The notes: a model not told the origin generated them from the sequence alone. A DNA stretch of 64,000 bases from Verrucomicrobiota bacterium (GCA_046346665.1 JAXMHQ010000027.1:2299-66298); one strand, 5' to 3'; counted from the first letter of the stretch, positions 1 to 64,000 are shown. Numbers and translations: made by a program.

Positions 1-911
1 CCTGGTTCGTTTATGTGAACAACGGGAATTCTCCGGCTCAAATCTGGGCCGATGCGAAAGAGCGGGCGCATCAGGAAAGACAGCGCTGGCCGTACGACTG
101 GATGCGGCATCCCGCCTACCCGCTCGAGCGCGGGAGTGTCCACGGCACGCTGAAACTTTTCGACGGCAGCCAGTGCGCGTCCAACGCCCTCATGATCCTG
201 ACCGCCCCGGAACCCGACTGGCAGCTCCAGGTCTTGAATTACATCTTCAGCACGCGCGCGGACGCCCAGGGCCGATTCCACATTCCCGCGGTCCGGCCCG
301 GCGACTACACGCTCTTCGCCGCTGTGCCCGGCGTCACCGACGAGTTCCGCCGCGATAATATCCGCGTCGCCGCAGGCCAGGAACTCGACCTCGGCACGGT
401 GCTCTTCTCGCCCGCCCGCTACCCCGTCCGGCTCTGGCAAATCGGCGAAGCTGACCGCCGCACCTCGGGATTTCGCCTGGCCGACCAACCCCGCCAATAC
501 GGGCTCGATCGACAGGTGCCCGCCGAACTGGTCTACACCGTCGGCGCCAGTTCGCCGTCGAACGACTGGTATTACGCGCAGGCAAAACCGGGCGATTGGA
601 AAATTCTGTTTCAGTCGCAAAAGACCCATACCGGCGAAGGCGTGTTCACACTGGGAATCGCCGGGCAGACGCGCGACCCGGAACTGGAGGTGCGCCTGAA
701 CGGGAAACCAATCGGCTCCTACAAAGGCGGCAACAGCAGCGCTCTCTATCGCAGCGCCGTGCTCGGCAGCAGCTATTACGAAAACAAAATCATCCGCTTC
801 CCCGCCGGCCTCGTCCAGCCGGGCACCAACACCCTCACCCTCCGACTGCTCCGCGGATCGGTGATGTACGACACGCTGAAACTGGAGATCGATGGATCAT
901 CCCGAGACTGA
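1..911 (+). CDS. Rhamnogalacturonan lyase (PL4-like), C-terminal part. The 5' end lies outside the window.
   Basis: The reading frame is open from the window edge (WFVYVNNGNSPAQIW...), in the same frame as ORF 15..911. The C-terminal region resembles PL4 rhamnogalacturonan lyase beta-sandwich domains. Family recognised from memory, not searched. Confidence 0.6.
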   Translation, partial: WFVYVNNGNSPAQIWADAKERAHQERQRWPYDWMRHPAYPLERGSVHGTLKLFDGSQCASNALMILTAPEPDWQLQVLNYIFSTRADAQGRFHIPAVRPGDYTLFAAVPGVTDEFRRDNIRVAAGQELDLGTVLFSPARYPVRLWQIGEADRRTSGFRLADQPRQYGLDRQVPAELVYTVGASSPSNDWYYAQAKPGDWKILFQSQKTHTGEGVFTLGIAGQTRDPELEVRLNGKPIGSYKGGNSSALYRSAVLGSSYYENKIIRFPAGLVQPGTNTLTLRLLRGSVMYDTLKLEIDGSSRD

Positions 912-918
912 ACCAGTG

Positions 919-1152
919 CGAAATGCGGAGCGTGGAGTGAGGCGGCCATCCCTCGGTGGGGCGAGACTCCGTCGAGCCCTGACTGGGCCTTGAGGATTGA
1001 TGGATCAATGGATTGTTGGATTGCTGGATGGCTCCGCGCGACAGTCTTCCCATTTATCCAGGAATCCATTAATCCACCAATCCGTTCGTGGGCTCGACGG
1101 AGTCTGCCCCACCGCCAGGATTCCGCACTCCGCACTCCGCACTCCGCATTTA
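919..1152. repeat. Three-layer nested palindromic element that fills the convergent intergenic gap
   Basis: Outer arms are AAATGCGGAGCGTGGAGTG (921-939) and CACTCCGCACTCCGCATTT (about 1133-1151). Middle arms are GGGGCGAGACTCCGTCGAGCCC (958-979) and its inverted copy (1090-1110, with a 1-nt indel). Inner arms are GGAT-rich (about 995-1030 and 1055-1085). Confidence 0.8.
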
Positions 1153-1154
1153 AC

Positions 1155-3110
1155 CTACCGTCCCTTCAGCTTCAGCACTACGATGCTGTTCGGCGGCAGC
1201 GCGGTGCTGAACGACGGCTGGACGCCCTTCACCGTCCCAGCCTCGGGCACCACGTTGCGCGGGCGCCGGATCGAGTTGGTGTCCTCGGGATTGGCCGACA
1301 GCGTCAGGCTCCGACCTTTCGACTCCAGCGCCGCCACTCCTTCGATCTTCAGATCCACGGTTTCCGCCACCGGATTCGGGTTCACCAGCTTGATGAAGAT
1401 TTCGCCCGTCTTCGAATCGCGCGTCGCCGATCCCTGGACGGCCGAGCCCGTCCAGCTCACCGGCAGGACTTCGTCGCCGATGTTGCGGCTGAACATCTGG
1501 AACGCGTAGTAACTCGGCGATCCGTACGACGTCAGCGCATCGTAGCCGATCATGTCCGGTCGCCACTGGCGCCCGCCCGGGTTCACGTTCACGAACAGCG
1601 GCGCGTAGCAATTCATCAGCACCAGGTCGGCGTTCCGCTCCATCGCCGCCATGAACACCGCGTCGCCCAAAGCCGCCTTGAACGTCGGCGTCGGAGGCTG
1701 TTTCCGCGCCCCCGGCGACCACGGTTTCACATCCCCATCCTCGTGCGCCGCCCATTCGCCCACAAACACCTTCGGCCCGTTCCGGTCATACTTCTTCCCG
1801 TAATCCGGCGACGTCCGGATGAATTCATCGGTCGAACTGTAATAATGCTCGTCCATCATGTCCGGCTTGCGGCTGCGCACCCGGTTGGTCTCCGGCTGAT
1901 CGTAGCCTATCGTTGAAATAAGCTGCAGTTCCGGATACTTCGCCTTGATCGCGTCGTAGAATTGCGCGAACCGCTGGTCGTAACTGCCCGATCGATCGAA
2001 CCAATCCTCGTTGCCGATCTCCACGTACTTCAGCGGGAACGGCGCCGGGTGCCCGTCGCGCGCCCGCGCGGCGCCCCACGCCGTGTTCGTCCCGCCCGCC
2101 ACATACTCGATCTCCTCCAGCGCCTCCTTCACAAACGGCTCCAGGTCCGGGCCCGGATTCACATGCGTGCCCTTCAGGTTGTACCCCGCATACACCGCCA
2201 GCACCGGCTCCGCATTCATGTCCTCGCACCACATCAAAAACTCCATCAGGCCCAGGCCGTCCGACGACCGGTAACCCCACGGACACCGATGCCCCGGGCG
2301 ATTCTCCACCGGACCGATCGTTTTCTTCCAGTCGAACCGCGTCTCCACCGTGTCCCCTTCCACATAATTCCCGCCCGGGAACCGCAGGAATTTCGGGTTC
2401 ATGTCCACCAGCAACTGCATCAGGTCGGGCCGAAACCCGTTGGGCTGATCTTTCCACGTCGGCGGAAACAGGGAAACATAGCCCAGCCGGATCGTGCCCG
2501 GTCGGTCGAGCGTCACCGCCAGCCGCGCCGCCGCGGTCGGCTCCACGCTGCCCGTCTTGAGCGTCAGCTCGTATTTCTTCCAATCGCCGGTCAGCGACGG
2601 AATATTCCCGCTCGCATACACCGTCCGGCCGTCGTCGCTGACGATGGAAACCGTCACCGGCCCGGCAAACCCTTCCTCAGCCCGCGCGATCAGCGTGGCG
2701 CGATACTTGGTCGACGGCTCCACGGGAATCCCCCAGTAACCGCTGTTCGCCACGCCCGCGGGCTGCGCGGCGGACGCCTTCGTCACCGTCACTTTTAAAC
2801 TCGTCGTGAGCGCTTCGTTGCAGGGCGTACCGGGATCGAGCGCGATCGAGGCTTCGCCGCCGCCCGGAATCCAGGCCGACCAGTGGGCGGGCGCCGCCGC
2901 GTCGTCCAGGAACGCGCGGTTCTGCACCAGCTCGGCATACAAGCCGCCGTCGTAGGAATGATTGATCTCTTCCGTCATCAGCCCGTAAAACCCCGGGCTG
3001 ACGCTGCCTGCGGGGTGCCCGGCATCGATGGTGAACGTGGAGTTCGCCGCAAAGGCGGCGGCCGCAGCGAGGGTGAGGGCGAGGAAACTGAGCGCAGTTT
3101 TCATGGTCAA
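1155..3110 (-). CDS. abfA: Alpha-L-arabinofuranosidase, GH51 family, secreted
   Basis: 651-aa ORF with a signal peptide (MTMKTALSFLALTLAAAAAFA). The N-terminus (GFYGLMTEEINHSYDGGLYAELVQNRAF) and the GNEDW / EWA catalytic regions are typical of GH51. Confidence 0.85.
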   Translation of the reverse strand: MTMKTALSFLALTLAAAAAFAANSTFTIDAGHPAGSVSPGFYGLMTEEINHSYDGGLYAELVQNRAFLDDAAAPAHWSAWIPGGGEASIALDPGTPCNEALTTSLKVTVTKASAAQPAGVANSGYWGIPVEPSTKYRATLIARAEEGFAGPVTVSIVSDDGRTVYASGNIPSLTGDWKKYELTLKTGSVEPTAAARLAVTLDRPGTIRLGYVSLFPPTWKDQPNGFRPDLMQLLVDMNPKFLRFPGGNYVEGDTVETRFDWKKTIGPVENRPGHRCPWGYRSSDGLGLMEFLMWCEDMNAEPVLAVYAGYNLKGTHVNPGPDLEPFVKEALEEIEYVAGGTNTAWGAARARDGHPAPFPLKYVEIGNEDWFDRSGSYDQRFAQFYDAIKAKYPELQLISTIGYDQPETNRVRSRKPDMMDEHYYSSTDEFIRTSPDYGKKYDRNGPKVFVGEWAAHEDGDVKPWSPGARKQPPTPTFKAALGDAVFMAAMERNADLVLMNCYAPLFVNVNPGGRQWRPDMIGYDALTSYGSPSYYAFQMFSRNIGDEVLPVSWTGSAVQGSATRDSKTGEIFIKLVNPNPVAETVDLKIEGVAALESKGRSLTLSANPEDTNSIRRPRNVVPEAGTVKGVQPSFSTALPPNSIVVLKLKGR

Positions 3111-3232
3111 TTACAGAAAGGACGCCGGAGGTTTTCACAAGGCCGGCGATGAATTCGGCTCGACCCGATTCGATTACCCGAAATCGCTAAACACCACAAG
3201 TGTTTGTCCGCGTGGAATGCGCGATAAAGAAA

Positions 3233-3311
3233 TGGGGTGGTTGACGGGATTTGAACCCGCGACAGCCAGATCCACAATCTGGGGCTCTAACCAGGCTGAG
3301 CTACAACCACC
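3233..3311 (-). tRNA. tRNA-His (anticodon GTG)
   Basis: A manual cloverleaf fold gives: extra G-1 paired to C73; acceptor GTGGTTG/CAACCAC; D arm GCTC..GAGC; anticodon stem CCAGA/TCTGG with loop TTGTGGA; T arm GCGGG-TTCAAAT-CCCGT; encoded CCA. Confidence 0.9.
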
Positions 3312-3379
3312 GGCCAGACGAACAGCGTAGGGTTCCAGAATCCCCCAGTCAAGCCAGCAGCAGACCTGATCATGCTTAC

Positions 3380-3447
3380 TGCTCACTGATTACAGTTCAC
3401 TGATTACTGATTACCTTTTCAGTAGCCACCGGCCACCGGCCACTGGG
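3380..3447. repeat. Short tandem repeats (CACTGATTA units, then CCACCGG x3)
   Basis: The sequence reads ctcactgattacagttcactgattactgattacc, followed by gccaccggccaccggccac. Confidence 0.7.
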
Positions 3448-3504
3448 TCACTTCATTCTGAAATATGATTTCACCGCCGGTCGGCTCCGGTTACACTCCC
3501 CCCC

Positions 3505-4602
3505 ATGGTCACGCTCGAAGCCAGCAAACCGTTCCGCAACCTCAATCCGGCCGAACGATCCGCGCTTCGGCAGATTGCGCAGGAGCGATCCTTTCCGGCC
3601 GGGCAGGTGATTTTCCAGGAAGGCGAAGGCGGCGACGGCGTTTATGTGGTCAAATCCGGGCGCGTCGAGTTGTCCGTGAAACTCTCGGAACAAGGCAGCC
3701 GCAAGTTCGCCGAAGTCGCGGCCGGCGACATGTTCGGCGAAATGGCCGTGCTCGAACTCAAGCCGCGCACCGCCACCGCCACCGCCGCCGAGGATTCCAT
3801 CGTCTATTTCATCCCGCGCAATGAACTGCTCGTCATGATCGAGCGCTCGCCCGCGTTGTCGCTCGAATTGCTCCGCGAAATCAGCCATCGCCTCCGCGAA
3901 TTCAACCAGCGCTACATCCAGGAAATCCTCCAAACCGAACGCCTCGCCATCATCGGCCGGTTCGCCCGATCCATCGTCCACGACCTCAAAAACCCCCTCA
4001 ACATCATCGGGCTCACCACCGAGGTCATCTGCATGGACAAATCCACCCTGCCCGTCCGACAGCAGGGCATGTCCACCATCCGCAAACAAATCGACCGCGT
4101 GAGCGATATGATCGGCGAGATCCTCGATTTCACCCAGGGTTCCAACGCCCAGGTCATCCTCGCCCTTATGGAATACGGTGCGTTCGTCGACCCGCTCCTC
4201 CAGGAAATCCGGTCCGAAACCGAAATCCGCGGCGTCGCCATCGAAACCGCCCCGCCCCCGCCCGTCCGCGTCCGGCTCGACCCGAAACGCCTGCGGCGCG
4301 TGTTCTACAACCTTATCCATAACGCCACCGACGCCATGCCCGGCGGCGGCCGCATCCAGATCCGCTACCTCGTCGATCAAAATCAACTGGTCACGGAAAT
4401 CCAGGACACCGGGCGCGGCATCGCACCCGAAATCGCGCCGAAACTCTTCGAAGCCTTCGCCTCGTTCGGCAAAGCCCACGGCACCGGCCTCGGCCTGTCC
4501 ATTTGCAAGAAGATCGTCGAGGATCACCAGGGCCGCATTTGGGCCCGCAACGCCCCGGACCACGGCGCCATCTTCTCCTTCACACTCCCCATCGCCCTCT
4601 AG
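3505..4602 (+). CDS. Histidine kinase with an N-terminal cyclic-nucleotide-binding domain
   Basis: cNMP-binding signature (FGEMAVLELKPRTATA). HisKA H-box (SIVHDLKNPLN). HATPase_c G-boxes (DTGRGI, GTGLGLSICKKIV). Confidence 0.85.
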   Translation: MVTLEASKPFRNLNPAERSALRQIAQERSFPAGQVIFQEGEGGDGVYVVKSGRVELSVKLSEQGSRKFAEVAAGDMFGEMAVLELKPRTATATAAEDSIVYFIPRNELLVMIERSPALSLELLREISHRLREFNQRYIQEILQTERLAIIGRFARSIVHDLKNPLNIIGLTTEVICMDKSTLPVRQQGMSTIRKQIDRVSDMIGEILDFTQGSNAQVILALMEYGAFVDPLLQEIRSETEIRGVAIETAPPPPVRVRLDPKRLRRVFYNLIHNATDAMPGGGRIQIRYLVDQNQLVTEIQDTGRGIAPEIAPKLFEAFASFGKAHGTGLGLSICKKIVEDHQGRIWARNAPDHGAIFSFTLPIAL

Positions 4603-4627
4603 CCGCCCAACCCCCGCCGCCGCCCCC

Positions 4628-6538
4628 ATGAACCGCATCCGGCTCCTCCCCGATCACGTGGCCAACCAGATCGCCGCCGGCGAAGTGGTTGAACGCCCCG
4701 CCAGCGTCGTGAAGGAACTGGTCGAAAATGCCCTCGACGCCGGCGCCACCCGCATCCAGGTCGAAATCCAGGCCGGCGGACGCAGCCTCATCCGAGTCAC
4801 GGACGATGGCACGGGCATGAGCCGCGACGACGCGCTGCTCTGCCTCGAACGCCACGCCACCAGCAAAATCAAACAGGCCGAGGACCTCTCCGCCATCGCC
4901 ACCATGGGCTTCCGCGGCGAAGCCCTCCCCAGCATCGCCAGCGTCAGCCGGTTCACCCTCACGACCCGGGAACGCGATTCCGAATCGCCCGAAGCCACCC
5001 AGGTCGTCATCAACGGCGGCAAAATCCTCGAAGTCAAATCCGCCGGCGCCGCCCCCGGCACCTGCATCGAAGCACGACAGTTGTTCTTCAACCTCCCCGC
5101 CCGCCGCAAGTTTCTCCGCAGCGAGGAAACCGAGTCCGCCCACGTCCAGCATTACCTCACCCTCGCCGCCCTCGCCTTTCCCGAGGTCTCTTTCACCTTC
5201 CAAAAAGACGGACGCCTCGTCTGGCAGTTGCCCGCCGCAAAATCCGGCCCCGATATCCCCGCGCGCCTGTCCGCCCTGGGCGAACGACTCCGCGCCATCT
5301 ACGGCGGCGAACAGCGGCTGCTCGCGGTGAATTTCTCCGCCGCAATGACCGTGGCTCCCGAATCCGACGAACCCGGCATCAACCCCGCGCCGCCACCCGC
5401 CCGCGAGTTCCGGCTCTGGGGATTCATCGGCGCGCCCGGCGTGTCCCGGTCCACACGCGAAGACCAGCACCTGTTCGTCAACCGCCGGCCGGTCGAAAAT
5501 CGAGGGCTCAATTTCGCCCTCATGGAAGGCTACCACACCGCCCTCATGAAAGGCCGCTACCCGGTGTGCTGCCTGTTCCTCGAAATCGATCCCGCCGCGG
5601 TCGATGTGAATATTCACCCGGCCAAACGCGAGGTGAAATTTCATCGCGAAGGCGAAGTGCGCCGCCTGACAGCCGAAGCCGTCCGCCAGACGCTCCTGGC
5701 CTTCCATTCTCCCCAGGAATCACCCGCACCCCTTCCTCCCGCGGCGCCGCCGCGTCCCGCCCCGCCGACGCCTCCCGCGCCTGTCGCGCCGCTGCTCCCA
5801 CGATTCCCCGCACCGGCGCCGCTCCCCGCCCCGGCCTCCCAGCCGCCGCTTAAAATGGGCTTCGCACCCTCCACCGCCGCGCCCGCTTCACCTGCCACGG
5901 CAAAACTTGCGCCGCCCCCACCCGCACCCGCCGAGGGGCCCATCCCGCTCCTCAGTGTTCCCCTCAAACTCATCGGCGTGGTCGGCAAACTCTACGTCCT
6001 GCTCGAGTCCGACCGCGGCCTGGTCCTGCTCGACCAGCACGCCGCCCACGAACGCATTTTGTTCGAGCAGATGCTCAACCGCCTCGAACACAGCGGCCAG
6101 GCCGCATCGCAAAAGCTGCTCCTGCCCGAAACCGTCGAACTGTCCGCGCGCGACGCGCAGTTCATCCGGGATCACCTCGCCGTCCTCGTCCGGCTCGGGG
6201 TCGGGCTGGCCGAATTCGGCGAACGCACCTTCCTGCTCGACGCCCTGCCGCCGTTCGTGAAGGTGACGGATCCCCGCCGGTTTGTGCTGGAATTGGTGGA
6301 TGAATTGAAGGCCGCCGGACAACAGGTGAATTCCATCCGGCTCGGCGAACATACCGTCGCCAAAACCGTCTGCCGCCACGCCGTCAAAGCGAACGACCCG
6401 CTCGCCGGGCGCGAATTGGAAAATCTCGTCGAAGACCTCCGCCGCTGCACCATGCCCTACACCTGCCCCCACGGGCGGCCGACGCTCATCGAAATGAATT
6501 ACCGCGAGCTGGAGAAAAAATTCGGCCGCGCCCAGTAA
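4628..6538 (+). CDS. mutL: DNA mismatch repair protein MutL
   Basis: MNRIRLLPDHVANQIAAGEVVERPASVVKELVENALDAGA is the canonical MutL N-terminus, and the C-terminal dimerisation domain is present. The longer ORF from 4178 overlaps the kinase gene and is rejected. Confidence 0.95.
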   Translation: MNRIRLLPDHVANQIAAGEVVERPASVVKELVENALDAGATRIQVEIQAGGRSLIRVTDDGTGMSRDDALLCLERHATSKIKQAEDLSAIATMGFRGEALPSIASVSRFTLTTRERDSESPEATQVVINGGKILEVKSAGAAPGTCIEARQLFFNLPARRKFLRSEETESAHVQHYLTLAALAFPEVSFTFQKDGRLVWQLPAAKSGPDIPARLSALGERLRAIYGGEQRLLAVNFSAAMTVAPESDEPGINPAPPPAREFRLWGFIGAPGVSRSTREDQHLFVNRRPVENRGLNFALMEGYHTALMKGRYPVCCLFLEIDPAAVDVNIHPAKREVKFHREGEVRRLTAEAVRQTLLAFHSPQESPAPLPPAAPPRPAPPTPPAPVAPLLPRFPAPAPLPAPASQPPLKMGFAPSTAAPASPATAKLAPPPPAPAEGPIPLLSVPLKLIGVVGKLYVLLESDRGLVLLDQHAAHERILFEQMLNRLEHSGQAASQKLLLPETVELSARDAQFIRDHLAVLVRLGVGLAEFGERTFLLDALPPFVKVTDPRRFVLELVDELKAAGQQVNSIRLGEHTVAKTVCRHAVKANDPLAGRELENLVEDLRRCTMPYTCPHGRPTLIEMNYRELEKKFGRAQ

Positions 6539-6550
6539 GCCCAAAAAATC

Positions 6551-6618
6551 ATCCGCAGCTCACACAGGTTTCGCAGACTATTGTAAGTCCATCTGCGGAA
6601 TCGGCGCGGTCTGCGGAC
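6551..6618. repeat. Imperfect inverted repeat of CTGCGGA-type modules between convergent mutL and tig
   Basis: ATCCGCAG (6551-6558) faces CTGCGGAA (6593-6600), and there is a further CTGCGGA copy at about 6610. Confidence 0.5.
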
Positions 6619-6653
6619 AACAATGCCCTGAATGATCCCCGGACTCCCGGTGC

Positions 6654-8003
6654 TCACCCCGGGTTCGGCGCGCCGGGCGCCTGCGACAGCGTGCCCGCGG
6701 GCACTTCCTCGATCTTCGCGTGCTGCTGCAGGAATTCGAGCGCCTTTTCGTTCGTCAACTGGTCGTAAATCTCCACGATCCCGTTCCGCTTCTGCAGGTC
6801 CTTGACGAATTTCTCCGGCGGAATCTGGTACATCGCCGCCATGCCCTGGATCCGGCGGATCACTTCCTCCTGCGACACCTTGATGCCTTCCTTCTCGGCG
6901 ATCTTGTGCAGGAGAAAACTCGCCTTCACACGCCCCTTCGCGCCTTGGCTCGCCGCGGAATAAATCTGCTCCTTCTGCTGCTCAATGATGTCGCGCGACA
7001 CTCCCCGCTTCTGGTTCTCGCGGACGATGTCGTAAACGACGTTCTTGGTCTCCGCCGCGACGACGGATTCCGGCAGGTCGAAATTCACCGCGCCCAACAG
7101 CGCCTTGACGAGCTGGTCGCGCAGGTTCCGCGTCTGGCTGTAATTCAGCTCGTTCTCGAGGTCCTTCTTCACGCCTTCGCGAAGTTTCTCGACGCTCTCC
7201 GCGCCGTAAGACTTGGCAAATGCCTCGTCCAGCGCGGGCAACGCCTTCTCCTTCACCTCCACGATTTCCACCTCGTAAACACCCTTCTTGCCCGCAAGCT
7301 GCGGCGTGACGAAATCGGCCGGGAAATCCACCGTCACCGTCCGCTTGTCTCCCGCCTTGGCGCCCTGGAGCTGGTCGCCGAAACCGGGAATGAACGAGCC
7401 CGGCGTCAGTTCCACCCAGAAATTCTTCTGCTCCGTCAGGCCCTTCGCCGTCGGGGCGAGGTCGGTGATCGGTTTGCCGTCGCAGGTGCCGGTGTAATTC
7501 ACCACGGCGATGTCGCCGTTCTGAACCGGGCGCTCCACGGTGTTGTAGCCAACCTGCTGCGCGCGCAGCGTCTCCAGCGCGCGCTCGATGTCCTCGGGCG
7601 TCACGGTCCGCGCCTCGCGCTGCACCGCCAACCCCTTGTACTCCGGCAGCTCAAACGCCGGCGCCGTCTCCACCGTCGCCGCAAATTGCAGCACCTGCCC
7701 GCGACCAAATTGAATCTCCTCAATGTCCGGATACCCCAATACCTCCAGCTTCTGCTCCTTCACCGCGTCCCGATACGCCTCCGATATCAGCTTCTTCTTC
7801 GCCTCTTCCTCAATCTCCTTTTCATAGCGCTTCAGCACCATGTCGCGCGGCGCTTTGCCCGGACGAAACCCCGGCAGCGACGCCTGCTTCTGGAAATCCT
7901 TCCCGATGGCGGCAAACGCCTCGTCCACCGTCTTCACATCAACTTCAACCCGCACCAGCTTCTTGCACGGGGCCAGATTCTCGACACTTACATTCACAGG
8001 CAC
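6654..8003 (-). CDS. tig: Trigger factor
   Basis: Typical trigger-factor sequence (NVSVENLAPCKKLVRVEV..., GFRPGKAPRDMVLKRYEKEI), with FKBP and C-terminal domains. The start is set at a GTG at 8003 or 7997, preceded by GGAAAGG; the ORF-track start at 8081 adds an implausible leader. Confidence 0.9.
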   Translation of the reverse strand: MPVNVSVENLAPCKKLVRVEVDVKTVDEAFAAIGKDFQKQASLPGFRPGKAPRDMVLKRYEKEIEEEAKKKLISEAYRDAVKEQKLEVLGYPDIEEIQFGRGQVLQFAATVETAPAFELPEYKGLAVQREARTVTPEDIERALETLRAQQVGYNTVERPVQNGDIAVVNYTGTCDGKPITDLAPTAKGLTEQKNFWVELTPGSFIPGFGDQLQGAKAGDKRTVTVDFPADFVTPQLAGKKGVYEVEIVEVKEKALPALDEAFAKSYGAESVEKLREGVKKDLENELNYSQTRNLRDQLVKALLGAVNFDLPESVVAAETKNVVYDIVRENQKRGVSRDIIEQQKEQIYSAASQGAKGRVKASFLLHKIAEKEGIKVSQEEVIRRIQGMAAMYQIPPEKFVKDLQKRNGIVEIYDQLTNEKALEFLQQHAKIEEVPAGTLSQAPGAPNPG

Positions 8004-8108
8004 AAAACCTTTCCGTTGATCGCGACCGTTCCGGAGTTGGAACCGATCTTCAGCGAGCCGGTAAAGGTAGAAAAGCCCCAATTTCCAGTCAAGCGCGGGA
8101 TTTTACTC

Positions 8109-8265
8109 AACCACGGATGGACACGGATCAACACGGATGAAAAAGGCTTTGACGCGAATTCTCCCGAATTTTCGTTAATTGGGAAAAATTAGCGGTAATT
8201 CGCGTCAATTCGCGTCAAAAAGGCCTCCGTTTTTCATCCGTGTCCATCCGTGTCCATCCGTGGTT
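8109..8265. repeat. Nested palindromic element (ATCCGTG-type plus AATTCGCGTCA-type modules) in the tig/bioD divergent region
   Basis: The left arm AACCACGGATGGACACGGAT...TGACGCGAATT is mirrored by the right arm AATTCGCGTCA...ATCCGTGTCCATCCGTGTCCATCCGTGGTT. Confidence 0.8.
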
Positions 8266-8319
8266 AAAACAGATTCTTTGCGTGTGTTTCATGCATTTCG
8301 CGGTTATTAAATTCCTTGC

Positions 8320-9006
8320 GTGAACCCAACGACCCTCTTCATCACCGGCACCGACACCGACGCCGGCAAAACGGTCGTCGGCTGCCTGCTCGCCCGGTTT
8401 CTCTCAAACCGCCACCCGCCCCTGGGCGTCTGCAAACCCGTCTGTTCCGGTAATCGCAACGACGCCCGCCACCTGCGCACAGCCGCCGGGGCCACTCAAT
8501 CGCTCGACGAAATAAACCCCTGGCACTTCACCGCCCCGATCGCCCCCGTCCTCGCCGCACGCCGCGAACGCAAATTCGTCCGCCGCCGCGACGTTCTCGC
8601 CCATCTTCGATCGCTCCAGCGCCGGTTTCCCATCCTCATCGTCGAAGGCGCCGGCGGACTGCTCAGCCCGCTCGGCACCGACTTCGATTCGCGCGACCTG
8701 ATCCTCGCCCTGCGCGCCCGGCCAATCCTCGTCTGCCCCGACCGCCTCGGCGCCGTCAACCAGGTCCGCCTCGCCCTCGCCGCCCTCCCGCCCGCCGTCG
8801 CCCGAACAACCCCGGTCGTCCTCTCCGCCTGCCACCCGCCCGATCCCGCCGCGCCTTCCAACGCCCTCCTGCTCCGCGAAATCCTCGGCCCCAACCGGGT
8901 CCACCGCCTCCCGCGCCTGCGCCACCCCCACGACCCCACCCGCCCCGCCCTTCGCCACTTCATCCAAACCCTCGCCACATCCACTCTTAAACTCTTAAAC
9001 TCCTAA
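8320..9006 (+). CDS. bioD: Dethiobiotin synthase
   Basis: GTG start. The N-terminal P-loop LFITGTDTDAGKTVV is typical of BioD. 228 aa. Confidence 0.85.
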   Translation: MNPTTLFITGTDTDAGKTVVGCLLARFLSNRHPPLGVCKPVCSGNRNDARHLRTAAGATQSLDEINPWHFTAPIAPVLAARRERKFVRRRDVLAHLRSLQRRFPILIVEGAGGLLSPLGTDFDSRDLILALRARPILVCPDRLGAVNQVRLALAALPPAVARTTPVVLSACHPPDPAAPSNALLLREILGPNRVHRLPRLRHPHDPTRPALRHFIQTLATSTLKLLNS

Positions 9007-9027
9007 ACTCTTAAACTCCTAAACTCT
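8984..9027. repeat. Tandem octamer array CTCYTAAA (5.5 units)
   Basis: The array reads ctcttaaa ctcttaaa ctcctaaa ctcttaaa ctcctaaa ctct. It contains both the bioD stop (9004-9006) and the stop of the convergent peptidase gene (9011-9013). Confidence 0.9.
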
Positions 9028-9817
9028 GGACTGTTCGAATGGTCCAAAAGTCCGCCGCCAAATCCGGATCCGTCAAGTACGCGTAAGGCAATGTAAAGTA
9101 TCCCTTCATTCCCCATCCATCGCCCCAGGAATTCCTGACCAGGAACCATTGCCGCGCGTCGTTGTAGCCCACCGCCAGCACCGCGTGCCCGCCCAGGGCC
9201 GATTCCCCCGGCTTCGGCAGCGACGCATGCCCCGTCCGGGCCACCTGCCTGGATTCAAAACCCTCGTACACCGCAAATCCGAACACGAACGGATACCCCT
9301 CCGCCAGGCAGCCCCGCAACTGGTTCAACGTCGGCACCAGACGTTGATACAAAATCACCCGGTGCTTCATCGCATGCCGGTAACACGCCGCCGAGGGTTT
9401 CAACCGGAATCGCTCAATCACATACGGCCATTCCGGTTCCGGGCAAACCCCCTGCCGGCTCACCGATTTGATCCCATCCCGCAACTGCGCGCCGCCGTCC
9501 GATTCCACCGTGCCCTCGATCACGCGCTCGTTGTAGTAAATGAACAATCGCGACGGCACGAACACCTCCCCGAGCTTCTGCTTCATCTGCTCGAATTCCA
9601 CCGCCGCCCCGATGGCATTGGCCGTGCAGCTCCCCAGCCGGCCCTGGTCGTAAACGGGCGGACATTCCCGCCGCAAATCCAGTCTGGGCGGAAGCGCCGC
9701 CAGCGCGGCCACGGGAGCGCCGTAAACCTGGTCCCGGTGATCCGGCACATCCGGGATCCAGCCGTATCGCGAACGCGAATTCTGTCGTGCCATAAACGTC
9801 TGAGACTCCTTTCCCAC
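9011..9817 (-). CDS. Papain-family (C1A) cysteine peptidase
   Basis: Catalytic Cys motif QGRLGSCTANA, His region GGHAVLAVGY, and NSWG..WG motif. The start could be GTG at 9817 or ATG at 9793. Confidence 0.85.
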   Translation of the reverse strand: MGKESQTFMARQNSRSRYGWIPDVPDHRDQVYGAPVAALAALPPRLDLRRECPPVYDQGRLGSCTANAIGAAVEFEQMKQKLGEVFVPSRLFIYYNERVIEGTVESDGGAQLRDGIKSVSRQGVCPEPEWPYVIERFRLKPSAACYRHAMKHRVILYQRLVPTLNQLRGCLAEGYPFVFGFAVYEGFESRQVARTGHASLPKPGESALGGHAVLAVGYNDARQWFLVRNSWGDGWGMKGYFTLPYAYLTDPDLAADFWTIRTVQSLGV

Positions 9818-9911
9818 TGCGGAATGAACGGCGTGAACAACCGAACCCCGAACCGGGCGGTTCGCCGGGAATAATTCCTAACAGGAGTATAATCTTCGTC
9901 AAGCCGAAGGA

Positions 9912-9949
9912 TTTTGAAAAATGGGGAGGGACGCCCTCCCCGGCGTCCC
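9912..9949 (-). terminator. Candidate intrinsic terminator after the membrane-protein gene
   Basis: Stem GGGACGCC (9928-9935) pairs with GGCGTCCC (9942-9949). On the minus strand the hairpin is followed by tccccaTTTTTc. Confidence 0.45.
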
Positions 9950-9953
9950 AGAC

Positions 9954-10490
9954 TCACTTCCGCACCGGCATCAGCCCGTAATGCAGCACCAGCCAGATTG
10001 GAAACGCGAACCCCGCCACCACCAGCAGCCGCTCCCACGTCCAGGCCAGGTGCCCGGTTTGCATCGGGAAGATCATGATCATGAAATAATTCGCAAACCG
10101 CGTGTAACCCAGGAACCGCCCGTATTTCGGGAAATGCTTCCGCAACCCGCTCCACAACGCCACAACCCCCATCGCCATCACGCCGAACGTCACCAGCATC
10201 TTCACCGGCACCATCGCGTCCAACTCCAGGTGCGGACCCTGCGGGCCGCGCGCCCGAAAATACGGATACAACCATTGAACACCCGCCCACAGGAAGCTGA
10301 ACCCGGTCTGGATGGCGGTCCGGAAATTCGCCTTGGCCGATGTCAATTCGCCGAGCAGCAGCGCAAAATAAAGCGGCACGATTCCCCAGATCAGTTCCGT
10401 GAACTGGAACGGGGTTTCGATCAATTGAACGAAGGTGGCCCAGTAGTGATGCACCGCGAAGACGCTAGAATTGACACCGTCAATAGGCAA
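9954..10490 (-). CDS. Integral membrane protein of unknown function (about 5 TM segments)
   Basis: 178-aa hydrophobic ORF with a non-ATG (TTG) start. I did not recognise a family. Confidence 0.5.
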
Positions 10491-10583
10491 GAGCGCGGTT
10501 CCCCTCGCCCGTAGCCGCCAACGTGAGTTGGCGGAAGCGACGCTGCCGCGATCTTACGATCGCTGCTACGACGGCTGTGCGCT

Positions 10584-11374
10584 TCAAAAATAATGCAGCA
10601 CCGAGTGCCGGCCCGCGCGACGGCTGCCCGCGATGGCGCGCGTCACAAATTCCTTGGCGTGCCTCACCGATTCCACCAGCCCGCAGCCGCGCGCGAGATA
10701 ACCCGCAATCGCCGCCGAGGTCGTGCACCCGGTCCCGTGCGTTCCCACGCCGCGAATGAACGGCGCCGTCAGCAGCCACTCGTCCCGTCCCATCCAGCAG
10801 CAAATCCGCCGCGCGCGGCAAATCCCGCAGGTGCCCGCCCTTCACCAGCACCGCGCAGCCGAACTGCGCCCGGATCCGGCGCGCCGCCGACCGCATGTCC
10901 TCCGCGGTCCGGATCGATTGTTCCGCCAGCACCTCCGCCTCCGGCACATTGGGAGTCACCAGTCGCGCCAGCGGCAGCAAATTGTTTTTCAAACTCGCCA
11001 CCGCGTCCGGCCGCAGCAGCCGCGATCCGCTCGTCGCCACCATCACCGGGTCCACCACCAGCGGCGCGACGTCGTTGCTTCAGGAATCCGGCCACCACCC
11101 GGATGATCGGCGCGGAAAACAACATCCCCGTCTTCACCGAGTCGGGCGGCAATTCCGCAAACACCGCCTCCATCTGCGCCTTCACCATCGCCGCCCCGCA
11201 CGCTTGCACCCCGGTCACGCGCCGCGGATTCTGCGCCGTCACACAGGTGATCGCCGTCGCGCCATGCACGCCCAGCGCGGCGAATACCTTCAAGTCCGCC
11301 TGGATCCCGGCCCCGCCGCCGCTGTCCGACCCGGCTACCGACAAGGCCACCGTGAGTGCTGGTTTCTTTCTCAT
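10584..11374 (-). pseudogene. thiD: Hydroxymethylpyrimidine/phosphomethylpyrimidine kinase ThiD, split over three frames
   Basis: The N-terminal part (LSVAGSDSGGGAGIQADLK) is in the frame of 11374. The middle part ([14 protein letters not shown]...VLVKGGHL) is in the frame of ORF 10480..11058. The C-terminal part ([17 protein letters not shown]) is in the frame of ORF 10584..10793. Frame changes lie near 11060-11075 and near 10795. Confidence 0.8.
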
Positions 11375-11408
11375 GCCAAAATTACTCGTATTTGTGCCGG
11401 GAGGGACG

Positions 11409-11480
11409 AGCTACTGCGAGTCCCACAACCAGGCATATTGAAGGGGGACTCGCAGTAGCTCGTCCCTCCCGCGCCATGGA
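11409..11480 (-). terminator. Perfect 26-bp-stem hairpin 3 nt after the GH172 gene stop (possible terminator or repeat-family member)
   Basis: GGGAGGGACGAGCTACTGCGAGTCCC (11409-11434) pairs with its exact reverse complement (11455-11480) across a 20-nt loop. There is no clear U-tract. Confidence 0.4.
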
Positions 11481-11483
11481 TCG

Positions 11484-13538
11484 TTACGGGGCTGCGCTTA
11501 ACTTCACGTAATCCAGTCCGAACATGTAGGCCTTCTGCGCCTGAGGATTCGCCCCGACAATTTCAACCGCCAGCACGTGATCGCCCGCGCTCAACGGGCG
11601 CGCGCCCAACGGCAGCTCGCCGGTCGACACCACCCATCCGTGGTAACCGTCAAATGGCGCGCCCAGCTTCTGGCCGTCCAGCCAGAGCTGCACAATCCCG
11701 TAATCCACCGCCTGCGTGAAGTGCCCCAGCAACTGGTATTGGCCCGCCTTCTCGACCGGGAACTCCAGCTCCAGCCGGTCGCCCGGCTTGCCGCCCGTCC
11801 ACCAAAGCTGGCCGTCCCCGCTCCACTCGTCGCCGAACCCCGCCATGTTCTGCTCCTGCGCCGCGCCGCCGGTCACCTTCAACACCTTCAATCGCTCCGC
11901 CTCCAGCGCGCCCGCCACGTGCCTGGGCTCCGGCAATACCCAGTTGCCCAGCCGCTCCTCCACCGGCGCCGCCTGGTAGGGATCGTTCCCGCCCGGCGCC
12001 AGGTACCAGTAAACCGTCGAGGCATACAAGGTCCCCCGCGCATTCGAAAAATATTTCTCGATGCAACCCTCGAATTGCTTCTGGAACGGCACCGCGTCCG
12101 GCACCTGGAACCGGTTCACCGACACGTGCCCGCGATTGTTCCCGTCGTTGTGAGTTTGATTGTGATAGGCGTTCCCGAACAAATCCGGGCAGCACCACGC
12201 GTAACCGAAATAATCCTCGGAGCCCGTCCCGAAGGTCGATGGGAACTTCTCCCCGTCCACAAAGAACTTCTCATCGCCCTCGCCCCACCAGCCGCCCCGC
12301 GCGTTCCAAATGTGCAGCGCCAGCCCCACGAACCGACCCGCGCCCGTCGTCTTCAGGAAAGGCCAGTCAATCTGCCGCTCCGGCTCCGTCGGCAACAGCT
12401 CGTCCCGGTGCCACTTCGCGTGAAACCGCGCATACCGCGCCGGGTCCTGCTTCAAATCCACCGAGCTGATTTCATACGACAACTTTCGCTCGCGCGGTCC
12501 GTCGTTGATGAATTTCACCTCCGCCCCCTTCGCGTACGGCATGTACCAGTTGGCGTAAAACCAGCCGTTCGATTCCATCCCGCAGGTCAGCGCCGAATAA
12601 ATGTTCACCCCCGGCGCCGTTCCAAAAAAATCTCCCAGCGGCGCCCAGACCGAACTGCCCCTGTCGCCGTCCCACCGCATTTGAATCGCCAGTTGCCTCA
12701 ACACGTCGCGGTCTTCCGGCGCCGGCGGCAATTCCACCTTCACCCGGATCAAGGCAATCGCGCCCGCGCCGTCCAGCCGCGCGCTTGTGGTTCCGCCATT
12801 CGCGCCCAGCACGCCTTCGCCGCGCGTGGTGCTGTGGGGCGCCTCGGATAAATCTCGCGGACCGCAGTGGCTCAACACGCGGTCCGCCTCGTCCAACGCC
12901 GCCTGGTCGTCCGGGCCCAGGTTGCGCGTGAAAGTCGGCACCTGCGTGCCCGCCGGGAACGTCGAGTATACGAAATGATAGTACGCACCCCAGTTTTCGT
13001 CGGCCACGATGCGGCACGATTTCGCATAGGGCACCGGCGTGTAATTGTTCCAGCCATGAGCCACCGTGTGCACCAGCGCCGGCCGCGTGAACGGCGCGTT
13101 TTGACCGTCGAAATATCCCGAGAACGGCAGGTCCACCGCCGGCTCCTTCGCCCCGTCCAGGTAAATCCGCACGTGCCCCGCCCCCGGCGTCGCCGACCAC
13201 ATCCGCCAAACGCATCCCGGGCCCTTCATCTCCGCGAGCACCAGCTTGCCGTCCTCCTTCCGAATCACCCCGTCTCCGTCGTTGTTCGCATCCCACCGCA
13301 CATACTTGCCCGTGCCCGCGTCATACCGACTCGCCCGGTCGTAACTCGAAAATTGCGCCGTCGTCTCGCCCGCCGCCGGCAGCAGCGACAGCGCTTCCAA
13401 ATCTGTCATCCGCCGCACCAGGTCGACATAGGTCATCACCCTCCCATCACCCGCCCCCGCCGCCGGCAGCGCCACCGCCACCCACAGCGCCACCCCAAAA
13501 CCGGCCAGACTCCCCGTGCATTTGATTTTCATAAGCAT
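11484..13538 (-). CDS. DUF2961 / GH172-family glycosidase with a C-terminal carbohydrate-binding-like domain, secreted
   Basis: 684-aa ORF with a signal peptide. The motifs SSYDR, GPGCVWRMW and GTGSEDYF are characteristic of DUF2961. Confidence 0.75.
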   Translation of the reverse strand: MLMKIKCTGSLAGFGVALWVAVALPAAGAGDGRVMTYVDLVRRMTDLEALSLLPAAGETTAQFSSYDRASRYDAGTGKYVRWDANNDGDGVIRKEDGKLVLAEMKGPGCVWRMWSATPGAGHVRIYLDGAKEPAVDLPFSGYFDGQNAPFTRPALVHTVAHGWNNYTPVPYAKSCRIVADENWGAYYHFVYSTFPAGTQVPTFTRNLGPDDQAALDEADRVLSHCGPRDLSEAPHSTTRGEGVLGANGGTTSARLDGAGAIALIRVKVELPPAPEDRDVLRQLAIQMRWDGDRGSSVWAPLGDFFGTAPGVNIYSALTCGMESNGWFYANWYMPYAKGAEVKFINDGPRERKLSYEISSVDLKQDPARYARFHAKWHRDELLPTEPERQIDWPFLKTTGAGRFVGLALHIWNARGGWWGEGDEKFFVDGEKFPSTFGTGSEDYFGYAWCCPDLFGNAYHNQTHNDGNNRGHVSVNRFQVPDAVPFQKQFEGCIEKYFSNARGTLYASTVYWYLAPGGNDPYQAAPVEERLGNWVLPEPRHVAGALEAERLKVLKVTGGAAQEQNMAGFGDEWSGDGQLWWTGGKPGDRLELEFPVEKAGQYQLLGHFTQAVDYGIVQLWLDGQKLGAPFDGYHGWVVSTGELPLGARPLSAGDHVLAVEIVGANPQAQKAYMFGLDYVKLSAAP

Positions 13539-13554
13539 CCTTCGCGTCCTGTAA

Positions 13555-13590
13555 CTCCTAAACTCTCAAACTCCCAAACTCCTAAACTTT
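13555..13590. repeat. Second CTCYYAAA octamer array (4 units)
   Basis: The array reads ctcctaaa ctctcaaa ctcccaaa ctcctaaa. The stop codon of the Zn-ribbon gene (13582-13584) lies inside it. Confidence 0.8.
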
Positions 13591-14016
13591 CCTCCGCCCC
13601 GTCCGGACCTCGTAAAGATACGCAATCAATCCGCTGTCCGATTTGTTCCCGTCCTCCCCGCCCTGCCGCTGGCTGCGCTCGAATTCAAGCTGCGCCAGTT
13701 CGCCGTCCTCCATCCAGCACCCGCCGCAGTCCGGGCACTCGTCCACGCTCGCCCGGCTGCCCGGCGCAAACGGCAGATGCTTCAAAATCGCCGCCACACA
13801 CCGCGGACAGTGTCGCGGCTTCGATAAATCCACCCGCAGCCGCCGGTCTTTCGGAATGTAGGCAAGCCCTTCCCCCGCCGACTCGGTCTCCTCCGCGATC
13901 CGGCCCGGCTCAAACGTGTCGAACCAAACGCCGCCGCAACCGCCGGCGCAGACATCCACCCGCAATTGACCCACATGGCGCTCCGTCAGTTCACGATGGC
14001 ACGCGGGACATTTCAT
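13582..14016 (-). CDS. Zinc-ribbon protein (two CxxC...CxxC units, TFIIB-type zf-like)
   Basis: The cysteine pairs are MKCPACH...CAGGCGG and HCPRC...CPDCGG. The ATG overlaps the stop of the upstream amidohydrolase gene (ATGA at 14013-14016). Confidence 0.65.
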   Translation of the reverse strand: MKCPACHRELTERHVGQLRVDVCAGGCGGVWFDTFEPGRIAEETESAGEGLAYIPKDRRLRVDLSKPRHCPRCVAAILKHLPFAPGSRASVDECPDCGGCWMEDGELAQLEFERSQRQGGEDGNKSDSGLIAYLYEVRTGRRKV

Positions 14017-15356
14017 GGCGCACCGGGCAACGGCCGGTTCCGATATTTTTCATACAACCGCGTGTGCCGGCTCTCCAGGCTCACTTCCTTTCCCTCAATC
14101 CACATCCGCATCACCCGCGTCCGCAAATCCAGCACGTCGCCATCCGCAACAAACAGCGTCCCGCTCTTGCCGCGCTCGATCGATCCCAGCCGGTCGGCCG
14201 CGCCCAAAATTTCCGCCGGGTAAAGCGTGATCCCCTTCAACGCCTCGTCCGGGTCGAGCCCGAATGCCACCGCCTGCGCCGCCGCGTACGGCAGGTTCCG
14301 CACATACCACGCGCTCGCACTGTTCGGCCCAACCCCAAACACCACCTTCACCCCGGCCCGGCGCAAGCGGCCCGGCGCGGAAAAATTCGCGTCGTACGAT
14401 TCCGTGTCGCGCGCCGGCCGCACGAAGATTTGTTCGTAGATCACGGGGATGTTGTTCGACGCCAGCAGCGCCGCCGCCGCGACCGCGTCGCGCCCTCCGG
14501 CCAAGACCACGCGCACGCCGTTGGTCGACCAGTTCGCCGCCGCCCGGATCTGGCGCAGCTCGTTGGCATGCACCACCACGGGCCGCTCGCCGCGCACGTA
14601 GGGCAGCATCGCTTCCCAGGCGGGAACGAGCTGCGGCGCCGGCGACAACTTCTTCACCGCCGCAGCCTTTGCCCGCTCATACGCCAGTGCTTCCTCGAAG
14701 AAATCCATCAGCCCGCGCTGCTTCACCGCCCGCTCCTTCGCCTGGTTCTCGGCCGATTTCCACTTCGCCGGGTCCGGCGACAGCGCTTTTGGCGTCAGGT
14801 CCAGATCCATCGACGGCCAGAACACATGCAGCGCCGCCGGCGCCCGCAGCAACATGCCCTCCCACGTCCAGCCCGCGGTCCACAGCAGGGCCGATTGACC
14901 CGCCACCACCCCGCCTCCCGGCACCGCCTCGAACACCGCGATCCCATTCGCGCGCGTCACCGGGATCAACTCGGAATCCGGGTTCACCGCAATCCACGAC
15001 TCAACCTCGGGATGATATTGCCCCACCTCGGTCGTGTCCTGCGTCGCCCGCACCGCGTCGATCTCCGTCAGCCCGATCCCCGTGTCGAGCGCCACCAGGC
15101 CCGGATACAAATGCGCGCCCTTCAAATCCTCCACCACGGCATTCGCCGGGACGGCCGGAGCCTCGGCCAGAACATCCTGGATCCGCCCATTCACCACCAG
15201 CACCGATCCGTGCGGCAACACCGGCCCGCTCACCGTGTGAACCACCGCGTTCGTCAACAGCAACGACTGGCCCGCCGCCGCGAATCCAGGCGTCAACGCT
15301 GCCATCACCAGCAGCAGCCGGGTCAACGATGAACTTTTGAAACGCATGAATTTCAT
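14013..15356 (-). CDS. Amidohydrolase-family protein, secreted, apparently lacking the HxH metal motif
   Basis: The start is set at MKFMRFKSSSLTRLLLVMAALTPGFA (15356), which overlaps the upstream stop (ATGA). It has an amidohydrolase-like fold signature, but the position expected for HxH reads GLVALDTGIG. Confidence 0.7.
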   Translation of the reverse strand: MKFMRFKSSSLTRLLLVMAALTPGFAAAGQSLLLTNAVVHTVSGPVLPHGSVLVVNGRIQDVLAEAPAVPANAVVEDLKGAHLYPGLVALDTGIGLTEIDAVRATQDTTEVGQYHPEVESWIAVNPDSELIPVTRANGIAVFEAVPGGGVVAGQSALLWTAGWTWEGMLLRAPAALHVFWPSMDLDLTPKALSPDPAKWKSAENQAKERAVKQRGLMDFFEEALAYERAKAAAVKKLSPAPQLVPAWEAMLPYVRGERPVVVHANELRQIRAAANWSTNGVRVVLAGGRDAVAAAALLASNNIPVIYEQIFVRPARDTESYDANFSAPGRLRRAGVKVVFGVGPNSASAWYVRNLPYAAAQAVAFGLDPDEALKGITLYPAEILGAADRLGSIERGKSGTLFVADGDVLDLRTRVMRMWIEGKEVSLESRHTRLYEKYRNRPLPGAP

Positions 15357-18220
15357 CGCTCGTCCAGGCAGTCTCGGTCGCGCCCGTCGTATTGATGCTC
15401 GAGTGACACGCGGAAGAAACCGCTCTTCGCCGGATCCGACCCGGGCTTCCCGCCTTCGTTCGCACCTGCCGCCAGTTTGCGGGCCTTGGTCAGCAGAGCC
15501 TCGCGCTCCCCGGCCAGCCGCGCCGCCCGCGCGGGCTCCAGCGATCGATCGAAATATTTCCGGCCGTCGATCCACGTCTGCAGGCAAACGGTGTCGAAAG
15601 CCAGGGGCGATTTCGACCACACCGCGAAATCCGCGTCCTTGCCGGGTTCGAGCGACCCGACGTAACGATCGATCCGCAACTGGCGCGCGGAGTTGATGGT
15701 GACAAAGTTCAGCGCCTCAATTTCCGGCGTCCGCCCGTACTTGACGGCCTTTGCCGCCTCGAGATACAGCCGGCGCGCCAGTTCGGAGGAATCGGAATTG
15801 AACGACACCACCACCCCCCGCTCGCGCATCAGGCTGCCGTTGTATGGAATGGCGTCGTAGACCTCGAACTTGTAAGCCCACCAGTCCGAGAAACTGGACG
15901 CGCCAATGCCGGCTGCGGCGAGTTCATCCGCAATCTTATAGCCCTCGAGAGCGTGCTGGAACGTGCCGATCTGCACGCCAAAGGATTGCATCAGCCGTGT
16001 GAGCATCAGCATTTCGTCCTGGCGATAGGCGTGGCAATGAATCCAGCGCTGGCCGGCGAGGATTTGCGCGAGGGTTTCCAGCTCCAGGTTGCGGCGCGGT
16101 GGCAGGGTTCCGGCGGGCGCGTTCGACCACGCCTGCCAGGCCTGCGCATATTCTCGGGCGGCCGTGAACCGGTTGGCGACGAAGGCCCGCACGCCCGTCC
16201 GCGATTGCGGAAACCGCGTCACGAACGCGTCGCCCCAGTTCGCTTCCTTCACATTTTCACCCAGCGCAAATTTGATCCCGGGCGGCGCGTTGGAAAACAC
16301 CAGTTCATCCGGCCCCGCGCCGTCGCGCAGCTTGATCACGCAATTCTGCCCGCCGATCGGGTTCGCCGATCCATGCAGCAGGTTCACCAGCGTCACGCCG
16401 CCGGCCAGTTGCTGGTGCAGATTTTCCGTCTCCGAATTCACCACATCCGCAATCCGCACCATCGCCGTCGAGGGCAGCGTCGGCTCGTTCACGTTCCCCA
16501 GAATCGCCGTGTGACTGTGGCAATCAATGATCCCCGGCGTGATGAACCAGCCCCGCCCGTCCACGTGCGCCGCGCCCGACGCGGCGCCCACAGCGCCCAC
16601 GGAAACAATCTTCCCATTCGCCACCAGCAGGTCCGCGTTGGTCAAAATCCCCTGCGGCCCGCACGTCCAGATCGTCGCCCCGGAAATCCACACCGCTCCC
16701 GGCGTCTCCACCGGCCCGCGCCCTTCCAGCGGCGCATGCGCCAGCCGGACCTTGCGGCTGTCCCGCGCGTCCGGAATCGCAGGCGCGTTCGTGGCCGATT
16801 TGGAATCCTTCGCCTCGAGGTCCGGTGGAACCGGGTAGACCCGGCCGTCAATCCACACCGCCCGGACGCGCGCCTCGGGATTGAAATAATTCGTCCCGTC
16901 CACCACCACCAGGTCCGCAATCTTCCCGGGCTCAATCGTCCCCAGCATGTCCTCCACCCCGCACAACCGCGCCGGCACCGTCGTCAGCGCCGCCAGCGCG
17001 TCGTCCTCCGACAACCCCCGGTCCATCCCCAGCCGCACGTTCTTCCGGAAATTTTTCCGATCCTCCAAACCATACGTCGTCAGAGCCACCGGCAAACCCG
17101 CGCGCCGCAGGACCGCCGGATTTTCCGGCGCCCAGTCCCACGCCCGCAACATGTCCAAACTCACCTGCGACCAGTCGTCCGTCGATGGCAACTTCGGCAG
17201 CTCGGGAAAATTCACGGGCACGACAAACGACGCGCCGGTCTCCCGAACCAGATCCGGCCGGCGCCATTCCTCGCCCGACGCCAGCAACGCATACCGCAGC
17301 CCCAGCTCCCCCGCCAGCTTCGCCGCCCTCGCATCCATCAACACGCTCCCCGCCTCGAAAAACACCGGCATCCGACCCTCCGCAGCCGGCAGCAATGCCT
17401 CCAGCGACGGATCGTATTCCGGCCGCGGCCGGTCCTGAGGGCGCCGCGCAAAATCCGCGCGGTCCACCACCGAATACCGCGCATCGAGAAACACCTGCCG
17501 CAACGCCGCCAACACACCCATCAATGAACTCGGATACTGGCTGCCATCCTCGTCGTGGGTCTCGAACGCCACATGCTGAAACACATCCGGCCGCAACAGC
17601 GCCTTGTTCGGATCTTCGTCCGACAACGACACCAGCGCGCTGCTGCCGCGCAGGATCCCGTGGCCCGGCACCACCAGCGCCGCCGTGAACCCCTGCTCCC
17701 TCAACGATCCCAGCACCTTCGCATCCGGCGTGTAGAAACTCAGCGCCCGCGTCTCCGGCTGGAACCGCACCAGGTCCGAACCCGACCCCGGCCGGCCCGG
17801 ATCCACCTGGTCCCCCGGCGCACCGAAAAACTGCACGCCGCCATATGTCAAAGTTTGATTCCGGACCGGCGACGCATCCGAGGTCATCACCGGCCGGTTG
17901 GTCGGCGTCAATGGAAAGGACGGTTCGATGAACCCCGCGTAAACCGTCGCTCCTTTCAAATCCCAAACCCGCGCATCCGCGGGAACCGCCACCTGCGCGC
18001 CCACCGATTCAATCCGCCCATCCCGGATCACCACAGTGCCCGACGGAATCACCTCGCCCGGCCGCGGACAAATCCGGGCCCCGACCAGGGCATGAACCCC
18101 GGGAGGCAGCGGACGATATCCGGGCGGCAGCAACTCGGCGGAATTCACCGGCCCGGGGCCGATGCCAATCAGTCCCAGGGTCGCCACTCGAATCCAACGG
18201 CTCAGCAACAGCCGCATCAC
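15353..18220 (-). CDS. Large two-module amidohydrolase-family protein, secreted
   Basis: 955 aa. The N-terminal module has no HxH (GFIEPSFPL). The second module has PGIIDCHSHTAI (HxH) and further amidohydrolase motifs. Confidence 0.75.
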   Translation of the reverse strand: MMRLLLSRWIRVATLGLIGIGPGPVNSAELLPPGYRPLPPGVHALVGARICPRPGEVIPSGTVVIRDGRIESVGAQVAVPADARVWDLKGATVYAGFIEPSFPLTPTNRPVMTSDASPVRNQTLTYGGVQFFGAPGDQVDPGRPGSGSDLVRFQPETRALSFYTPDAKVLGSLREQGFTAALVVPGHGILRGSSALVSLSDEDPNKALLRPDVFQHVAFETHDEDGSQYPSSLMGVLAALRQVFLDARYSVVDRADFARRPQDRPRPEYDPSLEALLPAAEGRMPVFFEAGSVLMDARAAKLAGELGLRYALLASGEEWRRPDLVRETGASFVVPVNFPELPKLPSTDDWSQVSLDMLRAWDWAPENPAVLRRAGLPVALTTYGLEDRKNFRKNVRLGMDRGLSEDDALAALTTVPARLCGVEDMLGTIEPGKIADLVVVDGTNYFNPEARVRAVWIDGRVYPVPPDLEAKDSKSATNAPAIPDARDSRKVRLAHAPLEGRGPVETPGAVWISGATIWTCGPQGILTNADLLVANGKIVSVGAVGAASGAAHVDGRGWFITPGIIDCHSHTAILGNVNEPTLPSTAMVRIADVVNSETENLHQQLAGGVTLVNLLHGSANPIGGQNCVIKLRDGAGPDELVFSNAPPGIKFALGENVKEANWGDAFVTRFPQSRTGVRAFVANRFTAAREYAQAWQAWSNAPAGTLPPRRNLELETLAQILAGQRWIHCHAYRQDEMLMLTRLMQSFGVQIGTFQHALEGYKIADELAAAGIGASSFSDWWAYKFEVYDAIPYNGSLMRERGVVVSFNSDSSELARRLYLEAAKAVKYGRTPEIEALNFVTINSARQLRIDRYVGSLEPGKDADFAVWSKSPLAFDTVCLQTWIDGRKYFDRSLEPARAARLAGEREALLTKARKLAAGANEGGKPGSDPAKSGFFRVSLEHQYDGRDRDCLDER

Positions 18221-18286
18221 GCGGGCAATGTGTCAGGAAACCCGCCCAAGGCAAGCCGGGCCTTGGCCAAAACCAATCGGAATGGT

Positions 18287-18650
18287 GGGGCGAGACTCCG
18301 TCGAGCCCTCGAAAAAGTGGATCGTTGGATTATTGGATTGCTGGATGAATGGACAGACCGTCGCGCGGAAGCCATCCACTATAGCGGTTCAACATAAACC
18401 GTAGCCGCAGGTAGGGACGCCGCGCTGCGGCGTCCGCGGTCGGCGCAGCGCGCCGACCCTGCCTTTTGCGGCTACGACCTTTCTTAAGCCGCTCTAATAC
18501 ATCAATCCATTGATCCAATAATCCTCACGGCCAGGTCAGGGCTCGACGGAGTCGAGCGAATTTTCGCGAATCAAGAAGCAATTGGCGAAGATTCGCGTCA
18601 ATTCCCGTCAAAGCCTTTCATCCGTGTTTATCCGTGTCCATCCGTGGTTA
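18287..18650. repeat. Composite nested palindromic element sharing modules with 919-1152 and 8109-8265
   Basis: GGGGCGAGACTCCGTCGAGCCC (18287-18308) faces GGGCTCGACGGAGTC (18539-18553). TTGGATTGCTGGATG is at 18333-18347. Inner GC hairpins are GGACGCCGCgctGCGGCGTCC and GGTCGGCGCagcGCGCCGACC. A half element, ATTCGCGTCA...ATCCGTGTCCATCCGTGGTTAA, ends at the stop of the lipoprotein gene. Confidence 0.8.
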
Positions 18651-19148
18651 AAATTTTTCAACCGCCGCCACGATCGCCTGCAGCGATTCGGGTTTCATCG
18701 GCCCGTCGCAACGCGCCGCCAGCTCCCCTTGCGGCGTGAACACAAAAATATTAACCGCGTCCGGCACACACCGGAATTTCGAAGTCACCGCCCCCTCCCA
18801 ATCAATCATCACCGGGTGCTTGTAAGTCTTTTTCAGGCTCGACAGGATCCGCCCCTTCACAAACCAGGGCGCGCCATGCGTGTCCGCAATTCCAGCCAGC
18901 CGGATCCGGCTGCCGAATCGCGCATCAAGGGTCTGCGCCCACTCGCCCACTTGCTTGGATCCTTCCCGGTCCGCGATGGTGAGCACCGTCACGTTGGTCG
19001 CGGGAAACGTGAGCGTCTGCTTCTGGCCGAACTGGTCTTCCAGCTCGATCCGGCTCGGCGCGTGCGCCGGTGTGTTGGTTTGGCCGCAAGCCGGCAGGAG
19101 TGGCAGTGCCACAAACGCAGCCGCGACCAGGCACGGCAAAAATTTCAT
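18648..19148 (-). CDS. Lipoprotein of unknown function; last gene of the carotenoid-type operon
   Basis: MKFLPCLVAAAFVALPLLPAC carries a lipobox. The ATG overlaps the GT2 stop (ATGA at 19145-19148). The longer ORF-track start at 19532 is rejected. Confidence 0.6.
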   Translation of the reverse strand: MKFLPCLVAAAFVALPLLPACGQTNTPAHAPSRIELEDQFGQKQTLTFPATNVTVLTIADREGSKQVGEWAQTLDARFGSRIRLAGIADTHGAPWFVKGRILSSLKKTYKHPVMIDWEGAVTSKFRCVPDAVNIFVFTPQGELAARCDGPMKPESLQAIVAAVEKF

Positions 19149-20284
19149 ATCGTCTCCGGAATGCTGCCGGCCGCGGGATAATCCCGGCCCTTCCACCGCG
19201 ACGGTTTGCCCAGACAAAACCGGGCCAGCGCCATCCATTGAATCGCCACCAGCATGCCGACTCCGACAGGATGCAGCAAGGCCCCCGCCGCCGGCTGGGA
19301 GAATCGCTTCAAACCCAACCAGCGGGGGAGCCAGGCAAGCGCTGCCGCCGCCCCGGCCACCACTCCGACCGGAACCTGCCCGCCGCTGCACAGCAGCAGC
19401 ACGAACGGCAGCACCTGACCACCCAATAAAAACAACGTCATCGGACCAATCGTCCCCGGCGCGCCCAAACCTTCCACCGCGTTCTTCCCCAGCCCGCGCC
19501 ACACCTCCCGGTCCGTCCCATACATCCGGCACACCGCCAGGTCCGTCGCATCCACCAGCTCCGTCCGAAAACCCGCGCGCCGAAAAATCCGAGGCAACAT
19601 CACCCCGTCATGCAAACTCCCACGAATCGCCGCATGCCCGCCCGCCCGAAAGTAAGCACCCCGCCGCACCGCAAACAACTGGCCGCAACCCGCCGACATC
19701 GACGGCCGCAGCGACGCCCGCATCGCCCGGATGGGCAGGAAACACAATAGAATGAAGTGAATCAGCGGGATCAACATTACCGCGCTGAAACAAGTCAGTT
19801 CCTGCCGCGGCACACCGCTCACCAGCCCCGCGCCCGATGTCTCCAGGAAAGCCGACAGGCGGCACAGCGAATCGGGCGCCAGCCGCACGTCGGCGTCCAG
19901 GAACACCAAAACTTCGTGCCGGGCCAGTCCCGCCAGCACCTGGCAGGCATGCGGCTTTCCACACCATCCGGCCGGCAGCAACGGCGCCGACTCCAATCGA
20001 ACGCGGCCATCCCGCATCCCAAACCCGCGCACGCACTCCGCCGTGCCGTCCGTGGAATGATCGTCCAGCACGATCACCTCGAATTCGCAACCGGTGTTCC
20101 GAAGCACCGCTTCCAAAGTCGCCGGAAGCTGGTGCGCCTCGTTTCGCGCGGGTATCAACACCGACACCCGCCCCGCACGCCGGGCTTTGGGCGCCGGACG
20201 GTATTGTCGCCAGTTCGACAGAAACAGTCCCGCAGGCACCGCCGCCAGCGCCAGCGAACTCCAGGCGAGAATTTCCAGGATCAT
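19145..20284 (-). CDS. Family 2 glycosyltransferase (CrtQ-like position in the operon)
   Basis: VSVLIPARNEA...VIVLDDHSTDGT is the GT2 signature. The gene has membrane-spanning ends and an ATGA overlap with the upstream gene. Confidence 0.8.
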   Translation of the reverse strand: MILEILAWSSLALAAVPAGLFLSNWRQYRPAPKARRAGRVSVLIPARNEAHQLPATLEAVLRNTGCEFEVIVLDDHSTDGTAECVRGFGMRDGRVRLESAPLLPAGWCGKPHACQVLAGLARHEVLVFLDADVRLAPDSLCRLSAFLETSGAGLVSGVPRQELTCFSAVMLIPLIHFILLCFLPIRAMRASLRPSMSAGCGQLFAVRRGAYFRAGGHAAIRGSLHDGVMLPRIFRRAGFRTELVDATDLAVCRMYGTDREVWRGLGKNAVEGLGAPGTIGPMTLFLLGGQVLPFVLLLCSGGQVPVGVVAGAAAALAWLPRWLGLKRFSQPAAGALLHPVGVGMLVAIQWMALARFCLGKPSRWKGRDYPAAGSIPETI

Positions 20285-21102
20285 AACACGCCGTGCTCCG
20301 GTCGAAACGTCTCGCCCCGCGCCGCAGCCCGCAACCGCCGCCAGGCATCGTAAACCCCGCCCTGGCCCGCACCGCCCCGCAACAACGACACAAACGCCCC
20401 GGGCTGCCGCGCGCGCGCCTCTTCCCCCAACGCGTCCTGCGCCGATTCCAGCGCCCCCTCAAACCGCCGGGTCCAGGACGCGGCCGACTGCCCCGCGCCC
20501 TCGCCCGGCCGCACCGTGACCGGTTCGCCAAACCGGATCAGCACCTCGGGCAGTCGTTCCTCCCAGTAAACATACTCGATCGCCAGCGGCGCAAAGACGG
20601 TCGCGCCGCCCCGCGCCGCCAGGTGCCCCAGCCCCGGCGCAAACCGCAACGGCCGCTCCCGCACATCCGCAAACCGGCCCTGGGGTGTTAATACCAACAG
20701 TCCGTTAGGTTGAGACAAAACCCCGTTCGCCATGCGCAGGAATTGCGCCGCCCCGCGCCGCGCGCCCTGTTCCACCCCGAAAAATCCCAGCCGCCTGAAA
20801 AACCGGTATTTCTCCAGCGCCGCCGCGTCGATCGGCGCAAAGGCCCGCCGCCCGGAATAGAGTTCGTCCTTCAACACCAGGCAGACCAGCGCGTCCCACC
20901 ACGACGCGTGATTGGCGAAAAGCACCAGCGGCAAACCGTCGGCGCGCGGGACCGGGACGGATTGCGACAGCCGGATGGAATGGAAATGGCGACGGAGGTA
21001 GCGCCGGCAATACCACGTGAACAACCCCAGCAGCGGCTTCGACACCGGCGGAAGTTCCCCGCCGGTTCCTCGCCGTTGAAATGGAACTGATGACGCTCTC
21101 AT
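20281..21102 (-). CDS. PlsC-family acyltransferase (CrtO-like position in the operon)
   Basis: HX4D motif FANHASWWD. The start is set at MRASSVPF (21102), 2 nt after the upstream stop. Confidence 0.7.
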   Translation of the reverse strand: MRASSVPFQRRGTGGELPPVSKPLLGLFTWYCRRYLRRHFHSIRLSQSVPVPRADGLPLVLFANHASWWDALVCLVLKDELYSGRRAFAPIDAAALEKYRFFRRLGFFGVEQGARRGAAQFLRMANGVLSQPNGLLVLTPQGRFADVRERPLRFAPGLGHLAARGGATVFAPLAIEYVYWEERLPEVLIRFGEPVTVRPGEGAGQSAASWTRRFEGALESAQDALGEEARARQPGAFVSLLRGGAGQGGVYDAWRRLRAAARGETFRPEHGVL

Positions 21103-21104
21103 AC

Positions 21105-22685
21105 TCAAGCGGCCACCGCTTCCCGGCTGGCCTCGTTGCGATTCTGCACTTCCCCGCCCGCCGCAACCGCATCGCGGTCGAGCGTGTCCGCCGCGATCCA
21201 ACCGCTCATCAACGCCATCGGCATCCCCGGCCCCGGATGCACCGATCCACCCGCGAAATAAAGCCCCCGCACATCCGGCGAACGGTTTCCCGGCTTGAAC
21301 GCGCCCAGGAACCGGCCGTGGCTCGCCAGCCCGTAAATCGCGCCCTTCCAAACTCCGTAACGCTGCTCAATATCCTCCGGCGTCAGCACAGCCTCGGAAA
21401 GAATCCGCGATTCAATATCCGTCAGCCCCGCCGTCTTGCGCAGTTTCTGCAAAATCACCTGGCGATACAGCGGCAGGATCCGGCTCCAGTTGTGCCGCGG
21501 CCGCAAATAGGGCGTGTGCACCAGCACATACAACGCCTCCGCACCCTCGGGCGCGGCAGTCGAATCCGACCGGCTCGGCGCCGCCACATAACACGTCGGG
21601 TCCGGCGCCGGCTCGCCCCGCCGGTAAATCGCGTCGAATTCCTCCCCGGGATCCCGGCTGAACACGAAATTATGATGCGCCAGGTGCTCGTAACGCCGCT
21701 TCAATCCCAGGTACAACACCACCCCGGAACAGGCCGCCTCCAGGTGCTTCCGACCCAGAAACGCCCGCGACTTATCGTCCGGCATCATCTCCGAATGCGT
21801 CCGCACCACGTCCGAATTCGCCACCACCGCGTCGAACATCAGCGTCTCCCCCTGCTGCGTCAGGACCCCGCAGGCCCGGTCCCCCGCACAAATCACTTTC
21901 TTCACCGGCGTCTTCAGCCGGATCTCCACACCGAGATCCAGCGCCAGCCGGCTCAACGCCCGCGGCACGGACACAATCCCGCCTTCCGGGTACCAAACCC
22001 CCTCGCCCACCTGCATGTCCGCAATCCCGCACAGCACCGCCGGCGCCCACTCCGGGTTCGACCCCACATACTGCGTGAAATGATCCATCATCTGCGCCAC
22101 CCGCCGGTCCGGGTGATACGACCGCACCAGCCCCGCCACCGTCCGGCCCATCTTCATCGCCGCCACGTCCCGAACCATCCCCGACCCCCGCAACGACGGC
22201 CACTCCACCATGTCCGACAATCCCCCGATCGGCTTGTAAAAGAAATGGCGTTGGCTGATGTCGTTCAGCCGACGGCTGGTCTGCAAAAACGCCCGGTAAC
22301 CGGCCCCGCCCCCGGGCGTGAACGCGTCCAGCGATCGCGCCATCTCGTCGGCATCCTCCACCAAATCCAGTTTCGAACCGTCCTCGAAAAAACAGCGCCA
22401 CTGCGGATCCAATCGGATTAGTTTCAGATAGGCGTCCATCGGCCGGTTCGCCTCCTGGAACACCCGCCGCAACACCGACGGCAGCGTCAGAATCGTCGGA
22501 CCCATGTCGAACCGGAAATCCCCGTCCTGCCGCACCGCGGCCTTGCCGCCCGGCCACGCGTTCGACTCCAGCAGGGTGACCGCATATCCCCGCGCCGCCA
22601 GAGTGCATGCCGCCGCCAGCCCGCCCAGCCCGCCCCCCACAATTCCAACGCGCCCGCGACCGTGACCGTGACCGTTCGTATTCAT
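21105..22685 (-). CDS. Phytoene desaturase-family oxidoreductase (CrtI/CrtN/CrtP-like)
   Basis: FAD dinucleotide fold VGIVGGGLGGLAAA; GPTILTLPSVL; C-terminal GGSVHPGPGMPMA. Confidence 0.85.
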   Translation of the reverse strand: MNTNGHGHGRGRVGIVGGGLGGLAAACTLAARGYAVTLLESNAWPGGKAAVRQDGDFRFDMGPTILTLPSVLRRVFQEANRPMDAYLKLIRLDPQWRCFFEDGSKLDLVEDADEMARSLDAFTPGGGAGYRAFLQTSRRLNDISQRHFFYKPIGGLSDMVEWPSLRGSGMVRDVAAMKMGRTVAGLVRSYHPDRRVAQMMDHFTQYVGSNPEWAPAVLCGIADMQVGEGVWYPEGGIVSVPRALSRLALDLGVEIRLKTPVKKVICAGDRACGVLTQQGETLMFDAVVANSDVVRTHSEMMPDDKSRAFLGRKHLEAACSGVVLYLGLKRRYEHLAHHNFVFSRDPGEEFDAIYRRGEPAPDPTCYVAAPSRSDSTAAPEGAEALYVLVHTPYLRPRHNWSRILPLYRQVILQKLRKTAGLTDIESRILSEAVLTPEDIEQRYGVWKGAIYGLASHGRFLGAFKPGNRSPDVRGLYFAGGSVHPGPGMPMALMSGWIAADTLDRDAVAAGGEVQNRNEASREAVAA

Positions 22686-22686
22686 A

Positions 22687-24177
22687 TCAGTCCTTTCCTG
22701 TTGCTTTCTTCCAAATCACCCGAGCCAGCCGCGCCGCCGCGCCCAGCCGCAGCCGCCAGCCCGTCCCGTGCGCCAGTTGCAGCCCGCTCAACACCGCCTC
22801 CCCCGCCACCGCGTCCGCAGGGGAATACGCCGGACGAAACCCGCCCCGCGTCACCGTCACCACCCGCGGCGCCGTGACTTCCAAAAGACCCTCCGCCCCA
22901 CGCGTCGACCCAAACCCGCTCCAGCCCCGGCCCGCAAACGGCAGCCGCGGATCCGCCGTCGGCACAATCACGTCGTTCACCGTCACCACCCCGCACCGGA
23001 GCAAACCCGCCAGCTTCGACGCCGCCCCCAAATCCCGCGTGAACAAACTGGCCCCCAGGCCGTAACCCGACCCGTTCGCCAGCGCCAGCGCCTCCGCATC
23101 GTCCCGGACCGGAACCACCACCGCCACCGGAGCGAAAAATTCCGGCTCGAACAACCGCGCGGATCGGGACACCGATCCCATCACAACCGGCACACAGCCG
23201 GCGCGCCCAGCCACCCTCCGCGCCCCGTCCTGCATCGCCTCGTCCACACACACCTCCACCCCGCGCGGCGCCGGCTGAAAATCCGCCTCCGGCCGGTCCG
23301 CAAACAGCCCCGCCACCCGCGTTTCCAGTTCCGCCGCGCGCGAGGAGTGGACCAGCACCCGCTTCGGACACAAACATGTCGCGCCGCCGTTGAACGTCAG
23401 CCCAAACACCAGCGCCCGCGCCGCCAGGTCCACGTCCGCATCCTCGCGCACCCACAACACATCGCAGCCACTCAGCTCCATCACGGACGGAATCCCGGCC
23501 GGCGCCAGCCGCTCGAGCACCTGCAGCCCCGCGGCGCGCGACCCGGTGAAAAAAACCTTGTCCGGCCCCGATTCGATCGCCCGGTGCGCCGCGGCCGGTT
23601 CCTCGGACAACACGCGCGACAGCGCCGCGGGAAACCCGGCCTCGGTCAGCAATGTTGAAAACAGTTGAGCGACAGGAACGCCGCGGTTGCCGGGCTTCAC
23701 CAGCACCGCGTTTCCGGCGGCGAGCGCCTGGATCCATTGCACGCCGGGCAACAGGAGCGGATAATTCGACGGACCGATGATCAGCGCCACGCCGAGCGGC
23801 GCGCGCTGAATTTCGCTGCGAACCCCCGGCAGCCAGAACGGGCGGCCACGGACGCCGCAACGCCGCGGACGCAACACCGCCGAAGCGCGGCGTTCCAGAA
23901 ATCGGCACGCCTCCGCCAGAGGCAGCACCTCCGCCGCCACCATTTCCGCCGCGGGACGCCGGCGCGGCGCCGCCGAAGCCGCGGCCAGATCGGTTGCGCG
24001 GACCGCCAGAAGTTTCCTCAGCCGCCGCACACAACCCAGCCGCTCCGACAGCGGCACCTCGGCCCAGGTCCGTTGTACCGCCCGCATCTCATCCAGCTTG
24101 ATCACCACGGACCACGCCGCCGGACTGGGTTGATCCGGAAAATCGACGGGAATTCGGATGAGACCGGACGCGATCAT
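22687..24177 (-). CDS. Aldehyde dehydrogenase-family protein
   Basis: The ALDH catalytic region has MELSGCD (Glu) and FNGGATCLCPKRV (Cys). 496 aa. Confidence 0.8.
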   Translation of the reverse strand: MIASGLIRIPVDFPDQPSPAAWSVVIKLDEMRAVQRTWAEVPLSERLGCVRRLRKLLAVRATDLAAASAAPRRRPAAEMVAAEVLPLAEACRFLERRASAVLRPRRCGVRGRPFWLPGVRSEIQRAPLGVALIIGPSNYPLLLPGVQWIQALAAGNAVLVKPGNRGVPVAQLFSTLLTEAGFPAALSRVLSEEPAAAHRAIESGPDKVFFTGSRAAGLQVLERLAPAGIPSVMELSGCDVLWVREDADVDLAARALVFGLTFNGGATCLCPKRVLVHSSRAAELETRVAGLFADRPEADFQPAPRGVEVCVDEAMQDGARRVAGRAGCVPVVMGSVSRSARLFEPEFFAPVAVVVPVRDDAEALALANGSGYGLGASLFTRDLGAASKLAGLLRCGVVTVNDVIVPTADPRLPFAGRGWSGFGSTRGAEGLLEVTAPRVVTVTRGGFRPAYSPADAVAGEAVLSGLQLAHGTGWRLRLGAAARLARVIWKKATGKD

Positions 24178-25733
24178 GCAACCCTCGAATCACTTCGCCG
24201 TTCAAGGCGGGCATTGCCCAGGTCGCCAGCCGCACATTCCGCCCCCGAATCAGAGCCAGCACCAAGGTCCTCGAGCAACAACCGCGAACTGATGCGCGCA
24301 CTCTCGAAAATCACCGGCAAGCCGCTGCCCGGATGCGTCCCGCCCCCCACCAGATACATTCCGTCAAGGTCCTCAAACCGGTTGTGCGGCCGCAGGTGCA
24401 ACATCTGGTCCAGCGTGTGCGCCAGATTGAACGTCGCCCCCCGATAAATCTCATACCGCGAATCCCAGTCGGCCGGCGTGATCACCCGCTCATACACAAT
24501 CCTCTCCGACAACCCGCCGTAACCCGCCTGCGAGAGCGCGGAGAGCAGGCGCTCCCGGAACGGACCGCGCTCGCGCGACCAGTCGACGTTCGGATGCTGA
24601 TGCGTCACCGGCGCCAGCACATACAGCGCGCTGTGCCCGCGCGGCGCCAGCGACGGATCCGTCACGCAGGCGTTCTGAACGTAAAAACTCGGGTCTTCGC
24701 TGAGCACGTGGCGATTCTCGATTTCATCCAGGTTCTTCGCGTAATCCCGCGCGATGTGAATCGTGTGATGCGGCAGATCAAAGGTTCCCTTCACGCCCAG
24801 GTACATCATGAACGTGCTGCAGGAATATTTCTTCGACGCCAGCTTCCGGTTGGTCCAGCGCCGGCGCAGCGAATCCGGCACCAGCCGCTCCATCGCCCGC
24901 GCAAAATCCGCGTTCACCACCACCGCGTCCGCCCGCAACACCCCCGCCCGCGTCCGCACCCCCACCGCCCGCCGGCCCGCAAACAGGATCTCCTCCACCG
25001 GTTCGTCCAGCCGGATCTCCACCCCCATCCGCGCCGCCACGCGCGCCATCGCCTCCGTCACCGACGCGCACCCGCCCATCGGGTGCCATACCCCATGCTC
25101 GTATTCCAGAAAGCTCAGAATGCTGAACAGGCTCGGACACCGGAACGGCGACATGCCGAGATATTTCGACTGAAAGCAAAACGCCAGGCGCACCCGCTCA
25201 TCCTTGAAAAATCGCTTCAGATAATCGTCGATCGACCTGTGCGGCCTCAACTCCGGCAGCAGCCGCAATAGCCGCGCGCTCAACAAATCCTTCCAGCCCT
25301 CGAACGGCTGATGCAAACACGGCTCCATCCGCTCCAGCTTGGTCCGGTTCTCCCGCAAAAACCGGCCAAACCCCGGCACGTCCCCCGGCGACAACGCCGC
25401 AATCTGCCGCTCCATCGACGCCAGGTCCGGCGTGCAGTCCAGCCGCCCGCCCGCCCCAAATTGAATCCGATATTGCGGATCCAACCGCACCATCGGCACC
25501 TCGGCCTGCAACGACGTTCCCGCCGCCTGAAAGATCTCGTCCAAAACCCGCGGGTACAGAAAAAACGTCGGCCCCAAATCAAATCGAAAGCCGTCGGCCT
25601 CAATCCGCGAAGTACGGCCACCCAACACCGGCAGCCGCTCCACCACCGTCACCCGCACCCCGGCAGCAGCAAGTAAAATGGACGCCGCCAACCCGCCTGG
25701 CCCCGCTCCCACAATCACAACATGCTTTGACAT
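24174..25733 (-). CDS. Phytoene desaturase-family oxidoreductase (CrtI/CrtN-like); first gene of the operon
   Basis: MSKHVVIVGAGPGGLAAS FAD fold; C-terminal GGGTHPGSGLPVI. ATGA overlap with the downstream ALDH gene. Confidence 0.85.
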   Translation of the reverse strand: MSKHVVIVGAGPGGLAASILLAAAGVRVTVVERLPVLGGRTSRIEADGFRFDLGPTFFLYPRVLDEIFQAAGTSLQAEVPMVRLDPQYRIQFGAGGRLDCTPDLASMERQIAALSPGDVPGFGRFLRENRTKLERMEPCLHQPFEGWKDLLSARLLRLLPELRPHRSIDDYLKRFFKDERVRLAFCFQSKYLGMSPFRCPSLFSILSFLEYEHGVWHPMGGCASVTEAMARVAARMGVEIRLDEPVEEILFAGRRAVGVRTRAGVLRADAVVVNADFARAMERLVPDSLRRRWTNRKLASKKYSCSTFMMYLGVKGTFDLPHHTIHIARDYAKNLDEIENRHVLSEDPSFYVQNACVTDPSLAPRGHSALYVLAPVTHQHPNVDWSRERGPFRERLLSALSQAGYGGLSERIVYERVITPADWDSRYEIYRGATFNLAHTLDQMLHLRPHNRFEDLDGMYLVGGGTHPGSGLPVIFESARISSRLLLEDLGAGSDSGAECAAGDLGNARLERRSDSRVA

Positions 25734-25882
25734 GTCTAAATTATGTCTAACAACAACGCGTTTGTCAATTGTTTGTCTAATTTATATCGAAAAACTCACA
25801 ATTCATTGTAGAGTAAAATATTACATTAATATTTTACACCGATTTGCGAAAAACTTCTTGATTATGTCTATGTTTTGTTTAA
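25733..25882. promoter_or_regulatory. Three pairs of 11-bp-spaced direct repeats (TGTCTAA-like); candidate CarH/LitR-type operators
   Basis: TGTCTA occurs at 25733 and 25744; TGTCAA at 25763 and TGTCTA at 25774; TGTCTA at 25865 and TGTTTA at 25876. The first unit, aTGTctAaaTt, fits nTGTnnAnnTn, which is the reverse of the reported CarH repeat nAnnTnnACAn. Confidence 0.5.
25740..25768 (-). promoter_or_regulatory. Candidate sigma-70 promoter of the carotenoid-type operon, predicted to give a leaderless mRNA
   Basis: On the minus strand the sequence is TTGACA (25768-25763), N17, then CATAAT (25745-25740). Only 6 nt separate the -10 element from the A of the start codon at 25733. Confidence 0.5.
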
Positions 25883-25911
25883 TTTCCTCATCAGTGAATG
25901 CACATCATTCG

Positions 25912-26823
25912 ATGAAGGTGGCGGCTCAGCGGACCGGGTTGTCGCCTCACGTGATCCGGGTCTGGGAACGGCGTTATCGCGCGGTGTCCCCTGCGCGGAC
26001 CGGGTCGCGGCGGCGGTTGTATTCGGATGAGGAATTGGAGCGACTTTTATTGCTGCGTCAGGCGACGGAGCGCGGGCACAGCATCGGCGACATTGCGGCG
26101 CTGCCGTCGGAGCGCTTGCGGGCGCTCGCGGGCGAAACCGGGTCCGCCGCGGTTCGAATTCCCGGCGCGCCTCTCGACGAGGGACGCATGTTGGACGAGG
26201 CGGTGGCCGCGGTTCAAAAGATGGATGCCGCGGCGCTGAATGCCGTGTTGCAGCGCGGCTCCGTCCGGCTGGGAACCCAGGGCCTGCTGCTGCGTGTCAT
26301 CGGCCGCATGGTTCACGACATCGGTGAACGCTGGCGCCGCGGTGAGATGACCGCCGCCCACGAACATTTCGCCAGCGCGGTCATTCGCACGTTCCTTTCC
26401 CAGTCGTTGCGCGGATTTTCCGATTCCGTCTCGGCCCCGGTCCTGATTGTTTCGACGCCCCCCGGACAACTGCACGAGTTGGGCGCATTGCTGGCCGGGG
26501 CGGTCGCGTCCGGCCTCGGCTGGCAGGTGGCCTATCTCGGCCCCAGCCTGCCCGCCGCTGAGATCGCAGGCGCCGCCGTCCAAAAACACGCCCGCGGCGT
26601 CGCCCTCAGCCTCGTCTATCCCGAGGACGATCATCGCTTGCCCGCCGAACTGGAGCGGCTCCGCGAACTGCTCCCGGCCGAGATTCCCATCGTCGCCGGC
26701 GGCCGCGCCGGCCGCGCCTACGCACGCACCCTGGCCGCCATCGGAGCCGAACGCGTCGAGGATCTCGACCAATTGGAGCGCGTTCTCGAATCGTGGCGCC
26801 GCCCCCAACCGCAGCCCGCCTGA
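25912..26823 (+). CDS. carH: MerR-family, B12-binding light-responsive regulator (CarH/LitR type)
   Basis: N-terminal MerR helix-turn-helix (MKVAAQRTGLSPHVIRVWERRY). Wx9EH motif (WRRGEMTAAHEH). B12-binding loop LHELGALL. The start is chosen at the ATG at 25912. Confidence 0.8.
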   Translation: MKVAAQRTGLSPHVIRVWERRYRAVSPARTGSRRRLYSDEELERLLLLRQATERGHSIGDIAALPSERLRALAGETGSAAVRIPGAPLDEGRMLDEAVAAVQKMDAAALNAVLQRGSVRLGTQGLLLRVIGRMVHDIGERWRRGEMTAAHEHFASAVIRTFLSQSLRGFSDSVSAPVLIVSTPPGQLHELGALLAGAVASGLGWQVAYLGPSLPAAEIAGAAVQKHARGVALSLVYPEDDHRLPAELERLRELLPAEIPIVAGGRAGRAYARTLAAIGAERVEDLDQLERVLESWRRPQPQPA

Positions 26824-27032
26824 TGAAATCGTTCTTCAAACCCAACCTCGCCCCCGCCGGCCGCCGCGCCCGCGCCACAACCGCCGTCCTTCTCCTCCTG
26901 GCCGCAGCCGGCATGGCCTTCGTCTTCATCCCCGCCGCCATCGCCCTCGCGATCTCCGCCTGCTTCGTCGCCTTCGAAGCCGCCCGCGGCTGGTGCGTCC
27001 TTCGCGCCTGCGGCATCAAGACGCGCTTGTGA
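26823..27032 (+). CDS. DUF2892 (YgaP-like) small membrane protein
   Basis: MKSFFKPNL...GWCVLRACGIKTRL. The ATG overlaps the carH stop (TGATG). Confidence 0.7.
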   Translation: MKSFFKPNLAPAGRRARATTAVLLLLAAAGMAFVFIPAAIALAISACFVAFEAARGWCVLRACGIKTRL

Positions 27033-27222
27033 GGGCCCTCGTTGCTGCCGCACAGTGGCGCGGGCTGCCTGTCCATTACTGAGCACACAGGTGGCTGCTG
27101 AGCCGGTTCGACTCCCGGGCCGCTCCGGATTGCCTCCGGTTCACCGAATCCCTCCCTCGACAGAGTCGCGCTGGACGGGGCGCCTATCGCCGCCGGATGG
27201 CATTACGCCTCACGCCAAAAAA

Positions 27223-27263
27223 GATTACAATCTGCTTGACCCGAATTGACCACAAGTGTAATC
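27223..27263. promoter_or_regulatory. Candidate BlaI-type operator: inverted GATTACA ... TGTAATC half-sites flanking two TTGACC boxes
   Basis: GATTACA (27223-27229) and TGTAATC (27257-27263) lie 27 bp apart, 27 nt upstream of the blaI ATG. TACA/TGTA cores are typical of BlaI/MecI/CopY boxes, but this spacing is atypical. Confidence 0.3.
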
Positions 27264-27289
27264 GTTGGCGCCAGTGAAAGAGGTTGAAC

Positions 27290-27691
27290 ATGCCTGGCAC
27301 GCCAAGGATCACTGAAACCGAGTGGGAAATCATGCGGGTGGTGTGGCAAACACATCCTATCGCCGCGTCGGCGATCGTCGATCGGCTTGCGGCGCAGGAT
27401 CCGACCTGGCATCCGAAAACGGTTCGCACCCTCCTCAACCGTTTGCTCCGCAAGAAGGCGCTGCGTCACCAGGTCCGCGGCCGCGCCTATCTTTATGAAC
27501 CTTGCGTCAGCGAAGCCGAATGCGCCGCGGCGGCCAGCGAATCGTTTCTCGACCGGGTCTTTGGCGGATCCATGAAACCGATGCTCGCGTATTTCGTCGA
27601 AGCCCGCCGCCTCACGAGGGAGGACCTGAAGGAACTTCGGAATCTGTTGGATGCTCCAAATCCCAAGCCCAGGAGAAAGACATGCAAATGA
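27290..27691 (+). CDS. blaI: BlaI/MecI/CopY-family transcriptional repressor
   Basis: ITETEWEIMRVVW...TVRTLLNRLLRKKAL is the penicillinase-repressor winged helix. The SD sequence AAAGAGG lies 6 nt upstream of the ATG at 27290. Confidence 0.85.
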   Translation: MPGTPRITETEWEIMRVVWQTHPIAASAIVDRLAAQDPTWHPKTVRTLLNRLLRKKALRHQVRGRAYLYEPCVSEAECAAAASESFLDRVFGGSMKPMLAYFVEARRLTREDLKELRNLLDAPNPKPRRKTCK

Positions 27692-30600
27692 TGGAAATCG
27701 CGCCGTTTTTGGTGGGAATCGGCCGCTGCTCGCTCCAGGCCGGGGCGCTGGTGCTGATGGTTCTGCTTGTGCAATGGCTGTTGCGCCGGCGGCTCTCGCC
27801 CAGGTGGCGCTGCGCGCTCTGGCTGCTGGTGGCCGGCCGGCTGATGCTCCCCGTGTCGCTGAGCAGCAGCTTCAGCCTGTTCAATCTCGTCCCGCAATCG
27901 CCCCCTCCGCCCGCACCCTCAACGAGGGCCCCGGCCGATGGGGCCGGATATCGCCCTGCGGTAATGGATTTCTCCGCCCCGAAAATCGAAACCATCCCCC
28001 GTTTCGCGGCGGAACCGTTGCTGCCGCCCGCGATGAAAAACCCCGTCGCGCAGCCTGACCTTGCGACCGGCCATCACCTCCCATGGAACGGGATCCTCTT
28101 CTCCGCCTGGCTGGCCGGCGTGCTGGTTCTGGGCGGCCGGCTGGCGGGATCCACGTTCCGGCTGCGACGCCGCATTTCGACGCTGCCTGCCCTCCTCGAT
28201 CCCGAAGTGGAATCCGTCGTCGAATTGTGCCGCAGGCAAATGGGCATGCGTTCCAGCCCGAGGGTGGTGGAGACCGGGGTGGTGTCCAGCCCGGCCTTGT
28301 ACGGCGTCTTCCGGCCGCGGTTGTTGTTGCCGCCGGGCATTGCCGGCCGGTTCACATCCCGGGAGTTGAGATTCATCTTCCTCCACGAATTCGCTCACCT
28401 CAAACGTCGGGACCTGCTCGTGCAATGGGTGTTCGCAACGCTCCAGATCCTGCACTGGTTCAACCCGCTGGTCTGGCTCGCGTTCGCCCGCTGGCGCGCC
28501 GACCGTGAGCTGGCCTGCGACGCGCTTGTTCTGGAAACCGGCGGGGAGGGACAGAATCGTGACTATGGCCGGACGATCCTGCACCTGCTGGAAAGCCTTC
28601 CCGGGCGGGCGCCGACGGCCGGGACGGTGGGCATCCTGGAGGACAAACAACAATTGCGGCGGCGCATCCAGGAAATCGCCCGATTCAAACCCGCCACCCG
28701 CGGTTCCCTGCTCGCCATCTTCCTGCTTGCCGCCATTGCCGTCGGCTGCCTCACCGATGCCAGGAGCCGGTCCACATCGCCCGCGGCAAAACCGCACGCG
28801 GCGCTTCCGCTCCCGCTGGATCTGACCCGTTATCAGCTGCCGTGGATGGTCAACTTTGCCCAAATCACCAATATCGCCGCGCATCAGACGCTGGACGGAC
28901 TCCCGTTCAACACCGACGGCAACGCCGTTCTCTACGGACAAGGCTGCGAAATGCGGTCGCGCAACGTCTATCCCCGCCAACTCGAAGGCATCCGGGTCGG
29001 CTGCGCCTTCGCCGAGCTGCACCTGGTGCACTATGGGATCTGGCTGGAAATGGACGGATCCGAACTGGCCCTTATCCGGCTGAATTACGCGGATGGAACC
29101 CACGCAGAGTTGCCCATGATCTACGGGGTGCACTTCAGGGACTGGCTGCGCCAGCCAACCGAAGAAAAAGAGACGGTATCGGACCCGGACACCAAGATTT
29201 GTTTCCGCTTTCCCCAGGCCGAAGGCGGCACCCGGCTCTTCAAGACGAAATTGCTGAACCCCCAACCGAAAAAAATCGTGGAATCGATCGACGTCCTTTC
29301 CACCGGCCATTTCGGCTCCTACGTCCTGGTCGCCGCGACAGTCGCGGCCAAGGATTCCTCACGCCCGATCACGCCTGGCCTGCCCTGGCTGCCGGATCGC
29401 CATTTCGACGGAACCCTAGCCGTGCGGGTCGTGGACCAGGACAACGGTTTGCCCATTGCGGGAGCCCTGGCATTGAATGCGATGGCGGCCGCCGCCCCGG
29501 CAAACTGGTCGCCGCTGTTCTATTCCGATACGAACGGGGTCGGGAAAATCCACTTTCCTGTCGGCCACACCGACATGATTTCAGTCCAGGTGCAGAAGGA
29601 CGGATATCAGCCGGCCTCCGTCGGGTGGCAGAACGAGGCCATACCCGCGCAATACACGATCCGGCTTTCGAAGAACCCTGTTTCCCCCGCCGCGGGCGCG
29701 GAATCGCAGGAGCCGCTGTGCCTGGATATCCGGCGATTTTACCATGATTTGATGAGCCGTCCGGAGGATCCGCTGAAGGCGTTTGGCGGACGGCAGGTGA
29801 TTGACGGGCTGCCTTTCCAGCTCGATGGCGAAGCGATGCTGTTCAGCACGTCTTCTTCCGAAACGGACCTGCCTTTGGAGCTGTCAGGCATTCGCATTGA
29901 CCGCAGGTTCGACGAACTCGACCTGATCGATTACGCCGGCTGGCCCGATGTTGACGGGGAAACCGTGGCGTTCATCCGGTTGAACTACGCCGACGGAACC
30001 CAGCATGATTTCCCAATTCTGTACGGAGTGCACGTGCGCGATTGGTTCCAGATGCCGTCGGAGGAAAAGGAGATCCTGACAGACCCGGACACCAAGGTCT
30101 GCTGGCGCCGCCCGCCGTTGTATTTCAAAGCTCCCATCCGCATCTTCAAAAGCCGGCTGCTCAATCCGCATCCGGAGAAGGTTGCCTCCACCATGGACGT
30201 CATTTCGGCGAAGCATCGGTCCACTTACACGCTGGTCGCCGCGACCGTGGCGAATCGTGATCCGAACCGCCCGGTGACGCCGCCCGCCCCGCCGCTGGTG
30301 CCGGACCGGCCGTTTGACGCGGCGGTCGTCATCCAGGTGCTCAACGACCAGACCGGCCAGCCGATCCCGGACGTGGTGCTGAGCCCCTATTTCACGGTGG
30401 ATGATGAGGGCATTGTCGGCAATCCAATCAAGACTTCCGCCGACGGCATTGGCCGGATGCGCTACCCAAAGGCCCGAACCGCATCGCTGAGTGTGACTTC
30501 CGTGTCGGAAGGGTATTCAACCATGGGCGCCAACTGGCAGGCGGGATCCATCCCCGGCGAGATCACGTTTCGGCTCACTCCGGAGAAGGTCTACACCGGC

Positions 30601-33117
30601 AGGATCAGCGGCGTCGTGGTCGATGAAAAGGGCCGGCCGGTCCTCAACGCCACCGTTCGCGCCGAAGCATATAATTTTGGCTACCCAAACGCCCCGTTCG
30701 TCCGTCTGCCGAGGGCGGCCATCCAGACGGATGGGGAGGGGCGGTGGACACTGACGGGCTTCCCGGAGAAGTTCCAGGACTTCGGATTGACGGTCCATTG
30801 CCAGGGCTATCCCGAACTGACCTTCCTGGCCGACGGCCCGATCGATCGCGGCATCATCGGCAAGCACGTCAGCACCGCGGATTTCTGGTCGGGCAAAGCC
30901 GTGCTGCAACTGGAGCGGGGCGCCGAATTATCCGGCGCCGTGCGTGACATTGAGGGCAAACCCGTGACCAATGCCGTGGCCTACCTCGGATTCAACCGCG
31001 TTGGCAACGCCTCGATGACAGCGAGGACCGATGCCACAGGCCGTTTTACGTTGAGCGCCTTAAAACTGGGGGATGACTATCTCACGATCACGGCCGGAGG
31101 CCTCAGCCCGCATTACCAAATGATTAAGATTGCTTCGACCAATCCTCCCCTGGACCTGGTCCTCAAGCCGGCCCGGGCGATTCGCGGGCGGGTGGTGGAC
31201 TCCGCGGGCCAGCCGGTGCCCGGAGCGAGCGTGATCTACGACGGTTTAAACAGCGGGATGGTCCGGATGGAGCACCGGGAGGAGTGGCTATCGCGAACCG
31301 ATGCGGAGGGCAGGTTCAGCTGGGACTCGGCACCCGCACCTGCGTTTCTTCTGAATGTCTCTAAACCGGGTTACATGGCACTCCTCTGGTCAACCGTTCC
31401 GGCAGAGATCACGAATGAAATCGCGCTCAAGCTGGCACCACCTTTGAAAATCCACGGATCGGTCATCGACGCCGACACCGGGGAACCCATCGGCAGCTTC
31501 CGCGTCACGCCAGGCTGGCCCCAAAACGGATTGGCGCAGGTCCGCCTGCAGGAGGAGCAGGGAAAAACATTTTCCGCGGGGCGCTACGAACTCACGCTCG
31601 ACCAGCCGCTGGTGATCAGCACCTCGCCTTACGACTACGTCCTCCAGATAAGCGCCGAGGGCTACGCTCCCGTGCTGTCACCCTTGATCCGGCCGGATGC
31701 CGGCGATGCCCCATTTGACGCGAAGCTCAAGAAAACCCCCATGATCGATGGCCGAATCCTGGATTCGCAAGGCAATCCGATGGCGTCTGCCTCCGTCCAA
31801 ATCGCCGGGCCGGAGGACTACCTGCAATTGTCGGGTACGCGAATCGTGAATCAAGGCAACCAGGCAACCTCTATCCAATCCGATACCAAAGGCCGCTTCA
31901 AGCTGGCGCCGCGCATCGGCAGTTATGCGCTGATCGCGGCTGCAGATTCCGGTTTTGGCATCGTTCAGAGCGATGACATCTCGAACCGGGTGGACCTGGT
32001 GGTGAAGCCGTGGGGCCGAATTGAAGGCGTCCTGCTCAAAAACGGCCGGCCGGCCGGCAATGAGTCCGTTTACTATTTCGCCGGGGCCAGCACATCGCAG
32101 CAAATCAATACGACGCCGGCTTCCACCGATGCCGAAGGCCGGTTCGTCCTCGAACACGTCCCGCCGGGCGACATCAAACTTCAATTGAAACAACCCCTGT
32201 CCGAACGGTCCTGGTCGTATCTCCCCCTGCAAAGCCTGGTCGTGGATGCCGGCGCGACAAACCGGGTGACCGTCACGCTCGAAGGCCGCGACGTGATCGC
32301 ACACCTGGCGCTTCCGGCCGACCTCACCGGCGACCTCGGCGCCCTCGAGGGCAATATCATGCTCACGCCGGACATCACCAATCGCCCGGCGGTGCCGAAG
32401 GATACCCCGGATCCCGGACGCTGGATGCGCGACTGGCTGAAGACCGCTGCGGGGCGGGATTACCAGGAAGCCATGAACCGGCGCCGATTTCTGCGGAGGG
32501 ATTCGGACGGCACGTTGCGCGGCAGCAGTGTAACGCCTGGAAGTTATCACGTGACCGGGTCCTTTTATCAAAACGGATCCACCCTGGCGCAGTTGGAGAC
32601 CACAAATGTAGTGATTCCCGGCCCCGGCGGGGGAGAGGAAGACAAGCCGCTTGATTTGGGCACCTTCAAAGTCAAAGCCCTGAAGACACTCAAAGTGGGG
32701 GCGATGGCTCCTGATTTTCATGTTAAAACCCTCGACGGCGCGCCGCTCTCCTTGTCGCAATTCCGGGGCAAATACGTCCTGCTCGATTTCTGGGCGGTCT
32801 GGTGCGGACCCTGCGTGGCCGAAACGCCGCACCTGAAAGCGGTCTATGATGCGTTCCAAAAGAATGACCGCTTCGCAATGGTCAGCCTCAGCCTGGATCC
32901 GGACGTGGAAACGCCAAAAAAATTCTCACGGGAGAAGCAAACCGCCTGGATCCAGGGCTTCCTTGGGGAATGGTCCAAGGATACGTTGACCGCCGATTAC
33001 GGTGTTTACAGCATTCCATCGATCTTCCTGGTCGGCCCGGACGGCCGGATCGTGGCGATGGGCCTTCGTGGACCAGCCATTATGGCAGCGGTGGAGGCGG
33101 CGCTCAATGCCCGCTAA
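27682..33117 (+). CDS. Giant BlaR1/M56-peptidase sensor fused to repeated extracytoplasmic domains and a C-terminal TlpA/ResA-like thioredoxin
   Basis: The start MQMMEIAPFLVG overlaps the blaI stop. M56 zinc motif FLHEFAHLKRRD. A TM segment follows at about aa 390. Then come two units of about 300 aa, at least six CarboxypepD_reg-like beta-sandwich signatures (for example IRGRVVDSAGQPVPGASV), and a C-terminal FWAVWCGPC thioredoxin motif. Confidence 0.85.
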   Translation: MQMMEIAPFLVGIGRCSLQAGALVLMVLLVQWLLRRRLSPRWRCALWLLVAGRLMLPVSLSSSFSLFNLVPQSPPPPAPSTRAPADGAGYRPAVMDFSAPKIETIPRFAAEPLLPPAMKNPVAQPDLATGHHLPWNGILFSAWLAGVLVLGGRLAGSTFRLRRRISTLPALLDPEVESVVELCRRQMGMRSSPRVVETGVVSSPALYGVFRPRLLLPPGIAGRFTSRELRFIFLHEFAHLKRRDLLVQWVFATLQILHWFNPLVWLAFARWRADRELACDALVLETGGEGQNRDYGRTILHLLESLPGRAPTAGTVGILEDKQQLRRRIQEIARFKPATRGSLLAIFLLAAIAVGCLTDARSRSTSPAAKPHAALPLPLDLTRYQLPWMVNFAQITNIAAHQTLDGLPFNTDGNAVLYGQGCEMRSRNVYPRQLEGIRVGCAFAELHLVHYGIWLEMDGSELALIRLNYADGTHAELPMIYGVHFRDWLRQPTEEKETVSDPDTKICFRFPQAEGGTRLFKTKLLNPQPKKIVESIDVLSTGHFGSYVLVAATVAAKDSSRPITPGLPWLPDRHFDGTLAVRVVDQDNGLPIAGALALNAMAAAAPANWSPLFYSDTNGVGKIHFPVGHTDMISVQVQKDGYQPASVGWQNEAIPAQYTIRLSKNPVSPAAGAESQEPLCLDIRRFYHDLMSRPEDPLKAFGGRQVIDGLPFQLDGEAMLFSTSSSETDLPLELSGIRIDRRFDELDLIDYAGWPDVDGETVAFIRLNYADGTQHDFPILYGVHVRDWFQMPSEEKEILTDPDTKVCWRRPPLYFKAPIRIFKSRLLNPHPEKVASTMDVISAKHRSTYTLVAATVANRDPNRPVTPPAPPLVPDRPFDAAVVIQVLNDQTGQPIPDVVLSPYFTVDDEGIVGNPIKTSADGIGRMRYPKARTASLSVTSVSEGYSTMGANWQAGSIPGEITFRLTPEKVYTGRISGVVVDEKGRPVLNATVRAEAYNFGYPNAPFVRLPRAAIQTDGEGRWTLTGFPEKFQDFGLTVHCQGYPELTFLADGPIDRGIIGKHVSTADFWSGKAVLQLERGAELSGAVRDIEGKPVTNAVAYLGFNRVGNASMTARTDATGRFTLSALKLGDDYLTITAGGLSPHYQMIKIASTNPPLDLVLKPARAIRGRVVDSAGQPVPGASVIYDGLNSGMVRMEHREEWLSRTDAEGRFSWDSAPAPAFLLNVSKPGYMALLWSTVPAEITNEIALKLAPPLKIHGSVIDADTGEPIGSFRVTPGWPQNGLAQVRLQEEQGKTFSAGRYELTLDQPLVISTSPYDYVLQISAEGYAPVLSPLIRPDAGDAPFDAKLKKTPMIDGRILDSQGNPMASASVQIAGPEDYLQLSGTRIVNQGNQATSIQSDTKGRFKLAPRIGSYALIAAADSGFGIVQSDDISNRVDLVVKPWGRIEGVLLKNGRPAGNESVYYFAGASTSQQINTTPASTDAEGRFVLEHVPPGDIKLQLKQPLSERSWSYLPLQSLVVDAGATNRVTVTLEGRDVIAHLALPADLTGDLGALEGNIMLTPDITNRPAVPKDTPDPGRWMRDWLKTAAGRDYQEAMNRRRFLRRDSDGTLRGSSVTPGSYHVTGSFYQNGSTLAQLETTNVVIPGPGGGEEDKPLDLGTFKVKALKTLKVGAMAPDFHVKTLDGAPLSLSQFRGKYVLLDFWAVWCGPCVAETPHLKAVYDAFQKNDRFAMVSLSLDPDVETPKKFSREKQTAWIQGFLGEWSKDTLTADYGVYSIPSIFLVGPDGRIVAMGLRGPAIMAAVEAALNAR

Positions 33118-33120
33118 GCC

Positions 33121-33306
33121 GTCTCTATAAAGTTCAAAAAAACTCAAACTCACGCAGAGACGCAGAGGACGCAGAGGGCCGCAGCGAAACGGGTCAGACA
33201 AATCGCTCACTAATCGGTGACCCCGAAAGAGCCGCCAGTTCTCTGCGAATCTCTGCGCCCTCTGCGCCTCTGCGTTTATCCCCAGGAAAACCAACTGCAT
33301 AGAGAC
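33121..33306. mobile_element. 186-bp MITE-like palindromic element (CGCAGAG-type core)
   Basis: Terminal inverted repeats are GTCTCTAT (33121-33128) and ATAGAGAC (33299-33306). Internal inverted arms are CGCAGAGACGCAGAGGACGCAGAGGGC and GCCCTCTGCGCCTCTGCG. The element is flanked by GCTAAGCC (33113-33120) and GGCTAAGCC (33307-33315). Confidence 0.6.
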
Positions 33307-33315
33307 GGCTAAGCC

Positions 33316-33501
33316 GGAACGATTCAGTTGAAAAGGCTTTTAACCACGGATAAACACGGATGGACACGGATAAAAAACCGCCGCACTCCTAGAATCAAAC
33401 CCAAACCAAACGGTGAGTTGAAAGCACCCCCGGAAACTGGCTTTCACCATTCTGTATCCGTGTGAATCCGTGTTCATCCGTGGTTTAAACTGAATCGTTC
33501 C
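33316..33501. mobile_element. 186-bp MITE-like palindromic element (ATCCGTG-type core)
   Basis: 14-bp terminal inverted repeats are GGAACGATTCAGTT (33316-33329) and AACTGAATCGTTCC (33488-33501). Internal arms are AACCACGGATAAACACGGATGGACACGGAT and ATCCGTGTGAATCCGTGTTCATCCGTGGTT. The element is flanked by GGCTAAGCC (33307-33315) and GGCTAAGAC (33502-33510). Confidence 0.6.
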
Positions 33502-33514
33502 GGCTAAGACCCCT

Positions 33515-33565
33515 GCCCGCGGCTGGTGCGTCCTTCGCGCCTGCGGAATAAAAACAAAGCTCTGA
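33515..33565 (+). pseudogene. Orphan 3' fragment of a DUF2892 gene (encodes ARGWCVLRACGIKTKL-stop)
   Basis: The first 32 bp are identical to 26982-27013, inside the intact DUF2892 gene. The following codons still encode GIKT(K/R)L-stop but with different nucleotides. No upstream coding part is present. Confidence 0.7.
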
Positions 33566-33617
33566 TCTGGCGGATTGACTTGACCCGGTTCGGCCCGCCG
33601 GTTTACGGATTTCGGCC

Positions 33618-34715
33618 ATGGGCACTCACCAGGCCTCGCTCCTGCTCCCATCCACCGGCGTCTACAAGGACCTCGGCCCCGCCCTGCTGGACACCCTCCA
33701 GTCCGCAGGCTGGTCCGCCACACTCCGCCCCGCCGCCGATGCCTCGATTCTTGAATCCGACCTGGTGCTCTGCGCCGGACAATGCCGCAACATCGATCGC
33801 CTCGGCAAAATCCTGTCGCGCCGGCGCGGCCGCAAACCGCATGTAATCGCCTGGCAACTGGAACCGCTGCCGCCCGCATCGCTCAGCCCCGAAGGCGAAG
33901 CCGTCGGCTGGAGAGCGAGCGCCTGGGATTGGGGCCGCCTGCCCCGGCCCGCCCGCAAAATCCTCAACGCCCTCGTCCCGTTCCGCACCCGCCTGTTCCG
34001 CGCCCTCCAGCGATCCGCCGCCGCTTCGTACTCCCGCGCCGTCGTTCACGAACCCGGACACCAGGGCTGGGGATCCTACGATCCCGACATCTTCGTCGTC
34101 GCCATGTCGGAATGGCGCTGGATCAAAGCCGCCCACGAACACGGCTGGATCGACCGCCTCTACGCCAGCAACCGCCCCCGGTCCGACTTCCTCCGCAGCC
34201 GCGGCCTCGATGCGCCCGTCGTGCCGGTCGGCTGGCACCGCTCCTGGGGCCGCGACCTCGGGCGGCCGCGCGACATCGACATCCTGTTTCTTGGCAGCGC
34301 CGGCACGGACGCCCGCGGGGATGCCTTGCGCCAATTAGACTCTGAACTGGCCGCGCGCGCGCGGTCGATCACCTTTGCGGAGGGCGCCTACGGCCCCGAT
34401 CGCGAACGCCTGCTCAACCGCGCACGAATCGTCCTGAGCCTCCTCCGCGCCCCGCACGACCTCGCCGGCATGCGCGTGCTCATGGGCCTCGCCTGCGGCG
34501 CGCTCGTCGTGTCGGAGTCCTGCCCCGATACCAACGCCTTCACGCCGGGCGAACATTTCGTCATGGCACCACGCGCGCAGCTCGCGGATTGCCTCTGCCA
34601 TTACCTCGACAACGAACCCGAACGCGCCCGCATCGCCCGACAGGGCTGCGCGTTCGTCAACCGGGAATTGACTCTGGAACGTTCCCTCGCCACGATGCTC
34701 CAGCCTGTCTGCTGA
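33618..34715 (+). CDS. Glycosyltransferase, CgeB / GT1-like C-terminal domain
   Basis: 365 aa. The C-terminal half (DILFLGS...RERLLNRARIVLSL...GMRVLMGLACGALVVSE...G.HFV) resembles the Glyco_trans_1_2/CgeB family. The N-terminal half was not recognised. Confidence 0.55.
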   Translation: MGTHQASLLLPSTGVYKDLGPALLDTLQSAGWSATLRPAADASILESDLVLCAGQCRNIDRLGKILSRRRGRKPHVIAWQLEPLPPASLSPEGEAVGWRASAWDWGRLPRPARKILNALVPFRTRLFRALQRSAAASYSRAVVHEPGHQGWGSYDPDIFVVAMSEWRWIKAAHEHGWIDRLYASNRPRSDFLRSRGLDAPVVPVGWHRSWGRDLGRPRDIDILFLGSAGTDARGDALRQLDSELAARARSITFAEGAYGPDRERLLNRARIVLSLLRAPHDLAGMRVLMGLACGALVVSESCPDTNAFTPGEHFVMAPRAQLADCLCHYLDNEPERARIARQGCAFVNRELTLERSLATMLQPVC

Positions 34716-34718
34716 ACC

Positions 34719-35870
34719 ATGATCCCCACGTTTCGGCCCCACCTCGACGGCGATGAACTGCGCGCCGTTGGACGCGTCTTCGACAGCCGCTGGCTCGGAA
34801 TGGGCGACGCCGTCCGCGCCTTCGAAGAGCGCCTCCAGGAATTCCTCGGCGTTCCGCACGTGGTCGCCGTCGGCCACGGCACCGCCGCCCTGCACCTCGC
34901 CCTGGATGCGCTCGATCTCCAGCCCGGCGACGAAGTGCTCGTCCCCTCGCTCACCTTCGTCGCCACCGTCCAGGCCATCCGCCTCGCCGGCGCCATCCCG
35001 GTGTTCTGCGAAGTCGATCCCGAATCGCTCAACCTCGATGTCGCGGACGCCCTCGACCGGCTGTCCCCCCGGACCCGCGCCGTGATGCCGGTTCATTTCG
35101 CCGGGTTGCCTTGCGACATGGAACCCCTCGTCGACGCCGGCAGGCGCCACGGCTTCCGCATTGTGGAGGATGCCGCCCACGCCTTCGGCGCCGGCCTGAA
35201 CGGGCGTAAAATCGGCGCCTGGGGCGACCTCACTTGTTTCAGTTTCGATTCGATCAAACACATCACCTGCGGGGAAGGCGGCGCCGTCTAGAAAAAAAAC
35301 GCCGACTGGGCGGAACGCCTCCGGCAGCGCCGCCGGCTCGGCATGGACCCCGCCGCGCCCGGCGAAGGCCGCGTCGATGCCCACTGGCAATACGGTGTCA
35401 TGGGCCACGGCTTCCGCTATCACATGTCGGACATCAACGCCGCCATCGGCCTGGTCCAACTGGAAAAACTGCCGCGGTTTCTCCAGCGCAAACGCCAGAT
35501 CGTCCGGCGCTACGACGAGGAATTGTCCGGTTTGCCCGGCCTCCAGTTCGTCCGCCGCAACCTCGAGGAAGCCTGCCCCTGGGCTTACGTACTGCGCATC
35601 CTGAACGGCCGGCGCGAGGCCTTCCGCGATCACCTCCGGAATCGCGGAATCGCCACCCTGGTCCAGTTCGTGCCCAACCATCTCCAGCCCGCATTCGCTC
35701 CCTGGCGCACCCCGCTGCCCGTCACCGAGCGGCTCTTCGACGAAATCGTCACCCTTCCACTCTTCACCGAAATGACCGACGCCGATGTCGATCAGGTCCT
35801 GGCTGCCGCAAAATCATTTCTGGACGTCCCGGCGCGCGTGGAGCTGGCCTGCGGAGCCCCCACCCCATGA
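34719..35870 (+). pseudogene. DegT/DnrJ/EryC1/StrS-family sugar aminotransferase interrupted by one in-frame TAG
   Basis: ORFs 34719..35291 and 35343..35870 are in the same frame. Translation across the junction reads CGEGGAV-stop-KKNADWAERLRQRRRLGMD, which continues the family alignment. The TAG is at 35289-35291 and is followed by an A8 run (35292-35299). Confidence 0.75.
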
Positions 35871-36517
35871 ACCCGGATCCCAAACCAATCTTCATTCTCG
35901 GCACGGGCTCGTTCGCTGTTGAAACCGCCGATATGGCGGGCGACATTCCGGGGATTCGCGTCGCCGGGTTCGTCGAAAACCAGGACCGGGCAAAGTGCGA
36001 TGCGCCCCTCGAAGGACTGCCGGTGCATTGGTTTGAGGAATTGAAATCCCTCTCCGCCGGACACTGGTTCGCCTGCGGACTGGGAACCACCCACCGGGCC
36101 CGCTTCACCGACCAGGCGGATGCCGCCGGATGCCGCTTCGCCACGCTGGTTCATCCCACCGCGCGCGTGTCCACCACCACCACCCTCGGCGAAGGCAGCA
36201 TCGTGCACCCCGGCGCCCTCATCGCCTCCCATACCCGGATCGGTCGCCACGTCTGCATCAATCGCGGCGCCACCGTCGGGCACCACGCCGTCCTGGACGA
36301 TTTCGTCACCATCGGCCCCGGCGTCAACCTCGCCGGCAACGGCCACATCCACACGGCCGTCTATGTCGGCATCGGCGCCACCATCATCGACCACATCACT
36401 ATCGGCGCGGGATCCGTCATCGGCGCCGGCGCCGTGGTCACCGAAGCCGTCCCCGACCGCGTGCTCGCGGTCGGCGTTCCGGCGCGCATCGTCAAACGCG
36501 ACATCGCAGGCAAATAA
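35867..36517 (+). CDS. NeuD/PglD-family sugar N/O-acetyltransferase (left-handed beta-helix)
   Basis: PIFILGTGSFAVE N-terminal Rossmann-like part followed by hexapeptide repeats. The ATG overlaps the DegT stop (ATGA). Confidence 0.75.
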   Translation: MNPDPKPIFILGTGSFAVETADMAGDIPGIRVAGFVENQDRAKCDAPLEGLPVHWFEELKSLSAGHWFACGLGTTHRARFTDQADAAGCRFATLVHPTARVSTTTTLGEGSIVHPGALIASHTRIGRHVCINRGATVGHHAVLDDFVTIGPGVNLAGNGHIHTAVYVGIGATIIDHITIGAGSVIGAGAVVTEAVPDRVLAVGVPARIVKRDIAGK

Positions 36518-36520
36518 CCC

Positions 36521-37414
36521 GTGAACCCCACCCCGCTCATCATCAACGCCGCCATCACCGGCATGGTGCCCACACACAAGGACAATCCGCACGTCCCGCT
36601 CTCGCCCGCCGAGATCGTCGCGGATGCCCGGCGCTGCCGCGACGCCGGCGCCAGCATCCTGCACGTCCACGCCCGCGACGATGCCGGCGCCCCGACGTGC
36701 CACCGCGAAATCTTCGCCGAAATCATCGGCGGCATCCGGTCCGCCTGCCCCGGCTTGCTCATCTCGGGAACCACCAGCGGCCGCTGCCACAAGGAATTCG
36801 AACAGCGCTCCCAGGTCCTCGAACTCGACGGCGATCTCCGGCCCGATTTCGCTTCGCTCACGCTCGGCTCGATGAATTTTCCCACGCAAGCCTCCGTGAA
36901 CGAGCCCCGCATGATCCAGGACCTGGCCAGGCGCATGCGCCAGCGCGGGATCGTGCCCGAACTCGAACTGTTCGACCTCGGCATGACCGATTACGCGAAA
37001 TACCTCGTCGACCGCCAGATCCTCGAGCCGCCATTTTACGCCAATATATTGTTAGGCTCACTCGGCACCCTCGCGGCCACGCCGCAGCACCTGGCACTCA
37101 TGGTGGACGGATTGCCCGAGGGCACCACCTGGTCGGCCGCGGGCATCGGCCGATACCAATGGCCCATGAACCAGCTCGCGATCGCCATGGGCGGCCACGT
37201 GCGCGTGGGCCTGGAGGATAATCTCTGGATGGACACCGCCCGGACCGATCCGGCATCGAACCCGCGGCTGGTGGAGCGCCTTGTGAAACTGGCCGGACAG
37301 ATGGGCCGCCCCATCGCCTCGCCCGAGACCGCCCGCGACATCATCGGCCTGCGCCCGCGCACGCCGCACCCCGAGTCCGTCTCCGCCAGCCCGCCTACCC
37401 CCGATTCGCGTTGA
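36521..37414 (+). CDS. BKACE-family enzyme (3-keto-5-aminohexanoate cleavage enzyme-like, DUF849)
   Basis: GTG start. LIINAAITGMVP, ILHVHARD and HVRVGLEDN are signature motifs of the DUF849/BKACE TIM-barrel zinc enzymes. Confidence 0.75.
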   Translation: MNPTPLIINAAITGMVPTHKDNPHVPLSPAEIVADARRCRDAGASILHVHARDDAGAPTCHREIFAEIIGGIRSACPGLLISGTTSGRCHKEFEQRSQVLELDGDLRPDFASLTLGSMNFPTQASVNEPRMIQDLARRMRQRGIVPELELFDLGMTDYAKYLVDRQILEPPFYANILLGSLGTLAATPQHLALMVDGLPEGTTWSAAGIGRYQWPMNQLAIAMGGHVRVGLEDNLWMDTARTDPASNPRLVERLVKLAGQMGRPIASPETARDIIGLRPRTPHPESVSASPPTPDSR

Positions 37415-37496
37415 TCCATGGTTGAGTGCTGGCTTTCTCGAAACCGCCTCTTGCAGTCGGGGCGCGCCTCTGCTGCAGATTGGCCATTCCTGGAGC

Positions 37497-37561
37497 GCGG
37501 GCGTGGTTCAGTGGTAGATTGCGGGCTTCCCAAGCCTGGGATGAGGATTCGATTCCCTTCA
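37497..37561 (+). pseudogene. Truncated, degenerate copy of tRNA-Gly(CCC): 5' 65 nt only, no 3' acceptor strand
   Basis: It aligns to the intact tRNA at 44485-44558 with 4 substitutions. One of them breaks the T-stem (GAGGA versus GAGGG). The sequence continues as AAAATGTGCC instead of CCCGCTCCA. Confidence 0.8.
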
Positions 37562-37655
37562 AAATGTGCCACGAGTTCAAAGAAGGCCAGATCCGTCCGG
37601 TGCAGACCGAAGAACAGCGGCGTCCAAAGTCCGTTGAGCGCGATGAACAAGTTCT

Positions 37656-38531
37656 TCATGCGGCGAGTTCCTGACTCGGCCGGGATGCTCGCGATTCGGC
37701 GCTGCTCCATTTGCGGCGCAGGCCCGTCAATCGCGTCTGCATCTCCTTCATCTCTGCTTCGAGCGCCTTGAGTTCGTCCTCCAGCGTGGCCGAACCGGTT
37801 TCGAGCTCGCGCTGCGCGCGGTCGCGCTCGGCGATCTCGGCGTGCATTTCGGACATGCTGTTCATGATGATGCCGATGAAAAGGTTCAGGATGATCATGG
37901 TGCCGAGCACGATGAACGTGACGAAATAAATCGCGACCTTGATGGCCGACACATGCGTAACCTGCGCGGCGAACAGGTCCGACCAGTTATCCAGCGTCAC
38001 CAATCGGAACAGCGACAGAAACGCCGCCGGGAGCGAGCCGAAGTTCTTCGGGTCGTGCGCGCCGAAAAGGTGAATCCCCGCCACCGCATAGATGTAGAAC
38101 AACAGCGCCAACAACAGGCTCACGTAACCCATCGCCGACAAACTCTTCAGCAGCGCGCCGACGAGGAGTTGCAATTTCGGCAATGCGCTCACCAGCCGCA
38201 GCAATCGCAATCCCCGCGCCAATCGCAGCACCGCCGCGAACGGTCCGCCCACGGGCAGCAGGCAGATCACGACGATCAGGAAGTCGAACACGTTCCAGCC
38301 ATCGGCGAAGTAGCGCCAAGGCATGCGGCCATGCGCCGCCATCTTCAGCAGCGCCTCGACGATAAAGATGCCAAGAATAAATTTGTCCAGCCCGTGCAGC
38401 CACGCGCCATGCTGCACCATGACCGCCGGGCTGGTTTCCAGCCCGGCCACCGCGCCCGCCAGCACGATCACCGCCACGATGGCGTGGTGAAACGGCTTGG
38501 ACTCGACCAGATATCTGATGCGATGGGTCAT
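37656..38531 (-). CDS. Bacterial voltage-gated cation channel (BacNav/NaChBac family) with a C-terminal coiled coil
   Basis: Six TM segments. S4 has Arg at every third position (RLARGLRLLRLV). The pore motif is FRLVTLDNWSD. The coiled-coil tail includes EDELKALEAEMKEMQ. Confidence 0.8.
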   Translation of the reverse strand: MTHRIRYLVESKPFHHAIVAVIVLAGAVAGLETSPAVMVQHGAWLHGLDKFILGIFIVEALLKMAAHGRMPWRYFADGWNVFDFLIVVICLLPVGGPFAAVLRLARGLRLLRLVSALPKLQLLVGALLKSLSAMGYVSLLLALLFYIYAVAGIHLFGAHDPKNFGSLPAAFLSLFRLVTLDNWSDLFAAQVTHVSAIKVAIYFVTFIVLGTMIILNLFIGIIMNSMSEMHAEIAERDRAQRELETGSATLEDELKALEAEMKEMQTRLTGLRRKWSSAESRASRPSQELAA

Positions 38532-39835
38532 GGCTTCTCCGCTTCCGGTGTCACAAGAACTTTGTCCACGCGCTCGCCGTCCATGTCCAGCACTTCAAAG
38601 CGCCAGCCGCCAGTGGAAAAACATTTTCCCTCAGCCGCCGCACCGCTGAGCCGCGCACTGACATACGCGCCCAGTTTTTGCTTTGGAGCAGCTTCGCGGG
38701 CGACAGACGCTTCCACTTCCAATTGCTCCCAGATCTTCGCCACCTCGAACGCCCCGTCCACGAGCCACGAGCCGTCGTCGCGCCGGCGCGCCTCGGGGCG
38801 CAGCCGCTCCTCAAGCGAGGGCAGTTCGCCGACGATGGCTTCGAGCACGTCCACCAGCGTGATCACGCCGAGGAAGTTGTTCCGTTTGTCCACCACAATG
38901 CCGATGTGTTGGCCGCTCGCCTTGAACGTTTCGAGCAAGGACGCAACCGACCGGTTGGCCGTCACGAATAGCGGAGCGACCATGAGATCAACGACATTCG
39001 GCACGACGCCCACCGCGACGTTCGCGTAAACAGCCTTGACCGAAATCACACCCACGATGCGGTTGCGGTTGCTGTCATACACCGGAAAGTGGTTGTGCCC
39101 GGAGACCACGATCTTGTGCCATAGCGTCTCGGGGTTCTCATCGCGCCGGATGAAAATCACCTTGCCGCGCGGCGTCATGATGTCCGTCACGGGCCGCTGG
39201 TCGAACGCGAGAACCGATTCCACCATGCGCGGCTCGGCAGGATGGAAGACACCCGTGTGCGAGCCTTCCTGCATCAGCGATTTCACCTCGTCCTCAGACA
39301 CGGTCGCTGGGGCTTTCGGCTTGACGCGCAACACGAACAACACCGCGTCGGTCACAACACCCAGCATCCAGATGACCGGCCGGGCAAGCCGGCTCAAAAG
39401 GTCGAGCGGACGCGCCATCAAGCCGGCGATGCGTTCCGGATTCGAAAGCGCCAGTCGTTTCGGGACGAGTTCGCCGATGACGAGCGACAGAAAAGTCAAC
39501 GTCACCACCACCACACCCATACCGATGGCTTCGGCGTAAGGCGAGAGCGCGGGCCACTCAGCAAGCATCTTCGCAATCTCGCGGGCCAGGGTCGCGCCCC
39601 CGAACGCGCCAGCCAACAATCCCACAAGAGTGATGCCCACCTGAACGGAGGGCAGGAAGCGATTGGGCTCTTCAACCAGCTTGAGTGCCGCCCGCGCCCC
39701 GCGATCACCGCTGTCAGCCAGCATCCGCAACCGGCTCTTGCGCGATGAAACCATCGCCATCTCGGTCATCGCAAACACGCCATTCGCGAGGAAGAGCAAC
39801 AAGATGATCACTAATTCAAAACTGATCGCATTCAT
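38528..39835 (-). CDS. HlyC/CorC (CNNM) family transporter: DUF21, CBS pair and CorC_HlyC domains
   Basis: 435 aa with the typical architecture. ATGA overlap with the channel gene start. Confidence 0.85.
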   Translation of the reverse strand: MNAISFELVIILLLFLANGVFAMTEMAMVSSRKSRLRMLADSGDRGARAALKLVEEPNRFLPSVQVGITLVGLLAGAFGGATLAREIAKMLAEWPALSPYAEAIGMGVVVVTLTFLSLVIGELVPKRLALSNPERIAGLMARPLDLLSRLARPVIWMLGVVTDAVLFVLRVKPKAPATVSEDEVKSLMQEGSHTGVFHPAEPRMVESVLAFDQRPVTDIMTPRGKVIFIRRDENPETLWHKIVVSGHNHFPVYDSNRNRIVGVISVKAVYANVAVGVVPNVVDLMVAPLFVTANRSVASLLETFKASGQHIGIVVDKRNNFLGVITLVDVLEAIVGELPSLEERLRPEARRRDDGSWLVDGAFEVAKIWEQLEVEASVAREAAPKQKLGAYVSARLSGAAAEGKCFSTGGWRFEVLDMDGERVDKVLVTPEAEKP

Positions 39836-39852
39836 GATTCAGGTAAGGCGCG

Positions 39853-40797
39853 TCACTCGTGCGCGCCGACGCATATGACTTTCGCCGTCTTTGGCTTCAC
39901 CAACGACCACACCACGCTCGTCGTGAGAATCAGGACGATCACGCCCAACGACACCAGCGTGTCAATCTTCCACGCCGTGTGCGCCAGAATCATCTTCACA
40001 CCCACGAACGACAGCACCACGCCCAGGCCGATCTTCAGGTAATGGAATTTGTCCATCACGCCCGCCAGTGCGAAGTAGAGCGAGCGCAGGCCAAGGATCG
40101 CGAACACGTTCGACGTATAGACGATAAACGGATCCTTCGTGACCGCGAAGATCGCCGGGATGGAATCCACCGCGAAGATCAGGTCGGCGAATTCCACGAG
40201 CAACAGCACCACGAACAGCGGCGTGGCCAGGCGCACGCCGTTCTCACGCACGAAGAACTTATCCCCGCGGTATTCTGGCGTCACCGGCATCAGCTTCTTG
40301 AAAAGCCGCACGACAGGATTCCGCTCGGGATGAATTTCCTCTTCGCGCTTCACGATCATCTTGATGCCGGTGAGGATCAGGAACGCGCCGAACACGTAGA
40401 TGATCCAGGCAAACTTCGCGATGAGCGCCGCACCCGCCGCGATCATGACAGCCCGCATGGCCAGCGCGCCAAGGATGCCCCAGAACAGCACCTTGTGCTG
40501 ATACTTCGGCGGCACGGCGAAATAGGAGAACAACAGCGCGAACACGAACACGTTGTCCACGCTCAGCGATTTCTCGATAACGTAACCCGTGAAGAACTCC
40601 AGCGCCGCCTGCGACCCCGCGTAATGCCACAGGCCTGCGTTGAACAGGAGTGCCAGCACCACCCACACGCCCGTCCACGTGAGCGATTCGCGCAGCGAGA
40701 CGACGTGTGTCTTGCGATGGAACACGCCCAGGTCCAGCGCCAGCATCGCCAGCACGAAGGCGTTGAATCCGATCCAGAGCCAAAAATGTTCATTCAT
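39853..40797 (-). CDS. TerC-family integral membrane protein
   Basis: 314 aa. The motifs LSVDNVFVF and DLIFAVDSIPAIFA are typical of TerC/Alx. Confidence 0.85.
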   Translation of the reverse strand: MNEHFWLWIGFNAFVLAMLALDLGVFHRKTHVVSLRESLTWTGVWVVLALLFNAGLWHYAGSQAALEFFTGYVIEKSLSVDNVFVFALLFSYFAVPPKYQHKVLFWGILGALAMRAVMIAAGAALIAKFAWIIYVFGAFLILTGIKMIVKREEEIHPERNPVVRLFKKLMPVTPEYRGDKFFVRENGVRLATPLFVVLLLVEFADLIFAVDSIPAIFAVTKDPFIVYTSNVFAILGLRSLYFALAGVMDKFHYLKIGLGVVLSFVGVKMILAHTAWKIDTLVSLGVIVLILTTSVVWSLVKPKTAKVICVGAHE

Positions 40798-41071
40798 AGT
40801 TTCTGTTTAACGCGGACAAGGTAGTTGCATCCGATGGAAGAACTAGTCGGTTGAGTTTGCAAACAGATGCAGGTCTGTTCGGCAAAAGGGTTCTGTAGCG
40901 TTCGCGCAGCCAGTTCAGCCAGCGCCGGGCCCAAAGAAACTCGACGGCCAAAATCGCCAGCGCGGCGGGAATCACCACGATGGCCGGGCCCGGCAGAACG
41001 AGCATCGCCAACCCAGCAATGAGCAGGGCGCCGCCCAAGATCGCCACCAGACATTTTCGCAGGAGAATCAT
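40790..41071 (-). CDS. PGPGW-domain small membrane protein
   Basis: LLIAGLAMLVLPGPAIVVIP followed by a second TM segment. It overlaps the terC-like start by 8 nt. Confidence 0.6.
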   Translation of the reverse strand: MILLRKCLVAILGGALLIAGLAMLVLPGPAIVVIPAALAILAVEFLWARRWLNWLRERYRTLLPNRPASVCKLNRLVLPSDATTLSALNRNYE

Positions 41072-41374
41072 GCTGTGTTTACAAATTTGATCGGCCTTGA
41101 GGGAGACGCCCGGTCTCCATTGCGAGCATCGCGATGACGAACACGTTGCCCCGATCCAAAGCCGAATGTGTTAAGTCGCATTGTTTTGTTTCACGCCACA
41201 AAACTAGCCGCGTCCGCCGGGGCCTCTAATCGATAATTCAGAAGCCATTGTTAGGATTTGCCGAAGAGTGGGCGGAGGAGGCTGAAGACCGCCATCTCAG
41301 GACCCGGGTGATCTGGTGGCCGTAAAAGAACCCTCGATCGCGTTGCGGGCCGACGCTTGCCTGACCGAATATTC

Positions 41375-42592
41375 CTATCGGGCGGGGCGGGTGGAGGCGC
41401 GGCGGACGCGCCTGACGCGTTGCACGAACCGGTCCTTGCGCAAGTGCCACACCTGCAACTTGAGCGCCGCCAACTCCGAATCGAAACGCGCAAACAACCA
41501 GTAGGCGAAACGCTGCTTGAGCCGTTGCCACCATGTGCGGCCATGCTTCAGCGCTTCCCGCGTGATTGGAGTCGCCCGCTGGGCCAGGTCGGCATCGAAC
41601 TGTTGGCGTGCGGTGACCGCCAGGGTGGCGTCCTGAATGCGCAACATGATCTCAAAGTTGATGCGTAAGCTGCGCGGATCGAGGTTCGAGGAACCGACGA
41701 ACACGATGTCATCCACCACGATCAGTTTCGCGTGAAGCACTTGGGGCTGGTATTCCCAAATTTCGATGCCCTGGTTCAACAGGCGCCGGTAGAGCGAACG
41801 GGACGCGCATTGCATCAACGGCACATCGCTCTTGCCGGCCAGCAGCACGCGCACCCGGGCCCCGCGGGCCACCGCTTGGGCAAGATGATGCCTCATGCGG
41901 TGGGAGGGCAGAAAATACGCCGAGGTGATCGCCACATCTTTCGCGCGGACCAGATCCTGCCGCAACGCCTCACGCAACGGATTGCGCCCCAGGCCCGGTT
42001 TGATGAACAGTACCTGAACCCCGGCTCCGCACTCCACTCGCACCCGTTGACTGAAACCGCCCGTTGGGAACTTCCAGCGTTGTTCGACCGCTCGCTCCCA
42101 TTGCCGGTCGAACTCGGCCTCCAGCACTCCGGCCACCTCTCCCTGCACGCTCACCCCGCCATCGCGCCACCCCGTCGTGATGCCGTCGCCACAGTATTCC
42201 GGTGCGATATTGCATCCGCCTACGAACGCCATGCGCCCGTCCATGATCAGTAGTTTCCTGTGGTCCCGGAAGGAAAACGAGCGCAAGCGCAGCTCGTTGA
42301 ACCACCGCATCGCCCCACCCGACTCCACCAGGCCGCCAAAATAATCACGCGGCAACTGATACGAGCCTATTCCGTCCACCAGCAACCGCACGCGCACTCC
42401 GCGCCGCGCCGCCGCCGTCAACGCCTCTCGGAACTGCCGGCCAATGTCCGAATCGCGGAAGATAAAGGTCTCCATGACCACGGACGATTGTGCCGCTGCG
42501 ATGGCGGCCAACTTCGCTTCCAGCAGGCTCCGCCCGGTTCCATGCCATGTGAAACAGTGGTCCTCGGCCATAGGGGCACGAGGGTGGCGCAA
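41375..42592 (-). CDS. Phospholipase D-family protein (cardiolipin synthase ClsB-like)
   Basis: Two HKD motifs are present (HRKLLIMDG and LHAKLIVVDD). 405 aa. Confidence 0.8.
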   Translation of the reverse strand: MRHPRAPMAEDHCFTWHGTGRSLLEAKLAAIAAAQSSVVMETFIFRDSDIGRQFREALTAAARRGVRVRLLVDGIGSYQLPRDYFGGLVESGGAMRWFNELRLRSFSFRDHRKLLIMDGRMAFVGGCNIAPEYCGDGITTGWRDGGVSVQGEVAGVLEAEFDRQWERAVEQRWKFPTGGFSQRVRVECGAGVQVLFIKPGLGRNPLREALRQDLVRAKDVAITSAYFLPSHRMRHHLAQAVARGARVRVLLAGKSDVPLMQCASRSLYRRLLNQGIEIWEYQPQVLHAKLIVVDDIVFVGSSNLDPRSLRINFEIMLRIQDATLAVTARQQFDADLAQRATPITREALKHGRTWWQRLKQRFAYWLFARFDSELAALKLQVWHLRKDRFVQRVRRVRRASTRPAR

Positions 42593-42786
42593 AACAGGCG
42601 GCGCGACAACCGGATTGAGGAGGAGAGGGCCGGCGTGAGGGCTAATTCAATCGAGGAGATGCCGAGCTCCGACCGTGATTGCGATTCAATCCTGATTCAT
42701 GTGCATCCGTGTCCATTCGTGATTGCCTCGGCGTCTCTGTGTCTCCGCGGTGATCCATTTGGTGCACTTCGCGGTTGGCCGCAAAG

Positions 42787-43035
42787 TCATTCGTTCAATC
42801 CGCCGCGCTGCCACGGCGTAACGAATTGGAACGGCGCGCCGGCCCGGGCGTAGAGGTCACGGGCGACCGCAGCCGAACCGCGGCGGGCGGCGCGAAGTTC
42901 GCGTCGCGTCGCGCGCACGGCCGGACCGAGGACCTGTTTCGAGACGTTCACCGCCCGCCCCGGCATGGACGCGGCCAGGGACAGGGCGTCGGCCGGAATG
43001 TCGGCCAGCGACTTCAGGATGAGTTTCGGTTTCAT
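42787..43035 (-). CDS. Hypothetical small protein (82 aa)
   Basis: It is the only plausible ORF in the gap and starts 45 nt after the upstream gene's stop. No recognisable family and no clear SD sequence. Confidence 0.25.
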   Translation of the reverse strand: MKPKLILKSLADIPADALSLAASMPGRAVNVSKQVLGPAVRATRRELRAARRGSAAVARDLYARAGAPFQFVTPWQRGGLNE

Positions 43036-43080
43036 GACTTGTTGTTTGTTGATGGTTGATCGTTGTTCGTTGATTGATTT

Positions 43081-43419
43081 TCACCCGCCACGGCGGGACT
43101 TGAGGTTGCCCTTGAGCCGCTGCAATCGCTTGGTGGCGCGGGCGGTGATCTGCTCGCGCAGTTGCGTCATAGCCTTGGCAAATGCGGCGCGCAACGTGTG
43201 GTCGCGGCTCTCGGCGAACACGTCCGGCCCGGGCGTCACCAGATGCACGTGGACTTGAAACGCAGGGCTGGCGTTTTCCAGCCGGACGAGCCGGACATTG
43301 GCTTCGTCAATCTGCCGCGTTGCGCCGAGCGCACGGAGTTGTTTGTCCACCCAGGCATCCATCCTGTCGAGCGGGCGGATGTTGAGGTGTTGCACATTCA
43401 TTCTCATGGTCGTCGTCAT
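43081..43419 (-). CDS. HPF/RaiA-family ribosome-associated protein (short form)
   Basis: MRMNVQHLNIRPLDRMDAWVDKQL...FQVHVHL resembles the sigma-54 modulation/HPF fold. The start is among the ATGs at 43419, 43407 and 43401. Confidence 0.5.
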   Translation of the reverse strand: MTTTMRMNVQHLNIRPLDRMDAWVDKQLRALGATRQIDEANVRLVRLENASPAFQVHVHLVTPGPDVFAESRDHTLRAAFAKAMTQLREQITARATKRLQRLKGNLKSRRGG

Positions 43420-43444
43420 CGTATTTGTGTTTGATGGTTTGGGT

Positions 43445-44137
43445 TTATCCCCGCGACCGGTTGCCGCCCGCCAGCAAGGGCAGCAAGTGCCAGAGGAAAT
43501 AAGCGAGCGAGGTGATGAACGCCGCCACGTATGTCCACGCCGCCGCATCGAGAACCTTCCTCACGCCAGCGGCTTCTTCGCCAGGCGCGATGAATCCGAA
43601 GTCGGCCAACACCGCCTTGGCGCGACGGGAAGCGTCGAACTCCACCGGCAGCGTGACAAGGTTGAACAGCATGATCACGCCCCACGCCACCGCCATCAGC
43701 ATCGCGCCGGTCAGCGGCTGGATCAGACCCGTGAACAGGCCGAGCGCCGGCAGCAACATCACGACATGGTTCGCGTAGGTCGTAATGCCCACCGCCGCCA
43801 TGCGCCAATGCAACGGCTTGTACGCCAGCGCATGCTGGATCGCGTGGCCGGCCTCGTGCGCGGCAACGCCGAGCGCCGCAGGCGTGCGCCCGTGGAAGTT
43901 GTCCGGCGAAAGCACGAGCCGTTTGTGCAACGGATCGTAGTGGTCGCCGAGCATGCCTTCACCCTCGGTGATCTCGACGTCGCAGATGCGTTTGCGCCGG
44001 AGGATTTCCGCCGCCACTTCCGCGCCGGTAAATCCGGAGCGCACCACGCCCTGGTTGTAGCGGGCATAGACCGACTTCACGCGCCATGCCGCCCAGAGCG
44101 AGAGCGCCATTGTGCCGATGAACAGTATCCAAATCAT
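43445..44137 (-). CDS. Membrane zinc metallopeptidase (Zn_peptidase_2 family)
   Basis: HEAGHAIQH motif; N-terminal TM segment; 230 aa, typical of this family. Confidence 0.8.
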   Translation of the reverse strand: MIWILFIGTMALSLWAAWRVKSVYARYNQGVVRSGFTGAEVAAEILRRKRICDVEITEGEGMLGDHYDPLHKRLVLSPDNFHGRTPAALGVAAHEAGHAIQHALAYKPLHWRMAAVGITTYANHVVMLLPALGLFTGLIQPLTGAMLMAVAWGVIMLFNLVTLPVEFDASRRAKAVLADFGFIAPGEEAAGVRKVLDAAAWTYVAAFITSLAYFLWHLLPLLAGGNRSRG

Positions 44138-44484
44138 AACGTGCCTTTCTCTTTTCGTTTCCGCACCGCCGAGAGGCTCTCCTTGACCTCCAGCCCCCGG
44201 GCGGTGTTCACGCGTGACAATAGGCCCGGCGGCGCGTGCCGACTAATATGCGGTTCCGAATGGACGCTTCGGTTAATCCGAAGCAAACTGTCGGCGCATG
44301 GAATGGCTGAATTATCACCAAACCGGCCTGCTGCATCAAAACGCGCTGGTAAGATCCAGTGAACCCCTTGGTGTTCTTCGTGTCCTTCGTGGTGAACCGG
44401 CCTTCGAAGTAAAGTCCGGCTTTGCGGTGAAACCCCCCTTGCAGTCCGGGCCCGCTTCTGCTACAGATTAGCCATTCCTGGAGC

Positions 44485-44558
44485 GCGGGTGTGGTTCAGT
44501 GGTAGAATGCGGGCTTCCCAAGCCTGAGATGAGGGTTCGATTCCCTTCACCCGCTCCA
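44485..44558 (+). tRNA. tRNA-Gly (anticodon CCC)
   Basis: Acceptor GCGGGTG/CACCCGC; anticodon stem CGGGC/GCCTG with loop TTCCCAA; T arm GAGGG-TTCGATT-CCCTT; encoded CCA. Confidence 0.9.
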
Positions 44559-44776
44559 ATCTTCAGCTCGCGATCTCGGCGAAATCGGCTCAGGGCTCAT
44601 CCCGCTGACACAGCGCCCCCCGACTCCACCAGCGCGCCGTCGCCCCGGCTCTCGCCAAACAGGCAACCCCATCCTCGATCCGTCGCCGGAGCCCGCCCAG
44701 GGGCGCTGGAGCCAAATGCCCCCGGAAAACACAGGCGGTTTGATGACGGCAGGTGACAAGTATAGCAATTCGCCGG

Positions 44777-44803
44777 TCAAGTTCCCTCGGAATCCGCCGA
44801 TTA
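44777..44803 (+). promoter_or_regulatory. Candidate sigma-28 (FliA) promoter upstream of cheW
   Basis: TCAAGTTC-N11-GCCGATTA compared with the enterobacterial consensus TAAAGTTT-N11-GCCGATAA (6/8 and 7/8 matches, exact spacer). It lies 86 nt upstream of the cheW ATG. Confidence 0.55.
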
Positions 44804-44888
44804 CCCCCTCGGCAGCTTGTGGGGAGAGGCTATGGGTTCAGTTGCCTCCCCAACGCAAACCCTGCTGTAACAACAACTCGGGCAAATA

Positions 44889-45407
44889 ATGGTTATGGCT
44901 ACAGACCTTCACGAACGCGCTCTCGGCACTACCCAGAAGCTTTCGGGCAAGTACCTCACCTTCACTCTCCAGCAGGAATCCTACGGCATCGATGTCCTCC
45001 AGGTGCGGGAAATCATCCGGCTCACCGACATCACCGCCGTCCCCCAGATGCCCGCCTACGTCAAAGGCGTCATCAACCTGCGCGGCAAAATCATACCCGT
45101 CATTGACCTGCGATTGCGCTTCGGCTTCGCCAACGTCGATAACACCGAGCAAACTTGCATCATCGTCGTCCAGGTCAAACTCCCCGACGGCAAACTCACC
45201 CAGATGGGGCTCATCGTCGACGGCGTCGAGGAAGTCATCAACATCGCCGCGGGCGACATCGAGGAAACCCCGGATTTCGGCTCCCAGATCACCACGGATT
45301 ACATCCTCGGCATGGCCAAAGTGAAAGGCGAAGTCAAAACCCTGCTCAAGATCGACCGCGTCCTCGGCGCCGAAGCCCTGGAACACATCCGGCAGGCTGT
45401 CCGCTGA
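44889..45407 (+). CDS. cheW: Chemotaxis coupling protein CheW
   Basis: 172 aa with a typical CheW domain (YLTFTLQQESYGIDVLQVREI...VINLRGKIIPVIDLR). Confidence 0.9.
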   Translation: MVMATDLHERALGTTQKLSGKYLTFTLQQESYGIDVLQVREIIRLTDITAVPQMPAYVKGVINLRGKIIPVIDLRLRFGFANVDNTEQTCIIVVQVKLPDGKLTQMGLIVDGVEEVINIAAGDIEETPDFGSQITTDYILGMAKVKGEVKTLLKIDRVLGAEALEHIRQAVR

Positions 45408-45434
45408 ATCCACTCCGCATTCTGACGGGCACCT

Positions 45435-47066
45435 ATGACTAACACTAACTGGACCATCAAACGCCGCATCATCACCGGTTTCGCCGCCCTGCTTCTGCTG
45501 GTCTGCGTCATCGGAGCCTGTTCGTTCGTCCTGTTCGGACGCATGAAAGTCCAGACCCACACGCTCGACTCCGACGCGCTGCCGGGACTGCAGGCCGCTT
45601 CTGAAATCAACAACTCGGCGTCGGACGTCGAAATAGCCTCGCTTCACGCGCTGCTATCCAAAACCCCGGAGGAACAGGCCCGTTACGAATCCGTCATCCA
45701 GTCACTCCGGGACAAGACCCTCCAGGCCATGGATGTCTATGACAAATCCATCAGCCATGCGGACGATCGCGCCCTGTTCGAGCAAATGAAGCAGGCCCGT
45801 GACAATTATGTCGCTGCGCGCATCAAACTTTTTGAACTTGTCCACGCGGGAAAAACCGAGGATGCCCTCGCCTTCAGCCGTGCGACCGTCACGCCCGCGT
45901 ACAATGCCTATAGCGACCTGATCGACAAAATCCTGGGGTACAATCTGCAAAACGCGAACGTCGCGACCGACAGATGCGCCGCCGCCGTGGTCCAGGCGGG
46001 ATGGATCACCAACGGCCTCGTGCTGGCCGTGCTCGTGTTGGGCATCGTCCTCGCGTGGATGATTGTCAGCGGTCTAAACCGCGCCCTGTCCAGCCTGGCC
46101 TCCACCCTTAACGAAGGCGCCGTCCAGGTTTCCTCCGCCGCGACCCAGGTCTCCTCTTCCAGCCAGTCCCTCGCCGAGGGCTCGAGCGAACAGGCCGCCT
46201 CCATCGAGGAAACCAGCGCGTCCCTCGAGGAACTCGCCAGCATGACCCGCCGCAATGCGGAGAATGCCCAAAAAGCCAACGACCTCGCCAAGGCCGCCCG
46301 CCAGGCCGCCGATCGAGGGGTCGAAAACATGCAGTCCATGACCAGCGCCGTCGATGCCATCAAACATTCGAGCGATGACATCGCCAAAATTATCAAAACC
46401 ATCGACGAAATCGCTTTCCAGACGAATATTCTCGCTCTGAACGCCGCGGTCGAAGCCGCCCGCGCCGGCGAAGCCGGCATGGGTTTCGCCGTTGTCGCCG
46501 ACGAGGTCCGCAATCTCGCCCAGCGCTCCGCCCAGGCCGCCAAGGAAACCGCCGGCAAAATCGAGGGCGCCATCCATAACACCACCCAGGGCGTCGAACT
46601 CAGCGCCAAAGTCGCCGAAGTCCTCGGCGATATCGCCTCCAAAGCCCGCCAGGTCGACGACCTCGCCGCCGAGGTCGCCAACGCCTCCCGCGAACAGACC
46701 CAGGGAATCACGCAGATCAACACCGCCATCAGCGAAATGGACAAGGTCACCCAGCGCAACGCCGCGAACGCCGAGGAAAGCGCCGCCGCCGCGCAGGAAC
46801 TCAACGCCCAGTCCATGACCATGAAGGATTCCGTCGCGAAGCTGGCGCATCTCGTCAACGGCGGAACCGCCGCGGGCCAGGTCGGGTCGGCGCGAGCCTC
46901 CACAAAACCCGCCCCGCGCACAACCTCTGCCCAGCATCGCAACACCCCGGCCCCCGCACGGTCCGGCCAGGCCGCCCCCGCCCCGCAACCCGCCAGGCAC
47001 CCCGCACCCGGCGCGGCGGATAAGCGCAACCAAATCCCGCTCGAAGACGCTTTTAAAGACTTCTGA
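45435..47066 (+). CDS. Methyl-accepting chemotaxis protein (four-helix-bundle sensor, HAMP, MA domain) ending in a pentapeptide-like AFKDF
   Basis: It has two TM segments and the highly conserved signalling hairpin [35 protein letters not shown]. Confidence 0.9.
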   Translation: MTNTNWTIKRRIITGFAALLLLVCVIGACSFVLFGRMKVQTHTLDSDALPGLQAASEINNSASDVEIASLHALLSKTPEEQARYESVIQSLRDKTLQAMDVYDKSISHADDRALFEQMKQARDNYVAARIKLFELVHAGKTEDALAFSRATVTPAYNAYSDLIDKILGYNLQNANVATDRCAAAVVQAGWITNGLVLAVLVLGIVLAWMIVSGLNRALSSLASTLNEGAVQVSSAATQVSSSSQSLAEGSSEQAASIEETSASLEELASMTRRNAENAQKANDLAKAARQAADRGVENMQSMTSAVDAIKHSSDDIAKIIKTIDEIAFQTNILALNAAVEAARAGEAGMGFAVVADEVRNLAQRSAQAAKETAGKIEGAIHNTTQGVELSAKVAEVLGDIASKARQVDDLAAEVANASREQTQGITQINTAISEMDKVTQRNAANAEESAAAAQELNAQSMTMKDSVAKLAHLVNGGTAAGQVGSARASTKPAPRTTSAQHRNTPAPARSGQAAPAPQPARHPAPGAADKRNQIPLEDAFKDF

Positions 47067-47078
47067 GCGCTCCGCGCC

Positions 47079-49163
47079 GTGAAGATACAGACCAAAATCA
47101 CCCTCGCCAGCGTCGGCCCCCTCCTGGTCGCGCTGGCCGCCGTACTCGTCACCTTCCTTATCCAACAACGCCAGCTCACCCGGCAGGTCGACGTCACCAT
47201 CCGCGACCAGGGCTTCAGCGAAGCCTCCAAGCTCGCCCAGAGCGTCTACTGGCTTTGCGCCAGCACCGAGGAACGCAACCAAAGCCGCCTCACCCACGAC
47301 CTCGCCGTCGCCCGACAGTTGATGCAACAAAAAGGACGGCTCGAGTTTGCCCCCGATACCGTTCATTGGGACGCCGTCAACCAGCTCACCAAGGAACGCC
47401 TCGCCGCCAACCTGCCCAAAGTCATGCTGGGCTCAAACTGGCTCGGCCAGGTCACCTCCACCAACGAATCCGCAGGTCTCGTCGACGAAGCCAAGCTGTT
47501 CACGCGCGATTTCTGCACCGTCTTCCAGCGAATGAACGACGCGGGCGACATGCTGCGCGTCAGCACCAGCGTCGTGAAGGATGATGGTTCCCGCGCCATC
47601 GGCACTTACATCCCCGCCGTGCGGCCCGACGGATCCAAAAACCCCATCATCGAGACGGTGCTCCGCGGCGACACCTACCGCGGCAGGGCGTTCGTCGTCA
47701 ATCAATGGCATTGCGCGGGTTACGAACCTCTCTGGGACGCCGCCCACCAGCGCGTCATCGGCATGCTTTACGTCGGCATCGGCCTCCGCGAAATGAACAA
47801 GGAACTTCTCACCGGCCTCGTTCAAATGAAAGTCGGCAAGACCGGCTATGTCTTCATCCTCGGTGGCGACGGCGATGAACGCGGCAAATACATCCTCTCC
47901 CGCGGCCAGGAACGCGACGGCGAAAATATCTGGGAAAGCAAGGACGCCTCCGGCCGGCTCTTCGTCCAATCCATCATCCAGAAAGGCATGAAAGCGAAAA
48001 ATGGCGCGGTGGATTTCGAAGTTTATTCCTGGAAAAATCCCGGTGAATCCGCGGCGCGACCCAAATTCGCCGCCGTCACCTCGTTCGGCCCCTGGAACTG
48101 GGTCATCGGCGCCTGCGCGTACGAGGACGATTACGCCCAGATGCGCACCCACATCGAAAAGGTCCAGCGCACCATCCTCATCGGCATCCTCACCGTCGCC
48201 ATCGCCATCGCCCTGCTCGCCGCCTTCTCCGGCGCCGCCATCGCCCGCACCATCGCCCGCCCCATCAATCACGTCATCCGAAGCCTCAGCGAAAGCGCCC
48301 GGCAGATCTCCGACGCCGCAAGCCAGGTCTCCGGCGCCAGCCAGACGCTTGCGGAAGGTTCCAGCGAGCAGGCCGCCTCCACCGAGGAAACCAGCGCGTC
48401 CCTGGAGGAAATGTCCTCCATGACCCGCCGCAATTCGGAAAATGTCCAAAAAGCCAACGAGCTCGCCCGCGAAACCCGTCAGGCCGCGGAAAAAGGCGTC
48501 AGCGACATGACCGCCATGAACACGGCCATGGACGCGCTCAAGAATTCCAGCGGCGACATCGCCAAAATCATCAAGACGATCGACGAAATCGCCTTCCAGA
48601 CAAACATCCTTGCCTTGAACGCCGCCGTCGAAGCCGCCCGCGCCGGTGAAGCCGGCATGGGCTTCGCCGTTGTCGCCGACGAAGTCCGCAGCCTCGCCCA
48701 GCGCAGCGCGCAGGCCGCCAAGGAAACCGCCGCCAAAATCGAAAGCGCCATCACCAACACCGCCCAGGGCGTCAGCCTCAGCGCCAAAGTCGCCAGCGCG
48801 CTCTCCGATATCGCCACCCGCGCCCGACAGGTCGACGAACTTGCCGTCGAGGTCGCCCACGCTTCACGCGAACAAAACCAGGGAATCCAGCAGGTCAACG
48901 GCGCCGTGGCCGAGATGGAGAAATCCATCCAAAGCAACGCCGCCAGCGCCGAGGAAAGCGCCGCCGCCGCCCAGGAACTCAGCGCCCAGGCCCAGATCAT
49001 GAAACAACTGGTCGGCTCGCTCGTCAGCCTCGTCGGCGATTCCGATCCCGCCCCGGCCGCCGCGCCCGGCACTCCCGCCGGTCCGCACACCGGCCGCCGC
49101 GACACTTTCACCGCGCCCGCGCCAACCCGAATCGCCGGGCACCCGGTTCACAATGTCTCATGA
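47079..49163 (+). CDS. Methyl-accepting chemotaxis protein with a large periplasmic Cache-type sensor
   Basis: 694 aa with a periplasmic region of about 330 aa (for example [19 protein letters not shown]), followed by HAMP and the MA domain. Confidence 0.85.
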
Positions 49164-49400
49164 AATGACCCCGGCAACCCACGTCCATGCAACCCATAGG
49201 GCAGTTAGGTTGGGCAATCAGGCGCGCATCGAAAACGTTGCGGTTCGCCCCGGCCGCCCTGTCACCGGCGGGATGCCTCGCCGCCACAGCCCGGGAAACC
49301 GCTGACCCCGCCGCGCCCGCAGGGTTCTTCGCAGTCCAATTTCCGGCGCAAACAACCCCCATCCAGGCCGAGTGCATTTCGGGCCTGAGCTCATTGAACT

Positions 49401-50960
49401 ATGAAACTCCAGCATAAAATCACTCTCGTCCTCCTGGCGGGGCTGCTGCTGGTCTACATCGGCTCCGGCTGGTTCCAGCGGCATCAAAGCCTGCAGACCA
49501 TCGAGCGATTCTCCAAAAGCCGGCAGGCCGGCGAAGCCGATCCGCCAGTGGGAATGGGTGGGCCGGTTGCAACACGCCATCTTCGCGCCGCTCGCCGACG
49601 CCATGAGCGCCGGTGAGATGGATAAGTTCGAAAAAATCATCGCCTCCCAGCGCGCGGTTCCCGGGCTCCAGGACCTCAACCTCTACAGCCCGAAAGGCCG
49701 GGCCGCCTACGCCTGCAATCCGGCCTCGCTGAAATCCGAACTGCCCCCCGATCTCCGGGAAACCCTGCTCGGGGCCGGCCGCGACGTCACCCGCCGCACC
49801 GATTCCTTCGAAATGTAAGCCGCTCCGCGCCGAGAAGGCGTGCCTCGAATGCCACAACGAATGGAAACAGGACCAGGTGTGCGGTGTCATGAGCGATGCG
49901 GCTTCCGCCGATGCCCTCAAGGCCGCCGAACAATCCTGGATCGGATTTGAAAACGATTTCGCGAAATCCAGCACCCTCACCGCCATCCTCACCGCCGCCG
50001 TCCTCGTCATCGCCCTCGCCTTGCTCGTCGCCGCCACCGTCCATTACCAGGTCGCCGCACCCTGAACCGGCTCGCCCGCCAGTTGCTCGACCAGGCGCGC
50101 CGCGTCCGTCTCGCCTTCCCGCCGCATGGCCGAAGCCAGCCACCAGCTCTCCGAAGGCGCCAGCACCCAGGCCGCCTCCCTTGAGGAAAGCAGCGCCTCG
50201 CTCCAGGAACTCACTTCCATGACCGAATCAAACGCCAGCAACGCCGGCAAATCACCGTGCTCGCGCGCCAAACCCGCGATGCCGCAGAAAAGGGCGCCCG
50301 CCACATGTCGGAACTCGAGGCCGCCATCCGCGAAATCACCGCCGCCAGCGGCGACACGGCCAAGATCATCAAGACCATCGACGAAATCGCTTTCCAAACC
50401 AACATCCTCGCCCTGAACGCCGCCGTCGAAGCCGCCCGCGCCGGCGAAGCCGGCATGGGCTTCGCCGTCGTTGCCGACGAGGTCCGCAGCCTCGCCCAGC
50501 GCTCCGCCCAGGCCGCCCGCGAAACCGCCGAGCGCATCGAAGGCTCCCTCAAACGCACCACCAAAGGCGCCGAACTCAGCGCCCGCGTCTCCGGAAGCCC
50601 TCAACGAAATCCTCCGCCACGCCCGCAGCGTCAACGAAATCGACGCCGACGTCGCCACCGCCTCCCAGCAGCAAAGCCAGGGCATCAACCAGATCAATAC
50701 CGCCATCAGCCAGCTCGACAAAATCACCCAGAACAACGCCGCCAGCTCACAGCTCAGCGCCGCGGCCTCCACACAACTCGACTCCGACGCCCAGGCCATG
50801 CAGGAACTCGTCTCCAGCCTGCTTAACCTCGTCGGCAACGACGCCGATGTCGCCAGCCCGGATCTATTCTCCCCGAACCCGGACTGGAACCGCCCCCGCC
50901 GGCCGGCCGGCCCACACCCCAACCCGGTCCGAACAACACTTCGAGTCGCCATTGAGCAAA
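49401..50960 (+). pseudogene. Decayed methyl-accepting chemotaxis protein with a CxxCH (heme c) sensor motif
   Basis: Homologous MCP segments are spread over all three frames, with switches near 49540, 49815, 50060, 50115, 50240 and 50590. The sensor carries KACLECHN. The C-terminal tail has been lost. Confidence 0.8.
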
Positions 50961-51146
50961 TAACGTACATACCGCGCATTTCCCGGACGTTTTTTTCTCA
51001 ATTATGCGCGAGTTTGCCCGATGTCAGAAGCGCATGGACGCGTTTTCACCTTCATGCGGAACCATCGGGTCTCTATCGGAATAAACACAGAGAAACGCTG
51101 CTGTCTCTACGTGCATGCGTGCATCAGTCGGGTAAAAGGGATTGAT

Positions 51147-52655
51147 ATGATGAAATCAAATCAGCTGACGGCACGTTCCTCCTCGCTTCAAGCCACGCTG
51201 CTTGTCTCCGTTCTCGCAGGAATGTCTACGATTCAAACCTTCGCAGAGGACGCCCCGCGGCGGCGCAACCCGCCCCGGCCGCCACCATCGCTCAAGCGCC
51301 CGCAACTCCTGCCGCCGCGCCGGACGCCCAGGTGATGGAAGATCTCAAGAAACAAATCCAGGCTCTTGACCAGAAACTGCAAACCCTGGATCAGCAACGG
51401 CAGGCGGATCAAAAATCGGCCGCCGCGAAGGAAGCCGACGCTGCCAAGGCGGCCAAGAGCACGCCGAAATTCAGTTTCGGCGCCAGCGGATTCAGCTTCT
51501 CAAGCCCCGATACCAATTTCGTTTTCGCCTTTCACGGCTTGCTCCAGGTCGACAGCCGCTCCTTCGCCGGGCCTGAAGCCGATACGGTCCAGGGTCTCGA
51601 TGGATTCATCCTTCGCCGCGCACGGCCCATCTTCTCCGCGACCGTGTTCCGCGATTTCGATTTCATGCTGGTCCCTGATTTCGGCGGCTCGACCATCCAG
51701 ATCATGGATGCCTACATCAACTATCGTCTCCAACCCGCTCTCCAGCTCGAAATGGGCCGGTTCAAATCCCCGTCGGCCTCGAAGCGCTCCAATCGGATCC
51801 CGCCACTCTTTTCAACGAGCGCTCCCTGGTCACCGACCTGGTGCCCAATCGCGATGTCGGCGTCGCTCTCCACGGCGATGTCGGCAGCGGCGTCGCCTCC
51901 TACTGGGCCGGCCTGTTCAACGGCGCCCCCGATTACTCCAACACCGCCGGCAACTCCGATTACGACAACGACAAGGCCTTCGCCGGACGCATCTTCTTCA
52001 TGCCCTTCAAAAAATCCGACATGGATTTCCTTAAAGGTTTCGGCTTCGGCTGTGGCGCCTCCTACGAAGTTGACGCCGCCTGGACCAACACCACTTCCAC
52101 AGGCCTGACCAGCGGTTACACCACCGACGGCCAGCAGAAATTCTTCACCTACACCAACAACGTCGTCGGCAACGGCACCCACTGGCGCGTCTCGCCCCAG
52201 GGCTATTATTACTGGGGCCCCTCGGCCTCATGGGCGAATACGCCATCTCCGACCAGGAAGTTGTCCGGGTCATCCCCGTCCGCCAATCGGCCAACCTTCA
52301 ACATCATGCCTGGGAAATCTCCGGCTCCGTCGTCCTCACCGGTGAAGCCGCCTCCTACACCGGCGTCACTCCCAAGCACAACTTCGACCCCCTCAAAGGC
52401 CAGTGGGGCGCCGTCCAGGCCGTCGCCCGTTATGCCGAACTTCACATCGACCCGGATGCCTTCCCCTACTTCGCCAACCCCGGCGCCTCCGCTTCCCAGG
52501 CCCAGTCCTGGGCCGTCGGATTCAACTGGTATTTGAACCGCGACATTCGGGTCAACGCCAGCTTCTCCCACACCCGCTTCGACGGCGGCACCACCGGCGT
52601 TGTCACCCGCCAGCCCGAGCAGGTCTTCTTCACACGCATGCAACTGGCGTTTTAA
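51147..52655 (+). pseudogene. Phosphate-selective porin O/P-family outer-membrane porin with three frameshifts
   Basis: A signal peptide and coiled-coil N-terminus are followed by a Porin_O_P-like barrel ending in RMQLAF. Frame changes occur at C-runs near 51252-51255, about 51768 and about 52215; adding one C at each restores a continuous protein. Confidence 0.75.
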
Positions 52656-52677
52656 TCAGCACAACACCTTTAATCCA

Positions 52678-53235
52678 ATGAAACAAATGAAACTCCTCCT
52701 CGCCCTCTCCCTGGCTGCCGCCGGCTTTCTGTCCATCGCCCGGGCCGCTGACGAACTCGATCCCGCTCTCCAGGCGAAAGTGGACGCCCAGATCAAACAA
52801 ATCCAGGCGCTCGCAGCCGACCCCGTCATCGTGGACGCCGTTAAGGCGCAGAATGCGTCCCTGCCGGCCGAGGACGCCGCCATGACCCAGGAGAAATGGA
52901 AATCGCTGACGATCATGGATCCGTTTGTGCGTTCGTTCACCAAGAACCCGGCCGGCCAGTTTCTCAAGAGTCGGAAAACCGACGCGATCTCGGAGGCATT
53001 CCTTTCGGATGCCGCCGGCTGCAAGGTGGCGTTCCTGAGCAAGCCGACAAGTTGGTGCCACAAAGGCAAACCGAAACACGACGTGCCCATGTCCGGTAAA
53101 ACCTGGCAGGGCCCGGTGGAGCTCGACGAATCGTCCGGCACGCAACAGGTCCAGGTGTCGGTGCCGGTGCTGGACGGCGACAAGCCGATCGGCTCGCTCG
53201 TGGTGGGTTTGAGCCTGGGCAAATTGAAGAATTAA
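52678..53235 (+). CDS. Secreted periplasmic Cache/PDC-like sensor-domain protein (stand-alone)
   Basis: Signal peptide MKQMKLLLALSLAAAGFLSIARA. The body resembles single Cache/PDC domains (AFLSDAAG..., DESSGTQQVQVSVPVLDGDKPIGSLVVGLSL). Recognition is of moderate certainty. Confidence 0.6.
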   Translation: MKQMKLLLALSLAAAGFLSIARAADELDPALQAKVDAQIKQIQALAADPVIVDAVKAQNASLPAEDAAMTQEKWKSLTIMDPFVRSFTKNPAGQFLKSRKTDAISEAFLSDAAGCKVAFLSKPTSWCHKGKPKHDVPMSGKTWQGPVELDESSGTQQVQVSVPVLDGDKPIGSLVVGLSLGKLKN

Positions 53236-53295
53236 TGAGCCGGGGCCGGGGCTCCCCGTGGAGCCGGGCGAAGCCCCCAACCGCTGACACTGTTT

Positions 53296-55260
53296 ATGTC
53301 CATACGAACGGGTTCCAGCATCCCCCGCCAACTGCTGCTTCTCCTGGGGCTCGCGGCCGCGGTCACCCTCGCCGCCGCCGCCCTGTATTACACGACCTCC
53401 AGCCGCGCGTTCAAAGACACAGCCGCCATCACGCAATCCGCGGTCGAAAAACTCGACCGGGCGTATCAACTCCTGGAACGCGTTTCAGGCGACCTCGGCG
53501 ATCTGCAGCAATTGCTGCGGCAAAAGGACCCCGACCAGATTGAAAAAAATCTGGCGGACCTCGAAAAGAGCCGCAAGGAAGCCGCCCGGCTCGTCGAGGC
53601 CACCGGCCCGGGGGGCGCGGCGGTCAAATCCAAATTCGAAATCCTGGTTCAAATGGAGAAGGCCGTCACGGATGAATTCCTGCAGGGGAACGCCGGGCTG
53701 GCCTACGAGAAATACCTGCAAACCGCCGCCCCGCAGGGCAATGCCGTCATCGAAGAAGTGCAACGCTACCACGACGGCATCGAAAAGGCCACGCACGCCG
53801 AGGTGGCCGCCCAACAGGCCGCCATGATCAGCCAGTTGCGCTGGCGCTCCCTCACGCTCGCGGTCGTGCTGGCCTTCGTCCTCGCCGGCGGCTGGCGCCT
53901 CAAAAACCGCATCACCCGCAGCTTGCTCGACATCGCGTCGGGCCTGGCCGATGTGAGCGACAACTCCACTCGCGCCGCTGAACAGGTTTCCCAAGGCAGC
54001 CAGTCACTGGCCGAAGGCGCCAGCGAACAGGCCGCCTCGCTCGAGGAAACCAGCGCATCCCTTGAGGAACTCGCCAGCATGACCCGCCGCAATGCCGAAA
54101 ACGCTCAGCGCGCCAACGAGCTGTCGCGCGAAGCCCGCGGGGCGGCCGACAAAGGAGCCGTCGATATGCAATCCATGTCCGCCGCCATGGAAACCATCAA
54201 ACGCTCCAGCGACGACATCGCCAAAATCATCAAAACCATCGACGAAATCGCCTTTCAAACCAACATCCTCGCCCTCAACGCCGCCGTTGAAGCCGCCCGC
54301 GCCGGCGAAGCCGGCATGGGCTTCGCCGTCGTCGCCGACGAGGTCCGCAGCCTCGCCCAGCGCTCCGCCCAGGCCGCCCGCGAAACCGCCGCCAAAATCG
54401 AAGGCGCCATCGCCAACACCGCCCAGGGCGTCGAAATCAGCTCCAAAGTCGCCAACGCCCTCAACGATATCGTCGCCAAAGCGCGCCAGGTCGACGAGCT
54501 CGCCGCCGAAGTCGCCAACGCTTCCCGCGAACAAACCCAGGGCATCGGCCAGATCAATACCGCCGTGGGAGAAATGGACAAGGTCACGCAGCGCAACGCG
54601 GCGAATGCCGAGGAAAGCGCCGCCGCCGCCCAGGAACTCAACGGACAAGCCCGCATCATGCGGGATTCCGTCAATGCCCTGCTCCAGCTCGTCGGCGCCC
54701 GCGCCGGCGACCGCGCCATTCTCGCCGCCACCCACACCGAAGCCGCCTTCTCCCTGCCCGCCGCCGACACCGCCGCCCTCCCGGAGGCCCCGGCGCGCTC
54801 CGTTACACCCGCCGGCTCTCCGTCCGGCGACCTCGTCGTGTGGGACGAAGAGCGCATGACCACGGGTGTGGAAGCCGTCGACGACGAACACAAGGAGCTC
54901 ATCCGGATGATCAACGAGCTGCACCAGGCCTGCCGGGAAGGCCGCGGCAAGACCGAGGTCCAGCGCATGATGGGCTTCCTCGGACAATACGTCCAAACCC
55001 ACTTCAAACACGAGGAAGGCATCATGGAAAAAACCGGGTGCCCCGTGCGCGCCAAAAACAAACTGGCCCACGAAGCGTTCCTCAGAAATTTCCAGAAACT
55101 GGCCACCGAATTCGAAACCAAGGGCGAATCCACCGCCGTGCTCCTCGACCTGCGCAAAATGGTCGGAGACTGGCTCACAAACCACATCTGCTCCGTGGAC
55201 ACCAAACTGCGCCTGTGCCGGGAACATTGCGGCCCCCGGCATGAACAGCACAGCTTCTAG
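53296..55260 (+). CDS. Methyl-accepting chemotaxis protein with a C-terminal hemerythrin-like domain (DcrH-like architecture)
   Basis: An MA domain is followed by [15 protein letters not shown]...H...HFKHEE......H...H...DWL..HI...D, which is the hemerythrin metal-ligand pattern. Confidence 0.85.
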
Positions 55261-55276
55261 GTGACTTACTCCGCCT

Positions 55277-55303
55277 TAAAGTCGCACGAAGGACTTCCGA
55301 TAA
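55277..55303 (+). promoter_or_regulatory. Candidate sigma-28 (FliA) promoter upstream of the barrel/PBP/MCP operon
   Basis: TAAAGTCG-N11-TCCGATAA compared with TAAAGTTT-N11-GCCGATAA (6/8 and 7/8 matches, exact spacer). It lies 107 nt upstream of the ATG at 55410. Confidence 0.55.
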
Positions 55304-55409
55304 GATTGCGGGTGCCGACGGCGGGCCATTGCCCGATGTCGCGCGGGGATCCTCGCCTTCTTTCCGTCGCCCACCGAAAACAAACCAGTCGAGCATAACT
55401 CAGATCCAT

Positions 55410-56642
55410 ATGACGAGATCCTTCTGCATCCGTTGGGCACTACCGGCACTGGGCGCGGCGCTGCTGATGAGCGGAACGCAAACCCAGGCCTGGGAATTGA
55501 AAATGGGAACCAATATCCCCCCCGTCGATTTCCACGGCTTCGTCAGCCAGGGGCTGCTCTATTCCACCACCTACAATTACCTGGCCGACAACACCACGCG
55601 CGGGTCACTGGAGTTTTTCGATGCCGGGCTGAATTTTTCAATGAACCCGTTCCCCCGAACGCGCATCGCGGCGCAGGGTTTCATGTACGACGTCGGCAAC
55701 GTCGGCCAGTATGATCCGTTCCTGGATTATGCACTGCTGGAATACACCTTCGGCGATTACCTCGGCGCCCGCGGCGGCAAAGTGCGCCGGCCGAGCGGCA
55801 TCTACAATCAGATCCAGGATCTCGACGTCGCCTATCCGTGGGTGCTGCTGCCCCAGGGCATGTACGACGTGCGCTGGCGCGACTTCAGTTGCAGCCTGAA
55901 CGGTGGCGAGTTGTTCGGCGAAGTCCCGCTCAAAAAAGCCGGCAGCTTCAGCTACGAACCCTACGCCGGCATCATCAACATGAAGGACAACGGCGGCGTC
56001 GCCCGGTTCATCGAAAACGGACTCCCACCCGCCCCCATCGGGTCGCTCGACTCCATCGATTCCGCCACGATCTTCGGAACTCAATTCTGGTATAACACAC
56101 CGCTGGAAGGCCTCCGCGCCGGTGCGTCGTTCGGTTACATGGAAAATTTCGGATACACCACCACCATCGTGCCGCCCTACGGCCCGGGACAAATCCACTC
56201 CTCCGGCAATATCTTCTTCCAGCAGTATTCCCTCGAATACCTGTGGAGGGCCTGGACCTTCCAGGTGGAATATTACACCTACAATTTCACGGGACATAAC
56301 TACGTCGGCGGCGTCCAGGTCGGCGACACCGGCAACGTCCCCGAAACCTGGTACGTGGCGGTGGGTTATCGCTTCAACAAATACGTGGAAGCGGGCTCCT
56401 ATTACACCCAGTACTACGCCAACATGCACAACCGGGACGGGTCCGGCACCTCCACCCCGTCCGATTCGTTCCAGAACGACCTCGCCCTGGCCTGCGCATT
56501 GCACCCGACCGACTGGTCCATCTTCAAGGTCGAAGGACATATCCTGCACGGCACCGCGCTGCTCCAGGATGACGCCGCCAACCCCGTCCGCGGGTCCGGC
56601 GGATGGTTCATGCTCGCCGTTAAAGCCACCCTCTACTTCTAA
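55410..56642 (+). CDS. Outer-membrane beta-barrel (porin-like) protein of unknown family
   Basis: Signal peptide MTRSFCIRWALPALGAALLMSGTQTQA. The sequence has alternating aromatic/Gly-rich beta-strand character and a terminal ...ATLYF with C-terminal Phe. Confidence 0.65.
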   Translation: MTRSFCIRWALPALGAALLMSGTQTQAWELKMGTNIPPVDFHGFVSQGLLYSTTYNYLADNTTRGSLEFFDAGLNFSMNPFPRTRIAAQGFMYDVGNVGQYDPFLDYALLEYTFGDYLGARGGKVRRPSGIYNQIQDLDVAYPWVLLPQGMYDVRWRDFSCSLNGGELFGEVPLKKAGSFSYEPYAGIINMKDNGGVARFIENGLPPAPIGSLDSIDSATIFGTQFWYNTPLEGLRAGASFGYMENFGYTTTIVPPYGPGQIHSSGNIFFQQYSLEYLWRAWTFQVEYYTYNFTGHNYVGGVQVGDTGNVPETWYVAVGYRFNKYVEAGSYYTQYYANMHNRDGSGTSTPSDSFQNDLALACALHPTDWSIFKVEGHILHGTALLQDDAANPVRGSGGWFMLAVKATLYF

Positions 56643-56663
56643 CCGTCGCCGGAGAACACGACC

Positions 56664-57086
56664 ATGAAATCCACACTTCTCGCTCTCGCCACCGCCGCCG
56701 GCCTGCTGGCCGGCGCGCTCCCGGCCGCGGCCCTCGACGGCGCCGTCCTCATCGTCAACGAAGGCGTCCCCCTCACCAGCATCAGCCCCGCGGCACTCAA
56801 AGACATCTATACCGCCAAGACCACCTACTGGGAGGGCGGACAAAACATCGTTCTCGCGGTGCTCGAAGACAAAACCGATGCCGCGCTCCAGGAAGTCAGC
56901 GGCATGGACGCCGGCCAGTTCAAGACGTTCTGGCAACGCCTCGTCTTCTCCGGCCGCGGCAAACAGCCCAAGAAAGAGTCCGATCCCGCCGCGCTCGTCG
57001 CGCTCGTCGCATCGACCAAGGGCGCCATCGCCCTCGTGCCCGCGGACACCGAGCTGAAAGGCGTTAAGAAACTCGAAATCAAATAG
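56664..57086 (+). CDS. Small secreted PstS/PBP-like (phosphate-binding-protein-like half-domain) protein
   Basis: Signal peptide plus LIVNEGVPLTSISPAALKDIYTAKTTYWEGGQNIVL...WQRLVFSG...GAIALVP, which is typical of short PBP_like_2 proteins. Confidence 0.6.
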   Translation: MKSTLLALATAAGLLAGALPAAALDGAVLIVNEGVPLTSISPAALKDIYTAKTTYWEGGQNIVLAVLEDKTDAALQEVSGMDAGQFKTFWQRLVFSGRGKQPKKESDPAALVALVASTKGAIALVPADTELKGVKKLEIK

Positions 57087-57119
57087 AGCCACCGGCCCCC
57101 GGGCGAGCCGTACCGATTC

Positions 57120-58706
57120 ATGAGCACTCCGAAACGCACCTCCATCCAGCGCAGTTTCCGCATCATCCAGGGCGTGGTGGCCCTGCTCCTGGTGTTCCTC
57201 GTCGTCCAGGCCGTCGTGCTCTGGCGCGTCTGCTCCGAAGGCACGCGGGCCACCCGCGGGCTGGAAGCCGAAGGCCTGCCCAGCCTTCGTTACCTCGCCT
57301 CCCTCCAGGAAAACCTCGCCGTCTATCGCCTGCACGCCTACGAAATCATGTTCGCACAGGACCAGGATCGCCCCGCCCGCATGGCCGAGGCCGACGCGGT
57401 TCACCGCAAAAACCTCGAACTCCTCCAAAGCCTCGAAGCCCTGTTCCCCGCGGGCGAAGGACATGAACGCCTCCAGCAGCTCCGGGCCAGCCTCGAGGAT
57501 TATGTCCAGGCCATGGGCCGTGTGCGCGGACAGATCGACAAGGATTTCGCCGGCGCCATGAAGCTGCTCGACCAGGACATCCCGCCGCGGGTCAAACGAC
57601 TGAACGACACGGCCGAAACGGTCAAGGTCTATTGCTCCGACGCCGCCAACCAGCGCGCTTCCCTCACCGTCACCGGATTCGATCGCGTCCGGCAATCCGT
57701 CTGGGGCCTCGGCTCCGCCAGCATCGGTTTCGCGCTGCTCGCCGCCTTCCTCGTCAGCCTCAATTCCTCCCGCGTCCGCCGCGCATTGTCCGACCTCGTC
57801 GCGGTTCTCAACCAGGGATCCGAACGCCTCATCGGCTCCGCCAACATCGTCGCTTCCGCCAGCCGCTCCCTCGCCGAAGGCGCCAGCACCCAGGCCGCCT
57901 CCATCCAGGAAACCGGCGCGTCCCTCGAAGAGATGTCGAACATGACGCGCCGCAACACCGAGAATTCCGGCAAGGCAAACGAACTCGCACGCCAGGCCCG
58001 CGAATCCGCCGACAAAGGCGTCTCCGACATGCAATCCATGTCCGCCGCCATGGAAACCATCAAACGCTCCAGCGACGACATCGCCAAAATCATCAAAACC
58101 ATCGACGAAATCGCCTTTCAAACCAATATCCTCGCCCTCAACGCCGCCGTCGAAGCCGCCCGCGCCGGCGAAGCCGGCATGGGCTTCGCCGTCGTCGCCG
58201 ACGAGGTCCGCAGCCTCGCCCAGCGCTCCGCCCAGGCCGCCCGCGAAACCGCCGCCAAAATCGAAGGCGCCATCGCCAACACCGCCCAGGGCGTCCAGAT
58301 CAATTCCAAGGTCGCCGAAGCGTTAAATGAAATCGTCAACCGCACCCGGCAGGTCGACGAGCTCGCCGCCGAAGTCGCCAACGCTTCCCGCGAACAAACC
58401 CAGGGGATCACGCAAATCAACTCCGCCGTGGGCCAGATGGATCGCGTCACGCAAACCAACGCCGCCAGCGCCGAGGAGAGCGCCTCCGCGGCCCAGGACC
58501 TCAACGCGCAAGCCGAGGAAATGCGGCGCGCCGTCACCGAGCTGCTCCAACTGGTCGGCGGCTCCGGATCCCAGGCGCCCGCTCCGGCAACCATCAAAAA
58601 GGCTGCAGCTCCAACGCCCGCACCCCGCGCCCCAAAACCCGCCCCGCGCAGCGTCAAAGCCCGCGCCGCCGAAATCCCGCTCGAAGAAGGGTTCAAGGAT
58701 TTTTGA
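57120..58706 (+). CDS. Methyl-accepting chemotaxis protein (four-helix-bundle sensor) ending in GFKDF
   Basis: 528 aa with two TM segments, HAMP and an MA domain. It shares a 267-bp near-identical tract with the MCP at 53296-55260. Confidence 0.9.
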
Positions 58707-58814
58707 GTCCCCGCTTTTGACCCCGGCTCGCGCCGATTGGCGCAGGTCTTCCGTGAAATCTGCAATCTGCCGGCGCCTTTTCAGAGGCTTGCCGGTTATG
58801 GTAGCGTGTCGCCC

Positions 58815-59231
58815 ATGAGCACGTTTCCCGTCAGCCCTGAAAAGGAAACCCAGTTGGAACAGCGCATGGCGGCGCTGGGCGTCCGGGAATCCGACCTCGA
58901 GGAATCCTTCGTCCGGTCCGGCGGCCACGGCGGCCAGAACGTGAACAAGACCTCCACCTGCGTCATGCTGTTGCATCGCCCCACCGGCATCCAGGTCAAA
59001 TGCCAGGAAACCCGCCAGCAGGGACTCAACCGGTTCATCGCCCGGCGACTGTTGCTGGACAAAATCGAGGCGCAACGCCTCGGCCGGCTCGCCGCGCGCC
59101 AGCAGGAACAGGAACGCATCCGCCGCCAGAAACGCCGCCGCTCGCGCCGCTCCAAACAACGCATGCTCGCCGACAAATCCCATCAGTCGGCGAAAAAACA
59201 ATTCCGCCGGGCCGGTGGCGGGGAGGATTAG
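58815..59231 (+). CDS. arfB: ArfB (YaeJ)-like peptidyl-tRNA hydrolase, RF-1 domain with GGQ
   Basis: 138 aa with SGGHGGQNVNKTST and a basic C-terminal tail (RRQKRRRSRRSKQR). Confidence 0.7.
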   Translation: MSTFPVSPEKETQLEQRMAALGVRESDLEESFVRSGGHGGQNVNKTSTCVMLLHRPTGIQVKCQETRQQGLNRFIARRLLLDKIEAQRLGRLAARQQEQERIRRQKRRRSRRSKQRMLADKSHQSAKKQFRRAGGGED

Positions 59232-59242
59232 AAGCCTGATAC

Positions 59243-59318
59243 GTAGGAGACGAGGTAACGAGTCTCACAACATCGCCGCTCCTGCGGTTTGTCAGAGACT
59301 TCTCACCTCGTCTCCTAC
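59243..59318. repeat. Palindromic element with a 14-bp stem
   Basis: GTAGGAGACGAGGT (59243-59256) pairs with ACCTCGTCTCCTAC (59305-59318). Confidence 0.7.
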
Positions 59319-59348
59319 TGAACTCATTGGAACCGTTTGGCAGGTTAA

Positions 59349-60249
<901 letters not shown>

Positions 60250-60254
<5 letters not shown>

Positions 60255-60660
60255 CGGCCCTAAAGGAAATCCGCACGATCAAATCGCGCCCGAAACTGTG
60301 CTGCAGCCGGGCCAGGATTTCCTTGCGGCGATAACGCACAATTTCCGCCAGCCAGACGCTGCTGTCCACCTCCACAAACAGCGTGCCTTTGTGAATCCCC
60401 ACCGGCTGGGCGTGCGCCACCACATCGGGATCGAGCAGGTGGTTCCACACTTTCACAATCTCCGCCTCCGACTGCCGCCGGTCCATCCGGACATCGCCCA
60501 GCACGCGTTTGAGCGTGTCCCCGGCCGATTTGGCGCTGGAACGGCGGGCGATTTCGAGCGGCGCAAGGTGGGCGCCCCGCCAGGCCGCCAAAACGCGGTC
60601 ACGCGCCGACCGCCGGGGCGGACCGAGCGGTGGAATATGTCTGGGCGGGAACGGCGGCAT
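60250..60660 (-). CDS. DUF721-domain protein (DciA-like)
   Basis: The C-terminal part (W..L.....A.HA.PVGIHKGTLFVEVDSSVWLAEI...R.EIL..L) matches DUF721. Confidence 0.6.
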
Positions 60661-60672
60661 CGGTGTTCAGAA

Positions 60673-60760
60673 GTTGAACCGTCAAAAAAGTTAAAGGGTT
60701 AAATCGCGACGGTCGCGGGCACTGGAACGCTTTAACTTTTCAACCTTTTAACCATTTAAC
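60673..60760. repeat. Second palindromic element of the TTAAC/TTCAACC type
   Basis: GTTGAACCGTCAAAAAAGTTAAAGGGTTAAA pairs with TTTAACTTTTCAACCTTTTAACCATTTAAC. Confidence 0.75.
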
Positions 60761-60763
60761 GAG

Positions 60764-62842
60764 CTAGCCTTCCACCACCGCGGCCGGCTTGACCTCCGGA
60801 TGTTCGTCCAGGACCAGCACGCCGTGAGGGGGCAAATCGTAGTTGCCCGAGAAAGTGGCGCCGGTCAGGAAATCGTGCATCGGCTTGTAAAACTGGATCC
60901 GCACCGGCGAATTCTGGTGGTTTAAAAGGAAATACACCCGGGTGCCTTCCTTCTCGCGCATGCTCACCTGGACCGTGTCCGGCACTTTCAGCAGCGGATG
61001 CAGGTTGCACACCTGCCGCAGCCAGCCCACCAGGTCGAAATAGAAATGCTGGTGGCTTTGCGTCCCGATGTAGATCGCCTTGCCCAGCCCGAACGTGTTC
61101 ATCGTCATCGCCGGCCGCCCCGAATAAAAATCCTTCGCGTAGGTCGCCAGCACCTGGCACTCCTTCGGCTCGATGATGTCGCACCAGATCCGGGCCGGAT
61201 GCAAATGGCTCGTCGGAAACGCGCCCTTGAATGTGATGTGATTCTCCTCGCCCGGAGGCAAAGGATCGAATTCCAGCACTTCCATCCCGAACAGGTCCGT
61301 CAGGTCGTGCGGAAAACCGTTCACCGGCGCCAGGTTGTGCTCGTCCACCAGCCCCGTGTTGAACGTCCCCACCAGCGTCCCGCCGTTCTGCACATACAAC
61401 TTCAACAAATCCGCCTCGGTGCCGGACAACAAATGCAGCGACGGCGCGAACACCAGTTTGTACTTCGACAAATCCTCGTCCGGCCGCGCGAAATCGACCG
61501 AAATGTTCCGGTCATGCAGCGCCGTGTAGAACATCTGGATGTGTTCGCGCAGGTTGAAATGCTTGTTCGGCTGCATCGGCTGCTGCAACGCCCAGTCGTT
61601 GTCATGCGTATACAGAATGCACGCCTCGGCCACCACCTTCGTGTCCTTCAACGCGGGCGCCAGCAGCTTGATTTCCTCGCCGATCTGGCTGATTTCCTTG
61701 AACACCCGGTTGTTGGTCTGGATGTGGTGCGGCAACACCGCGCCGAAAAATTTCTCAAACCCGATCCGCGACTGGCGCCAGTGGTAATACAGCACCCCCG
61801 ACGCGCCCCGCGACAGCAGTTGATACGTGAACAGCCGGATCACCCCCGGCCGCACCAGCGAGTTCACATCCTGCCAGTTCACCTGCCCCGCTTTCTGTTC
61901 AATCACCCAGAACCCGCAATCGCCGTCCGGCGTCCGGATCCCTTCCTTCTTCAGCGACCGCAGAATATCAATGTCGCACGCCAGCTCGGCCGCCTTGCTC
62001 TTGATCACCGCGTTGCTCTCGATCGAAACGAAATCCAGGATCTTCGCGACGTCGAAATGATCGAACTTCCGCAGCAGGGCGCGCAGGTTCGTGGTCAGCG
62101 GGATGTCGGGCGTCAACTCCCGCAACAGCTCCGCCTGCATGTTCACAAACGCCACAATCGTATCGCTGCTGAACCGCGCCCAGTCGAGCACCAGCGCCGG
62201 ATTGTGCGCCGTCGGCGCATACATCGGCATCGGGACTTCGTCGAACGACGACACCACCTGGCCCCAGTAAGCCAGGCCCAGCTCCCGGTTCAGGCGCTCC
62301 ACGGTCTCGTATTTCAGCTTGAGCCAGTTCTGCCATTCCAGCCGCGTGTCCTCGTTGAACGACCACTCGGTCTGGTGCCCCCCAATGCCGCTGTCAATCT
62401 GCCACGCCACCAGTTGCGGATGCTTCCCCAGCGCCTTCGCCATCTGCTCCACGATCCGCTTGGCGTGATTCCAGTAAACGTCGTTGTTGAAACACACCGC
62501 GCGACGCGTGCCTTCCCGGCGCGGAATGCCCTTCTCGTCCAGCGGCAGAATCTCCGGATGTTTCTTCGACAGCCATACCGGCGGGGCGGCCGTCGGAGTG
62601 GCCAGCACCACCTGGATGCCCGCCTTCCCCAGGATGTCCATCACCCGCTTCATCCAGCCGAAGTCGAACTTGCCCTCCTTCGGCTCGCAAATCCCCCAGG
62701 AGAATTCGCCGATGCGGACAACGTTGATGCCGGCCTTGACCATCAGTTGGGCATCCTCTTCCCACTGTGCTTCGGGATGTTCGGCCGTGCCGCCGTAAGG
62801 AAAGACCCACTGTTCCGGATAATAATCGACGCCGAAATACAT
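60764..62842 (-). CDS. Beta-galactosidase, GH42 family
   Basis: MYFGVDYYPEQW...NVVRIGEFSWG..EP is the typical GH42 N-terminus. 692 aa. Confidence 0.9.
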   Translation of the reverse strand: MYFGVDYYPEQWVFPYGGTAEHPEAQWEEDAQLMVKAGINVVRIGEFSWGICEPKEGKFDFGWMKRVMDILGKAGIQVVLATPTAAPPVWLSKKHPEILPLDEKGIPRREGTRRAVCFNNDVYWNHAKRIVEQMAKALGKHPQLVAWQIDSGIGGHQTEWSFNEDTRLEWQNWLKLKYETVERLNRELGLAYWGQVVSSFDEVPMPMYAPTAHNPALVLDWARFSSDTIVAFVNMQAELLRELTPDIPLTTNLRALLRKFDHFDVAKILDFVSIESNAVIKSKAAELACDIDILRSLKKEGIRTPDGDCGFWVIEQKAGQVNWQDVNSLVRPGVIRLFTYQLLSRGASGVLYYHWRQSRIGFEKFFGAVLPHHIQTNNRVFKEISQIGEEIKLLAPALKDTKVVAEACILYTHDNDWALQQPMQPNKHFNLREHIQMFYTALHDRNISVDFARPDEDLSKYKLVFAPSLHLLSGTEADLLKLYVQNGGTLVGTFNTGLVDEHNLAPVNGFPHDLTDLFGMEVLEFDPLPPGEENHITFKGAFPTSHLHPARIWCDIIEPKECQVLATYAKDFYSGRPAMTMNTFGLGKAIYIGTQSHQHFYFDLVGWLRQVCNLHPLLKVPDTVQVSMREKEGTRVYFLLNHQNSPVRIQFYKPMHDFLTGATFSGNYDLPPHGVLVLDEHPEVKPAAVVEG

Positions 62843-62920
62843 AGGTGGTTGGAGCGCGTGGCGCTGTTGGCCTCACTTTAAGAAGAAGTCCGATGGGCTG
62901 CAATTCCAAAAAACAGAATT

Positions 62921-63003
62921 CAGAAGCCAGAAGCCAGAAGCAAGCAGAGCAACCCCGCGACGGAAAAGCTGCAACCCGCAATCCGCAACCTGCAACCCGC
63001 AAC
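62921..63003. repeat. Two short tandem arrays (AGAAGCC x3, then GCAACCYGCAA units)
   Basis: The arrays read cagaagccagaagccagaagcaag and ctgcaacccgcaatccgcaacctgcaacccgcaac. Confidence 0.7.
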
Positions 63004-63036
63004 AAAAAACGGCGCCCCGTTTCCAGGACGCCGTTC
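63003..63036 (-). terminator. Intrinsic terminator downstream of gap
   Basis: On the minus strand the stem AACGGCG...CGCCGTT (plus-strand coordinates 63008-63014 and 63029-63035) is followed by TTTTTTG. Confidence 0.65.
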
Positions 63037-63053
63037 GTGAAAAACCGTTCGGC

Positions 63054-64000
<947 letters not shown>

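Follow-up and report, generated by a model that had tools for sequence, protein, structure and literature searches.

A 64,000-nt stretch of a Verrucomicrobiota genome (GCA_046346665.1, JAXMHQ010000027.1:2299-66298; hereafter, the window) carries two consecutive gene triads, each encoding a barrel-like outer-membrane protein, a small secreted protein, and an MCP. Does such a triad form a functional unit for sensing, as a first-pass annotation had proposed, or do its genes merely adjoin an unrelated transport system? The six ORFs were found where that annotation had placed them, all on the + strand, and the short gaps it had listed were exactly reproduced (22 and 60 nt in triad 1, 21 and 33 nt in triad 2). 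Both architectures were found again in dozens of independent contigs, in which the genes were syntenic and operon-like, with median gaps within triads of 29, 40, and 37 nt; the loss of synteny in relatives that would have spoken against a unit was not seen. Each triad belongs to its own conserved family of sensory-input operons; both families, referred to here as modules 1 and 2, are mainly from Verrucomicrobiota. No ABC or other inner-membrane transporter genes accompanied the small proteins in any of the loci inspected, which argues against chance adjacency to a transport system.

The small protein of module 1 (small1; 52678-53235, + strand) is a secreted protein of approximately 183-185 aa with a signal peptide, and its earlier description as a stand-alone Cache/PDC-like protein is upheld by structural comparison. 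Its Pfam match to dCache_1 was weak (E 4e-3; 17.1 bits; cutoff, 45). The AF2 model (pLDDT 90.6) consists of a single domain that is predicted to contain the N-terminal helix or helices and the five-stranded antiparallel sheet of the PDC fold, and a Foldseek search of the PDB with this model retrieved DctB, CitA, WalK, KinD, Tlp3, and PctC at E values of 3e-6 to 1e-4. The small1 protein is a heme-less stand-alone Cache/PDC domain that has neither a Pfam Cache-family match above the cutoff nor a fusion to a membrane-bound signaling protein. Such a fusion is typical of Cache domains, of which more than 90% are joined to a protein of this kind (PMC12889525). The family comprised 1655 clusters at 90% identity, of which the best 120 listed were 63-88% identical to the query and had no precomputed Pfam domain. 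At 50% identity, there were 944 representatives, and nearly all of the best 150 were stand-alone proteins of approximately 180-200 aa. The small1 protein also contains invariant basic residues.

The receptor gene of triad 1 (53296-55260, + strand) encodes an MCP with a C-terminal hemerythrin, as had been annotated, and this MCP has a helical ectodomain and a signaling domain. The signaling domain matched MCPsignal (PF00015; E 3e-43, 148 bits, cutoff 34.6), and the hemerythrin was identified by both PF01814 (E 1e-10, 42.7 bits, cutoff 25.3) and TIGR02481 (E 7e-32, 110 bits, cutoff 51.75). The iron ligands of the H-HxxxE-H-HxxxxD pattern are readable in the translation as DDEH, HFKHEE, AHE, and NHICSVD. 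DcrH of Desulfovibrio vulgaris likewise carries a bacteriohemerythrin C-terminal to its signaling domain; unlike DcrH, the receptor in the window has a periplasmic ectodomain specific to its module, and its gene partners encode a secreted Cache protein and a porin. This ectodomain (approximately 150 aa) had no Pfam match. An MCP was located downstream of small1 in 46 loci (median gap, 37 nt), and the N-terminal 215 aa of the receptor in the window were homologous to 44 of these 46 MCPs, compared to 4 of 56 other MCPs. Most of the orthologous receptors were approximately 520-535 aa in length and lacked hemerythrin, which was present in the corresponding receptors of loci L089 and L096. Furthermore, one protein (P0399) is a natural fusion of the Cache protein to its cognate MCP. 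After a signal peptide and the small1 domain, it continues with the cognate helical domain, which is 36% identical to the MCP in the window from residue 70 onward, and then with a transmembrane segment and the MCP signaling domain; the first transmembrane segment is replaced.

The outer-membrane barrel of triad 1 (51147-52655, + strand) had been described as a frameshifted OprO/P-type porin. Its place and the frameshifts were confirmed, and it is a probable Porin_O_P-type porin: the ORF pieces as sequenced matched the ends of the Porin_O_P profile (PF07396; E 1e-3 and 4e-9), with 18.9 and 36.5 bits against a cutoff of 20.9. The three -1 frameshifts are located near 51252, 51768, and 52217. Intact orthologues of 454-463 aa (L089:4516-5907 and L126:730-2094) are colinear with the gene in the window except for these three frame changes. 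When three C4 runs were each lengthened by one C, a 503-aa porin ORF was restored. Over 460 aa, this ORF was 57% identical to the porin of L089, a member of a cluster in which 19 of 45 upstream proteins matched Porin_O_P. Because the gene equals an intact ORF minus three single C's in C-runs, the frameshifts may represent an assembly artefact instead of natural decay, and the porin may not offer the natural comparison that had been suggested. An intact counterpart of triad 1, consisting of a porin, small1, and an MCP with hemerythrin, occurs in L089. In 32 of 45 loci, the gene upstream of small1 encoded a barrel of the outer membrane, and these barrels belonged to three unrelated families (19 Porin_O_P, 7 Alginate_exp, and 6 OMP_b-brl-like). 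A barrel that is missing in approximately 29% of loci and swapped among three families is not strictly required in module 1.

The small protein of module 2 (small2; 56664-57086, + strand; 140 aa, secreted) had been termed PstS/PBP-like. The PstS fold was recovered, but as one isolated lobe, lobe 2 of a PstS-type binding protein, from which the canonical phosphate motif has been deleted. The match to PBP_like_2 was below the cutoff (E 4e-5) and covered profile positions 90-190 of 267. Foldseek aligned approximately 120 residues of the AF2 model (pLDDT 80) to the middle segment of PstS chains of 240-320 residues (TMq 0.55-0.63). When the small2 profile was aligned with 4q8r and 4gd5, the PstS segment SREDGSGTRDAF lay opposite LAD----KTDAAL of small2, and the R-x-x-x-S-G-T phosphate motif (REDGSGT in PstS) thus carries a 4-residue deletion. 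Neither the two-lobe Venus-flytrap fold nor the lobe-2 phosphate residues of PstS proteins (PF12849, TIGR02136) were found in small2, and no transporter genes, such as pstCAB, were located beside it in the window or in L001, L003, and L004. Since a single lobe with the phosphate motif deleted cannot close on a ligand as a normal binding protein does, an MBP-like Venus-flytrap mechanism cannot apply as such. The family is nevertheless strongly conserved, comprising 645 clusters, of which the best 120 listed were approximately 65-78% identical to the query, and it shares an invariant motif formed by W90, R92, F95, S96, G97, R98, G99, and P102.

The outer-membrane barrel of module 2 (barrel2; 55410-56642, + strand) had been reported as an unclassified beta-barrel with a C-terminal Phe. 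This wording is apt: the 410-aa protein has a signal peptide, ends in ATLYF, and had no Pfam match of its own. It is a divergent porin-like protein. The family contained 379 clusters, and the best 120 listed were 50-60% identical to the query. The C-terminal F is invariant. Among 120 family members, Pfam matches were weak (20 Porin_4 and 12 Porin_O_P; best E 7e-6). The hhalign comparison with the Porin_O_P set was also weak (probability 14%, E 0.002), and the protein in the window matched neither the Porin_O_P nor the Porin_4 profile above the curated cutoff. It resembles porins in general features only, namely its signal peptide and the invariant Phe at its C-terminus. The barrel2 gene was directly 5' of small2 in 48/48 loci (median gap, 29 nt).

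Such a specific pair could also be expected if the small protein, instead of receiving a ligand, kept the sensor locked in one state as its partner, and if the barrel were no diffusion channel but captured or released this partner according to the state of the outer membrane or a cue at the cell surface. This reading, modeled by analogy on YfiR-YfiN, CpxP-CpxA, and YycH/YycI-WalK, would account for a lone lobe that has no ligand motif yet is strongly conserved, with the invariant surface-type motif W.R..FSGRG..P fitting a protein-protein interface, and for the strict 1:1 co-occurrence of barrel2 and small2. It also draws on a WalK-YycH complex model among the top Foldseek matches of small1 and on the precedent of YfiBNR (TpbB), a three-gene operon in which a protein of the outer membrane and a small one of the periplasm are linked to a signaling enzyme of the inner membrane. 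However, YfiB is an OmpA/Pal-like lipoprotein rather than a porin-like barrel of 400 aa, YfiR is a DUF4154 protein, and the output of YfiBNR is c-di-GMP, unlike the chemotaxis output here. A relay of the YfiBNR type was rejected for these operons, as the proteins in the window had no DUF4154 or OmpA-family match in Pfam and YfiR was absent from the top 50 structural matches of small2. Moreover, module 1 barrels that are exchanged among three unrelated families or absent do not agree well with a specific contact between barrel and partner and are better explained by a generic channel, and the combination of sigma-28 control with MCPs points to chemical sensing by motile cells. We consider the partner-protein explanation rather unlikely, although it is the strongest of the alternatives.

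The receptor of triad 2 (57120-58706, + strand; ending in GFKDF) was correctly annotated as a four-helix-bundle MCP, with matches to MCPsignal (E 4e-45, 154 bits, cutoff 34.6) and 4HB_MCP_1 (27.0 bits, equal to the cutoff). Its ectodomain is module-specific: the N-terminal 225 aa were homologous to 31 of 32 MCPs encoded after small2 and to 0 of 102 other MCPs. The gene after small2 almost always encoded this one helical ectodomain, as part of an MCP (approximately 31 loci) or of a PAS histidine kinase (13 loci). HATPase_c was detected in 13 of 14 scanned non-MCP proteins downstream of small2, and these proteins share the invariant ectodomain motifs LWRVC, GLP.L, LASLQE, YRL..YE..FAQ, and D.DF..AM. 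In module 2, MCP and histidine kinase thus replace each other as the output, with no change in the barrel, small2, or the ectodomain. One locus (L031) was the sole module 2 locus without a sensor. In two Gammaproteobacteria MAGs, a GGDEF-EAL protein serves as the sensor, and the order is sensor, barrel, and small protein. The retention of these parts with a different output, the strict co-occurrence of all three parts of module 2, and the very high conservation of small2 would also be consistent with a stable complex of barrel, small protein, and ectodomain across the periplasm, through which the receptor would read surface events and by which it may be positioned, by analogy with TonB-dependent cell-surface signaling but without TonB. 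Against this, no sign of the required dimensions or contacts was seen, the module 1 barrels are interchangeable, and Pfam detected no plug, TonB box, or periplasmic extension on the barrels; such a bridge is improbable.

In both modules, the small protein goes with a single, specific family of receptor ectodomains. The small proteins were the most conserved parts, with approximately 63-88% identity among the best listed relatives compared to approximately 40-48% for the ectodomains, as would be expected of proteins with several partners. These observations also bear on the view that the barrel and the small protein serve to acquire or retain a substrate that the MCP or kinase binds directly, with the clustering reflecting co-regulation only. 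Porin_O_P and Alginate_exp are transport families, and four-helix-bundle ectodomains can bind ligands directly, as do Tar and, for phosphate, CtpH (PMC8050422). On the other hand, the loci inspected lacked inner-membrane transporter genes, and single-domain small proteins could not hand substrate to an ABC transporter as binding proteins usually do. The fusion of small1 to its cognate MCP ectodomain and the 1:1 specificity between ectodomain and small protein both argue for a direct functional link, and an uptake role of this kind is very unlikely.

A sigma-28 (FliA)-type promoter had been proposed for triad 2, and a promoter-like motif (TAAAG-N14-tCCGATAA; 55277-55303, + strand) was located approximately 105 nt 5' of the barrel2 ATG. 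The pattern searched for was TAAA-N15-GCCGATAA, with 13 scored positions and an enrichment threshold of at least 11/13. This motif scored 12/13 (5/5 in TAAAG and 7/8 in GCCGATAA) and was the only strict sigma-28-type match on both strands of the 64-kb window. The upstream regions of 17 of 45 barrel2 genes contained motifs of at least 11/13, whereas such motifs occurred in 1.8% of random windows of 360 nt (binomial p 1e-18), and this enrichment at homologous positions supports a putative sigma-28 regulon promoter. Within module 2, the motifs occurred only at MCP-type loci (14/31 vs. 0/12 kinase-type loci; Fisher p 0.004). They were also found upstream of 8 of 33 module 1 barrels against the same 1.8% background; no sigma-28-type motif was found upstream of triad 1 in the window.

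LamB has a role in maltose taxis of E. coli, and the LamB-MBP-Tar route resembles the proposed working of the present modules: the outer-membrane channel is specific, a binder is present in the periplasm, and the helical-bundle chemoreceptor is not itself the ligand-binding part. Binder-to-receptor signaling has precedents in PstS-CtpL, MBP-Tar, and BasB-BasT, and PstS-CtpL of Pseudomonas aeruginosa phosphate taxis shows that signaling to an MCP is possible for a PBP_like_2 protein (PMC8050422). According to this review, chemoreceptor SBP genes adjoin transporter genes (PMC8050422). The binders of LamB-MBP-Tar and PstS-CtpL are full two-lobe transport SBPs that are encoded with an ABC transporter and not with the receptor. 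In contrast, the binders here are single domains (Cache or one PstS lobe) without a transporter, and all three genes are in one operon, often behind a sigma-28-like promoter. A signaling-dedicated binder gene adjoins the transducer (MCP) gene in BasB-BasT and CosB-CosT of Halobacterium salinarum (PMC8050422), but this archaeon has no outer membrane, there is no barrel gene, and the binders are lipid-anchored full SBPs. The route from porin to binder to sensor has a precedent in ChiP-CBP-ChiS of Vibrio chitin sensing, in which CBP sits on ChiS and ligand binding alters the interaction between CBP and the sensor (PMC3558487). With its inner-membrane kinase, this route parallels the kinase variants of module 2; however, CBP, a full SBP, additionally serves an ABC permease, and the protein families are unrelated. 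To our knowledge, chiP is not in one operon with the sensor gene.

Indirect sensing, in which a channel, a binder, and a cognate receptor act in succession, is our working explanation; this flow is plausible, and we rate its chances as about even. The barrel would pass a particular solute across the outer membrane, the small periplasmic protein would recognize it, and the interaction of this protein with the cognate helical ectodomain would set receptor activity. The support for such docking is indirect and comes from the conserved adjacency of the genes, the specificity of the ectodomains, and the P0399 fusion. The solute is possibly an anion, as proposed solely from the OprP/AlgE-type barrel families and the invariant basic residues in small1. 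An MCP-type receptor would feed CheA/CheW, whereas the same ectodomain on a PAS histidine kinase would feed a phosphorelay, and the module 1 receptor in the window may combine the periplasmic input with a cytoplasmic hemerythrin (O2/iron) input. We counted against indirect sensing the single-lobe small2 without the phosphate motif and the dispensable barrel of module 1, as well as the weak family assignment of barrel2 and the frameshifted module 1 porin of the window. No description of such operons of barrel, small periplasmic protein, and receptor was found in the literature. The recurrence of both triads in many related bacteria suggests an undescribed route by which a signal from outside may cross the cell envelope and reach the motility system.

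The 45-59 kb part of the window carried a tandem run of receptor genes, all on the + strand, including a 4HB MCP (45435-47066), a Cache3-Cache2 MCP (47079-49163), and a frameshifted MCP (~49402-50900) immediately before triad 1. The six genes of the two triads followed: the porin (51147-52655), the secreted Cache protein small1 (52678-53235), and its MCP (53296-55260) in module 1, and the outer-membrane barrel barrel2 (55410-56642), the secreted PstS-like protein small2 (56664-57086), and its MCP (57120-58706) in module 2. The coordinates of these genes and the gaps of 22, 60, 21, and 33 nt within the triads agreed with the first-pass annotation. The sequence derives from a Verrucomicrobiota MAG, in which it bears locus tags U1F98_12955, U1F98_12965, and U1F98_12970, and no che or flagellar genes were found between 33 and 45 kb of the window. 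In family profile searches, the module 1 MCP ended in a bona fide bacteriohemerythrin, and the 4HB ectodomain of the module 2 MCP scored exactly at the cutoff. A 164-aa protein with an RF-1 domain and a GGQ motif, encoded directly 3' of triad 2 (58737-59231, +), resembles an ArfB-type peptidyl-tRNA hydrolase, with no apparent relation to the sensory genes. Several MCPs shared a conserved C-terminus, (D/E/G)(A/D/G)FK(D/N)F (e.g., IPLEDAFKDF), at 47037-47066 and 58677-58706 of the window and in the homologous loci L090, L100, and L118; the hemerythrin-bearing MCP lacked it. This C-terminus may correspond, in a lineage-specific form, to the NWETF pentapeptide, which serves on MCPs as a tether for CheR and CheB. 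The frameshifted MCP is a predicted heme-c Cache sensor because its periplasmic domain contained a CxxCH motif (CLECH, about 49841-49855) and weakly matched Tll0287-like (E 7e-5) and Mcp40H-20_sensor. For heme-c Cache sensors joined to signalling modules, a role in NO sensing has recently been proposed (PMC12889525).

Comparative genomics and structure prediction established two conserved, dedicated operon families, both of predicted sensory-input function. Module 2 was identified at 49 loci in a scan of one genome per species (185,579 species). Forty-seven of them were of the Verrucomicrobiota type, including Limisphaerales, Pedosphaera, Chthoniobacter, and Opitutaceae as well as cultured Pelagicoccus (P. 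mobilis and two strains of Pelagicoccus sp.); the other two were distant matches in Gammaproteobacteria MAGs. Several MAGs (L014, L021, L036, L027, and L015/L035) that harbored a Verrucomicrobiota-type module 2 at 59-71% identity were labelled Bifidobacteriaceae, Dongiaceae, or Candidatus Sulfotelmatobacter, which probably reflects mis-binning or mislabelling and not the true distribution. Family HMMs were applied to the 49 loci, three further contigs, and the window. The synteny anticipated for triad 2 was borne out: barrel2 was located directly upstream of small2 in all 48 loci with upstream DNA (median gap, 29 nt), and small2 was followed by an MCP in about 31 loci (median gap, 40 nt) or by a PAS histidine kinase in 13. 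HATPase_c was detected in 13 of the 14 scanned non-MCP proteins after small2, four of which contained a receiver domain as well. One N-terminal ectodomain with many invariant positions was common to the MCPs and the kinases, and BLAST found it in 31/32 MCPs after small2 vs. 0/102 other MCPs in the same data. The exceptions were L029, with a frameshifted MCP, and L031, which had no sensor. Therefore, the conserved unit is barrel2, small2, and its ectodomain, and the cytoplasmic output is exchangeable. At each of the two Gammaproteobacteria loci (L057:2775-7339 and L056:2779-7339), three consecutive genes encoded a 997-aa GGDEF-EAL protein, a 381-aa Porin_4-like barrel, and a 136-aa protein distantly similar to small2 (28% identity). 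These loci hint at a wider and more divergent distribution, and the set may represent a c-di-GMP-output version of module 2 outside Verrucomicrobiota. The N-terminus of the GGDEF-EAL protein had no detectable similarity to the module 2 ectodomain.

The order barrel-small1-MCP was found on three long contigs, L005 (part of a complete 6.5-Mb genome), L006, and L007, the last of which was duplicated by L008, and a metagenome scan added 80 further loci. The synteny expected for triad 1 held for small1 and its receptor, as an MCP followed small1 in 46 loci (median gap, 37 nt); a barrel preceded small1 in 71% and was exchanged between families. The 45 upstream neighbors of at least 240 aa comprised 19 Porin_O_P proteins, seven Alginate_exp proteins, six members of a third, OMP_b-brl-like cluster, five MCPs, and miscellaneous others. 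The module 1 barrel is therefore frequent, but replaceable and dispensable, and a generic channel role would fit it better than a specific protein contact. L089 contained an intact counterpart of triad 1, hemerythrin included; in L027, module 2 was followed by small1 and its MCP with no barrel before small1.

The small1 protein (185 aa) was predicted with high confidence (pLDDT 90.6) to fold, after its signal peptide, into one PDC/Cache domain. Its family profile match to dCache_1 was weak, and its best structural matches were the sensor domains of DctB, CitA, KinD, WalK, Tlp3, and PctC. The stand-alone architecture was shared by nearly all of the best 150 of 944 family representatives (50% identity). 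Stand-alone Cache domains are regarded as highly unusual, since fusion to a signalling module is the rule for more than 90% of Cache domains (PMC12889525). An N-terminal domain homologous to that of the module 1 MCP occurred in 44/46 MCPs after small1 vs. 4/56 other MCPs. Furthermore, the 634-aa protein P0399, a single representative cluster among the small1 relatives, combined a signal peptide and a small1 domain with, after a linker, the cognate helical domain, a single TM segment, and the signalling domain of an MCP; the helical domain aligned from residue 70 of the window MCP (36% identity), and the Cache protein took the place of the receptor TM1. This Rosetta-stone fusion supports a direct functional link, and probably a physical one, between small1 and the receptor ectodomain. 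The OprP- and AlgE-type barrels of module 1, together with the numerous invariant basic residues (Lys, Arg, and His) of small1, give a weak hint of an anionic ligand. Another relative, P0421, was a 4HB-HAMP MCP that lacked a signal peptide and carried a small1-like domain at its cytoplasmic C-terminus, an unexpected place for a Cache-type domain. A 178-aa ORF behind the module in L001 was considered as a third kind of small partner and rejected, being unrelated to small1; this ORF and a 355-aa MCP (L001:8143-9762) constitute one MCP split between the periplasmic domain and TM2.

The small2 protein (140 aa) was modelled as one alpha/beta lobe (pLDDT 80) that superposed on the contiguous middle segment of PstS (lobe 2) over ~120 aligned residues of 240-320, and in family profile searches it matched only the middle of PBP_like_2. 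Aligned by profile to PstS, small2 showed a 4-residue deletion (L.D----KTD) at the position of the REDGSGT phosphate motif. With a single lobe and a deleted phosphate motif, small2 is best read as a PstS-derived lobe that would lack the canonical phosphate site and, according to the model, cannot work as a Venus flytrap. The earlier label of PstS/PBP-like thus stands for the fold, which is that of PstS-type lobe 2, but not for the canonical phosphate site or the second lobe, both of which are absent. Canonical phosphate binding was rejected on the basis of the same alignment. The family had its own invariant motif (W90, R92, F95, S96, G97, R98, G99, and P102); equating R92..S96-G97-R98 with the PstS RxxxSGT motif was rejected, as the alignment placed that motif elsewhere, where it was deleted.

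The most economical mechanism is the indirect sensing proposed in the first-pass annotation, in which a solute would enter via the barrel, the small periplasmic protein would recognize it, and the cognate helical ectodomain would read out the interaction between the two. The chief alternative is a relay of the accessory-regulator or envelope-state type, of the kind known from YfiBNR, CpxP, or YycHI. Such a relay would suit small2 fairly well, as a lone lobe that has lost its ligand motif, is extremely conserved, and is strictly paired with its barrel, but it fits module 1 less well. A YfiBNR system by homology was rejected, since no DUF4154 or OmpA match was obtained and YfiR was absent among the top 50 structural matches of small2.

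The pieces of the module 1 porin matched Porin_O_P in family profile searches and were colinear, in three frames, with intact 454-463-aa orthologues upstream of small1 homologues (L089 and L126; 51-63% identity). Each frame change corresponded to one C lost from a C-run (51246-51260, 51764-51777, and 52213-52227), and adding one C at each site restored a 503-aa ORF with no further defect and 57% identity to the L089 porin over 460 aa. The adjacent MCP (49402-50900) also contained several frame changes, one of which looked by eye as though an A had dropped out of an A-run near 50245-50260. Elsewhere in the window, long genes were intact, and the homopolymer statistics of the region were normal. 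The pattern of C- and A-run losses points away from gene decay and toward homopolymer errors limited to about 49.4-52.7 kb. An identical small1 was present in only one other assembly, which starts 63 nt upstream of it. The frameshifts may represent either very recent inactivation or a local assembly error. The porin had been described as decayed and offered as a natural comparison; the frameshifts are present, but the comparison is therefore insecure, as three single-C losses could be assembly error. The barrel2 protein (410 aa) carried a signal peptide, ended in an invariant Phe, and was rich in Gly and aromatic residues. It had no Pfam match, and a PDB sequence-profile search was empty. Weak matches to Porin_4 (20/120) and Porin_O_P (12/120) were obtained among 120 relatives, a few others matched further beta-barrel porin families, and hhalign gave weak profile similarity to Porin_O_P. 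These features best fit a divergent, porin-like, putative outer-membrane barrel.

A FliA-type promoter had been assigned to triad 2. The window contained no strict sigma-28-type match other than its predicted motif (TAAAG-N14-tCCGATAA, 55277-55303), and triad 1 lacked such a motif. On a 13-position score with a threshold of at least 11, reached by 1.8% of random 360-nt windows, the motif was enriched at homologous positions upstream of barrel2 (17/45 loci, p 1e-18 vs. this background) and of the module 1 barrels (8/33 loci, p 1e-7). For module 2, it occurred in 14/31 MCP-type vs. 0/12 kinase-type loci (p 0.004). Judging by this enrichment, the barrel genes in MCP-type operons appear to be part of the motility regulon.

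Similar logic is known from LamB-MBP-Tar. It also applies to PstS-CtpL (PMC8050422) and ChiP-CBP-ChiS (PMC3558487), and in BasB-BasT the genes of binder and transducer are adjacent, as here (PMC8050422). On the other hand, modules 1 and 2 differ from these systems in that the binders are single domains and no transporter is involved, the pore gene belongs to the same operon and often follows a sigma-28-like promoter, and the input is portable between MCP and kinase outputs. A review of SBP signalling is silent on porins and on the outer membrane (PMC8050422), and literature searches found no description of barrel-small protein-receptor operons. A far-reaching joint reading, which we regard as improbable in its full form, is that Verrucomicrobiota, and possibly other diderms, use unrecognized modular private-porin inputs. 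Each relay, physical or functional, would consist of a dedicated barrel, a minimal periplasmic protein of one domain, either a detached Cache domain or a single PBP lobe, and the cognate helical ectodomain, and chemotaxis, two-component, or c-di-GMP systems could serve as its output. The permeability of the outer membrane would thereby become an encoded component of chemoreceptor specificity under sigma-28 control, and the ligand site of the single-lobe PstS protein would be complete only with its partner.

Chemoreceptor studies take signal entry across the outer membrane as given. The operons suggest the existence of at least one phylum in which the genes of a dedicated pore and of the receptor lie together and are regulated together. 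Three large families, the stand-alone Cache protein, the single-lobe PstS-like protein, and the porin-like barrel, lacked functional annotation in the searched collections. The occurrence of module 2 in cultured Pelagicoccus strains makes the proposal directly testable. Kinase and chemotaxis outputs draw on one and the same input unit, and its ligand-recognizing part appears to be a small secreted protein apart from the receptor; such a detached sensing protein would explain the many helical-bundle receptors without a known ligand.
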